This document shows positions 1 to 54,416 of a DNA stretch of 54,416 nt, piece after piece. The translations under genes were made by a program, and so were the position numbers. The stretch lies in the NCBI GenBank assembly GCA_034189065.1, contig JAXHVQ010000020.1, positions 1-54,416 of the forward strand. The letters run 5' to 3'. Positions within the stretch are counted from its first letter, which is position 1; every line of letters starts with the position of its first letter. This DNA is from Cyanobacteriota bacterium (lineage in GTDB: Bacteria > Cyanobacteriota > Cyanobacteriia > Cyanobacteriales > Spirulinaceae). A model generated the notes under the pieces. The model did no database searches and was not told the origin of the DNA. It was given only the letters and a program-made list of their open reading frames with translations.

Positions 1-62
1 GGGGAAGCAGGGGAAGCAGGGGAAGCAGGGGGGAATTGTTTTTAATTTTTAATTTTTAATTT
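1..62. repeat. G-rich 9-mer tandem repeat (GGGGAAGCA x3) followed by TTTTAAT x4 heptamer repeat
   Basis: direct reading: ggggaagca repeated 3x then ttttaat repeated 4x; a related G-rich repeat recurs at 52885-52925. Confidence 0.6.
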
Positions 63-634
63 TTAATTTTATTATTCACTTCCATCCACAGCATATCTGC
101 TAAACTCCCATCGGGCATAGTCCAGGATTTGTACATCGTTTCTTTGACGATGAAGCCTAGCTTTTTACAAAGGTTAATTGACTGTTGATTTGACACCAAA
201 ATTGCTGCCGCAATGGTCTTAAGATGCAACTCGCGAAAGGCATAAGTTATCATTCGCTGTAGTGCGAGTCTGCCATACCCTTTTTTTTGATACTTTTTAT
301 CTAAAATTGCGACTCCGGCTTCAGCAGTCAGCAAGTCTCTATTCAAGCCTTTTAGCACGACGTATCCAATGGGTAAGTCTTCTAGGTTTAAGTAAATTCC
401 AAATAATAAAGGCTGGCTGTTTCGAGAATAAGGCAAGGCAAAATTAGAAATTCCTTCTATAAACTTTTCCGTATCATTAACGGCAAAAGAGGTATTCCAA
501 CCCATCAAATCTATTAAACTTGGATCGCGAGCAAGCTCGATTAAGTGCTTAATATGACTGTCTTCCATAGAAGCTAAAAAGCACTTCAGTCCTGTTGCTT
601 GATGTTCCTGTTTTAGGAAAGCCTTTTTTTTCAT
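56..634 (-). CDS. GNAT family N-acetyltransferase
   Basis: 192 aa ORF; acetyl-CoA binding-like motif Q..GYGRLAL and overall GNAT (RimL-like) architecture. Confidence 0.65.
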   Translation of the reverse strand: MKKKAFLKQEHQATGLKCFLASMEDSHIKHLIELARDPSLIDLMGWNTSFAVNDTEKFIEGISNFALPYSRNSQPLLFGIYLNLEDLPIGYVVLKGLNRDLLTAEAGVAILDKKYQKKGYGRLALQRMITYAFRELHLKTIAAAILVSNQQSINLCKKLGFIVKETMYKSWTMPDGSLADMLWMEVNNKIKN

Positions 635-786
635 AATTCTCGCTTTTACTGTTTCCTTCGTTCGGGCGTGCGGCGATCCGAGACAATGGCAACTTTGCGA
701 GGAACCTCAAATTCTGCGCGATCGCCGCTTGCATCGTCGGCCGATCGGAATCGCTGCCCATCATATCACTCAAGGAGAGTCGCAGT

Positions 787-1746
787 CTACTGAGTCAAAC
801 TCCGCCGTCGCAAAACCGCCAGCAGTTTATTAAAAGACTCGGGCAACGGCGCGATCGCCTCAATTATCTCACCCGAAACGGGATGTTGCAAGGACAGTTT
901 GTGGGCGTGGAGGGCTTGTCCGGGCAAATTAACGCCCACTCCTCGCCCCGAACCATAAACCGGATCGCCGACGAGAGGGTGTCCCATATGGGTGGCGTGG
1001 ACGCGAATTTGATGGGTGCGTCCGGTGAGGAGGCGAAACTGCATTAACGTATAGTTGCCCAAGCGTTCCTGCACTTGCCAATGGGTAACAGCCGTGCGTC
1101 CGCCCTCTTCGACGGGAATAACTGCCATTTTCTTGCGATCGCCTTTCGATCGACCAATGGGTAGATCGATCGTCCCGCCATCGCGCGCTGGCGAGCCATA
1201 GACCGCGCCCAAATACTCCCGTCCTGCTGTTTTTGCCTTCAGTTGTCCTTGTAAGTGCTGGTGGGCGAAATCCGTCTTGGCGATCGCGATCGCGCCGGTG
1301 GTATCCTTATCGAGGCGATGAACGATGCCCGGTCTTTGAACGCCGCCAATTCCGGCTAAATTGGGACAATGGGCGAGAACGGCATTGACTAAGGTCCCGT
1401 TTTCGTGTCCGGGGGCGGGATGGACGACTAAACCCGCCGGTTTGTTGAGAATCATTAGGGATTCGTCTTCGTAGAGAATATCGAGGGGAATCGCTTCGGG
1501 TTTTAAGTCGAGGGGGACAACTTCGGGAAGGGTGACGAGAATGCGATCGCCGCAGCGAACGACAGTTTTTTTCGTCCTTGTCACCTCGCCATTGACGCAG
1601 ACACAGCCTTGGGAGATTAGCGTTTGTAGGCGCGATCGCGAAAATTGGGGCAATTGAACCGAAAGTTCGCGATCTAAGCGTTCCTTGTCTCGTGCGACTT
1701 GTATATAATGTTGGTCATTCGTCATTTGTCGTTGGTCATTTGTCAT
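787..1746 (-). CDS. rluD: RluA-family 23S rRNA pseudouridine synthase (RluD-like) with N-terminal S4 domain
   Basis: 319 aa; catalytic motif HRLDKDTTG; S4-like N-terminus; first codons (MTNDQRQMTNDQ) derive from a tandem DNA repeat so true start may be internal. Confidence 0.85.
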   Translation of the reverse strand: MTNDQRQMTNDQHYIQVARDKERLDRELSVQLPQFSRSRLQTLISQGCVCVNGEVTRTKKTVVRCGDRILVTLPEVVPLDLKPEAIPLDILYEDESLMILNKPAGLVVHPAPGHENGTLVNAVLAHCPNLAGIGGVQRPGIVHRLDKDTTGAIAIAKTDFAHQHLQGQLKAKTAGREYLGAVYGSPARDGGTIDLPIGRSKGDRKKMAVIPVEEGGRTAVTHWQVQERLGNYTLMQFRLLTGRTHQIRVHATHMGHPLVGDPVYGSGRGVGVNLPGQALHAHKLSLQHPVSGEIIEAIAPLPESFNKLLAVLRRRSLTQ

Positions 1747-1818
1747 TGGTCCTTAGTCATTGGTCCTTAGTCATTGGTTCTCGATCTTCGCTCCTAAAAC
1801 CTAAAACCTAAAACCTAA
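1711..1818. repeat. STRR-like tandem repeats: ~14-mer (tcattggtccttag) x4 then heptamer CTAAAAC x4 immediately upstream of thrB start
   Basis: direct reading of tandem units between rluD start and thrB start. Confidence 0.7.
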
Positions 1819-1820
1819 TT

Positions 1821-2735
1821 ATGATCGCAACGGTAACAGTTCCAGCAACGACAGCCAATTTAGGACCGGGGTTTGACTGCATTGGTGCAGCCCTCAGCCT
1901 CTACAATCGCTTTAAGTTTACCCTTCCTGAAGAAGGTGCATCGAAGGTTAAGATTGCTGTGACTGGCGAGGAGGCAGATAAGGTTGTCACCGATGAAAAT
2001 AACCTGGCTTATCGAGCCTTTGTCCAACTGTATCAGCACATCGGACAACAACCTCCCCCCGTTGAAATCGAAATTGAATTGGGCGTTCCTTTGGCGCGGG
2101 GGTTGGGCAGTTCGGCAACCGCGATTGTTGGCGGGTTACTGGGGGCCTATTACTTGGCAGGCAAGCCTCTAGATATTAGAGAAGTTAGGGAAATTGCGAT
2201 CGCGATCGAAGGACATTCCGATAATGTTATCCCCGCATTGGTTGGCGGTTGTCAGGTGTCAGCATTAGGGGAAGATTATCGGGAGGTTTGGCCCGTTTAC
2301 TGGCATCATAGCTTAACGCCGGTCGTTGGTATTCCCGACTTTGAACTGTCTACCGAAGAAGCGCGCAAGGTTTTGCCCGACGCAATTCCTCGCGCCGATG
2401 CAGTCTTTAATATTGCCCGCATGGGAATGTTAATTTGTAGTTTAGACCAACCCCATTCGGGCGGATTGGACATTGCTTTAAACGATCGCATACACCACCC
2501 CTATCGTAAGAGTTTAATTCCCGGCTACGATCGCGTTCGAGAGGCTGTTCTCGCGGCTAAGGCTTACGGAATGGTCATTAGCGGCGCTGGACCGACGCTG
2601 TTAGCGATCGCCGACAAAGGGCGCGCAGAAGGGGTTGCGGCGGCAATGAAAGAGACGTGGCAAGCTGAAGGTGTGGGAGTTGACGTGCGAATTCTTGCCC
2701 TCGATACAGAGGGGGCAATTGTGGAAATGGAGTAG
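1821..2735 (+). CDS. thrB: homoserine kinase (GHMP kinase family)
   Basis: 304 aa; N-terminal MIATVTVPATTANLGPGFD and GHMP motif PLARGLGSSA typical of ThrB. Confidence 0.9.
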   Translation: MIATVTVPATTANLGPGFDCIGAALSLYNRFKFTLPEEGASKVKIAVTGEEADKVVTDENNLAYRAFVQLYQHIGQQPPPVEIEIELGVPLARGLGSSATAIVGGLLGAYYLAGKPLDIREVREIAIAIEGHSDNVIPALVGGCQVSALGEDYREVWPVYWHHSLTPVVGIPDFELSTEEARKVLPDAIPRADAVFNIARMGMLICSLDQPHSGGLDIALNDRIHHPYRKSLIPGYDRVREAVLAAKAYGMVISGAGPTLLAIADKGRAEGVAAAMKETWQAEGVGVDVRILALDTEGAIVEME

Positions 2736-2786
2736 TATTGTTGTGAAATTAAATGGTGCGATCGAATTAAAAAATTCGTTTTCAAA

Positions 2787-3386
2787 ATGCCTCAGTCTCG
2801 ACCCTATCAACCTCTATTACTGCGAATTTTACATGGATTGAATGCCGCGATCGCGCTCTTAGCCATTCTCACATCATTTTGGGTTTACAATACCTATGAC
2901 GGGCGCTTGATACGCCTCCCCCTCCCCAAAATTTCCGGCATTATTGGCATTCATGGCACATTTGGCTTGACTTTTTTTCTATTTTTCCCTCTTTTTGCCC
3001 TTTATAGCTTTCATTTAGGTTCCCAACGTCTCATTCAGCCCAATTCCCTTGGCAATGCTGCTAAACTCGACCGCAAAATTGGCTGGTACAGTTGGCATCG
3101 AATTCTCAACACCTTGATGTTAATCGCTGCAACTTTGTCAATTGTTACGGGCAGAATGATGCAAGAAAAGTGGCTTCCAGCGGAGGAACTCGACCATATT
3201 TGGTACAAACTTCACGTCGCGGGGTGGGTTATTTTAGTAATAAGCGTAATTTTGCACGTTGCGATGGGATTAAAAGTTGGCGGTTTTCCTTTAATTCAGT
3301 CGATCTTCGCGCGTTCCTATCGACCCGATGACTCGCCTCGTATTTGGTGGCATAAATTTAAAATTATGCTAAACCGTTCGCAATGA
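2787..3386 (+). CDS. four-TM membrane protein, cytochrome b561-like (DUF4405-like)
   Basis: 199 aa, four hydrophobic helices each carrying conserved His residues; assignment by architecture only. Confidence 0.4.
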   Translation: MPQSRPYQPLLLRILHGLNAAIALLAILTSFWVYNTYDGRLIRLPLPKISGIIGIHGTFGLTFFLFFPLFALYSFHLGSQRLIQPNSLGNAAKLDRKIGWYSWHRILNTLMLIAATLSIVTGRMMQEKWLPAEELDHIWYKLHVAGWVILVISVILHVAMGLKVGGFPLIQSIFARSYRPDDSPRIWWHKFKIMLNRSQ

Positions 3387-3596
3387 ATAATGAATAATGA
3401 ATAATGAATAATTACCTCTCCTTACGGACAACTCACGGCAATTAGAATGGGCTGTGTGCGGGTAGTAGAGATTCTCCCGATCCCGCACCTTGTAAGTCCC
3501 GTGAGACCTAAGACCCACGCCCTTTTCTTCCTTTACGAAGAGGTTTTAGACCCAATAATTAATTATTAACTATTAATTATTAATTATTAATTAACA
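3381..3596. repeat. composite repeat: AATGAAT heptamer x4, ~150-bp conserved structured element (copy 1), AT palindromic (aattatta)n tail
   Basis: element core attacctctccttacggacaactcacgg...cttcctttacgaagaggttttagacccaat recurs at 9315-9487; stop codon of upstream gene lies in first heptamer. Confidence 0.7.
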
Positions 3597-3782
3597 AACA
3601 TAGTATCAATTCAACCTGAATATTTGGGAAATGAAATCAAAAAATACGCTCCTTACTGCCGTTGAAATTCTGGTATTTAGCGGGATCGCTTTTGCGCTAG
3701 TTGCTCCTCTTTTTTTCTCAGGCGAGGAAGAGAGCAAATCTCGGCTAGCGCAGGTTGAGAATTTCGCGATCGCGCCCACAAA

Positions 3783-4403
3783 TCATCGTTCGGAAGATTG
3801 AATTAAGATTGTCCCTTTACCCGTAAAATTAAGCTGTTTCTCTTCTCCTGAAAACGTCGCACCTGCCAAACTGCCGACCGAAGAAAGAACTGTTTTAACG
3901 TATTCATAATCGTAATAATACGAAGGACTGGGTAAATCCGCCCAACCTAAAATCGCTTCGGGATCGACCCGCGCGGGTGCTTCGAGAAAGTGAACCGGAC
4001 CGTTGGAAGAAGCCAATAATTGACCCGTTCCTAAAAAAGTCAAATAATTGTAAAATGTCGATTGTTGGCAAACGAGCGTACTTTCAAATCCCAAAACGCG
4101 ATCGCGCTTTACCGTAAAATGGGCATTTTCGAGAGAATAAGAAGCAATATCTCGACCTCGGTCTCCCAAAATTAGTTTCCCCATGCCAGAAACCAGAACA
4201 AAGTCGTCGAGATACAGCGGTGCATTAAAGGATTCTTGAACTAAAACATCCAAAAAATTCCGACCGAGTGCCTCAAACTTCAAAGTCCCATAATAGGCAA
4301 TCATTTTACCCTTTTGGATAAAAAGTTGCTTCTTCACATCAATACAATAACTAAAGCGATTCAGATTGTCATTTTTCGGCAAAGTATCATAATTATAACT
4401 CAA
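3783..4403 (-). CDS. AIM24 family protein (DUF124), paralog C
   Basis: 206 aa; paralogous to the two upstream ORFs; 4-nt ATGA overlap with paralog B indicates operon. Confidence 0.65.
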   Translation of the reverse strand: MSYNYDTLPKNDNLNRFSYCIDVKKQLFIQKGKMIAYYGTLKFEALGRNFLDVLVQESFNAPLYLDDFVLVSGMGKLILGDRGRDIASYSLENAHFTVKRDRVLGFESTLVCQQSTFYNYLTFLGTGQLLASSNGPVHFLEAPARVDPEAILGWADLPSPSYYYDYEYVKTVLSSVGSLAGATFSGEEKQLNFTGKGTILIQSSER

Positions 4404-5083
4404 GATTGCGCCTCCCTTTCATAAGCTTGAACGTAAACGGTTCCTTGTCCGGCAAACTTCAGTTGATAGCTTTCTCCCGAAGCTTGACCTATAATATTTT
4501 TCCAGCCCACATCTGTAATCAACTGGGAATCTAAACTGCCTTTGTGACCGAGATAAGCATTGGGATCGACAAAAATAGGACTCGTCGGATTGACATCTAA
4601 ACCAATGGCATTTCCCCGAGACATTAAAGCAACATCGCCGTATCCTTCTAAGGTTGTTGTAAACAAACCTTGACCGCTAACATAGCCTCTGACTAATCCC
4701 TGAATGCCACCTTGGTTGCCCTGAAAAGTTGTTCCGGTTTGCAAGCTACTTTCAAAAGCGAGTAAACTACTACTTTCTACATATAATCTTTCTCCTTGTA
4801 AAGAAATCGGTGCGATATAAAGGTCATGGTAAGCATAATAAACTCGACCTTTTCCTCGTGCGGACATAAGTTGCAAACCTTCCTCAGTTACTTGGCGCAT
4901 TGCCAACTCTCGAATTCCACCTCCTGTGAGGAAGGAACGCGCGAAATGAACGGTTCCTTTGTAGGCAATCATCGACCCTTTTTGGGAATACACTTGGTCG
5001 CTTGCTAGATTGACTTCTAGCATTTTTTCGTTAACTAAATTAAAGTTTGGCATGGTGAATAATATAGCGCTTATTTTTAACAA
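4400..5083 (-). CDS. AIM24 family protein (DUF124), paralog B
   Basis: 227 aa; shared motifs SGQGLFTTTLEG, YQLKF.G.G with paralog A. Confidence 0.7.
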   Translation of the reverse strand: MLKISAILFTMPNFNLVNEKMLEVNLASDQVYSQKGSMIAYKGTVHFARSFLTGGGIRELAMRQVTEEGLQLMSARGKGRVYYAYHDLYIAPISLQGERLYVESSSLLAFESSLQTGTTFQGNQGGIQGLVRGYVSGQGLFTTTLEGYGDVALMSRGNAIGLDVNPTSPIFVDPNAYLGHKGSLDSQLITDVGWKNIIGQASGESYQLKFAGQGTVYVQAYEREAQS

Positions 5084-5128
5084 TCTCCCAAGTAGAGATG
5101 TCTTAAAACATTCTTACATCTGATTTTT

Positions 5129-5255
5129 CTCCTTCTAACTTATCCTAATAAGGGCGGGGAAACCCCGCCCCTACTTATTTCTCCCATTGAGGGCGGGGGA
5201 AACTCCTTCTAACTTATCCTAATAAGGGCGGGGAAACCCCGCCCCTACTTATTTT
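5129..5255. repeat. two direct copies (~52 bp, period 75) of a hairpin-containing repeat (GGCGGGGAAACCCCGCC) in the AIM24-A/AIM24-B intergenic region
   Basis: direct reading; perfect 7-bp stem 3-nt loop, no U-tract; partial third copy between them. Confidence 0.7.
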
Positions 5256-5869
5256 CGCTCTGAAGGCTGAATATAAACAAGACCATCGCCTGTAAACTTA
5301 AGTTGATAGGTTTCTCCTGATTCTTCGCCCCTTATGGTTTTCCAATTCACATCAAAGACAAATTCTTGGCGTAAATTGCCCTGATAGCCGATAAAAGCAT
5401 CGGGATCGACAAATAAAGGATAGGTGGGAGTTACTTCTAATGTCAATAAACTACCATCGGAAACAACAGCAATGTTCCCCCGTCCTTCCACAGTTGTTGT
5501 AAACAGTCCTTGACCGGAAGTTGCACCCCGCAGTCCGGCAAAGCTAACATTGGTTTTGAGGGGCTCGTCGAAGGCGAGAAGACTGCGACTTTCAACAAAT
5601 ATTTTTCCTTGATTTACCGAAAGAATTGAAATTTCTCTAGCTTGGGAGGCAAAATAAACAGTTCCGCTTCCCCGGGCGACCATCAGTTCAAATTGTTCTT
5701 TCGTTACTTTACGTTTGAGAACGCCAATTAATCCTTCGCCCCCCAAAAGGGCTTTCTCAAATTTAATCGTACCTTCTCGCGCGATCGCGGAACCGGCAAC
5801 GGCGAGAACCTTTTCGTTTTGCAGTTCCACCGCCAAGAGGCGATCGCACTTTAATTGGAAATTCGTCAT
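5249..5869 (-). CDS. AIM24 family protein (DUF124), paralog A
   Basis: 206 aa; motifs SGQGLFTTTVEG and YQLKFTGDG. Confidence 0.7.
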   Translation of the reverse strand: MTNFQLKCDRLLAVELQNEKVLAVAGSAIAREGTIKFEKALLGGEGLIGVLKRKVTKEQFELMVARGSGTVYFASQAREISILSVNQGKIFVESRSLLAFDEPLKTNVSFAGLRGATSGQGLFTTTVEGRGNIAVVSDGSLLTLEVTPTYPLFVDPDAFIGYQGNLRQEFVFDVNWKTIRGEESGETYQLKFTGDGLVYIQPSERK

Positions 5870-6017
5870 TTTAAACGGTGCATTTAAAAAAAGCTATAAT
5901 AAAGGGTTGGGAGATTGAAGAATGCAGTGTTTCCTCGATCCCATGCCATTAGAGCCTATTTTAACAGCCGCCGACGGTCTGAATATTTTGATTGACTTGA
6001 TATTAATCTTTTCTTCT

Positions 6018-6176
6018 TTAAAGATCGCCTTCAGATTTAGCTTTGTTGACAGCTTCCTGAATCAAGGTCATGACCATATTAGATACCGGACGGTTATTCA
6101 GCTTTGCTAACCGTTCTAGATCGGCTTTGAGATCTTCAGGAAGATAGACAACAATTCTGGGAAGCTTTGCTGGCAA
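6018..6176 (-). CDS. small ribbon-helix-helix (CopG/Arc-like) DNA-binding protein, ~52 aa, not in ORF table
   Basis: minus-strand translation ...PRIVVYLPEDLKADLERLAKLNNRPVSNMVMTLIQEAVNKAKSEGDL*; no ATG in the open frame (open to ~6272); TTG at 6176 or non-canonical start; AAGGAG SD-like motif upstream. Confidence 0.4.
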   Translation of the reverse strand: MPAKLPRIVVYLPEDLKADLERLAKLNNRPVSNMVMTLIQEAVNKAKSEGDL

Positions 6177-6480
6177 GGCTGTTGCAAAGAAAACTACCTT
6201 TCTATCGTACCTCGCTTTAACCCCCTCAAAATTAATTTTTCTCCTTGGGATTGACTCGGAATGACTACCAAGTTACTTTAGAGTGCACGCAAAAAATAAA
6301 CCCCCGCCGCTTCAGATGCTGATAGAAAGAATGCTTCCTCGTTCTCTGAGAGAACCGTCTAACTTTGAGTCTCCCAGGCAGCGATATTCTTCAACCGTTA
6401 AAGATTGAATTTCGACGAGCATAACGGAATAGTTGAATGCGAACAATTGAACGATTGTTTGATAGCATTCCAAAGCCTGC

Positions 6481-7245
6481 TTAATACCGAATTTCCAACG
6501 TTACCGAAGCGCGCACCACGCGATCGCCGCCCATCACCGGCGTACCGTATGATTCCGCACTCAGCATTGCATTTTGTAGTACCGCAGGCGGCGAGGTATT
6601 GGAACCATTAATTTGAATGCTGATAATTTCTTGACGGCTGAGATTTAAGGCTTCTAAAACCACGTCGGCTTGTTCCTGTGCGTCCTGAGAAGCATCGCGC
6701 AGAGCATCCTTACTAGCGGCTGCGATCGCGCTATCTTCGGCAATAAACCCCACATTATCGATGCGCGTTGCCCCCACTTCAATGGCTTCGTCAATCAACG
6801 AACCGGCGCGCTCGGTTCCAACGCGAAAACTGACGCTATTGATTCCAATATACCCGATTAATCGTTGTTCGTCGTTGCGACGAGTATAATTGGGTCGCAG
6901 GGTAATTCCCGTGGTTTGAAGTTGGGCGACATTGCGCGATCGCAACAAATCGACAACGGCTGCCGAGCGCTCGCGTACTTCCTGTTGAACCTCTGCCGCC
7001 GTTTCTCCCCGTACTTCCACCCCAAGCTGAACGCGCGTTATCGTCGTCGGGATCGTGGTTTCCCCTTGTCCGGTAACAGTTAAGGTTCGTGACATTCTTT
7101 CTTGAGCCTCGACGCTCATGGGTAAACTCAAAATGGCGATTGAGGCGATCGCGATCGCCATTGGTTTTTGGATGCGCGCCAAGGTTGCAGTAGCATCCGC
7201 GAAGTAACGTGCGGAACCTTCTCTCCAAAGTGCTTTTACGTTCAT
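6481..7245 (-). CDS. SIMPL domain (DUF541) periplasmic protein
   Basis: 254 aa; signal peptide-like segment then SIMPL-like pattern; probable true start at internal Met (MAIAIASIAILSLP). Confidence 0.7.
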   Translation of the reverse strand: MNVKALWREGSARYFADATATLARIQKPMAIAIASIAILSLPMSVEAQERMSRTLTVTGQGETTIPTTITRVQLGVEVRGETAAEVQQEVRERSAAVVDLLRSRNVAQLQTTGITLRPNYTRRNDEQRLIGYIGINSVSFRVGTERAGSLIDEAIEVGATRIDNVGFIAEDSAIAAASKDALRDASQDAQEQADVVLEALNLSRQEIISIQINGSNTSPPAVLQNAMLSAESYGTPVMGGDRVVRASVTLEIRY

Positions 7246-7307
7246 TTTTCTCTTCGTTCCTCAATTATCCTTATCCTAAACATCCCCTTTGTCGGTTCTC
7301 GCCTTGG

Positions 7308-8168
7308 TTACGATTTTGGCGACAAACTTCCGATTAATTGTGGGTAAGGCAAATTATAATTGGCAAAGGCTTGTTTGGCGCGCTGGCTGAGATCGGTTTT
7401 GTAGGCGGTTTCGGCGCGAGCGTCTAGGGGGTAGGATTTGAGTTTGAAGTGCGTTCCCCAGGGCATTTCCGCGATCGCGACGAGGATGGGCAGTTTGATT
7501 TGCGTATATTTGCTGGTGTAGGCGGCTTGATAGAGAATTTTTGAGACGAGTTGCGTATCGACTTCGTGGCTGAGGTAAAAGTCTGTTGTCACTTGCGCTT
7601 CCAGTTCGCCATCGTTGGTATTGACAACGGCATCGGACCAAATGCAGTTGTGGGGAATGGTTACCGTGTCGTCGGTGAGGGTTTGCAGTTGGAAGCTGCG
7701 CAATCCGTAGCGCGTAATTTCTCCGTAATGTCCGGCAACTCGAACGCGATCGCCGACGCGATAGGTTGCTTCCAATAGTACCACGACTCCCGCGATCGCG
7801 GAACTGGCATAGTCTTTGAAGGCAAACCCCAAGGCAACGGCGACGGTTCCGCTGATAGTGATGACGTTGGAGGGGGATAAGTTTAAGAATAAGTTACTCG
7901 TGGCCGCGATCGCCGCCAGGATCGTCAAAAACTGCCAAAAGGGAAGCGATAGCTTGATTCTAGGTCGTAATTGAATGGCTACGCGCTCGGAAAGCCAGTC
8001 GGTTAGCTTTTCGACGAGGCGAATGGACAGAAATGCCGCCGCGATAATCAGCGTCGCTTGGGTAATTTTCCAGGTTGTGATTTCGGCAATGAGTGCTTTG
8101 GCTTTTTCGGCGGTTTCTCCCCCGGTTTGAGCGAGAAGGGCCGCGATCGCAAGGTTTTCGACATCCAT
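7308..8168 (-). CDS. mscS: small-conductance mechanosensitive channel (MscS family)
   Basis: 286 aa; three TM helices then beta-domain motif GDRVRVAGHYGEI typical of MscS. Confidence 0.85.
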   Translation of the reverse strand: MDVENLAIAALLAQTGGETAEKAKALIAEITTWKITQATLIIAAAFLSIRLVEKLTDWLSERVAIQLRPRIKLSLPFWQFLTILAAIAATSNLFLNLSPSNVITISGTVAVALGFAFKDYASSAIAGVVVLLEATYRVGDRVRVAGHYGEITRYGLRSFQLQTLTDDTVTIPHNCIWSDAVVNTNDGELEAQVTTDFYLSHEVDTQLVSKILYQAAYTSKYTQIKLPILVAIAEMPWGTHFKLKSYPLDARAETAYKTDLSQRAKQAFANYNLPYPQLIGSLSPKS

Positions 8169-8384
8169 AAAATTACAAATTCGTCAAGTCAAACTAAGGT
8201 GCTTTTTGGGTGAAAGTACTGTCAAAATAAACTTCCTACCCTACATTAAAAGCCTCCTTTATTTTGCCCGATTATTCTCCTCCAACGAAATGCTACTCGG
8301 TACAGTGCAGGGCAGTCGCGAATTCGGACTTATCTTTGGCTCGATAGTGAATTTTTGTAACAAATAATCAAGTGCTTTGCTAGT

Positions 8385-8444
8385 GCAGCTTAACCTTTAG
8401 TTAAGATCGAGTTTAACTTAGATTAACCTTAGCTTAATGCAAAT
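8385..8444. promoter_or_regulatory. array of four short direct repeats TTAAC(C)TT(T)AG spaced ~12-18 bp apart, immediately upstream of ORF 8445
   Basis: direct reading: cttaacctttag..tttaacttag..attaaccttag..cttaatg in AT-rich island. Confidence 0.35.
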
Positions 8445-9212
8445 ATGAAACTCGCTCTGACCTACTTAGCCGTAGCCATCGGCAATATCGCTTTTTTTAC
8501 ATTAATCTATATTTTTTTCCCCACCCTCAGAGATAATCTGATAGAAGAAGACAAATTCCTAGAAAATTTAACAGCCCTTGTCTTTTTACAAGCCTTTATT
8601 GTTAGTGCTATTAACCTGTATCGGTTCAATCATTTATATAAAAAAAAGATTTATTTATTCATCCCCGCAATCTCCTTGCTAGGATTTTTGGATGAATTGA
8701 GTTTTGGCGAAAGAATTTTCAAATTTTCGGCACCTGTTGTCTACGGCACCAAAATAGATGCGGCTCACGATCTCTTCAATCTCATCAAAAAGGTTTACAC
8801 AAAAAAAATTGGCACCCAAATTGCGCTTTCCTTTCAACAGTTTATATTTATTATTGCGACAATTGCCTTGTTCGGCATTATTTCCAAATATCGAAAAGCA
8901 TTATCGATAAAGCTAAAATCTTTAACCTTAAACTTTCAGGATTTGTCATTCGATCGAGCTTGGAACAACTTGCCCTTGAAGTTCTGTTTAATTGCTTTCA
9001 TATTCCTTTTAATCTCAACAGGAATAGAACTTCGTTTTTTCGGTAAATTCCCTGGAAAAACATTGGTAGAAGAGTTATCAGAAGCAAATATGGCCATCGG
9101 ATTTCTATTTGCTGGCATCTCTTTACACAAATGCTTTAGGGAATTAAACCGTTCAACGGAACTCAAAACTCCGCAACCTTTTCTTCCCTCTAAATTTTCA
9201 CGAGAAGACTGA
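8445..9212 (+). CDS. hypothetical polytopic membrane protein in AT-rich island
   Basis: 255 aa, ~6 hydrophobic segments, low GC relative to surroundings. Confidence 0.5.
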   Translation: MKLALTYLAVAIGNIAFFTLIYIFFPTLRDNLIEEDKFLENLTALVFLQAFIVSAINLYRFNHLYKKKIYLFIPAISLLGFLDELSFGERIFKFSAPVVYGTKIDAAHDLFNLIKKVYTKKIGTQIALSFQQFIFIIATIALFGIISKYRKALSIKLKSLTLNFQDLSFDRAWNNLPLKFCLIAFIFLLISTGIELRFFGKFPGKTLVEELSEANMAIGFLFAGISLHKCFRELNRSTELKTPQPFLPSKFSRED

Positions 9213-9314
9213 AACTTCTGATATTCTACTATAGCATTTTTATTGGGGTTGTAAAACTCGGTTGTTCGGAAGAATGGAAGAGAGGAATGAATTTGATATT
9301 ATTCACAATGAGCA

Positions 9315-9532
9315 ATTACCTCTCCTTACGGACAACTCACGGTCTTGAGGGAACCTCAAGACCCGTGTCCTTAAAAGAAGAGGATTGAAATTCAGGAAAA
9401 TCTATAATCGCGTCCGCACCTTGCTAGCTCCGTGAGACCTCAAGACCCGTATCATGCTCTTCCTTTACGAAGAGGTTTTAGACCCAATCAATTCATTATT
9501 CATTATTCATTATTCATTATTCATTATTCATT
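9315..9532. repeat. copy 2 of the ~150-bp structured element (with internal perfect hairpin gtcttgagg/cctcaagac) followed by ATTCATT heptamer x6
   Basis: shares 5' 28 nt and 3' ~60 nt with copy at 3411-3558. Confidence 0.7.
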
Positions 9533-9546
9533 GATAAAAGTATACT

Positions 9547-12500
9547 CTAGGAAATAGTGCAAGCCAAACTTTCGATTTTCCAAGGTCGAACAGAATGCTC
9601 TGAAATAGGAGATGTTTGTAAATCGAGTGGGCGTTCTAATAAATCGACAAATCCTTTTAATTTAAGCCCTAACGGACTGCTTATAGAAGGTTTAGCCTCT
9701 TCTCCGTGGGCTTCATAATACCGCAAAATATATGTTCCTGTCTCCTCTTCTGCCGATTTGAACGCCATTAAAATTAAGTTTTCAGCCCCAAATCCAATGA
9801 AACTATTGACAAACGATAGATTTTGTATTCCATTTTTCTTAAAATTTATATCCTTCAAACGAACGATTTGTAGAGGTTGATTCAACTCATACCCCTTGCG
9901 AACCGTTTGCGCCCCTTGCCAAGAATAGGCGTGAGGATACACCGCGTAACTAAACTGATGGTTGCCAAAATCTGCATTACAATCGGGCCAAGTAGACCCT
10001 CTTAATAAACTTAAACGCAACTGATTGGGTTGTGCGTCGTAGCCGTACTTGCAATCATTGAGTAAACTGACACCATACTCAGTCAACTGCGAAGAATCCT
10101 CTTTATTTTTAACTCCCTCCATCGTTAAATCTGCCCACTGTTGCGCGGGAACTTCCCACTTGGCTTTCTCCGCAGGCGTTTGCGGTTTCGTCGTTCTTTC
10201 TATCGCGCCGCCGGGAATTTCATAAGTAGCAAAGTCTGCTTCGAGATTGAGGGGAAAAGCCGCTTTGAGAAGGACGTGGCGTTCTTGCCAATTGGCTGTT
10301 GTCGCAATTTTTAAATAATGAGAATCAGCATCGAGAATATAGTCTTGGGTTAACTGAGAAGTGTTGAGTTGGCGGACAATTCGGATGCGTTGGCGAATCT
10401 CCCCGCGTTCTATCCAGGCAATGGATTTTAAGGGTAACGGTGGGAGAGGATGTTGTTGATAATTGGGGTCAATATTCCACGCATCCCAATATTGACCTTC
10501 ATCTTTAAAGGCTTGTAATTGATTTCCCGCGCTACTGAGGACTTCGCGTTGGTTGAGTTTATCAAAAATGCTGCTAATCTCGCCGGTTTGAGGATTGATA
10601 ATGACGCGGAGAGTTGAATTTTCTAATTGGAACGGAAAAATATATCGATTTTCCACTTCCTCCCTCACATCAGAAATTGCATCGTCTCCTCGAACTTCTT
10701 CGGCGCGAACAGAGGAATCCACTTCAGCGTACCAAAATAAACGATACCCGATCGCGGGAACATCCCGAGCGAGAAACAAAATTTCCTCTCCGGCAACTTG
10801 AGTGGGAAGTTTGTCGCCGTGGGAGTTATAAATTTCCCAATTCATTCCGTTGCGAGGGAGACTGACAACCTCACAACGCCGCCAGTTGAGGGAGTTGAAC
10901 GCAAAAATGGGTTTGGCGTTGGGGTGGGGAGGCGAAGGGAGGGAGATTCGGGAGGCGATCGCGTCCAATGCTTCTGCTAAAATGGTCTTGCCAACGTTCA
11001 AAGCCTCTTCCCAATCTTGATTGGCGCGCGCAAAGACTTCAGGAATGGAAGTCCCGGGCAGAATATCGTGAAATTGATTGAATAAAACCTTTTTCCACGC
11101 CGCTTCAATTTGAGTTAAATGATTGTCTCCATTGATAGATTTTGCGTTGTCAATGTGTCCCTCTTGCTTCCTACCCAAGATTTCCGCCAAGGTTGACCAT
11201 AATTCCCCTTGATATAGCAGCGTTTCGCAACGACGATTGGCGCGTTTTTGGTCGGCGCGAGTGGTATAGCAACCGCGATGAAACTCTAAGTATAACTCAT
11301 CTTTCCACGTGGGAATCATCAATGAGTTTTCTCCTTGTTCTTCTTGCTGTTGTAATTGCCCTTCAATTTGCCGCAAATACGATTGCGCCGTCGTAAATTC
11401 AAGGCGCGGAAAAAAGGGAGACTGCCGCCAAGATTCCTGTACTTCTAGCATATCGCGACTGGGGCCGCCGCCGCGATCGCCCACTCCCGGAAGCCAAAAA
11501 ATATCTTGAAGTTTAGTTTGTAACTCCCAGTCTACTGCATAGGAGACAATTTTCATCGGATCGGTATCCATAATACCGGCAATATTCGGCGGAGACATCA
11601 GCGTAAAAATCTGCGTCCCATCGGGAGATTCCCAGTAAAATGCACCATAAGGAAACTGAGTTGTATCGTTCCAGTGCAATTTTTGCGTCACAAAATATTC
11701 AATTCCCCCTTGTTTGAGAAATTGCGGCAATTGCCAACAAAAACCAAAACTGTCGGTTAACCAGGCGACCGTTGCAATTTTACCAAACTTCGCCCGAGTG
11801 TAACGCTGTCCGTAAAGCAGTTGTCTGACAATAGATTCTCCCGACACCAAATTGACATCCGGTTCGACCCACATTCCTCCCAAAACTTCCCAGGATTTGC
11901 GGTTAGCTGCGTCTTGAATAGCTGAAAATAGGTCGGGACGATTTTTCTCAACCCACTCATAAAGGGCGGGACTGGTATGGCAAAAGGTCAGGTCGCGGAA
12001 GTCTTTTTGGAGAGCGAGGACCGATTCAAAGGTGCGCTGGGCAACGTCCCAAGTTTCTTCAACTTCCCACAACCAAGCGAGGTCGAGATGGGCGTGAGAC
12101 AGCATTTTAACGCGACGTTGTTTGAGATTTGCGGCGTGGGGAATTAAAGTCAATCGCGCATCTGAAAGCGCGCGCGTGAAAGATTCGAGGTCGAGAAGAT
12201 TAGAACTGTCGTTGCTAGAACAGAAATAGCGTTCGAGTTTTTTCAATTCTTCAGCTAAAAGCACAACTTTTTCCGGTTCAAAGGCTTGCCAGTATCGATG
12301 TAGGACGGCAAGTTCGTCAGCAATGAAACCCGGGTCGGGCAAAGTTGTATCAAGACTTCCTTCTTCTCCACTTATCGTTTTTTCATTACTATTTATAGAT
12401 AACGATTGACCATAAACCAAAAAAGAACCCATTAATCCGCCAATATCGTGTCCGGGACTGACAAGACGCAACGTCACCGCAAACTCTTCGCCAGGAATTG

Positions 12501-12861
12501 CGGCTTCGGTTAACAAAATTCTCACCGAAGATTCAAATAAATCTCCTTCCTGAACCAAGCGATTATTAACAAAAATTTTAGCATCGTCAGCCCACCATGT
12601 TAAAACGAGGCGCAAGCTGAGTCCGTCGAGTGGATAACCGTTGAGATGGGAAGGAACGACAAACCGTTGCGCCAACCAACAAACCTTGCCGCCAGCTTCC
12701 CAAATGATGTAACCTTTTTCGTTAAGTTGGACGGATTGCCAAGTGGTAAAGTCTGCGGGCGGGGAAACAAAATCTTGAGAAGAATAACGCCAGTTTTCCC
12801 GCACGTCGGTTTGAACTAAATGGCGCAATTTATTAAGAGTTTGGATTAAAGAATGGGACAT
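9547..12861 (-). CDS. glycoside hydrolase family 38 alpha-mannosidase
   Basis: 1104 aa; GH38 catalytic core motif LSHAHLDLAWLW and overall length typical of cyanobacterial GH38. Confidence 0.85.
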   Translation of the reverse strand: MSHSLIQTLNKLRHLVQTDVRENWRYSSQDFVSPPADFTTWQSVQLNEKGYIIWEAGGKVCWLAQRFVVPSHLNGYPLDGLSLRLVLTWWADDAKIFVNNRLVQEGDLFESSVRILLTEAAIPGEEFAVTLRLVSPGHDIGGLMGSFLVYGQSLSINSNEKTISGEEGSLDTTLPDPGFIADELAVLHRYWQAFEPEKVVLLAEELKKLERYFCSSNDSSNLLDLESFTRALSDARLTLIPHAANLKQRRVKMLSHAHLDLAWLWEVEETWDVAQRTFESVLALQKDFRDLTFCHTSPALYEWVEKNRPDLFSAIQDAANRKSWEVLGGMWVEPDVNLVSGESIVRQLLYGQRYTRAKFGKIATVAWLTDSFGFCWQLPQFLKQGGIEYFVTQKLHWNDTTQFPYGAFYWESPDGTQIFTLMSPPNIAGIMDTDPMKIVSYAVDWELQTKLQDIFWLPGVGDRGGGPSRDMLEVQESWRQSPFFPRLEFTTAQSYLRQIEGQLQQQEEQGENSLMIPTWKDELYLEFHRGCYTTRADQKRANRRCETLLYQGELWSTLAEILGRKQEGHIDNAKSINGDNHLTQIEAAWKKVLFNQFHDILPGTSIPEVFARANQDWEEALNVGKTILAEALDAIASRISLPSPPHPNAKPIFAFNSLNWRRCEVVSLPRNGMNWEIYNSHGDKLPTQVAGEEILFLARDVPAIGYRLFWYAEVDSSVRAEEVRGDDAISDVREEVENRYIFPFQLENSTLRVIINPQTGEISSIFDKLNQREVLSSAGNQLQAFKDEGQYWDAWNIDPNYQQHPLPPLPLKSIAWIERGEIRQRIRIVRQLNTSQLTQDYILDADSHYLKIATTANWQERHVLLKAAFPLNLEADFATYEIPGGAIERTTKPQTPAEKAKWEVPAQQWADLTMEGVKNKEDSSQLTEYGVSLLNDCKYGYDAQPNQLRLSLLRGSTWPDCNADFGNHQFSYAVYPHAYSWQGAQTVRKGYELNQPLQIVRLKDINFKKNGIQNLSFVNSFIGFGAENLILMAFKSAEEETGTYILRYYEAHGEEAKPSISSPLGLKLKGFVDLLERPLDLQTSPISEHSVRPWKIESLACTIS

Positions 12862-13095
12862 AAGTTCTTAAGGGCGCAAGTCTGCAATAATGGAGAATGG
12901 GTTATTGCAAGCTCAATCTGTAATATTACGGAGTAGAGCGGAATACATAAAATTGTGCTATAGTAGGAAGCTTCGATTCGGTTTGTATGAGGTTTTATTC
13001 AATGACTTTAACCGGAATAACGTTTTTTATGTAATTTGTCAATACTTTATTGCAGAACGGAACCCATTAGCACTCTCTATTATTTCCATCGGACA

Positions 13096-13479
13096 ATGAC
13101 ATCAACCCTTGAAAGATTAACAACTGTCGATAACCAACTATCCAACCGCTTTATCGAACTCGATCCGGCGGGATATTTTATTATTTATCTCGATCGGAAG
13201 AAAGGATTGATTTGCGCAGAGCATTACACGAATGAAATCAACGAAAAAGGTTTAGCGATCGATCCAGAAACAGGAGAACCATTCCCTTGCGATCAAAAGC
13301 TCGCCCGCAAGCCTACTGCGACTTTTACCGGGAGAACGGCAAAAGAAATTGGTATAAAAATAACCGAAAAAACAAAACCCTGTCCCCTCAGCAAACTCGA
13401 CCACGCACTATATTTAGGTCGGGAGTTTGTGCGAGCAGAGATAGCTTTACTCGCGGGACAAGATTATATTCAAGATTGA
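13096..13479 (+). CDS. DUF4346-like conserved cyanobacterial protein
   Basis: ORF from Met MTSTLERL; motif pattern of DUF4346; upstream part of ORF-table entry likely non-coding. Confidence 0.5.
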   Translation: MTSTLERLTTVDNQLSNRFIELDPAGYFIIYLDRKKGLICAEHYTNEINEKGLAIDPETGEPFPCDQKLARKPTATFTGRTAKEIGIKITEKTKPCPLSKLDHALYLGREFVRAEIALLAGQDYIQD

Positions 13480-13570
13480 GCGAAAGCAAACTAAATTTTG
13501 CTTTATGCTTCGGGAGTTTGCGCGAGCAGAAATAGCCTTAATTGCGGAACAAAACTATATCAAAATCAAG
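13440..13570. repeat. degenerate tandem duplication (~60 bp) of the 3' end of the preceding gene
   Basis: cgggagtttgtgcgagcagagatagc...caagattgag followed by cgggagtttgcgcgagcagaaatagc...caaaatcaagtaa. Confidence 0.6.
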
Positions 13571-13644
13571 TAATTAGCGGTCATTTGTCTGTATTAATAC
13601 TTCCAAGAGTAACGAAATGAACAACAGAAAAGGACGAAGAACAA

Positions 13645-14607
13645 ATGACGAACGACAAAATACAAGCTTTTGGCGATTGGGCGCGGGTGGCAATTGACCA
13701 ACACTCCCACAAAATGTTCAAACACGAACCAGAAGTTTTAAAAGATAAGGATCCCGAAGAACTTCATCAGATGCGAGTGGGAATGCGTCGCTTGCGCAGC
13801 GCGATGGCGGGATTTTCAACAGCACTCGATCTTCCAGCTTCCGCCCGAGAAAAAAAGGTGAGTAAAGTGGCTAAAATCCTCGGACAACTGCGCGACTTGG
13901 ATGTTTTAGGAGAAGCTTTAGAAACGGAATATAAACCCACTTTACCGAAAAAGGAGCAGAAAGAACTCGCTCCTAGTTTCAAAATTTTGAAAAAACGAAG
14001 AAGTGAAGAAGTAGCGCGAGTTAAAAAAACTTTAAAAGGAAAAACTTACAATGCCCTCAAACACGGACTGAAAGATTGGTTAGAACATCCCCAATATCAA
14101 AAAATAGGCGACGCTTCCATCGAACTTGTTTTACCCGATATTCTCCTTCCTCAAGCTAGTCAACTCTTATTACATCCAGGATGGTTCGCAGAAGTCGAAA
14201 CGACGGGTGAGGAATTACAAGACGATGCTAAAACTGTCGAAAAACTATTGGAAGAAAATGAGGAAACACTACACGATCTGCGCAAAGAAGCCAAGCGATC
14301 GCGCTATCAAATGGAACTGTTCGCGTCCTTCTACGGCGAAGACTACGACAGAGACGTTAAAGCCATTAAAAAAGTCCAATCCATTCTGGGGGAAATTCAA
14401 GATAGTTTTGTCCTCGCCGAATTTTTAGATAAAACCCTTGACAAATCCATTGATAAGTGCGTGCCAACCCTAGCCGCACAACTGAGACAAAATCGCTACC
14501 AAAAATGGCAAACGTGGCGAACAATACGGGAAGAATTTCGCGATCGCGCCTTTCGAGACAACCTACGACTTACCCTCCAAAAACCCAACTCCGAATCCAG
14601 TTCGTAG
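13645..14607 (+). CDS. CHAD domain-containing protein
   Basis: 320 aa; CHAD-like conserved His/Arg helices (HQMRVGMRRLRS, RKEAKRSRYQ). Confidence 0.8.
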   Translation: MTNDKIQAFGDWARVAIDQHSHKMFKHEPEVLKDKDPEELHQMRVGMRRLRSAMAGFSTALDLPASAREKKVSKVAKILGQLRDLDVLGEALETEYKPTLPKKEQKELAPSFKILKKRRSEEVARVKKTLKGKTYNALKHGLKDWLEHPQYQKIGDASIELVLPDILLPQASQLLLHPGWFAEVETTGEELQDDAKTVEKLLEENEETLHDLRKEAKRSRYQMELFASFYGEDYDRDVKAIKKVQSILGEIQDSFVLAEFLDKTLDKSIDKCVPTLAAQLRQNRYQKWQTWRTIREEFRDRAFRDNLRLTLQKPNSESSS

Positions 14608-14630
14608 TAGGGGCTTTAGCCCCTGCAATC
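14603..14630. repeat. REP element (CGTAGTAGGGGCTTTAGCCCCTGCAA), overlaps stop codon of CHAD gene
   Basis: palindromic GGGGCTTTAGCCCC core; same element at 19855-19884 (inverted), 37015-37045, 46321-46384. Confidence 0.8.
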
Positions 14631-14697
14631 TAACTTAATATATTCATTACCTGTCGTTTACCTGAATCCTTTAAACTGCCCGAAAAACCAGAGTAGT

Positions 14698-15354
14698 TTG
14701 ATGGTACCGAAGACAACAGGCGCGCGTAGGCTCCTAACCTCACAAAACATTGCGGAAACCGAGGAAAACAAAGACGGACAGCGGTTACACTTTTATCACA
14801 AAGGTGAAAACATCCCTCTAATGACGCAGGGTGTATGGCAAGTTTATCGCGGCTTAGTTCAGCTCGGTACAATTCATTCGAGTGGAGAAGAAGTGGTACT
14901 CGGTTGGGCGCAACCGGCAACTTTTTTCGGGCAGTGGTTGACGCGCTTAGAGACCTACGAAGCTAAAGCCTTATCGGATGTTTACTTGCGTTGGTTTTTC
15001 CTAAGCGAAATTGAAAATTCCCCTCATTTGTGTCACCTGTTGTTTATTAATCTGAGTCGGCGACTGAGACAAACCGAAGCAATGTTAGCGATCGCGGGAG
15101 AACGACGAGTCGAAGATCGCCTCAACCAACTTCTGATACTATTGAAAGCGGAAATGGGCCATCCAATAGCTGAAGGGACGCGCATTGAAGTCCGCTTAAC
15201 CCATCAAAATTTAGCCAACGCCATCGGCACAACGCGCGTTACCATTACCCGCTTGCTGGGAAAACTGCAACGGGAAGAGTATATTTCCTTCGATCGCGAT
15301 CGCCACTTAATCCTCAACGATTCCAAATTCAACCATCTCGCGACGAAAATTTAA
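14698..15354 (+). CDS. Crp/Fnr family transcriptional regulator
   Basis: 218 aa; cNMP-binding-like N-domain and C-terminal HTH RVTITRLLGKLQREEYI. Confidence 0.8.
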   Translation: MMVPKTTGARRLLTSQNIAETEENKDGQRLHFYHKGENIPLMTQGVWQVYRGLVQLGTIHSSGEEVVLGWAQPATFFGQWLTRLETYEAKALSDVYLRWFFLSEIENSPHLCHLLFINLSRRLRQTEAMLAIAGERRVEDRLNQLLILLKAEMGHPIAEGTRIEVRLTHQNLANAIGTTRVTITRLLGKLQREEYISFDRDRHLILNDSKFNHLATKI

Positions 15355-15357
15355 GTG

Positions 15358-15806
15358 ATATAGCGTTTTGATTTGGGTTGTAAATCTGAGTTTTGGCAAG
15401 AATTCGCCGAGGGAAGAATCGGGTATAATTGAGTAGCAAGATTGTTGCTAATCGCTTAATACCGACGGTTAAATGGGAGGATGGGAACAACTCAACAACT
15501 CGAGCGGCTTTTAGAAGAAGCAAGAAACAGACAGAACGCGATCGCTTCTGGGAACTGGTCGAAATTGACCCCAAATTAGCTAATATTAAAAGATCGAAAT
15601 AAAGAAGTTCGCGATAGTGTCAGAGAAACTTTAGGATCGCAACAACAACAAGACATTATATAGCGTTTTCAAATGAAATATAAACAGATAAGAATATTCC
15701 CTACTTTTAGTAACTCCTCGCTCCTCCCTTGAATTTTTCTATTCTTCTATTCTTCCATTCTGAATCCCGAAGTCAAGATTTTACAAATCAAATAAAAACG
15801 CTATAT
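15358..15806. mobile_element. MITE-like element(s): minimal unit 15659-15806 with TIR TATAGCGTTTT/AAAACGCTATA plus inverted solo end at 15358-15386
   Basis: ends match dispersed family at 21891-22382 and 52266-52300; internal TTCTATT heptamer run. Confidence 0.55.
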
Positions 15807-15822
15807 CAACTAAACTTGTATC

Positions 15823-16440
15823 TTGCTAACGGTTGCCAACCGCTTCCAAACCCCCAAGAGTAACATGACTTATACCTCCCAAAAGCCAGTAGACCAAAGA
15901 TTTATCCATTCGGGAATAACCTGGTCGCAATTCAAATCGATCCAAGCAGGATTTCTCGATTCGCCTGGAATTCAACTATTTTACTATCGAGGAGAACTAG
16001 AAATCTTGTCTACCTCGCCAGACCACGAAATTGTTAAGGGCAATTTAGGATATCTCCTAGAAACATACCTGGTGGAACGAGAGATTGATTTTATGGGAAC
16101 GGGTTCGTGTTCGTTAGAAAAAGAAAATGAAGCATCGGTTATGGCAAATGAGTCTTATTGCTTTGGCGAGCAAAAGCCAATTCCAGATTTAGCAATTGAA
16201 GTGGTTTTGACGAGCGGCGGAACTCCTAAGTTAGAAAGATACAAAGCACTAGGAGTTAAAGAGGTTTGGTTTTGGGAAAATCGTAAAATTTCGGTGTATG
16301 CTTTGGAAAACGAACGCTATCAATCGATCGCGCGGAGTCAGTTTGTCCCTAACCTTAACCTTGAATGGCTCGCGCGATGTGCTACTCTGAGTTCGAGAAT
16401 ACAAGCCGTTAGAGAATTTCGCACTCGCAGCACGCTCTAG
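15823..16440 (+). CDS. Uma2 family (DUF820) putative restriction-endonuclease-like protein
   Basis: 205 aa; pattern of Uma2 family common in cyanobacteria (PD-(D/E)xK-like core). Confidence 0.7.
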   Translation: MLTVANRFQTPKSNMTYTSQKPVDQRFIHSGITWSQFKSIQAGFLDSPGIQLFYYRGELEILSTSPDHEIVKGNLGYLLETYLVEREIDFMGTGSCSLEKENEASVMANESYCFGEQKPIPDLAIEVVLTSGGTPKLERYKALGVKEVWFWENRKISVYALENERYQSIARSQFVPNLNLEWLARCATLSSRIQAVREFRTRSTL

Positions 16441-16554
16441 GGGTTAAAGATCGAACAACTTTTAACAAAGGCGCAACTCCGAGCTACACTAGGGAGCGAT
16501 CGCGACCCCTTGGGGATTGGCGAACACAAACTTAACATCGAACAAATAACTTGT

Positions 16555-17214
16555 ATGATTACCGTGGCATTGCCCAAGGGCGCTCTTCTCAAAGATAGTA
16601 TTCACCTCTTCGGGCAAGTCGGTCTGGATTTTACGGCGTTTCTCGACGACCGCAACCGCCAACTCCAAATCTCCGACCCGACAAATACCGCCAAAGCGTT
16701 ACTCGTCCGCGCCCAGGATGTCCCAGTTTACGTCGAATACGGACAAGCGCAACTGGGAATTGTCGGCTACGACGTGCTTCTCGAAAAATCTCCCCAAGTC
16801 GCTCAACTTGCCGATCTCGATTTTGGTCGCTGTCGAATGTCCGTTGCCGTTCCAGCAGCCAGCCCCTATCAGCGATCGCAACATCTTCCCCCCCACGGCA
16901 GAGTCGCATCCAAATTCGTTCGTTGCGCCCGCGAACACTTTAACACCCTCGATCTTCCCGTTGAAATTATCCCCCTTTACGGCTCGGTGGAACTCGGACC
17001 GATTACGGGAATGTCCGACGCAATTGTCGATTTAGTCTCTACCGGACGCACTCTCCAGGAAAATGGCTTAGTGGAAATCGATATTTTGTTCGAGAGTACC
17101 GCTCGCCTCATTGCTCATCCCCTCAGCTATCGCTTGAATGCGGACGAATTGCACGACTGGGTGAGGCAGTTGCGCGAAATCGTACTCGAAAAAAGTCCGC
17201 ATATCGAAAATTAA
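16555..17214 (+). CDS. hisG: ATP phosphoribosyltransferase, short form
   Basis: N-terminus [12 protein letters not shown] and PRPP-binding region typical of HisG; ATG at 16555 preferred over TTG at 16510. Confidence 0.9.
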
Positions 17215-17261
17215 GGGCAAAACCTTCACAGTATTTTCACGAGAACTTGCTAGACTAAGCT

Positions 17262-17331
17262 CCAACGTGCAAATGATTAGGTGTGCAAATCTTCAATCCC
17301 CTAACTCGACAACGAGCTGGGGACTTTTTTT
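17262..17331 (+). ncRNA. candidate sRNA copy A (divergent) with extended -10 TGcTAGACT and terminator
   Basis: TGnTAGACT box ~17247-17255; hairpin ccctaactcgacaacgagctgggg followed by T8. Confidence 0.45.
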
Positions 17332-17438
17332 TGCGCTCGCCTTTCCTCCCTCCTGAGATTTTCCCCATCCCAAAACTGATTGGTATTTTGAGCGCAAAAC
17401 TTCACGGTATTTTCACGAATATCTGTTAGACTCAGTTA

Positions 17439-17504
17439 AAGCGTACAGATGATAGGTGTGCAGACATTCATCCCCCAACTCAACAACGAGCGGGGACTTT
17501 TTTT
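17439..17504 (+). ncRNA. candidate sRNA copy B
   Basis: TGtTAGACT box ~17424-17432; conserved core GCGTACAGATGATAGGTGTGCAGACA; hairpin + T7. Confidence 0.5.
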
Positions 17505-17611
17505 GGCGATCGCCTCTCCTCCCTCCTGAGATTTTCCCCATCCCAAAACTGATTGGTATTTTGAGCGCAAAACTTCACGGTATTTTCACGAATATCTGTT
17601 AGACTCAGTTA

Positions 17612-17677
17612 AAGCGTACAGATGATAGGTGTGCAGACATTCATCCCCCAACTCGACAACGAGCGGGGACTTTTTTT
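17612..17677 (+). ncRNA. candidate sRNA copy C
   Basis: identical to copy B apart from 1-2 nt; TGtTAGACT box ~17597-17605; T7 at ~17671. Confidence 0.5.
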
Positions 17678-17782
17678 GGCGATCGCCTTCCTCCCTCCTG
17701 AGATTTCCCCCATCCCAAAACTGATTGCATTTTCAGCCTAAAACTTCACGGTATTTTCACGAGTATTTGTTAGACTCAGTTA

Positions 17783-17848
17783 AAGCGTACAGATGATAGG
17801 TGTGCAGACATTCATCCCCCAACTCGACAACGAGTGGGGACTTTTTTT
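17783..17848 (+). ncRNA. candidate sRNA copy D
   Basis: TGtTAGACT box ~17768-17776; hairpin cccccaactcgacaacgagtgggg + T7. Confidence 0.5.
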
Positions 17849-17929
17849 GCGATCGCCTCTCCTCCCTCCTGAGATTTTCCCCATCCCAAAACTTCACAGT
17901 ATTTTCACGATAGTCTGTCATACTTAATA

Positions 17930-17995
17930 AAGCGTACAGATAATAGGCGTACAGACGTTTGTTCCTCAACTCTAGCTAGAGTTGGGGCTTTTTTT
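17930..17995 (+). ncRNA. candidate sRNA copy E (divergent)
   Basis: TGtCATACT box ~17915-17923; core GCGTACAGATAATAGGCGTACAGAC; hairpin caactctagctagagttg + T7. Confidence 0.4.
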
Positions 17996-18104
17996 ATAAC
18001 AACTGCACTTATCGTTGCCTAAGACCATCCAGTTTTTAAAGATTAATTTAAGCTTTGAATCTAGATTTTCACTTAAATTCCACAAAAATTTGTCATACTT
18101 AAGT

Positions 18105-18170
18105 ACAGCGTGCAGATGATAGGCGTACAGACACTAATCCCCCAACTTGAGTAAAAGTTGGGGGGTTTTT
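18105..18170 (+). ncRNA. candidate sRNA copy F (divergent)
   Basis: TGtCATACT box ~18091-18099; core GCGTGCAGATGATAGGCGTACAGAC; perfect 10-bp hairpin cccccaactt/aagttggggg + T6. Confidence 0.45.
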
Positions 18171-18216
18171 TCGATAAAAACACCTTTCTCAGGGCAGTTG
18201 GGCAAAAGCAACCGTC

Positions 18217-19104
18217 CTATTCGCACGGCGTAAGTTGAGCCAATTGCAGCACAATACTATCAATTGCACCCACCAAAGCATTGCCCGAAACATTCGACTG
18301 ATTCGCCAAAATGCTAAAGACCAAAGTCCCATAGGTCGGATTTTCGACATAGCCCGACAGCGCTCGAACGCCAGTCAGCGTACCAGTTTTAGCATGAACA
18401 ATTCCTTGAGCATTGGTAGCGCGCATTCGATTTCTGAGCGTCCCATTCACCCCAGCCACCGGCAGCGACGAATACCAAACATCCCAGGAACTCGTAGTAT
18501 TCATGCCCTTGAGAATATTAACCAACACGCTGGGCGTTGCCGAATTGCCGCGCGACAAACCCGAACCATCCACCTGACGATAGCCATTGGCACTCACGCC
18601 CAACTCGCTCAGCGTTTGCCGAACAGCCTGGGGTCCGCCAATATAGCGCAACAGAACATCAGCGTAGTTATTATTGCTCATTCGATTGGTGGTTGTCACC
18701 CACTGCCGCAAAGATTGAGAGCGAATTTGGGTTTGCGGACTCAGGCGCTGCAGCGCTGCGGCAGTGGTTAGCAATTTAACATTAGAGGCTGGAATCAAGG
18801 CTGAATTTGGATTGTAGCTATAGAGAACCTGGCCGTCGAGGGACTCTACCAAAATGCCCCACCGTCCGTTGGAAAATGGAGGTGTTTTCACGATAGAGTC
18901 AATGGCTGGTTCGAGAAACGCCGGACAAATTCCGTTTCTTCCCTGTTGTGCGGGGGGAACGGAAATGACGATGGGATCGAAGTTTGGGCTTAAATATTCG
19001 GCAAATTGAGCGTTGGCTGCTTTAGGAAAAAGGGGAGCCCCGGTTGCGATCGCAGTTGCCGCGAGCAAACCGAGAGAGTTAAGCCAAGATTTTTTTCTGT
19101 GCAT
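18217..19104 (-). CDS. D-alanyl-D-alanine carboxypeptidase/endopeptidase (peptidase S13, PBP4-like, short form)
   Basis: 295 aa; signal peptide; SxxK (SNVK) and KTG (HAKTGT) motifs. Confidence 0.7.
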   Translation of the reverse strand: MHRKKSWLNSLGLLAATAIATGAPLFPKAANAQFAEYLSPNFDPIVISVPPAQQGRNGICPAFLEPAIDSIVKTPPFSNGRWGILVESLDGQVLYSYNPNSALIPASNVKLLTTAAALQRLSPQTQIRSQSLRQWVTTTNRMSNNNYADVLLRYIGGPQAVRQTLSELGVSANGYRQVDGSGLSRGNSATPSVLVNILKGMNTTSSWDVWYSSLPVAGVNGTLRNRMRATNAQGIVHAKTGTLTGVRALSGYVENPTYGTLVFSILANQSNVSGNALVGAIDSIVLQLAQLTPCE

Positions 19105-28546: not shown

Positions 28547-29656
28547 ATGCTTCAACCTTCTGCCATCGCCATGAGTTACTGTCTCAACCCCCACTGTTCC
28601 CACCCCAAAAACCCGCCTTCGAGCCAGTTTTGTCAATCTTGTGGCACTTCCTTACGCCTAAAAGACCGCTACCGACCCATTAAAGCGATCGCTCAAGGCG
28701 GTTTTGGCAGAACCTTTTTAGCCATCGACGAAGACAAACCCTCCAAACCCTACTGCGTCATCAAACAATTTTTTCCACAAACCGAAAAAATCCAAGCCCT
28801 CAAAAAAGCGTCCCAAATGTTTGAACGCGAAGCGGTTCAACTCGACATTTTAGGCCAACATCCCCAAATTCCCGCTTTAATGGCCTACTTTTACCAAGAC
28901 AACCGACCCTATTTAGTCCAAGAATTCATCGAAGGAAACGACCTCGCGCGAGAACTAGACCTCCACGGCACATTGGACGAAACCCAAATTCGCGCCCTCC
29001 TCAACAATATTCTCCCCGTCTTACAATTCGTCCATCAAAATCAAGTAATTCACCGCGATATCAAACCCGAAAATCTCATCCTTCGATCCCGAGACAAACA
29101 ACTCTTTCTCGTCGATTTTGGGGCAGCTAAAGCGGTGGAAGCGGCGACTCTGGGACTGGCAGGGACGGCCATCGGTTCGGTGGGCTATATCGCGCCAGAA
29201 CAGGCTGTGGGTCGCGCCAACTATACCAGCGATCTCTACAGTTTAGGCGTAACCTGCATCCATCTATTAACCAACGTTCACCCCTTCTACTTATATAATG
29301 CCCATGAAGGAACTTGGATTTGGCGCGATCGCCTTCCTGCACCCATTAGCCTAATTTTGTGTCAAATTCTCGATAAAATGCTCGCCCCAATGCCGGAACA
29401 GCGCCACCCTTCCGCCGAAGCCATCCTCCAAGCCTTAGAAGAACCTTACTCCCAACCCGCCGCCCCAAACAACCTCGACCTAGAAATCGAACGCCTCAGA
29501 AATCAACTCGCCCCACAAACGCCCGTTGCCCAACCGCCTCAAAATCCGCCCCCTTCCTCCACTACAAAACCCAATCCCCTTGATGCCGAACTCGAAGAAA
29601 TTCGCGCCGAACTGTTGGGTTCGACCCATCGCCATCAACCGCCCGCTTCTTCTTAA
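28547..29656 (+). CDS. serine/threonine protein kinase with N-terminal 4-Cys zinc-ribbon prefix
   Basis: CxxC...CxxC then Hanks kinase motifs (VIK, HRDIKPENL, DFG, APE); Pro-rich C-terminus. Confidence 0.85.
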   Translation: MLQPSAIAMSYCLNPHCSHPKNPPSSQFCQSCGTSLRLKDRYRPIKAIAQGGFGRTFLAIDEDKPSKPYCVIKQFFPQTEKIQALKKASQMFEREAVQLDILGQHPQIPALMAYFYQDNRPYLVQEFIEGNDLARELDLHGTLDETQIRALLNNILPVLQFVHQNQVIHRDIKPENLILRSRDKQLFLVDFGAAKAVEAATLGLAGTAIGSVGYIAPEQAVGRANYTSDLYSLGVTCIHLLTNVHPFYLYNAHEGTWIWRDRLPAPISLILCQILDKMLAPMPEQRHPSAEAILQALEEPYSQPAAPNNLDLEIERLRNQLAPQTPVAQPPQNPPPSSTTKPNPLDAELEEIRAELLGSTHRHQPPASS

Positions 29657-29887
29657 AAAATCCGGTAAAATGTACGAACGTTGTATACAACGTCCCCACT
29701 CTCAGCCCAAAACCCCAAACTTATAGCGGTTCTAAGATTGAGTGAAATACAGCCGATCCCCCACTCATCCCCACCCCCCTAACCCCCCTTTTTTAGGGGG
29801 GAAACAGATAAGGGGGACTTGAAGAGTAGGAGCGTACCTCATGGCAGCGCAGAGCGCTGTATCAATTAATAATTAATAATGGGTTCC

Positions 29888-29958
29888 GAAGCGAATCATT
29901 ATTCATTATTCATTATTCATTATTCATTATTCATTATTCATTATTCATTATTCATTAC
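29888..29958. repeat. CATTATT heptamer tandem repeat (~9-10 copies) immediately upstream of pyrR
   Basis: direct reading; same heptamer flanks the 150-bp elements at 3381 and 9487. Confidence 0.8.
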
Positions 29959-29964
29959 AAATCC

Positions 29965-30513
29965 GTGCCTGCCAAAATTGTTGAAATTTTCTCCGCCGAA
30001 GAAATTCGTCGCACCCTCACCCGTCTTTCTTCCCAAATCGTCGAAAGATGCGACGATCTCTCCAAACTGGTTCTGTTGGGCATTCGCACTCGCGGCGTAC
30101 CTCTAGCGAATTTACTCGCCACTCAAATTGAGGTACTTGAAGGCCTCAAAGTCCCCGTCGGCGCAGTCGATATTACCCTCTATCGCGACGATCTCGATCG
30201 CGTGGGAATGCGCACTCCCAAAAAGACGAATATTCCCTTCGATTTAACCGATAAAAGGGTTGTTTTGGTCGATGATGTTATTTTTAAAGGGCGCACCGTA
30301 CGCGCTGCCTTAAACGCTGTTAGCGAATACGGACGGCCCGCTCGGATTTATTTAGCGGTTTTGGTGGACCGAGGACATCGCCAACTGCCTATCCACCCGG
30401 ATTTTACGGGAAAAACCCTTCCCACCGCAACCGAAGAGCAGGTTCGCGTTTATCTCCAAGAGACTGACGGACGCGATGCGGTGGAATTGTATAGGGCGAA
30501 TGCTGAAGATTAA
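29965..30513 (+). CDS. pyrR: bifunctional pyrimidine operon regulator / uracil phosphoribosyltransferase PyrR
   Basis: 182 aa; PRTase motif [18 protein letters not shown] and PyrR N-terminal pattern; GTG start. Confidence 0.9.
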
Positions 30514-30569
30514 AATAAGCGGGGAGTGTTTAACGATTTAAAGGGTTCCGACTGAGCGAGCAAAAACGG

Positions 30570-30690
30570 TAAGTAGGTGGGCAAAAATAAACGCATAACC
30601 TCGAAAACCGTATTCCTTGCCAGGTAAGGGTTTTAGCTGGAGATATTGTTCTTTTAATTACGCCCACCTACTTAACAGCTTCCATCGCGT
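30570..30690. repeat. long inverted repeat (taagtaggtgggc ... gcccacctactta, ~85-nt spacer)
   Basis: direct reading. Confidence 0.4.
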
Positions 30691-30865
30691 TAGTTTCAGC
30701 TAATAAAATGCACTGCTTGGAAAAGTTTAAATCCAAATCGACTAATCCAGGTAATTCGTTGCGATCGATAGGTTCATAGCCATTTTCGCCCAGACGATAC
30801 AAAGTCAGAGTACCCTGTAGCGCGCGATCGCGTTTTAGCGTTCAGGAGATGTACTTTTTATAGCC

Positions 30866-31161
30866 TTACTTTCGACCTTTCCAATACTGGGGTCTACGCT
30901 TATGATGTGCTATGGCTAAAATCCGAATTTGGTCGCTTTTAAGGACGCGATACAGAAGAGAGTAGGGAAATTTCGGCAGAATGAGACGACGAATAGAAGC
31001 TCGAACTTTTGAACCTGCTTCTGGATAAAGTTTAAGGAGGTTGATTGAGTTTTCTACCTCTTCTAAATACTCTAACCCCAATCCGGGACGTTGCTCCTCA
31101 TAATAAGTGCTGCCTCAGTTAATTCCTGCCTTGCTAGTGGATGAAATATAATCGTTTTCAC
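30866..31161 (-). pseudogene. RelE/ParE family toxin disrupted by a -1 frameshift (single T missing in cttTATTATgag run)
   Basis: frame A: V(M)KTIIFHPLARQELTEAALIMRSNVPDWG*; frame B continues YYEEQRPGLGLEYLEEV...; joined product ~98 aa matches RelE/ParE; GTGA overlap with antitoxin stop. Confidence 0.6.
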
Positions 31162-31388
31162 TGTATTTCTGCACGAAGCTGCTGAAACACTTCCTCTGCA
31201 GAAATACCAATGACTCGATCGGTATCTATTTCGCGATCGCGTTCTTCAGCTTCTTGAATCCAAACTTTTTCAAGTTCTCTGTCAATTTCGCGCTCATCGT
31301 TCAAATGTGCGAGAAGTCGCGCTAAAAGTTCGGCAAGGGAGTCTTTGGGGAGAGCAAGGATTTCGGCTTCCAGTTGTTTGAGGCTCAT
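31158..31388 (-). CDS. putative addiction-module antitoxin (TIGR02574-like)
   Basis: 76 aa MSLKQLEAEILALPKDSLAELLARLL...; positioned immediately upstream of RelE/ParE toxin. Confidence 0.65.
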   Translation of the reverse strand: MSLKQLEAEILALPKDSLAELLARLLAHLNDEREIDRELEKVWIQEAEERDREIDTDRVIGISAEEVFQQLRAEIQ

Positions 31389-31479
31389 AATGGTCTCGAG
31401 TTTAGCATTCGCGAACTCCCCCCATCATATCGCGCTTCGGTTGGGTTGAGGGGTTGGTTGTGGCTGTCATGAGTTGGCG

Positions 31480-31525
31480 ATCGGCTTTCCAATGCTGAAT
31501 ATTGTAGCGCGCGATCGCGGGGTTT
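31480..31525. repeat. ~45-bp dispersed repeat (CGATCGgCTTTCCAATGCTGAAtATTGTAGCGCGCGATCGCGGG); second copy at 32262-32305
   Basis: direct comparison of the two loci. Confidence 0.6.
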
Positions 31526-31558
31526 GGGAAACGCGATCGCGCATCAGTTCCAATGAGG

Positions 31559-31867
31559 CTAAATGTAGCATAATTGATTTTCCATTTCATCAGCTGTAAG
31601 CCGATCTAAAATGGTTAGAAGTCGCTGCACAATTTCGTGCGGCGGACGGCGAACTGCTAAGATCATTCCGTAGTGCATCTGACCGCTTGAAAAATATTCC
31701 CGTGCTAGCGCCTCAAAATCCACCCGATTGTGAGTGAGTAATGTCGTACCTTGACTGACAGCATAGGCAAGTTGTTCTGCGTCACTTTTGCTCAGTTGAC
31801 CGGCTGCTCGGGCTGTAATTGCATCAAACCCTCTTTTTCTCGGCAACTCTGCCACCAAGACATTCAC
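31559..31867 (-). CDS. DUF5615 (PIN-like) protein, putative toxin of DUF433/DUF5615 pair
   Basis: homology extends upstream (LAYLFSLYLDEDVNV...) in frame right up to the DUF433 stop codon; no ATG there. Confidence 0.65.
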   Translation of the reverse strand: MNVLVAELPRKRGFDAITARAAGQLSKSDAEQLAYAVSQGTTLLTHNRVDFEALAREYFSSGQMHYGMILAVRRPPHEIVQRLLTILDRLTADEMENQLCYI

Positions 31868-31903
31868 ATCTTCATCCAGATAGAGACTAAATAAATAGGC
31901 GAG

Positions 31904-32191
31904 TCATGAATTCTTAAGCAGTGGATGAATTAACTCCTCTGGGATTTTGTTGCGTTCGATGTAATCGTCGATTTCATCTTGATGGTCGCAATAGTATGAG
32001 AGTGCATCAAATACTCGAGCGAGAGTTAGGTGCGGCATTCCTGTTAAAATCTCCTCGGGAGTCGCGCCCATACGCCAAGTTTCAATAATAGCTCTGACAG
32101 GGGTGCGAGTCTCTTTAATAATAGGTTCGCCTCCTAAAATCCGGTCATTTCTGACGACATAGCGGTTTTCTGTTGCTTGAACCATATTCAA
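31904..32191 (-). CDS. DUF433 domain protein, putative antitoxin partner
   Basis: 95 aa; DUF433 pattern (...GMPHLTLARVFDALSYY). Confidence 0.7.
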   Translation of the reverse strand: MNMVQATENRYVVRNDRILGGEPIIKETRTPVRAIIETWRMGATPEEILTGMPHLTLARVFDALSYYCDHQDEIDDYIERNKIPEELIHPLLKNS

Positions 32192-32333
32192 TTTCGCCTT
32201 TACGCAAGTCTTTCTCTAGTGTAGCACTACGGTCGAAGCCGATCGCGCCACTTGGGAGATGCGATCGCCTTTCCAATGCTGAAATTGTAGCGCGCGATCG
32301 CGGGATTGTTCGCTATTTGAGCGTAAAGACAAG

Positions 32334-32519
32334 CTAACTTACGGTCGGATTTATTGATTCGTTAGACTGGCGCTTGATGGGCAGTTTTACAACTTTGCGC
32401 CCTCTGGCGATTTGCTTCTTTCGCAAGTCTTCAAACATTGCCTTTAGGTCATAGTTGAATGATTTTGCATATTCTTCCCTATATTTGTGAATTTCTTCTA
32501 AAATTCGATCCTTGTACAT
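32334..32519 (-). CDS. small hypothetical protein (61 aa, lysine/arginine-rich)
   Basis: ORF only. Confidence 0.3.
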   Translation of the reverse strand: MYKDRILEEIHKYREEYAKSFNYDLKAMFEDLRKKQIARGRKVVKLPIKRQSNESINPTVS

Positions 32520-32709
32520 AGCTACTCTTCCAAAAGAAGATGCTTTCGAGAGCAGGAATACCAGTGGTATCGTTCTTTAATACACTATCCGTCAAGTCGC
32601 CTACAACAGTTTTAGGAGTATCTCTAAGAATTAATGCGATCGCGCCTCCCCCCATCCTCACAACTTCCTCAAACTCTTTGCCTAACTTAAAAGGTACAGT
32701 GCGAACCTG

Positions 32710-35700
32710 ATGGAGAGGACGAAGCTTATGACTCAGGCAATGGAAACGAAACAAAAAACCTTTGCAACCATAGATGGCAACGAAGCGGTGGCGCGCGTCG
32801 CCCACGTCCTCAACGAAACGATCGCGATCTACCCCATCACCCCCTCTTCGCCAATGGGAGAATGGGCGGATGCTTGGACGGCGCAACATCAAAAAAACCT
32901 CTGGGGAACCGTCCCCTCGGTGGTGGAAATGCAAAGCGAGGGAGGCGCTGCGGGGGCAGTTCACGGCGCGTTACAGGCGGGTTCCCTGACGACGACGTTT
33001 ACCGCTTCCCAGGGACTCTTGCTCATGCTCCCCAATATGTATAAAATTGCCGGAGAGTTATCGCCGACGGTGTTTCATGTTGCCGCGCGATCGCTTGCCG
33101 CCCAAGCCCTCTCTATTTTTGGCGATCATAGCGATGTTATGGCGGCGCGCGCGACGGGGTTTGCCCTATTATGCGCCGCCTCGGTTCAAGAAGCTCACGA
33201 TTTTACCCTAATTTCTACAGCAGCGAGTTTAGAGTCGCGCATTCCCTTTCTTCATTTCTTCGATGGGTTTCGCACCTCCCACGAAGTTCAAAAAATCGAA
33301 ACCATTAGCGAAGAAACCATGCGATCGCTGATCGACGATGAGTTCATTTTAGCCCATCGCCAGCGCGCCTTAACCCCCGATCGCCCCGTCATTCGAGGAA
33401 CGGCGCAAAACCCCGATGTCTACTTCCAAGCGCGGGAAACCGTTAATCCCTTCTATAACGCTTGTCCCGATATTGTCCAAAAAATTATGGACGACTTCGC
33501 CCAACTCACCGGGCGACAATACCAACTTTTTGAATACCACGGCGATCCCGCAGCAGAACGAGTTATCATTCTCATGGGTTCCGGTTGCGAAGCGGCGCGG
33601 GAAACTGTCGAATCTCTCAATAGTCAAGGCGAAAAAGTTGGCATCATTCTCGTTCGTTTGTATCGTCCCTTTGATAGCAAGCGTTTGGTTGAAACTGTTC
33701 CCGATACCGTTAAAAAAATTGCCGTTCTCGATCGCACCAAAGAACCCGGATGTGCGGGGGAACCTCTCTATTTAGATGTGGTGACAGCCTTTCAAGTATA
33801 CGGTTCTCGATCGACTGCACCTGAAATTGTCGGCGGACGCTATGGATTATCTTCAAAAGAATTTAATCCAGCAATGGTTAAAGGAGTTTTTGATAACCTT
33901 AACCTCCCCCTTTCTCGAGGGGGGACTGAGGGGGGATCGCCGAAAAACCACTTCACCATCGGCATTAACGACGATCTCACCCACACCAGCTTAAACTACG
34001 ATCCCCGTTTCAGCACCGAACCCGAAAACGTCGTTCGCGCCATCTTCTACGGATTGGGCTCCGACGGAACGGTGGGGGCAAACAAAAATTCCATTAAAAT
34101 TATTGGCGGAGAAACTGACAACTACGCCCAAGGTTACTTCGTCTACGACTCCAAAAAGTCGGGTTCCGTTACCGTGTCTCACCTGCGTTTCGGCCCCCAA
34201 CCCATTCGTTCCACTTATTTAATCGATAAAGCTAGTTTCGTCGCCTGTCACCAATGGCAATTCATAGAAACTTTACCCATTCTCGATGCCATCGAACCGG
34301 GCGGTATTTTACTCCTCAACAGTCCCTACGCTACCGAAGAAGTTTGGAATCAAATCCCGTCGAAACTGCAAGGGCAAATTGTCGAAAAACAGCTTAAAGT
34401 TTACGCAATTAATGCCTATAAAGTGGCGCGAGATGCGGGAATGGGCGGCAGAATTAACACCGTCATGCAAGTTTGTTTCTTTGCCCTCTCGGGCGTTTTA
34501 CCCCGGGAAGAAGCGATCGCGCAAATCAAAAAATCCATCCGTAAAACCTACGGCAAAAAGGGCGAAGAAGTCGTCCGCCGAAATATCCAAGCCGTAGAAT
34601 CAACTATTGACAATTTGTACCCCGTTGAAGTCGGTTCCGTTGCCGCTGCTGGCGATGGCGAAAAACCGCCCGTCCCCGAAAATGCCCCCCAATTTGTGCG
34701 GGAAGTTTTGGGTAAAATGATTGCAGGCCAAGGGGACGAGCTCCCCGTCAGCGCGTTACCCGTGGATGGAACCTATCCCAGCGGTACCTCCAAGTGGGAA
34801 AAACGCAATGTCGCCCAAGAAATTCCCGTGTGGGATGCCGATGTCTGCGTTCAATGCGGCAAATGCGTGATGGTTTGTCCCCACGCGGTGATTCGCGCTA
34901 AGGCTTATGACGCGCAGGAGTTGGACAATGCACCGCCTACGTTTAAAAGTGCCGACGCGCGAGATCGCGATTGGCGCGGGTCTAAGTTTACCATCCAAGT
35001 GGCGGCGGAAGATTGCACCGGATGCGCCCTGTGCGTGGATGTTTGTCCTGCGAAGAATAAGTCGCAACCCCGTTTGAAGGCGATTAATATGGCACCGCAA
35101 CTCCCTTTGCGGGAACAAGAACGGGCAAACTGGGATTACTTTTTGAATCTTCCCAATCCCGATCGCCGTGGGTTAAATTTGAATAAGATTGCCCAGCAGC
35201 AACTACAGGAACCGCTGTTTGAGTTTTCCGGGGCCTGTGCGGGATGCGGCGAAACGCCCTATGTTAAACTAGCGTCTCAACTGTTTGGCGATCGCATGAT
35301 GGTTGCCAATGCGACGGGTTGTTCTTCGATTTACGGCGGCAACCTCCCGACGACTCCCTGGACTCATAATAGCGAAGGACGCGGCCCCGCTTGGTCTAAT
35401 TCTCTGTTTGAGGATAACGCGGAATTTGGCTTGGGTTTCCGTATTTCTATTGATAAACAGGCAGAATTTGCAGCAGAATTGCTAGAAACTTGCGCGACTG
35501 AAATCGGCGAAACCCTGGCAACCGGGATTCTCAACGCCGAACAGCGGGACGAAGCCGATATTTGGGAACAGCGGGAACGAGTGTCTCAGTTGAAACATCG
35601 CCTCGACGAACTCCTCAATGGCGATTCCCAACAAAAATCCCAATTGCGAAATTTAAAATCCCTCGCCGATTATCTCGTGAAAAAGAGCGTATGGATTATG

Positions 35701-36333
35701 GGGGGCGACGGTTGGGCTTACGATATCGGTTACGGCGGGTTGGATCACGTCCTCGCTTCGGGGCGCAATGTCAACGTTCTCGTCCTCGATACAGAAGTCT
35801 ACTCCAATACCGGCGGTCAAATGTCTAAGGCGACTCCTCGGGCGGCAGTTGCCAAGTTTGCAGCGGGAGGCAAGCCGTCGGCGAAGAAGGATTTGGGGTT
35901 GATTGCCATGACCTATGGTAATGTTTACGTGGCAAGCGTGGCGATGGGGGCGCGCGACGAACATACTTTGCGCGCATTTTTGGAAGCGGAGGCTTATGAC
36001 GGACCGTCGTTAATTCTGGCTTATTCTCATTGCATCGCCCACGGGATTAATATGGTGACGGCGATGCAGCAGCAAAAATCTCTTGTGGAGTCGGGACGGT
36101 GGTTGTTGTATCGTTACAATCCCGATCGCGCAAAACAAGGCGAAAATCCCTTAATGTTAGATTCGCGATCGCCTAAAGCTTCGGTGGAAGATTCGATGTA
36201 TGCAGAAAACCGGTTCAAGATGTTGGCGCGCAGTCAACCGGATGCGGCGAAGCAACTGTTACAAGAGGCACAGGGGGATGTGAAGACGCGCTGGCAGATG
36301 TATCAATATCTGGCGGCACAGCAAATGGGATAG
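32710..36333 (+). CDS. nifJ: pyruvate:ferredoxin (flavodoxin) oxidoreductase
   Basis: 1207 aa; two [4Fe-4S] ferredoxin motifs CVQCGKCVMVCP / CTGCALCVDVCP; TPP-binding GGDGW motif. Confidence 0.95.
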   Translation: MERTKLMTQAMETKQKTFATIDGNEAVARVAHVLNETIAIYPITPSSPMGEWADAWTAQHQKNLWGTVPSVVEMQSEGGAAGAVHGALQAGSLTTTFTASQGLLLMLPNMYKIAGELSPTVFHVAARSLAAQALSIFGDHSDVMAARATGFALLCAASVQEAHDFTLISTAASLESRIPFLHFFDGFRTSHEVQKIETISEETMRSLIDDEFILAHRQRALTPDRPVIRGTAQNPDVYFQARETVNPFYNACPDIVQKIMDDFAQLTGRQYQLFEYHGDPAAERVIILMGSGCEAARETVESLNSQGEKVGIILVRLYRPFDSKRLVETVPDTVKKIAVLDRTKEPGCAGEPLYLDVVTAFQVYGSRSTAPEIVGGRYGLSSKEFNPAMVKGVFDNLNLPLSRGGTEGGSPKNHFTIGINDDLTHTSLNYDPRFSTEPENVVRAIFYGLGSDGTVGANKNSIKIIGGETDNYAQGYFVYDSKKSGSVTVSHLRFGPQPIRSTYLIDKASFVACHQWQFIETLPILDAIEPGGILLLNSPYATEEVWNQIPSKLQGQIVEKQLKVYAINAYKVARDAGMGGRINTVMQVCFFALSGVLPREEAIAQIKKSIRKTYGKKGEEVVRRNIQAVESTIDNLYPVEVGSVAAAGDGEKPPVPENAPQFVREVLGKMIAGQGDELPVSALPVDGTYPSGTSKWEKRNVAQEIPVWDADVCVQCGKCVMVCPHAVIRAKAYDAQELDNAPPTFKSADARDRDWRGSKFTIQVAAEDCTGCALCVDVCPAKNKSQPRLKAINMAPQLPLREQERANWDYFLNLPNPDRRGLNLNKIAQQQLQEPLFEFSGACAGCGETPYVKLASQLFGDRMMVANATGCSSIYGGNLPTTPWTHNSEGRGPAWSNSLFEDNAEFGLGFRISIDKQAEFAAELLETCATEIGETLATGILNAEQRDEADIWEQRERVSQLKHRLDELLNGDSQQKSQLRNLKSLADYLVKKSVWIMGGDGWAYDIGYGGLDHVLASGRNVNVLVLDTEVYSNTGGQMSKATPRAAVAKFAAGGKPSAKKDLGLIAMTYGNVYVASVAMGARDEHTLRAFLEAEAYDGPSLILAYSHCIAHGINMVTAMQQQKSLVESGRWLLYRYNPDRAKQGENPLMLDSRSPKASVEDSMYAENRFKMLARSQPDAAKQLLQEAQGDVKTRWQMYQYLAAQQMG

Positions 36334-36412
36334 GAGGAGATGCGATCGCTTAAACTCTTGAATCCATTGTCGAATCGGGCGATTTATTCAAGAGTTGGGG
36401 CGTTTCAACACG

Positions 36413-37009
36413 CTAGATATCGTCCCAATTGCAACCGTAATCCCGCACTGGATATTCAACCCAAGACTGGCGCAACCCTTCTCTGCCATAATGTTTTAAG
36501 TACCAATGAACGCTCGTTTGAGTCCAGTTATAGGGAGAACTTGTCCATTGGTGCTTGACGGGATTATAATGAATATAATTTAGGGTTGTGTGGTAATGTC
36601 GCTCCGAGCGAATTGCGCGATCGCTATAGTGGTACCAAATCTTACGGCCTCGCGTTTCATCTTCTTGATTCCATTGGTAGGAAGTGCGACCGTGAATTAA
36701 ACGAAGGCGTTGACCTAATTTATGAAACTCATCGATTTTTACTAATATGTGATAGTGGTTGGGTAGAATAACCCAAGCTCGAATTTCCCATCCTTGGTTC
36801 GTAAATTCTTCAAATAGTGAGTCTAGTATTTGTTGGCGGCGCGCGTCGGTATTCATATAAGGTTGATGTTCGTAGCAGGCTGCCGTCAAGAGGTAAAGTT
36901 CGCGATCGGCAATGGGATGGGGAGGCGAATGAGGGGGATATCCTCGTTCCAAACGCTGTGAAACTAACTTTGCTCGCTGTTTTGCGTTGAGTCGGCGATA
37001 ACTATACAT
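36413..37009 (-). CDS. REP-associated tyrosine transposase (RAYT, IS200/IS605 TnpA-like)
   Basis: 198 aa; HxH motif (HYHILV) and catalytic Tyr region; flanked by REP hairpins at 37015-37112. Confidence 0.8.
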   Translation of the reverse strand: MYSYRRLNAKQRAKLVSQRLERGYPPHSPPHPIADRELYLLTAACYEHQPYMNTDARRQQILDSLFEEFTNQGWEIRAWVILPNHYHILVKIDEFHKLGQRLRLIHGRTSYQWNQEDETRGRKIWYHYSDRAIRSERHYHTTLNYIHYNPVKHQWTSSPYNWTQTSVHWYLKHYGREGLRQSWVEYPVRDYGCNWDDI

Positions 37010-37014
37010 TTTAA

Positions 37015-37112
37015 TTGGCTCGTAGTAGGGGCTTTAGCCCCTCCGATTCTTATAAAATAGCACTAAAGTGCTTACTACGAGCTTAAAATAGCACTAAAGT
37101 GCTTACTACGAG
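37015..37112. repeat. REP cluster: one GGGGCTTTAGCCCC REP plus two tandem copies of a second hairpin (AGCACTAAAGTGCT)
   Basis: direct reading. Confidence 0.75.
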
Positions 37113-37122
37113 CCTAAAGCCG

Positions 37123-37470
37123 ATGCAACCTGAATCTATCATCGAACAAGCTAAGCAAGCGTGGATTGAAGGAAACCCCGGCGCGTTTTCTTCCCTCTTT
37201 TGTACCAATGGCGAGTTTATTGTTCCCGGAAATCGCTGGGTGGGACGCGACGACATTCATAAGGCGATCGCGGATTTCTCAGAAACCCATTCAGGCGTTA
37301 AAATCGAAATAACTAACCTCGTTATCCAAGGCGATCGCGCGATCTTAGAATGGAGTTGGGAAGATCGTGTCATTGAAACCGGCTGTCGCAACAAAGCCGA
37401 TGACGCGATCGCAGTGGATTTCAAAAATGGTAAAATTAGCCGCTGGCGCGAATATATTGACGAACAGTAA
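37123..37470 (+). CDS. SnoaL-like / NTF2-like (ketosteroid isomerase-like) protein
   Basis: 116 aa from ATG 37123 (GTG at 37099 lies within REP hairpins); SnoaL-like pattern. Confidence 0.65.
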   Translation: MQPESIIEQAKQAWIEGNPGAFSSLFCTNGEFIVPGNRWVGRDDIHKAIADFSETHSGVKIEITNLVIQGDRAILEWSWEDRVIETGCRNKADDAIAVDFKNGKISRWREYIDEQ

Positions 37471-37500
37471 ACAGAAGTAGGGGCGTTTCATGAGATATCC

Positions 37501-38802
37501 CTACTCATTCTCCACTAAAACTTCTACTGCTCGTTCTTTTTGCGGATCGGCTCCTTCCGCGTATTCTAAAGCAAAAGGAACCACAATATCCGGCGTAACG
37601 CCAACTCCTTCTAAGCGCGTCTCCCCGTCCACATAAACATCGGTGACAGCAACATACAACAAACTACCATCCGCCATTAAAAATGACCGTCCGGCAACCA
37701 CTGCACCGGGAGTTTTCGTCCCAACTACCGGTCCAATTTCATACTGTTGAAACCCATAGGCAAAAATTTCCTTTGCACTACGACTTTTTTCATTAACTAA
37801 CATAACCACCGGCTTCTCCCAACTCGCAACGTAGGTATAGCGTCTGCCGTCGCGCAAAACACTCGTCAAACTCGGTCCTCTTGCCGTGAAAATATTGAGA
37901 TAATTCAGCGTTCCGCCGCCCCAACCTTCTCTCAAATCTAAAATTAAACCATCTGCATTTTTTAGACGACCGTACAGCAGTTCCCGTTCGAGTAATTCTT
38001 GGTATTGGTCGCCGGCATAAGACCAAATATGAATATAACCAATTTGCTTGCCGCTGCGCGGTATAATTTGAATGCTTGCCTCCATTGCATCGAGAAACAT
38101 TTTAGTCGCATCCAACTGTTTGGGGGTGGCGGTTAAGGTTTGGAAATTGTCAGGCGATCGCTCTATTTTTATCTCAACTTCTTCGCCTGCTTTATCAGCA
38201 AAGGAGTTAATAGGATGAAAAGGATCGTCGTCAACGCTAAGGATGCGATCGCCAACTAACAACCCCGCTTGTTCTGCCGGACTGCCGTCAAAAATCGCCC
38301 TCACAAATGTTTGTCCGTCGGTGTCCTGGGTGACGATGCCAATGCCGCTATAACTAATGCCGCGAGATTCGACTTTGCCTTCGGGAAAGGCAGATTGTAC
38401 CTCTTCTAGGAGTTTGTCATCTCTGGGGGCAAATATGCCCAAAAGTTGGTAATAGGCGGGTTCTTCGGGCGTATAGAGGTGAGTGTGCGAAGTATCCAAC
38501 TCCGATAGCATCTCATTGATAATGGCTGCGGCTTCTTCGTCGGACTGCGCTTGTTGCACTCGCGGTTCGTACTTTTGTTGCATGGCAACCCAGTCTACGC
38601 CGTTGAAATCTGGGTCGAAAAAAGACTCGTCGATGGTTTGCCAAACTTGGTTAAAGACTTCTAAATGCGATACATCTGTTGCGGAACGGACGGGGGACAC
38701 AAACCAGGATAAAACCGCCACGCACAGACTCAGCGCGATCGCCGTTAAAATTCGACTTTTTCTTGACACCGGAAGTGTTTTATGCACCCGCATTTGCCTC
38801 AA
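37501..38802 (-). CDS. S41 family peptidase with PDZ domain
   Basis: 433 aa; signal/TM N-terminus; PDZ-like GDRILSVDD; S41-like core. Confidence 0.75.
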   Translation of the reverse strand: MRQMRVHKTLPVSRKSRILTAIALSLCVAVLSWFVSPVRSATDVSHLEVFNQVWQTIDESFFDPDFNGVDWVAMQQKYEPRVQQAQSDEEAAAIINEMLSELDTSHTHLYTPEEPAYYQLLGIFAPRDDKLLEEVQSAFPEGKVESRGISYSGIGIVTQDTDGQTFVRAIFDGSPAEQAGLLVGDRILSVDDDPFHPINSFADKAGEEVEIKIERSPDNFQTLTATPKQLDATKMFLDAMEASIQIIPRSGKQIGYIHIWSYAGDQYQELLERELLYGRLKNADGLILDLREGWGGGTLNYLNIFTARGPSLTSVLRDGRRYTYVASWEKPVVMLVNEKSRSAKEIFAYGFQQYEIGPVVGTKTPGAVVAGRSFLMADGSLLYVAVTDVYVDGETRLEGVGVTPDIVVPFALEYAEGADPQKERAVEVLVENE

Positions 38803-39072
38803 TTCAACACTCGATCGAGGGACGACATCGCGCGCTCATTGTTCCCGGGGCGTTGCGGCCGCGATCGCGCTACACTAACTTTATCAAATTTGCGTATTTT
38901 AAATTTCAGATAAGCTAACAATTTTTGGGACTATGGTACAAGCACCGACTCAAAATCTCACTTTAGAGAAATTTATAAAACCAGCTTGAGCGAACGGCAG
39001 AAACGCGCTGAGATATTGTAAAATTGATTCAAACGTAGAGATCGAACCAAAAAAGATTTAGACGATATTGAT

Positions 39073-39333
39073 TTGGTTTTGAAAAACTATCAAGATGGTG
39101 AGCGAGTATATGCGGAACTTACAGATGAAGTCGCAAACGGAACTCTTAAATTTTTGGATGCCTCAATTTATTTACTCGGACGGGATATTCGCGAAATTTT
39201 CCGAGACGAGACGAGCGCTCAACTCAAAAATCTCTTAGCCAAACTTCAACCTAGTACAGAAGAAGATTCCGATTCCCTAGAGTCTCAACTCGCAATTCTT
39301 GAACTGGGAATCGACGGCGTTATCTCAGAGTAG
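39073..39333 (+). CDS. hypothetical acidic protein (TTG start)
   Basis: ORF only. Confidence 0.3.
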   Translation: MVLKNYQDGERVYAELTDEVANGTLKFLDASIYLLGRDIREIFRDETSAQLKNLLAKLQPSTEEDSDSLESQLAILELGIDGVISE

Positions 39334-39398
39334 GCGCGATCGCGGATTTCATAAAAATGAAACTCAAATAAAGTATCCCTTTTAGTAAAACTCCAACC

Positions 39399-40001
39399 CT
39401 ACAGCGGAATTAACTCGGGAAAATTCAATAAAACTTGTTCGTCTGTTAACTCATCGCCCAATTGCGCGGGAGAATAATGAACTTGAATCGCGCGCAGTCG
39501 TTCTTGATAATGTAAATTTATCAACGCTTTAAGTCCCGTTTCCAACGCATCAATTTCGGCAAGATCGGTTTCCAATTCTGGAACTTCCCCCTCGCAAGCC
39601 GCCGTTATCATCACGACAAGATTGCGCGTCGCGGGTAACGTTAGGGGTTTTCGGGAATCTTCCAAACCCACCTCTGACGAACTTAAGTAGCGCGCTGCCG
39701 AATCGGTAAACAGTTCGGTGACGTAATCTCCCGCTTCCCCTTCATCCCACAATACATCGCCTTCGTTCGCCGCCGAACGCCAAGAGCTACTGTATTCCAA
39801 AAGACTCTGGCAGAGATTGACTAATCCTTCCCCCAAAACGCCGAGATCGCCTTCCGCTTCTTCCACTGCATCCCTCGCTGCTTGGTTGAGAACGCCCAAT
39901 AAAGGGGCAACCTCTTCGCCTCCTAAATGAATGAAGACGCGACAAACCATAAAACGAGTTTTGCCGATAAACTGGTTGAAACGACCGCTCAATCCGCTCA
40001 T
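39399..40001 (-). CDS. conserved hypothetical acidic protein
   Basis: 200 aa ORF with good coding appearance; no family recognised. Confidence 0.45.
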   Translation of the reverse strand: MSGLSGRFNQFIGKTRFMVCRVFIHLGGEEVAPLLGVLNQAARDAVEEAEGDLGVLGEGLVNLCQSLLEYSSSWRSAANEGDVLWDEGEAGDYVTELFTDSAARYLSSSEVGLEDSRKPLTLPATRNLVVMITAACEGEVPELETDLAEIDALETGLKALINLHYQERLRAIQVHYSPAQLGDELTDEQVLLNFPELIPL

Positions 40002-40021
40002 ATCGAACCCTCCTATAGATC

Positions 40022-40807
40022 TTGATGAATAAATATTTGCACGTTTTGGGTTTATTTTGGAGTACCGCGATCGCGGCCGAACTGGAATATCGTCTCAATT
40101 TCCTCATTGCTGCCCTCAGTAGTTTAACGAATCTTGTCGGCAGTATTTTCGGACTTTCTCTGTTTTATCGCAATGGTTATAATTTTCAAGATTGGAAATG
40201 GGAGGAAGCCCTAATTGTTCTCGGTATTTTCACGTTTTTACAGGGCTTTGCGGCTACATTGCTAGCACCCAATCTCAACCGTATCGTCCGCCACGTCCAA
40301 GACGGAACTCTCGATTTTGTTCTTCTCAAACCCATTAGCAGTCAATTTTGGCTTTCTTGTCGCACGATTTCTCCCTGGGGACTGCCAGATTTAGTCTTTG
40401 GAACGATTATGGTTTTTTATGCGGGGACGCGCCTCAATCTCAATCCTGTGAATTATTTGGCAAGTGTATTTCCCTTATGTTTGGGCTTAATTATTCTCTA
40501 TTGTCTCTGGTTTATGTTGGGCGCGACGAGTATTTGGTTTGTCAAAATTTATAACGTGACTGAAGTGTTGCGCGGCTTTTTAGAGGCGGGGCGTTTTCCA
40601 ATGGTAGCTTATCCGGCGAGTTATCGCGTCTTTTTTACCTTTGTAATTCCCGTGGCTTTTTTGACAACGGTTCCAGCAGAGGTGATGTTAGGTCGGACGC
40701 GATATCCTTGGATTGTAGGTGCGACTTTTCTAGCGATTGCTCTCCTGTTTATTGCCAAATGGTTTTGGCAGTTTGCTTTGCGTTTTTATACTAGCGCTTC
40801 GAGTTAG
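40022..40807 (+). CDS. ABC-2 family transporter permease (DUF990-like)
   Basis: 261 aa, 6 TM helices; ABC-2 pattern. Confidence 0.7.
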   Translation: MMNKYLHVLGLFWSTAIAAELEYRLNFLIAALSSLTNLVGSIFGLSLFYRNGYNFQDWKWEEALIVLGIFTFLQGFAATLLAPNLNRIVRHVQDGTLDFVLLKPISSQFWLSCRTISPWGLPDLVFGTIMVFYAGTRLNLNPVNYLASVFPLCLGLIILYCLWFMLGATSIWFVKIYNVTEVLRGFLEAGRFPMVAYPASYRVFFTFVIPVAFLTTVPAEVMLGRTRYPWIVGATFLAIALLFIAKWFWQFALRFYTSASS

Positions 40808-40826
40808 ACGGCGAATAGGCAATCGC

Positions 40827-41198
40827 TTATCGTTTGAGAGAAAGGGGAAGATTAACGATTTGGTCGCAATATTCGTCGTCAAAGGCAGCTTTTGCAATTA
40901 AAATCAATTCTTTTAAATTTTCTCCAACACTCAAATCCGCTCCTAAAATTAAAATGCCTGGAATGTGACGACCCTCTGCCAGATGATCTGCTAAATGTAC
41001 CGGCATAGATTTCCGGTTGTTGGTGACGAGAATAAATTGATTGTCTTCGCACCAAACTAGAATTTCCGGATCTAGCGTTCCTTTGGGTGGCACGCCTGGA
41101 TCTCCGATGCTCCACATCGTGAAATTGGGCGCTTTTAGCAGAAATTGTTGGCGATAAACAGGATCGACATTTTCGTCTAAAAGGTATTTTATTGTCAT
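40827..41198 (-). CDS. DUF5615 (PIN-like) protein, second copy
   Basis: N-terminus MTIKYLLDENVDP is the canonical DUF5615 start. Confidence 0.75.
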   Translation of the reverse strand: MTIKYLLDENVDPVYRQQFLLKAPNFTMWSIGDPGVPPKGTLDPEILVWCEDNQFILVTNNRKSMPVHLADHLAEGRHIPGILILGADLSVGENLKELILIAKAAFDDEYCDQIVNLPLSLKR

Positions 41199-41338
41199 AA
41201 AGTCCTCCTTAATTTAAAAAAAACTGTCCAGAAAGAACAGCCTTAGATTAGGTTTACAATATTGAATTTTTACTTTCCTGCGATTATAGCAGAATTATTG
41301 AGTTTCAATGACGTATTTATTGTAAAATGATGTAAGTT

Positions 41339-41689
41339 TTAGCGCTCTACCTCCCGCTCTTGCGCTTTCTCCATTGCTTCTTGTTCTTCTTTAAATTTTA
41401 TCAATTTCTGAACGACGGGCGATGGATTCAGACGTTGCTCTTCGCGCACTTTTCGACTCCACTGCAACCAATCGGTAAGATAAGCAGTGACTTCCTCTTT
41501 ATTATGGAGATAATAAAGGACGGTCGCATAAACTTGCTCCAACGTCAAAGAGGGATAAGTTTGAGCGATTTGCTCGGGGGGGCGACTGCGATGAATAAAG
41601 TCATAGAGGACAGTCTCGATTCCAATTCTCGTTCCTTTCAGACGAATATCGTCAGGTCTTAAAAAGTTAAAGTAGTCTTCGAGTTGCAT
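41339..41689 (-). CDS. DUF433 domain protein, second copy
   Basis: 116 aa; DUF433 core (RIGIETVLYDF...YPSLTLEQVYATVLYY). Confidence 0.75.
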   Translation of the reverse strand: MQLEDYFNFLRPDDIRLKGTRIGIETVLYDFIHRSRPPEQIAQTYPSLTLEQVYATVLYYLHNKEEVTAYLTDWLQWSRKVREEQRLNPSPVVQKLIKFKEEQEAMEKAQEREVER

Positions 41690-41836
41690 GGGAGATTTTT
41701 AGAATCCATCTCTCAATCGTAACAGGGGAGGGCAGCAACAAGCAAACACTCCTCAAGCTTAAAGAAAGATAAAAGAAACCGACCGACTCCCCCCGTCGAG
41801 TTCCATAATAAAAGAACGGGACTGAAGGAGATTCTG

Positions 41837-44392
41837 TTGATGACGCTCAATCGTCTTGTTCCAACGCTTAACCCCAACGTCACCGAGGAAATTCGCGTTT
41901 TTGGGACGGTACAAGGGGTTGGCTTTCGGCCAACAGTTTACCGCCTTGCTAACGAATGCGGGTTGTGCGGCGAGGTGAGTAATGATGGGTCGGGGGTGTT
42001 AATTTTAGTTACAGGCGATCGCGAAACCCTTGACAATTTTGTCCAGCGATTACAGCAAGAACAGCCGCCGCTGGCTAACATTGAATCCATTGTCCGTCGG
42101 CAGGACCGCGATCGCAACTTTTCCAATTTTCGCATCATTTCCAGCACGCCCAGTGCCATCCGCACTCAAATTGCCCCCGATGCAGCCACCTGTCCCGCCT
42201 GCAAAGGGGAAACCTTCGATGCTTCCAGCCGTTGGTATCGCTACCCCTTCACCAACTGCACCCACTGCGGCCCTCGTTTGAGTTTAATCCAAAAACTGCC
42301 CTACGATCGCGCCAACACCAGCATGGCTGCTTTTACCCTCTGTCCCGGCTGCCAGCAGGACTACGAAACCCCCACCAACCGACGCTTTCACGCCCAACCG
42401 ACAGCTTGTCCAACCTGCGGCCCTCGCGTTTGGTTAGAACGCGCCGACGGTAATCCTTGCAACCTTTCCCACTCTGACGCGATAAGTGCCGTTTTGCCGC
42501 TGCTGCAAGGGGGAAATATTGTTGCGATTAAAGGGTTGGGCGGCTTTCACCTTGCCTGCGACGCGACTAATGCAGAAGTCGTTGGGAAATTGCGCGATCG
42601 CAAACATCGTCCCGATAAACCTTTAGCATTAATGGCGCGCGATGTCAAGGTTATTTCTCAATGTTGTCTCTTAACAGAAGCAGAAAAAGAACTCCTGCAA
42701 AGTTCCGCCGCCCCCATTGTTTTGTTGAAAAAGAAAGAAGAATGCGATCGCGCGTTTATTCTTCCCGAAAATATCGCGCCGGGACTCAATATTGTGGGTT
42801 TCATGCTGCCGTATACTCCCCTCCATCATCTCCTAATGGAAAATTGCGATCGCCCCCTCGTTTTCACCAGCGGCAATCGTTCGGGGGAACCTCAGTGTAT
42901 CGGTAACGAAGAAGCACGACAAAAATTAAGTCAAATTGCCGACTATTTTCTCTTGCACAATCGCGAAATTATTAATCGAATCGATGATTCTGTCGCGCGC
43001 GTTATTCTATTGGGAAAGGTAGAGGGCAGAGGGCAGAAGGCAGAAGGGGAGGGAACTATAAATAAGAAGGAGGAAAGTTATGGAGTTGAAAGAAGGAAAA
43101 AAAGTGCGAGTGAATGCAAAATCAACTCTGCAACAAATATTTTTTTAACCCATAAAGCTCAATCCTCGAAAAGCGATCGAATCCAAATTTTGCGACGCGC
43201 TAGGGGATACGCCCCCGCCCCCATTTCTCTTCCACCGGGTTTTGAGAAAGCGTCGCCAATTTTGGCAATGGGAAGCGAGTTGAAAAATACCTTTTGTTTG
43301 CTACGACAAGGACAAGCTATTCTTTCGCAACACTTAGGCGATTTAGAAAATGCGTCGGCTTCCCGAGCTTATCAAGAATCCCTCAACTTATACTTACAGC
43401 TTTTCGAGCATCAACCGACAACTATCGCCATCGATCGACATCCCGAATACCAGTCGAGCAAACTTGGAAAAGAACTCGCTTGCGCTAACTCTCTCAACCT
43501 TGAAATTGTCCAACATCACCACGCCCATGTTGCTGCTTGTATGGCCGATAATGGCATATCTTTAGACGCACCGCCCGTTTTAGGAATTGCTTTAGATGGA
43601 TTGGGATACGGCGAAGATGGTATATTATGGGGAGGAGAATTTTTATTGGCGGATTATCGGAACTTTCAGCGTTTGGCAACGTTTAAACCCATTACAATGT
43701 TAGGAGGAGAACAGGCAATTTATCAGCCGTGGCGCAGTACCTACGCGCATTTGAGAGAAGCTGGCATAATGCCTTCCCTAGCCAAGAGAGTTGGGGGAAA
43801 GGGAAATTTGGAACTGTTTCGATTTCTACAGCAAAAACCTCTAAAAATTCTCGATCGCATGGCAGAAAAAAGAATTAACTCGCCCCTTGCATCGTCCTGC
43901 GGGCGGTTGTTTGACGCGGTTGCAGCGGCGATGGGAATTTGTCGGGAGTCGTGTCATTATGAGGGACAAGGGGCAATGCAACTGGAAACGCTAGCTTATG
44001 GCTATATCTTAAACAACTCTGAAGAAATTGAGAGTTATCCTTTTAGTGTGGGACAAATAGAAGGTGTCCAATTGCCTTATCTCGAACCGCAGCCGATGTG
44101 GGAGGTGTTACTGGACGATTTATACGAGGGAACAGACCTTTCGTTGATAGCGGCAAAATTTCACCTCGGTTTAGCGGATGCGATCGCGGCAATGGTTTCT
44201 TTCCTTCAAAATTGCGTATCATTTTGTCAAGTGGTTCTGACAGGAGGAGTTTTTCAAAACTATATCTTATTAAAGTTAGTCCGCGATCGCCTCGAATCTC
44301 AAAAACTCGAGGTGCTAACCCATCGTCAAGTTCCCCCCAACGACGGCGGTTTATCCCTCGGACAAGGCGCGATCGCTTGCGCGAGACAGTAA
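41837..44392 (+). CDS. hypF: [NiFe]-hydrogenase maturation carbamoyltransferase HypF
   Basis: acylphosphatase domain, two CxxC...CxxC zinc fingers, YrdC and Kae1-like domains; carries ~55-60 aa in-frame low-complexity insertion. Confidence 0.9.
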   Translation: MMTLNRLVPTLNPNVTEEIRVFGTVQGVGFRPTVYRLANECGLCGEVSNDGSGVLILVTGDRETLDNFVQRLQQEQPPLANIESIVRRQDRDRNFSNFRIISSTPSAIRTQIAPDAATCPACKGETFDASSRWYRYPFTNCTHCGPRLSLIQKLPYDRANTSMAAFTLCPGCQQDYETPTNRRFHAQPTACPTCGPRVWLERADGNPCNLSHSDAISAVLPLLQGGNIVAIKGLGGFHLACDATNAEVVGKLRDRKHRPDKPLALMARDVKVISQCCLLTEAEKELLQSSAAPIVLLKKKEECDRAFILPENIAPGLNIVGFMLPYTPLHHLLMENCDRPLVFTSGNRSGEPQCIGNEEARQKLSQIADYFLLHNREIINRIDDSVARVILLGKVEGRGQKAEGEGTINKKEESYGVERRKKSASECKINSATNIFLTHKAQSSKSDRIQILRRARGYAPAPISLPPGFEKASPILAMGSELKNTFCLLRQGQAILSQHLGDLENASASRAYQESLNLYLQLFEHQPTTIAIDRHPEYQSSKLGKELACANSLNLEIVQHHHAHVAACMADNGISLDAPPVLGIALDGLGYGEDGILWGGEFLLADYRNFQRLATFKPITMLGGEQAIYQPWRSTYAHLREAGIMPSLAKRVGGKGNLELFRFLQQKPLKILDRMAEKRINSPLASSCGRLFDAVAAAMGICRESCHYEGQGAMQLETLAYGYILNNSEEIESYPFSVGQIEGVQLPYLEPQPMWEVLLDDLYEGTDLSLIAAKFHLGLADAIAAMVSFLQNCVSFCQVVLTGGVFQNYILLKLVRDRLESQKLEVLTHRQVPPNDGGLSLGQGAIACARQ
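43015..43190 (+). other. AT/purine-rich in-frame insertion within hypF (GAGGGCAGA repeats; contains out-of-frame SD+ATG mini-ORF MELKEGKKVRVNAKSTLQQIFF)
   Basis: local composition shift; conserved HypF DDSV...RRARGYAP segment split by extra residues. Confidence 0.5.
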
Positions 44393-44450
44393 GTATTAAT
44401 TTGGTTGCAAACGGTTCCGCGTAGGCCAATTTCAACTCTTTCTATTCTCC

Positions 44451-44850
44451 CTTTCTGGGGACATGGCGGAGAGTAATATTATTATGTTGAACTTAAACAA
44501 GCGAAAATGCCGCATTTCTACTTCTTTCCTTCTGGGGACACGGCGAAAAGCAATATGATGATGTTGAACTTAAACAAGGGAAAATGCCGCATTTCTACTT
44601 CTTTCCTTCTGGGGACACGGCGAAAAGCAATATGATGATATTGAACTTAAACAAGGGAAAATGCCGCATTCCTACTTCTTTCCTTCTGGGGACACGGCGA
44701 AAAGCAATATGATGATATTGAACTTAAACAAGGGAAAATGCCGCATTCCTACTTCTTCCCTTCTGGGGACACGGCGAAAAGCAATATGATGATATTGAAC
44801 TTAAACTGAGAAAATGCCGCGTCCCTACTTCTCCCCTTCTGAACCCCTCA
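44451..44850 (+). repeat. five tandem copies of a ~78-bp repeat between hypF and hypC
   Basis: unit CTTCTGGGGACACGGCGAAAAGCAATATGATGATATTGAACTTAAACAAGGGAAAATGCCGCATTCCTACTTCTTTC; starts ~44451, 44528, 44606, 44684, 44760. Confidence 0.85.
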
Positions 44851-44866
44851 ATTCCCAATTCGTACC

Positions 44867-45127
44867 ATGTGCTTAGGAATTCCCGGTCAAATTACTGAAA
44901 TAACCGACATTGAAAACAAACTCGCAATTGTCAATGTCGGTGGCGTAAAACGACAAGTGAATCTTGCCTGTATTGTCGATGACGAACATCCTCTTGAATC
45001 TTGTGTTAGCGATTGGGTCTTAGTTCACGTTGGTTTTGCTCTCAATCGTATCAACGAAGAAGAAGCAGCGGAAACTCTCGACTTGCTGCAACAATTTGAG
45101 GCTTCATTGGCAGTAAAAAACGGCTAA
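44867..45127 (+). CDS. hypC: hydrogenase maturation factor HypC
   Basis: 86 aa; N-terminal MCLGIPGQI. Confidence 0.9.
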   Translation: MCLGIPGQITEITDIENKLAIVNVGGVKRQVNLACIVDDEHPLESCVSDWVLVHVGFALNRINEEEAAETLDLLQQFEASLAVKNG

Positions 45128-45154
45128 AAATTAAGGATAAATGAGGAAGGAATT

Positions 45155-46315
45155 ATGAAGTATGTTGATGAATTCCGCGATCCCAAAAAAGCCAAGGCAT
45201 TAATCCAAAACATCCAACAACTGAGTCGAAAGCTCGAGCAAACTCCGGCAAATCCGCTAAAAGTCATGGAAGTTTGTGGAGGACATACCCACTCAATTTT
45301 CAAGTACGGAATTGAAGATAGTTTGCCCAATAATATCGAACTGATTCACGGACCGGGTTGTCCGGTGTGCGTGATGCCTCGGGGAAAGTTAGATGACGCG
45401 ATCGCGATCGCCCAAAATCCTAACGTTATCTTGGTCACTTTTGGCGATACCCTGCGCGTTCCCGGTTCCCAAAAAAGCTTGCTCCAAGCGAAGGCAGAAG
45501 GGGCAGATATTCGCATCGTTTATTCTCCCTTAGATTGTTTGCCCATCGCCCAACAAAATCCCGACAAAGAAGTGATATTTTTCGCCATTGGGTTTGAAAC
45601 AACCGCACCCAGTACCGCTTTAACCCTCCTCCAAGCGGTTGAAGAAAACATCACGAATTTCAGCCTTTTTTGCAATCACGTTCTCGTCGTTCCTGCCCTC
45701 GAAGCATTACTCAACAACCCCGACTTACAACTCGATGGATTTATTGGTCCGGGTCATGTAAGTACGATAATTGGAACTCAACCCTACGAAGAAATTTGTC
45801 AGACTTATCAGAAACCCATCGTCGTTTCGGGTTTTGAACCTTTAGATATTCTTCAATCAGTATGGATGGTGTTACAGCAATTTCTTGAAGATCGCTGCGA
45901 AGTCGAAAATCAGTACGATCGCTTGGTGCGGGAAAAAGGGAATCGCATCGCTATTGAAGCGATTCATCAAGTGTTTGAAACGCGCGAAAGTTTTGAATGG
46001 CGAGGGTTAGGTGAAATTCCGCGATCGGGATTGAAAGTTCGCTCTCGTTATGCTAAATTTGATGCTGAAACAAAGTTTGCGATTCTCCCCGCTAAGGTGG
46101 ACGACCATGAAGCTTGTCAATGCGGCGAAATTCTCAAAGGCGTGCTGAAACCTTGGGAGTGTAAGGTGTTTGGTACTGCTTGCACTCCAGAAAATCCCAT
46201 CGGTTCTTGTATGGTCTCGTCCGAGGGAGCTTGCGCTGCTTACTACAAATACGGTCGATTGTCAAGCTTAGCCAAGAACTCAAATGCTCAAAATGCTTGC
46301 GCGATCGCGTCGTAG
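45155..46315 (+). CDS. hypD: hydrogenase maturation factor HypD
   Basis: 386 aa; CGGHTH, GPGCPVC and FE..C motifs. Confidence 0.9.
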   Translation: MKYVDEFRDPKKAKALIQNIQQLSRKLEQTPANPLKVMEVCGGHTHSIFKYGIEDSLPNNIELIHGPGCPVCVMPRGKLDDAIAIAQNPNVILVTFGDTLRVPGSQKSLLQAKAEGADIRIVYSPLDCLPIAQQNPDKEVIFFAIGFETTAPSTALTLLQAVEENITNFSLFCNHVLVVPALEALLNNPDLQLDGFIGPGHVSTIIGTQPYEEICQTYQKPIVVSGFEPLDILQSVWMVLQQFLEDRCEVENQYDRLVREKGNRIAIEAIHQVFETRESFEWRGLGEIPRSGLKVRSRYAKFDAETKFAILPAKVDDHEACQCGEILKGVLKPWECKVFGTACTPENPIGSCMVSSEGACAAYYKYGRLSSLAKNSNAQNACAIAS

Positions 46316-46320
46316 TTCCA

Positions 46321-46384
46321 CAGTTCGTAGTAGGGGCTTTAGCCCCTGCAAACAGTTCGCAGTAGGGCCTTAGTCCCCGCAATC
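46321..46384. repeat. two tandem REP elements (second degenerate) between convergent hypD and DUF2235 genes
   Basis: cagttcgtagtaggggctttagcccctgcaa + cagttcgcagtagggccttagtccccgcaatc. Confidence 0.8.
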
Positions 46385-47515
46385 TCATCCCTCTGACTTG
46401 TCCAACAATTCGCCAAACTTCGTCTTTACATTATCTGGGCGATAGTCTGGAATATTCTGCCACCGCACCTTCACGCTTTCGTGGAGGTCGTCAAACTCAT
46501 CGGAAACTTCGCGGACTTTTTTGCCCAAGAGTTGGGTCAGTTTGCCAAAAAAGCCTTGCTCTGTCACTCGGTAATCGACTAAAGGATCGGGGTTCACACC
46601 GGTGGGAATCACATCGGGATCGATCTCGATACCGAGATCCAATTCCCGTATTGAGTCAACCATCCACTTCAAAGTCCCGTCGGCTAAACCACTTTGCTTT
46701 TGCGAGCCACCGCCAACACAACCGTGATCCCCAGGGAACCACTTCTGAATCAGCCTTTGTTCTGGTGCTTTCTCGTTTTTTGCCATGACAGCGACATAAA
46801 AGGTGCTTCGTTGCTCGTCAATAGCGACGGCGTGCAGTGCATTTTGCACAATAGGACTGAGTTGGGAATCGTGGAATTCGTATTTTTGGTTGATCCTGCG
46901 GTCGAGTTTAATGAAGGGGTTGATGTCGGGAATCCCCAAGGAACCTACCGTATCCCAGCACGCCAGCAAAGTAATGGGAACGCGATCGCCATATTTCTCC
47001 GTTTTAACACTGTACTTTTGGCGAAATTCAGCAATATCTGGGTGGTCTGGCTTGAGGCGATTGCGGTATAGCCTGTAGCTTTCCGGGATGTGACGAAGGT
47101 TAGGACGCGATAGCAAACCGGAGTTATACATCAACCCCGCTAGACTACGCACGGTGTAAGCACCGCGACTAAACCCAAACAGGTAAATCTCATCGCCCAA
47201 GGAGTAATTTAGACACAGAAAACGGTATGCGTCCTGAATATTTTGGTCAATTCCTTGACCAAAGGCCCCTCCAGAAATCCGATCGACCTCTTTTTGCGCG
47301 GGAGTACTTCCCCCTGTACCAACCCCTCCATGATAATAGACGGCTTGAGTAATACCGTCTTTAGATTCCGGCTCAATGGCTTGAGCGATTTTGACCACGT
47401 TGGTCGGATAAGGACACTCTAGATTTTGCCATGTTCCATCGCAACAAACAATCAAACGTTTCATTTCATTTTCGCGGCTACAAATTCTCGCTTTCGTTAA
47501 TAATGAGAAAGCCAC
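46385..47515 (-). CDS. DUF2235 alpha/beta-hydrolase domain protein (Tle1 phospholipase-like)
   Basis: 376 aa; N-terminal MKRLIVCCDGTWQN and GFSRGAY nucleophile elbow. Confidence 0.7.
   Translation of the reverse strand: MAFSLLTKARICSRENEMKRLIVCCDGTWQNLECPYPTNVVKIAQAIEPESKDGITQAVYYHGGVGTGGSTPAQKEVDRISGGAFGQGIDQNIQDAYRFLCLNYSLGDEIYLFGFSRGAYTVRSLAGLMYNSGLLSRPNLRHIPESYRLYRNRLKPDHPDIAEFRQKYSVKTEKYGDRVPITLLACWDTVGSLGIPDINPFIKLDRRINQKYEFHDSQLSPIVQNALHAVAIDEQRSTFYVAVMAKNEKAPEQRLIQKWFPGDHGCVGGGSQKQSGLADGTLKWMVDSIRELDLGIEIDPDVIPTGVNPDPLVDYRVTEQGFFGKLTQLLGKKVREVSDEFDDLHESVKVRWQNIPDYRPDNVKTKFGELLDKSEG

Positions 47516-54416: not shown

What the first reader, a model, noticed from the sequence alone, without database searches (positions are those of the whole stretch)
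17224..18175. Tandem array of six self-contained promoter-sRNA-terminator units between hisG and a PBP4-like gene
Six head-to-tail units of about 175 bp occupy this interval. Each unit carries an extended -10-like box (TGnTAGACT; TGtCATACT in the two divergent copies). Each also has a conserved roughly 65-nt segment with the core GCGTrCAGATGATAGGyGTrCAGAC. Each ends in a GC-rich hairpin followed by a T6-T8 run, which is what an intrinsic terminator looks like. Four copies are near-identical and two have diverged, so the array looks like it arose by repeated duplication of a small transcription unit. Multicopy tandem sRNA loci are known in cyanobacteria; NsiR1 in Nostocales is one. This array does not sit next to hetF and has no TCCGGA motif at -35, so I could not assign it to any known family. 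A 26-codon mini-ORF (MIGVQTFIPQLDNERGLFLAIASPPS) runs through the terminator and is an alternative reading.
Basis: partly seen in the sequence, partly recalled or inferred. Interest (0 to 1): 0.85.

Follow-up and report, generated by a model that had tools for sequence, protein, structure and literature searches.

The report
Tandem array of small RNA genes
Six head-to-tail copies of a roughly 65-nucleotide small RNA gene, each with its own promoter and terminator, lie between hisG and a penicillin-binding-protein gene; the same RNA family occurs in three related filamentous cyanobacteria and matches no catalogued RNA family.

Summary
Six units lie on the + strand between hisG and a Peptidase_S13 (PBP4-like) gene. 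Each has a conserved box (TTCAC-N6-TTCAC) exactly 10 nt upstream of a TGn-extended -10 hexamer, a conserved ~30-nt RNA 5' core, a GC-rich hairpin and a U-run.

I found the same units in three other genomes: a JGI metagenome contig (3 units, same hisG-array-PBP synteny), NCBI MAG GCA_034190385.1 (5 units) and the cultured Oscillatoria sp. FACHB-1406 (2 units plus a relic).

Between genomes, the box, -10, RNA core, stem arms and U-run stay 74-92% identical. Spacers and hairpin loops fall to 25-40%. Third codon positions of the flanking genes fall to 46-69%. The terminator stems carry compensatory changes. The mini-ORF is not conserved: the start codon is lost in two units and ORF length ranges from 4 to more than 33 codons.

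No Rfam family reaches its threshold. Sub-threshold NsiR1 hits (16-24 bits against a threshold of 39) appear to come from the terminator half only.

Verdict: most likely a new, narrowly distributed family of multicopy "sibling" sRNA genes. It resembles NsiR1 in architecture but shows no detectable homology. No expression data were available, and the targets and the regulator are unknown.

The parts
16555..17214 (+). hisG (ATP phosphoribosyltransferase), upstream flank, same direction as the array; no terminator between its stop codon and unit 1
   Evidence: Pfam PF01634, 4.7e-53; 100% match to an NCBI MAG protein
17225..17256 (+). unit 1 promoter: TTCACAGTATTTTCAC box, 10-nt spacer ending TGC, -10 TAGACT
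17264..17332 (+). unit 1 predicted sRNA, variant core (CAAAUGAUUAGGUGUGCAAAU), hairpin -12.5 kcal/mol, U8; positional orthologue of the hisG-proximal unit in L082
   Evidence: CM 72 bits
17401..17432 (+). unit 2 promoter (box, TGT, TAGACT)
17438..17504 (+). unit 2 predicted sRNA
   Evidence: CM 92.9 bits; fold
17574..17605 (+). unit 3 promoter (box, TGT, TAGACT)
17611..17677 (+). unit 3 predicted sRNA
   Evidence: CM 95.9 bits
17745..17776 (+). unit 4 promoter (box, TGT, TAGACT)
17782..17848 (+). unit 4 predicted sRNA
   Evidence: CM 96.2 bits
17893..17924 (+). unit 5 promoter (box, TGT, CATACT)
17929..17995 (+). unit 5 predicted sRNA; perfect 10-bp terminator stem, U7; the AUG of the mini-ORF is AUA here
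   Evidence: CM 83.2 bits; terminator scan
18068..18099 (+). unit 6 promoter (degenerate box TTCACTTAAATTCCAC, TGT, CATACT)
   Evidence: 1 mismatch
18105..18172 (+). unit 6 predicted sRNA; 13-bp stem, U6; ends 45 nt from the stop codon of the convergent PBP gene; positional orthologue of the PBP-proximal unit in L084
   Evidence: CM 82.7 bits; terminator scan
18217..19104 (-). Peptidase_S13 / PBP4-like D-Ala-D-Ala carboxypeptidase, convergent downstream flank
   Evidence: Pfam PF02113, 1.4e-52

Best explanation
The interval holds six paralogous genes for a small non-coding RNA of about 63-68 nt ("sibling" sRNAs). Each gene is an autonomous transcription unit.

Inferred promoter: RNA polymerase starts about 7 nt downstream of a TGn-extended -10 hexamer (TAGACT or CATACT). 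There is no -35 consensus. In its place, at about -38 to -23, sits a direct repeat with an 11-nt period (TTCAC-N6-TTCAC). This is the layout of a site for an OmpR/PhoB-type response regulator, which would switch all copies on or off together.

Inferred termination: transcription stops at a GC-rich hairpin followed by a U-run.

Inferred function: the sequence-conserved 5' part (…GCGURCAGAUGAUAGGYGURCAGACAUUCA…) is the functional surface. It most likely pairs with mRNAs in trans. Having several copies raises the dose, and the diverged end copies (u1, u5, u6) may have shifted target preferences, as reported for NsiR1.1 versus NsiR1.4.

The array grows and shrinks by duplication and loss of internal units, while the end units persist as orthologues.

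Shown here: the anatomy, its conservation in four genomes, the selective pattern of that conservation, stem covariation, and the absence of coding constraint. Inferred: transcription, the start site, the regulator class and the base-pairing mode of action.
For: - **Six units in the window, none elsewhere.**
- **Sixteen units in four genomes.** They score 53-96 bits with models R1 and R2. The best score in 1.33 Mb of other cyanobacterial loci is 17.6 bits.
- **Fixed promoter geometry.** The box lies exactly 10 nt upstream of the -10 hexamer in 16 of 16 units, and TG precedes the hexamer in all 16 (TGT in 15, TGC in unit 1). Hairpins are -9.7 to -19.0 kcal/mol and U-runs are 5-9 nt.
- **Conservation follows function.** Identity between genomes is 0.90 for the box, 0.74 for the -10, 0.79 for the core, 0.77 and 0.81 for the stem arms and 0.92 for the U-run. 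It is 0.27 for the loop and 0.36-0.40 for the spacers. Third codon positions of hisG and the PBP gene are 0.46-0.69 identical between the same genomes.
- **Terminator helix.** 89.8% of cells are paired against at most 54% in slid controls. Six cells show changes on both sides, and the covariation score exceeds 500 of 500 shuffles.
- **Independent units.** The two FACHB-1406 units are separated by 300 nt of unrelated DNA, yet each keeps its box, -10 and terminator.
- **Not coding.** The mini-ORF is not conserved.
- **Known parallels.** NsiR1 has 12 tandem copies, identical in the centre and diverged at the periphery, each with its own promoter (PMC9045159). In Synechocystis the psrR1 sRNA promoter carries an OmpR-type (RpaB) site between -35 and -10 (PMC6525291).
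Against: - No transcript data of any kind were available.
- The consensus promoter scan did not call these promoters, because there is no -35 match. It called only 2 of the 6 terminators.
- No mRNA target was found. Duplex energies of the core against the whole window equal those of shuffled cores. There is no consistent pairing with the start regions of neighbouring genes.
- Covariation rests on only two stem positions, on an alignment fitted to the model, and on related sequences.
- The 5' hairpin alternatives are not decided.
- The regulator is unidentified, and no response-regulator gene was seen in the parts of the window I scanned.
Confidence: 0.7

Rival explanations
1. The units are diverged members of the NsiR1 family (RF02399), retained in non-heterocystous filamentous cyanobacteria with a different promoter.
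For: NsiR1 is the only Rfam family hit repeatedly by the units. Four of the six window units score 15.8-19.2 bits, and two units in relatives score 24.2 and 22.0 bits. No other site in those 19 kb was hit. The architecture is the same: about 60 nt, tandem, one promoter and terminator per unit, identical centre and diverged ends (PMC9045159). An NsiR1-like annotation exists in non-heterocystous Limnospira (PMC8400943).
Against: All scores are far below the gathering score of 39. The 5' (non-terminator) part shows no similarity to the NsiR1 consensus beyond chance: about 50% of shuffles score as well, so the hits seem to come from the AUCCCCCA…GGGG-U-run terminator. There is no TCCGGA (DIF1) in the array, and the flanking genes are hisG and a PBP gene, not hetF.
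Confidence: 0.08
2. The units encode a small protein (the MIGVQTF… mini-ORF), and the hairpin is simply its terminator.
For: An AUG lies in the conserved core, and 11 codons (MIGVQTFxPQL) are similar in many units.
Against: The AUG is AUA in u5 and AAG in the hisG-proximal unit of L082. A 1-nt insertion shifts the frame in u1. A stop follows 4 codons in the second FACHB-1406 unit. ORF length ranges from 4 to more than 33 codons with unrelated C-termini. No Shine-Dalgarno sequence precedes the AUG. Variation follows base-pairing in the stem, not codon positions.
Confidence: 0.03
3. The units are not independent genes. They are processed from a long read-through transcript of hisG (3'-UTR-derived RNAs), or they act only as a stack of terminators insulating the convergent hisG and PBP genes.
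For: No terminator lies between the hisG stop codon (17214) and unit 1. The array is co-directional with hisG in three genomes, and with hisIE in the fourth. It lies between convergent genes in all four.
Against: A stack of terminators does not explain the conserved box at a fixed 10 nt from a -10 hexamer in 16 of 16 units, nor the conserved 30-nt 5' core. In L084 the array persists without hisG next to it.
Confidence: 0.1
4. The RNA acts as a protein decoy rather than by base-pairing. The duplicated GURCAGA motifs bind and titrate an RNA-binding protein, and the multiple copies supply the stoichiometry.
For: Two copies of GURCAGA sit 8 nt apart in every unit. The only frequent variation in them is the A/G transition, apart from the CAAA variants in units 1, A1, A2, B2, B3 and C2. 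No mRNA target was found.
Against: The two motifs can instead form a 4-bp helix (GURC with GURC) whose A/G changes keep pairing (96% of cells paired). No candidate protein is known. The target search covered only about 54 kb plus a few loci.
Confidence: 0.1
5. The array is a mobile or selfish repeat (MITE-like element), or a chance or assembly-generated repeat.
For: It is repetitive. Short-read assemblies break at it: the Logan contig L001 ends inside the array.
Against: There are no terminal inverted repeats. No copies occur elsewhere in the window or in 1.33 Mb of other cyanobacterial loci. The position is syntenic in three assemblies made independently.
Confidence: 0.02

Closest known systems
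NsiR1 (Rfam RF02399), Nostocales
   Same: [quoted passage not shown] Each repeat has its own promoter and Rho-independent terminator. Central copies are identical and peripheral copies have diverged (12 copies in Nostoc 7120; PMC9045159). The terminator begins with AUCCCCCA in both.
   Different: There is no detectable similarity in the 5' functional part, and the Rfam score is 16-24 bits against a threshold of 39. The promoter has a TTCAC-N6-TTCAC box instead of the DIF1 TCCGGA motif. The neighbours are hisG and a PBP gene, not hetF. The one named host is a non-heterocystous Oscillatoria; the other three carriers are unclassified cyanobacterial MAGs or metagenome contigs.
Trichodesmium erythraeum tandem-repeat sRNA array (Pfreundt et al. 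2014, as reviewed in PMC6596454)
   Same: Abundant sRNAs transcribed from a tandem repeat array in a non-heterocystous filamentous cyanobacterium, with near-identical central repeats.
Tandem sibling sRNAs in other bacteria (for example PrrF1/PrrF2, OmrA/OmrB, LhrC1-4); from my own knowledge, not checked here
   Same: Adjacent paralogous sRNA genes, each with its own promoter and terminator, co-regulated by one transcription factor and acting by base-pairing through a conserved seed.
   Different: The sequences and phyla are unrelated, there are usually 2-5 copies, and many depend on Hfq.
psrR1 promoter with an HLR1 (RpaB) site, Synechocystis
   Same: An sRNA promoter in which a pair of direct repeats for an OmpR-type regulator spans the region between -35 and -10 (PMC6525291).
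   Different: HLR1 is (G/T)TTACA(T/A)(T/A) twice with a 10-nt period. Here the repeat is TTCAC with an 11-nt period, so it is not an HLR1 site.

Membership tests
NsiR1 (RF02399) | Score at or above the Rfam gathering threshold (39 bits) | tested here: not met
   15.8-19.2 bits in the window; 24.2 and 22.0 bits in relatives; nothing in the array at gathering threshold
NsiR1 (RF02399) | Sequence similarity in the 5' single-stranded functional region | tested here: not met
   Local alignment of the 5' parts against the NsiR1 consensus 5' part is matched or exceeded by 45-52% of 5000 shuffles
NsiR1 (RF02399) | DIF1 motif (TCCGGA) at -35 of each repeat | tested here: not met
   TCCGGA occurs only at 19940 and 41065 in the window. 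The -35 region holds the TTCAC box
NsiR1 (RF02399) | Array located upstream of hetF, with the proximal copy antisense to its 5' UTR | tested here: not met
   The flanks are hisG and a Peptidase_S13 gene. Relatives are flanked by hisG, PBP, NmrA-like or DUF4090 genes
NsiR1 (RF02399) | Tandem direct repeats, one promoter and one terminator per repeat, central copies identical and peripheral copies diverged | tested here: met
NsiR1 (RF02399) | HetR/NtcA-dependent, heterocyst-specific expression | not testable with these tools
   No expression data. The only cultured carrier is an Oscillatoria
Multicopy sibling sRNA gene array (general kind) | Several paralogous units, each with promoter-like and intrinsic-terminator elements, conserved as units across genomes | tested here: met
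   16 units in 4 genomes; conservation confined to box, -10, core, stem arms and U-run
Multicopy sibling sRNA gene array (general kind) | Discrete small transcripts with primary 5' ends | not testable with these tools
   No RNA-seq was accessible
Intrinsic (Rho-independent) terminator | GC-rich hairpin directly followed by a U-run, with the stem kept by compensatory changes | tested here: met
   Hairpins -9.7 to -19.0 kcal/mol and 5-9 U in 16 of 16 units; 89.8% of cells paired and 6 double-sided changes
HLR1 / RpaB-controlled promoter | Two (G/T)TTACA(T/A)(T/A) octamers separated by 2 nt | tested here: not met
   The repeat is TTCAC with an 11-nt period, against the definition in PMC6525291
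Small-protein gene | Conserved start codon, frame, length and ribosome-binding site | tested here: not met
MITE / dispersed repeat | Terminal inverted repeats and copies dispersed in the genome | tested here: not met
   No copy outside the array in 54 kb or in 1.33 Mb of other cyanobacterial loci. The complete genomes could not be scanned

The most novel reading that the evidence does not exclude
The array is the output arm of an undescribed two-component regulon in a small clade of Oscillatoria-like cyanobacteria. One OmpR-type regulator would fire 2-6 sRNA genes at once through the TTCAC-N6-TTCAC box. The RNAs would control a process linked to the histidine-biosynthesis genes that flank the array in all four genomes: hisG in three, hisIE in the fourth, where the core GCAGACAU pairs across the hisIE start codon AUGUCUGC. 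This would be a functional counterpart of NsiR1 that arose independently outside heterocyst formers.
Probability: 0.15. Interest if true: 0.7.

Novelty: new member of a known kind. Interest (0 to 1): 0.55.

Why it matters
Tandem arrays of short sRNA genes are rare. In cyanobacteria the only well-studied case is NsiR1, which is tied to heterocyst development. A second, unrelated family with the same architecture in non-heterocystous filamentous cyanobacteria would show that this gene-dosage design arose more than once. It also offers a compact system for studying how sibling sRNAs diverge: a conserved promoter box, a conserved seed and variable copy number. One carrier, Oscillatoria sp. FACHB-1406, is in culture, so transcripts, regulator and targets can be tested directly. 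The conserved box is a ready handle for finding the transcription factor and its regulon.

Tried and rejected
- **Exact core pattern in public collections.** GTRCAGATRATAGGYGTRCAGA gave 0 hits in genome contigs and 0 in metagenome contigs. These collections evidently lack the three carrier assemblies found later, so their silence is weak evidence.
- **Promoter-plus-core gapped pattern in metagenome contigs.** It returned 6 loci, all chance matches by model R2.
- **Viral contigs.** CARATGATAGGYGTRCAG gave 4 chance hits scoring 12.5-16.7 bits. An NsiR1 consensus 18-mer gave 0 hits, so no real NsiR1 loci were obtained for a reciprocal test.
- **hisG-syntenic loci.** Eighty loci from GTDB species representatives held no unit.
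- **More distant PBP and hisG relatives.** Those with 61-86% identity (L085-L092, L097, L098) held no unit next to the gene. L106-L108 were judged from gene layout only, because a GGDEF gene follows hisG directly; I did not run the model on them.
- **Protein search with spurious ORF translations of the array.** Nothing was found, not even the 46-aa product called in L082, so very short products are probably not indexed.
- **Target search by duplex energy.** The window gave a best energy of -28.0 kcal/mol against -27.1 to -30.2 for shuffled cores. Neighbour start regions gave no consistent signal. The seed-complement ATGTCTGYAC occurs only within the array itself.
- **Two alternative 5' hairpins.** Neither is decided by covariation.
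- **Literature searches.** Searches for the core sequence and for a TTCAC direct-repeat regulator in cyanobacteria found nothing relevant.
- **Other candidate regulator sites.** NtcA (GTA-N8-TAC) and CRP-type palindromes were considered by eye. The spacing and symmetry do not fit.
Full report
**1. The observation**

The interval 17217-18172 holds six head-to-tail units on the + strand.
- Tandem Repeats Finder reports a 173-nt period over 17217-17893, with 3.9 copies and 92% matches.
- The repeat finder lists six copies of the promoter segment and five of the 68-nt RNA segment, spaced 176, 173, 171, 147/148 and 175/176 nt apart.
- A covariance model built from the six RNA segments finds exactly these six places in the 54-kb window (72-96 bits) and nothing else.
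- Units 2-4 are 94-99% identical. Units 5 and 6 have diverged. Unit 1 has a variant core with a 1-nt insertion.
- Pfam confirms the flanks: hisG (16555-17214, +) and a Peptidase_S13 / PBP4-like gene (18217-19104, -).

**2. Anatomy of a unit**

Reading 5' to 3', each unit has five parts.
- A direct repeat TTCAC-N6-TTCAC.
- A spacer of exactly 10 nt that ends in TG plus one more base (TGT; TGC in unit 1).
- A -10-like hexamer: TAGACT in u1-4 and CATACT in u5-6.
- About 7 nt later, a ~30-nt conserved segment, (A)AGCGURCAGAUGAUAGGYGURCAGACAUUCA.
- A GC-rich hairpin (-10.7 to -19.0 kcal/mol in the window) and 6-8 U.

The composite promoter motif occurs six times in the window, always in the array, against 0.37 expected. 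The generic sigma-70 scan does not call these promoters because there is no -35 match. Its terminator scan calls only u5 and u6, because u1-u4 have an internal mismatch in the stem.

**3. Relatives**

The window is a contig of an NCBI MAG labelled only "Cyanobacteriota bacterium". Following the flanking proteins into public assemblies gave three further carriers.

| Carrier | Flanking protein identity to window | Units | Neighbours |
|---|---|---|---|
| JGI metagenome 3300055047 (L082; same sequence in Logan SRR35626363) | PBP 89%, hisG 92% | 3 | hisG-array-PBP, same order as the window |
| NCBI MAG GCA_034190385.1 (L084) | PBP 87% | 5 | PBP on one side; an NmrA-like gene and hisIE on the other |
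| Oscillatoria sp. FACHB-1406, cultured (GCA_014698145.1, L099) | hisG 83% | 2, plus a relic hairpin | hisG upstream, DUF4090 gene downstream |

- All 16 units score 53-96 bits with models R1 and R2. The best score in 1.33 Mb of other cyanobacterial loci is 17.6 bits.
- Exact-pattern scans of the large genome, metagenome and viral collections found no further members. Those collections evidently lack the three carriers above, so the true distribution is unknown. It looks narrow.
- More distant relatives of the PBP or hisG genes have no unit next to those genes. L106-L108 were judged from gene layout only.

**4. Evidence of function from the pattern of conservation**

In the 16-unit alignment, identity between units of different genomes is as follows.

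| Segment | Identity between genomes |
|---|---|
| TTCAC box | 0.90 |
| -10 hexamer | 0.74 |
| RNA 5' core | 0.79 |
| Terminator stem arms | 0.77 and 0.81 |
| U-run | 0.92 |
| Hairpin loop | 0.27 |
| Spacers upstream and downstream | 0.36-0.40 |

- For scale, third codon positions of the flanking genes are only 0.46-0.69 identical between the same genomes.
- The box lies exactly 10 nt from the -10 hexamer in 16 of 16 units.
- In FACHB-1406 the two units are 300 nt apart with unrelated DNA between them, yet each keeps its box, -10, core and terminator. That is hard to explain unless each unit works on its own.
- The terminator helix is paired in 89.8% of cells, against at most 54% when partners are slid. 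Two stem-top positions show six double-sided changes, and the covariation score exceeds all 500 shuffles. The caveats are that the sequences are related and that the alignment was fitted to the model.
- The 5' core is conserved in sequence beyond what any hairpin needs. Two alternative small 5' hairpins are both compatible with the data and neither is decided.

**5. Evolution of the array**

- The hisG-proximal units of the window and of L082 share the variant core, including its 1-nt insertion.
- The PBP-proximal units of the window and of L084 share AGGCGUACAGAC and the loop GUAAAAG.
- So the end units are old orthologues, while the near-identical internal units are recent duplicates. This explains copy numbers of 6, 3, 5 and 2. 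NsiR1 shows the same pattern: seven identical central copies and diverged peripheral ones (PMC9045159).

**6. Rival readings**

- **Coding.** The mini-ORF starts at the AUG inside the core. That codon is AUA in u5 and AAG in one L082 unit. The frame is shifted in u1, a stop follows four codons in one FACHB-1406 unit, lengths run from 4 to more than 33 codons, and no Shine-Dalgarno sequence precedes the AUG. Rejected.
- **NsiR1 membership.** NsiR1 is the only Rfam family that the units hit repeatedly, but at 16-24 bits against a threshold of 39. The 5' parts are no more similar to the NsiR1 consensus than shuffled sequence is. The resemblance therefore appears to lie in the AUCCCCCA…GGGG-U-run terminator. 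TCCGGA is absent from the array and hetF is not a neighbour. This is the same kind of thing as NsiR1 but not a demonstrable member.
- **Mobile element or chance repeat.** There are no dispersed copies, and the position is syntenic in independent assemblies. Rejected.
- **Terminator stack or hisG 3'-UTR processing.** This does not explain the fixed-geometry promoter elements or the conserved core. Read-through from hisG into unit 1 remains possible, because no terminator separates them.
- **Protein decoy via the duplicated GURCAGA motifs.** Not excluded.

**7. Mechanism**

My best reading, with about 0.7 confidence that these are autonomous non-coding RNA genes:
- Each unit is transcribed from an extended -10 promoter.
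- The -35 region is occupied by a site for a direct-repeat-binding regulator. The 11-nt period and the position 10 nt from the -10 are typical of OmpR/PhoB-type response regulators; this rests on general knowledge.
- The closest cyanobacterial parallel is the RpaB/HLR1 site between -35 and -10 of psrR1 (PMC6525291). This box is not HLR1, because it has TTCAC rather than TTACA and a period of 11 rather than 10. Whether the factor activates or represses cannot be told.
- The ~65-nt RNA ends at an intrinsic terminator and probably acts through its conserved 5' 30 nt on mRNAs in trans. Copy number would set the dose, and the diverged end copies may have shifted specificity.

Targets are unknown.
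- Duplex scans of the window give energies equal to those of shuffled cores.
- Neighbouring genes show no consistent complementarity.
- One lead: in L084 the core GCAGACAU pairs across the hisIE start codon (AUGUCUGC; -25.3 kcal/mol; 0 of 30 shuffles reach it).
- The array lies beside a histidine-biosynthesis gene in all four genomes (hisG in three, hisIE in one). This may be coincidence or inherited synteny.

**8. Novelty and verdict**

- Tandem arrays of sRNA genes are known in cyanobacteria: NsiR1, and a Trichodesmium array of much larger units (PMC6596454).
- This is a new family of that known kind. It matches no Rfam family at threshold, and literature searches for its core sequence found nothing relevant.
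- It sits in a small clade that includes a culturable Oscillatoria.
- It is a sound, testable finding of moderate interest. The missing piece is expression data.

Noticed in passing
window 16555-17214; L082 11563-12207; L099 10001-10633; L084 2600-3241: The array lies beside a histidine-biosynthesis gene in all four genomes. hisG is directly upstream and co-directional in three. In the fourth, hisG is replaced by an NmrA-like gene followed by hisIE, also co-directional. In L084 the RNA core GCAGACAU is complementary to the hisIE start region AUGUCUGC (-25.3 kcal/mol, 0 of 30 shuffles).
   Followed up: partly
window, whole (sites at 19940 and 41065): TCCGGA occurs only twice in 54 kb, against about 18 expected from dinucleotide-preserving shuffles. 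This is strong avoidance of the palindrome and may reflect a restriction-modification system.
   Followed up: no
window 19570-19644 and 19644-19717: ARAGORN calls a tRNA-Ile with the unusual anticodon AAT directly abutting a tRNA-Met (CAT). Rfam at gathering threshold reports only the second one, whose 1:72 acceptor pair is mismatched, as in initiator tRNAs. The first call may be a false positive or a pseudogene.
   Followed up: no
window 17505-17514, 17678-17687, 17849-17857: A HIP1-type palindrome (G)GCGATCGC(C) sits directly after the U-run of units 2-4. A similar GCGATCGCG follows one L082 unit, and GCGCTCGCGC follows the L084 units.
   Followed up: no
L099 10743-10787: In Oscillatoria sp. 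FACHB-1406 a hairpin plus T-run (…TTCAACTCCTTTAAAGAGTT…TTTTTTT) lies between hisG and the first full unit. It resembles the unit terminator (R2 9.7 bits, model positions 25-67) but lacks the box and core. It looks like a decayed hisG-proximal unit that now serves as the hisG terminator.
   Followed up: partly
window 3783-5869 (-): Three consecutive AIM24-family paralogues (206, 227 and 206 aa) in tandem.
   Followed up: no
window 15823-16440 (+) and 25715-26527 (+); L085 8695-9264: Two Uma2-family putative endonuclease genes in the window, one just upstream of hisG. Another lies near the PBP gene in relative L085.
   Followed up: no
window 32710-36333, 41837-44392, 45155-46315; 36413-37009: The window holds a pyruvate:ferredoxin oxidoreductase (nifJ-like) gene and the hydrogenase maturation genes hypF and hypD. 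An IS200-like Y1 transposase gene lies between them.
   Followed up: no
L082 9150-9851: In the closest relative, an IS605 OrfB / TnpB-like (Cas12f-like) gene sits immediately upstream of the PBP gene. It is absent at that position in the window.
   Followed up: no
L097 72-749: In a Logan contig whose hisG is 86% identical to the window's, an OmpR-type response regulator gene (Response_reg + Trans_reg_C) lies two genes from hisG, but there is no sRNA unit on that 2.6-kb contig. This is probably coincidence, but it is the regulator class predicted for the TTCAC box.
   Followed up: no
window 18217-19104 (-) and homologues P0002-P0120: The PBP4-like protein is a short form of about 290 aa. The Pfam S13 profile has 444 positions, and the best matched stretch covers profile positions 269-436. 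The short form is widespread at this length across cyanobacteria, so it is not a truncated pseudogene.
   Followed up: no

What the first reader, a model, noticed from the sequence alone, without database searches (positions are those of the whole stretch)
43015..43190. In-frame AT/purine-rich insertion inside hypF
Between the conserved HypF segments ...DDSVARVILLGK and ILRRARGYAP the gene carries about 55-60 extra low-complexity residues (VEGRGQKAEGEGTINKKEESYGVERRKKSASECKINSATNIFLTHKAQSSKSD). The DNA here contains GAGGGCAGA-type repeats, a sharp local drop in GC, and in the +2 frame a strong AAGGAGG Shine-Dalgarno sequence 6 nt upstream of an ATG that opens a 22-codon mini-ORF. It looks like captured foreign or mobile DNA that HypF tolerates because it stays in frame inside the interdomain linker.
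Basis: partly seen in the sequence, partly recalled or inferred. Interest (0 to 1): 0.55.

Follow-up and report, generated by a model that had tools for sequence, protein, structure and literature searches.

The report
Repeat-derived loop insertion in HypF
A cyanobacterial hydrogenase-maturation gene (hypF) carries a 55-codon in-frame insertion that begins with a typical cyanobacterial 7-base tandem repeat and sits in a surface hairpin where many relatives carry their own unrelated insertions; it is most likely a tolerated passenger loop, not a functional or demonstrably mobile element.

Summary
hypF (41837-44392, +) has all five HypF domains. It carries 55 extra codons (about 43010-43174) between DDSVARVI and RIQILRRARGYAP. 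The baseline linker is 6 aa in 57 of 117 nearest homologues and 3-7 aa in solved HypF structures.

The insert has two parts:
- A four-unit heptamer array (AAGGTAG AGGGCAG AGGGCAG AAGGCAG) that matches intergenic arrays on Nostocales plasmids at 34 of 35 bases.
- About 127 nt of AT- and purine-rich DNA (35% GC) that matched nothing convincingly in any collection searched.

It is the most purine-rich 165-nt stretch of the window. It is stop-free only in the hypF frame. AlphaFold models it as an unstructured loop between two strands.

The same hairpin is an insertion hotspot. 60 of 117 homologues have extra residues there, and inserts of 13 aa or more fall into 12 unrelated groups. Six of these were read as DNA and proved to be heptamer arrays, a dispersed repeat or hairpin repeats.

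I found no terminal inverted repeats, no target duplication, no second copy in 54 kb and no RNA family. So "tolerated in-frame DNA in a permissive linker" is supported, while "foreign or mobile" is not shown. The AAGGAGG-ATG mini-ORF exists but has no support as a gene. Low interest: a new example of a known cyanobacterial phenomenon.

The parts
41837..44392 (+). hypF (carbamoyltransferase HypF), 851 codons, intact reading frame across the insertion
   Evidence: Five Pfam HypF domains match. 100% identical to P0001, 'carbamoyltransferase HypF [Cyanobacteriota bacterium]'. All columns invariant across 50 HypFs are kept.
42983..43009 (+). Conserved end of the YrdC-like domain (DDSVARVIL), the strand that precedes the insertion
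   Evidence: The DDSV motif is aligned in all homologues. Strand 385-389 in the model. The PDB alignment ends at residue 386/387.
43010..43174 (+). The insertion: 165 nt, 55 codons (LGKVEGRGQKAEGEGTINKKEESYGVERRKKSASECKINSATNIFLTHKAQSSKS). Boundaries are uncertain by a few codons.
   Evidence: MAFFT insertion zone after P0001 residue 390. Purine 70%, GC 40.6%. pLDDT below 50 and no secondary structure for residues 392-444. Peptide is 35% charged and 16% hydrophobic.
43016..43047 (+). Heptamer tandem array: AAGGTAG AGGGCAG AGGGCAG AAGGCAG, then a partial AAGG
   Evidence: TRF period 7, 4.6 copies, 88% matches. Units in register. 34 of 35 identical to an intergenic array on a Tolypothrix PCC 7910 plasmid, and similar to one on Nostoc PCC 7120 pCC7120alpha.
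43024..43053 (+). G-quadruplex-like motif on the sense strand (GGG-N4-GGG-N12-GGGG-N1-GGG). Sequence pattern only.
   Evidence: Regular-expression match. Context: G-rich heptamer repeats of Nostoc prefer four units and form G4 in vitro (PMC4692102). Not tested here.
43048..43174 (+). Non-repetitive AT- and purine-rich remainder of the insert (35% GC, 66% purine), origin unknown
   Evidence: No 7-nt periodicity. No second copy in the window. No significant hits in plasmids or phages. Two 22-mers absent from genome contigs. No Rfam match.
43067..43073 (+). Shine-Dalgarno-like AAGGAGG, 6 nt upstream of ATG 43080
   Evidence: Sequence. The strict motif appears in 1.2% of dinucleotide shuffles and three times in the whole window.
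43080..43148 (+). 22-codon mini-ORF MELKEGKKVRVNAKSTLQQIFF* in frame +1 relative to hypF. No support as a gene.
   Evidence: Translation. Only non-significant Pfam matches (DUF3221, E = 0.095; YneP, E = 0.39), far below their curated cut-offs. The 24-mer 43074-43097 is identical to part of a gyrA C-terminal blade in an unrelated metagenome contig, with unrelated flanks.
43175..43216 (+). Conserved start of the Kae1-like domain (DRIQILRRARGYAP), the strand that follows the insertion
   Evidence: Motif present in all homologues. Strand 447-452 in the model. The PDB alignment resumes at residue 449.

Best explanation
This is a lineage-specific in-frame insertion of host-type, non-coding-like DNA into the turn of the beta-hairpin that joins the YrdC-like and Kae1-like domains of HypF.

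Shown:
- The insert starts with a four-unit G-rich heptamer array of the kind that normally lies between genes in filamentous cyanobacteria.
- It continues with about 127 nt of AT- and purine-rich DNA that has no detectable relative.
- The loop is a site where many cyanobacterial HypFs carry their own unrelated repeat-derived inserts.
- The insert is open only in the hypF frame.

Inferred:
- The DNA arrived by illegitimate recombination or repeat-associated insertion, possibly helped by the purine-rich native sequence TTGGGAAAGG, which resembles the array unit.
- It survived because, among all such events, only in-frame, stop-free ones in this exposed turn leave HypF working.
- It is translated as a roughly 55-residue hydrophilic disordered loop with no role of its own.
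- The Shine-Dalgarno-ATG mini-ORF is a relic or by-product of the purine-rich sequence, not a gene.
For: - Insert size and position against homologues and solved structures.
- Hotspot: 60 of 117 homologues exceed the 6-aa baseline. The 42 inserts of 13 aa or more form 12 unrelated groups, and the window's insert is a singleton.
- DNA of other inserts at the same site: a perfect (AATCCAA)x6 array (L002); G-rich heptamers plus (ACCAATT)x3.9 (L011); a dispersed repeat with copies in the flanks (L005); a 22-nt palindrome (L003); a nested hairpin repeat (L009) and a 12-nt repeat (L010).
- The window's array is near-identical to intergenic arrays on Nostocales plasmids.
- All other period-7 arrays in the window lie between ORFs or at their edges.
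- Selection for an open frame: stop-free in 1.2-3.8% of shuffles, while the other sense frames have 3 and 4 stops.
- The gene is otherwise intact, keeps all invariant residues and sits in a hypF-hypC-hypD cluster.
- The model shows a loop with pLDDT below 50 and no secondary structure between two strands. The peptide is 35% charged and 16% hydrophobic.
Against: - The origin of the right 127 nt is unknown, so 'host-type non-coding DNA' is inferred from composition and architecture only.
- The strict SD-ATG motif is somewhat unlikely by chance (1.2% of shuffles). This hints at capture of a real gene start, or at function.
- The AlphaFold model is mediocre overall (mean pLDDT 65.7), and residues 346-384 next to the insert are also low, so the structural argument is soft.
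- No close relative (more than 64% identity) exists in the databases, so the age and polymorphism of the insert are unknown.
- HypF activity with the insert has not been tested.
Confidence: 0.68

Rival explanations
1. The whole 165 nt is one copy of a small non-autonomous mobile or dispersed element (MITE- or SDR-like) of this genome that happened to land in frame.
For: - In Coleofasciculus the insert at the same site is a dispersed repeat, with copies in the 10-kb flanks.
- On a Tolypothrix plasmid the same heptamer array occurs as an inverted pair 129 nt apart, an element-like architecture of similar size.
- The rest of this genome could not be searched, because the MAG is not in genome contigs.
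Against: - No inverted partner array and no terminal inverted repeats.
- No direct repeat at the insert boundaries.
- No second copy in 54 kb.
- No similar sequence in plasmids, phages, genome or metagenome collections beyond the array itself.
Confidence: 0.12
2. The insert arose entirely in place. Slippage expanded a native purine-rich heptamer into a long array, and most of that array has since decayed by point mutation.
For: - In L002 the array (AATCCAA)x6 clearly grew out of the native codons for K-I-Q.
- The native sequence before the window's array (TTGGGAAAGG; CTGGGTAAGG in the closest relative, L001) resembles the unit.
Against: - The right 127 nt shows no residual 7-, 14- or 21-nt periodicity (p = 0.23-0.71 against shuffles).
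- Its composition differs from the array: 35% against 59% GC.
Confidence: 0.1
3. The insert is functional. Candidate roles: an adaptive surface loop, a translational pause site (SD-like sequence or G-quadruplex) at the domain boundary, an internal start for the mini-ORF, or a slippage-prone heptamer tract that switches hypF on and off.
For: - The strict SD-ATG motif is rare: 1.2% of shuffles and three in the window.
- There is a G4-like motif with four G-tracts (context in PMC4692102).
- A unit length of 7 means a change of one unit frameshifts the gene.
- The position is exactly at a domain junction.
Against: - No conservation: the insert is a singleton among 12 unrelated groups, and about half of the relatives have no insert at all.
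- The array is imperfect, with at most two identical adjacent units, so slippage should be rare.
- There is no in-frame start that would make a separate Kae1-like product.
- The mini-ORF has only non-significant Pfam matches (best E = 0.095), and the exhaustive search of the hypF-frame insert peptide found no homologue. The mini-ORF peptide itself was queried only, which failed their positive control.
- No promoter or terminator and no Rfam family.
Confidence: 0.05
4. Assembly artefact: a chimeric join or mis-assembled repeat in a metagenome-assembled contig.
For: - The contig comes from a MAG and is the only record of this protein (1 member, 1 contig).
- Short tandem repeats are error-prone in assembly.
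Against: - A random 165-nt chimera would be in frame and stop-free in only about 1% of cases (one in three for frame, times 1.2-3.8%).
- It sits exactly at the loop where relatives from isolate genomes also carry inserts, such as Pleurocapsa PCC 7327 and Coleofasciculus PCC 7420.
Confidence: 0.03

Closest known systems
STRR-type heptanucleotide tandem repeats of filamentous cyanobacteria, first described in Calothrix PCC 7601 (cited in PMC4692102), and the G-rich heptamer repeats of Nostoc PCC 7120 (Rehm et al. 2015, PMC4692102)
   Same: - Tandem 7-nt units, G-rich, four units.
- The same unit and order (AAGGCAG AGGGCAG AGGGCAG AAGGCAG AAGG) as arrays on Nostocales plasmids.
- The window contains 11 other period-7 arrays.
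   Different: - Those arrays are reported as over-represented in non-coding DNA and under-represented in coding regions (PMC4692102). This one lies 1.2 kb inside a conserved gene and is translated.
- No other array of this particular unit occurs in the 54-kb window.
Small dispersed repeats (SDR) and other very small mobile repeats of cyanobacterial genomes (Elhai et al. 2008, Genome Res 18:1484; seen only as reference 20 of PMC5861425, and the paper could not be opened)
   Same: Short host-specific repeats that invade many sites, including nested insertions. Inserts at the same HypF loop in Coleofasciculus and Stanieria look like this.
   Different: For the window's insert no dispersal, hairpin or second copy could be shown. 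What I say about SDRs rests on my own recollection of that paper.
Solved HypF structures: 3VTH/3VTI (Caldanaerobacter subterraneus), 3TSP/3TSQ/3TSU/3TTC/3TTD/3TTF (E. coli), 4G9I (organism names from my own knowledge, not returned by the tool)
   Same: Same domain order and conserved motifs on both sides of the site (E = 1e-151 to 1e-169).
   Different: They have 3-7 residues at the YrdC-Kae1 junction where the window has 61.
Simple-sequence-repeat contingency loci (phase variation by slippage in coding repeats, e.g. Haemophilus; PMC8262952 and PMC12721329 appeared)
   Same: A tandem repeat inside an ORF whose unit length is not a multiple of three.
   Different: The tract here is short and imperfect. 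There are no population data. HypF is a housekeeping maturation enzyme, not a surface antigen.
MITEs (for example cyanobacterial Nezha; own knowledge)
   Same: Size class of 100-200 nt, AT-rich, non-coding.
   Different: No terminal inverted repeats, no target-site duplication and no additional copies were found.

Membership tests
HypF carbamoyltransferase | Domain order: acylphosphatase, two Zn-finger motifs, YrdC/Sua5-like, Kae1-like (HypF_C, HypF_C_2) | tested here: met
   All five Pfam families are well above their cut-offs. E = 1e-151 to 1e-169 to solved HypFs.
HypF carbamoyltransferase | Conserved catalytic and structural residues retained | tested here: met
   The query keeps every column that is invariant across 50 cyanobacterial HypFs.
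HypF carbamoyltransferase | Genomic association with other hyp genes | tested here: met
   hypC (PF01455, 7e-25) and hypD (PF01924, 3e-162) lie immediately downstream. The order is the same in relatives.
STRR / heptamer tandem repeats of cyanobacteria | Head-to-tail 7-nt units | tested here: met
   TRF period 7, 4.6 copies, 88% matches at 43016-43047. Four units in register.
STRR / heptamer tandem repeats of cyanobacteria | The same unit recurs at many loci in cyanobacterial genomes | tested here: met
   70 plasmid records hit, at least 37 of them cyanobacterial and mostly Nostocales. All ten listed rows cover only the array end of the query (within positions 1-56), and a separate search with 43048-43180 alone gave no significant or cyanobacterial hit. 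34 of 35 identical to Tolypothrix PCC 7910.
STRR / heptamer tandem repeats of cyanobacteria | Dispersed copies of this unit in the same genome | tested here: inconclusive
   There is no other array of this unit in the 54-kb window. The rest of the genome was not available.
STRR / heptamer tandem repeats of cyanobacteria | Location in non-coding DNA | tested here: not met
   The array lies 1.2 kb inside hypF and is translated. The other 11 period-7 arrays in the window are intergenic or at ORF edges.
MITE / small transposable element | Terminal inverted repeats | tested here: not met
   No inverted repeat pairs the two ends of the insert.
MITE / small transposable element | Target-site duplication at the boundaries | tested here: not met
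   The only flanking direct repeat (ATCGAATC, 42975 and 43176) lies 35 nt outside the left boundary, and both copies are native codons.
MITE / small transposable element | Multiple copies in the genome | tested here: inconclusive
   None in the window or in public collections. The source genome itself was not searchable.
Intein | At least ~130 residues, N-terminal Cys/Ser, C-terminal His-Asn followed by Cys/Ser/Thr | tested here: not met
   55 residues starting with L-G-K and ending with S-K-S-D-R. No Pfam domain.
Structured RNA element or intron | Match to a known RNA family, or a significantly stable fold | tested here: not met
   Best Rfam E-values are 1.2-6.6, far below gathering scores. 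Fold z-scores are -1.84 (+ strand) and +0.81 (- strand).
SSR contingency locus | Long perfect repeat tract inside the ORF, with a unit length not divisible by 3 | tested here: not met
   The unit is 7 nt, but there are only four units with three sequence variants and at most two identical neighbours.
SSR contingency locus | Repeat-number polymorphism within the population | not testable with these tools
   Only one contig encodes this protein, and there is no access to reads.

The most novel reading that the evidence does not exclude
The YrdC-Kae1 hairpin of cyanobacterial HypF may be more than a permissive loop. It could be a preferred landing or seeding site for heptamer and hairpin repeats. 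In-frame heptamer arrays there, such as the perfect (AATCCAA)x6 in one relative and the degenerate array here, could then act or have acted as slippage switches that turn hydrogenase maturation off and on within a population.
Probability: 0.05. Interest if true: 0.55.

Novelty: new member of a known kind. Interest (0 to 1): 0.25.

Why it matters
- It adds a clear example of cyanobacterial repeat DNA remodelling a conserved enzyme without breaking it.
- It identifies a naturally permissive site in HypF that tolerates up to about 70 extra residues. That is useful for tagging or engineering.
- It is also a warning for alignment and annotation: the extra segment should not be read as a domain.
- It does not change what is known about hydrogenase maturation.

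Tried and rejected
1. Dispersed-repeat origin inside the window. blastn-short of 43000-43200 against the window gave only chance 9-14-mers.
2. Finding the source genome or other copies. Two 22-mers from the insert are absent from genome contigs, so the MAG is not in that collection.
3. Metagenome scan. One 24-mer hit one JGI contig, inside the last C-terminal blade of a gyrA. The flanks are unrelated and there is no further similarity. I judge this a chance match of a purine-rich coding-like word. The GyrA C-terminal profile does not match the mini-ORF peptide.
4. Six-frame protein searches of the insert with the search for homologous proteins. They returned nothing, but they also failed to return P0001, which contains the query exactly. 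I treat these as uninformative.
5. Exhaustive HMMER search of the peptide against 1.84 billion representatives. The one hit, at E = 9e-4, is a seven-fold tandem repeat protein that matches through 'SSKSD', so it is spurious.
6. Plasmid and phage BLAST of the non-repeat part. Nothing below E = 0.3.
7. RNA element. No Rfam family, no significant fold, no promoter or terminator.
8. A conserved DNA hairpin next to the site as the cause of the hotspot. The 14/16 inverted repeat 43183-43198 / 43250-43265 is absent from eight other hypF loci, so I rejected this.
9. Residual heptamer periodicity in the right part. None.
10. Intein, intron or split gene. Rejected on size, termini and the lack of any in-frame restart.
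11. Literature. No paper in the held library describes this HypF hotspot. Elhai et al. 2008 could not be opened.
Full report
**What is there.** The window is cyanobacterial. It is rich in GCGATCGC-type words and in heptamer tandem repeats. The ORF at 41837-44392 is 100% identical to a protein named carbamoyltransferase HypF from a Cyanobacteriota MAG, whose longest contig is exactly as long as the window, 54,416 bases. This ORF has the full HypF architecture: acylphosphatase, HypF zinc fingers, Sua5/YrdC-like, HypF_C and HypF_C_2. hypC and hypD follow it, the same order as in eight relatives' loci. The gene keeps every residue that is invariant in an alignment of 50 cyanobacterial HypFs.

Between DDSVARVI and LRRARGYAP the protein has 61 residues.
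- Among 117 of the nearest homologues with both motifs, 57 have exactly 6 residues there.
- MAFFT puts 55 extra residues after residue 390 of P0001, which is window 43010-43174.
- Against solved HypFs the HMMER alignment breaks exactly at this point. It leaves 61 query residues opposite 7 in 3VTH and 3 in 3TSP.

The DNA starts with four heptamer units in register: AAGGTAG AGGGCAG AGGGCAG AAGGCAG (TRF 43016-43047). The insert is 70% purine against 49% for the rest of the gene. It is the purine maximum of all 165-nt windows on the + strand. GC is 40.6% against 49.2%. Only the non-repeat part (35% GC) is unusual, with its lowest 100-nt window in the lowest 3%. AAGGAGG (43067-43073), a 6-nt spacer, ATG (43080) and a 22-codon ORF ending at 43148 are all present.

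**More than chance?** Three results bear on this.
- Only 1.2% (mononucleotide) to 3.8% (dinucleotide) of shuffles of the insert are stop-free in the hypF frame. The two other sense frames have 3 and 4 stops. So the open frame reflects survival under selection for a working hypF.
- The strict SD-ATG motif appears in 1.2% of shuffles and only three times in the window on both strands. It is mildly unexpected but not decisive.
- The looser GGAGG-N4-10-ATG appears in 5% of shuffles.

**The site is a hotspot.**
- Of the 117 homologues, 19 have 7-12 residues, 22 have 13-30 and 19 have more than 30, up to 70.
- The 42 inserts of 13 residues or more (41 homologues plus the window's own) fall into 12 groups with no similarity to each other. 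The window's insert is a singleton.
- It is the main internal insertion zone of the protein: 20 of 50 aligned sequences have 5 or more extra residues there. The next zones have 15, 8 and 7.

Reading the DNA of six other inserts showed what fills the loop:
- a perfect (AATCCAA)x6 array that grew out of the native K-I-Q codons (L002);
- G-rich heptamers plus (ACCAATT)x3.9 (L011);
- a duplicated element with further copies in the 10-kb flanks, in Coleofasciculus (L005);
- a 22-nt perfect palindrome in Pleurocapsa PCC 7327 (L003);
- a hairpin repeat with a second sequence nested inside it (L009);
- a 12-nt tandem repeat (L010).

So cyanobacterial repeat DNA has entered this loop many times independently.

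**Why the loop tolerates it.** The AlphaFold model is built on 50 sequences and is of only moderate quality (mean pLDDT 65.7, pTM 0.55). It has strands at 385-389 and 447-452. Residues 392-444 between them have no secondary structure and a pLDDT of 26-33. The inserted peptide is 35% charged and 16% hydrophobic. From the solved structures the two flanking strands are only 3-7 residues apart. That is the geometry of a hairpin turn, where an excursion of any length can leave and return without disturbing the fold. This last step is inference. The model's low confidence at 346-384 weakens the structural support.

**Origin of the DNA.** The left 35 nt belongs to a family of arrays common in cyanobacteria.
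- BLAST against plasmids hit 70 records, at least 37 of them Nostocales and other cyanobacteria. The rows listed cover only the array end of the query and have no annotated gene under the match.
- The array on a Tolypothrix PCC 7910 plasmid is identical at 34 of 35 positions. There it lies just after one gene, with an inverted partner array 129 nt away just before the next gene.
- On pCC7120alpha a similar array is intergenic.
- Because slippage can produce the same array repeatedly, this identity shows shared type, not shared descent.
- In the window the other 11 period-7 arrays lie between ORFs or at their edges.
- Rehm et al. report such G-rich heptamers as under-represented in coding regions and as preferring four units (PMC4692102).

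The right 127 nt is an orphan.
- It has no 7-nt periodicity and no second copy in the window.
- There are no inverted repeats or boundary duplications.
- Nothing turned up in plasmids or phages. Two 22-mers are absent from 596 Gb of genomes. There is no Rfam family and no peptide homologue in 1.84 billion representatives.
- One 24-mer matches a gyrA C-terminal blade in an unrelated metagenome contig, in the reading frame of the mini-ORF. The flanks do not match and the GyrA profile does not match the peptide. I regard this as chance.
- The arrangement of array, about 20 nt, SD, then ATG resembles a cyanobacterial intergenic region ahead of a gene, as in L007. Capture of such a piece is plausible but unproven.

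**Comparison with the closest relative.** P0002 is 64% identical by BLASTP and 71% over the columns of alignment A1. Its 12-residue linker is PSPLGKGGQLQI, and its DNA CTGGGTAAGGGGGGTCAA resembles the window's TTGGGAAAGGTAGAGGGCAG. The ancestor may already have had a short purine-rich extension here. That extension could have seeded the array or offered microhomology for it. This is inference from a distant relative.

**Verdict.** The idea that HypF tolerates extra in-frame DNA at an interdomain turn is well supported. The word 'foreign' is not: the recognisable part is typical host repeat DNA. 'Mobile' remains untested, because the rest of the genome was not available and no transposon hallmarks are present. 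The mini-ORF has no support as a gene.

The finding is an ordinary, if neat, example of repeat-derived loop insertion in a cyanobacterial protein. The recurrent use of this one HypF hairpin by unrelated repeats is the most interesting by-product, and I found no description of it in the held literature.

The most novel reading is targeted insertion or heptamer-slippage switching of hypF. I put it at about 5%, because the array here is short and imperfect and about half of the relatives lack any insert.

Noticed in passing
window 26766-27298: CRISPR-like array. TRF reports a period of 143, which is two repeat-plus-spacer units. The repeat begins GTTTCAATCCCTCAAAGGGATTAAGGAG.
   Followed up: no
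window 44445-44841: A 77-nt unit repeated 5.2 times at 94% identity fills the spacer between hypF and hypC. No Rfam family matches it. In Coleofasciculus (L005 12601-12692) the same spacer also holds short tandem repeats.
   Followed up: partly
window 17217-17893 and 51575-51828: Two more long tandem repeats: 173 nt x3.9 at 92% identity, and 110 nt x2.3 at 97% identity. The second lies next to a tRNA gene at 51403-51476.
   Followed up: no
window, 12 sites (e.g. 1711-1778 TTGGTCA x9.7; 9491-9532 ATTCATT x6; 29896-29957 TCATTAT x8.9): The window has many period-7 tandem arrays with different units. All except the hypF array lie between ORFs of 150 aa or more, or at their very edges.
   Followed up: partly
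L002 6192-6240 (hypF encoding P0092, GCA_031976635.1): A perfect in-frame (AATCCAA)x6 array sits at the same HypF loop, grown out of the native K-I-Q codons. Gaining or losing one unit would frameshift hypF, so it is a better candidate for slippage switching than the window's array.
   Followed up: partly
window 43183-43198 and 43250-43265: A 16-nt inverted repeat (14 of 16 complementary, 51 nt apart) lies inside hypF just after the insert, formed by the codons for QILRR and ASPIL. It is absent from eight other hypF loci, so it is probably chance.
   Followed up: yes
L006 5982-6005 (JGI contig Ga0207421_10000202): This is the only public exact match to a 24-mer of the insert. It lies in the last C-terminal blade of a gyrA and encodes KVMELKEG in the same frame as the window's mini-ORF. 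The flanks are unrelated.
   Followed up: yes
window 40827-41689 (- strand): A DUF433 protein and a DUF5615 (PIN-like) protein are adjacent just upstream of hypF. This looks like a toxin-antitoxin-type pair.
   Followed up: no
tool behaviour: the search for homologous proteins, queried with the insert peptide, did not return P0001, which contains that peptide exactly. Its negatives for short low-complexity queries should not be trusted.
   Followed up: partly
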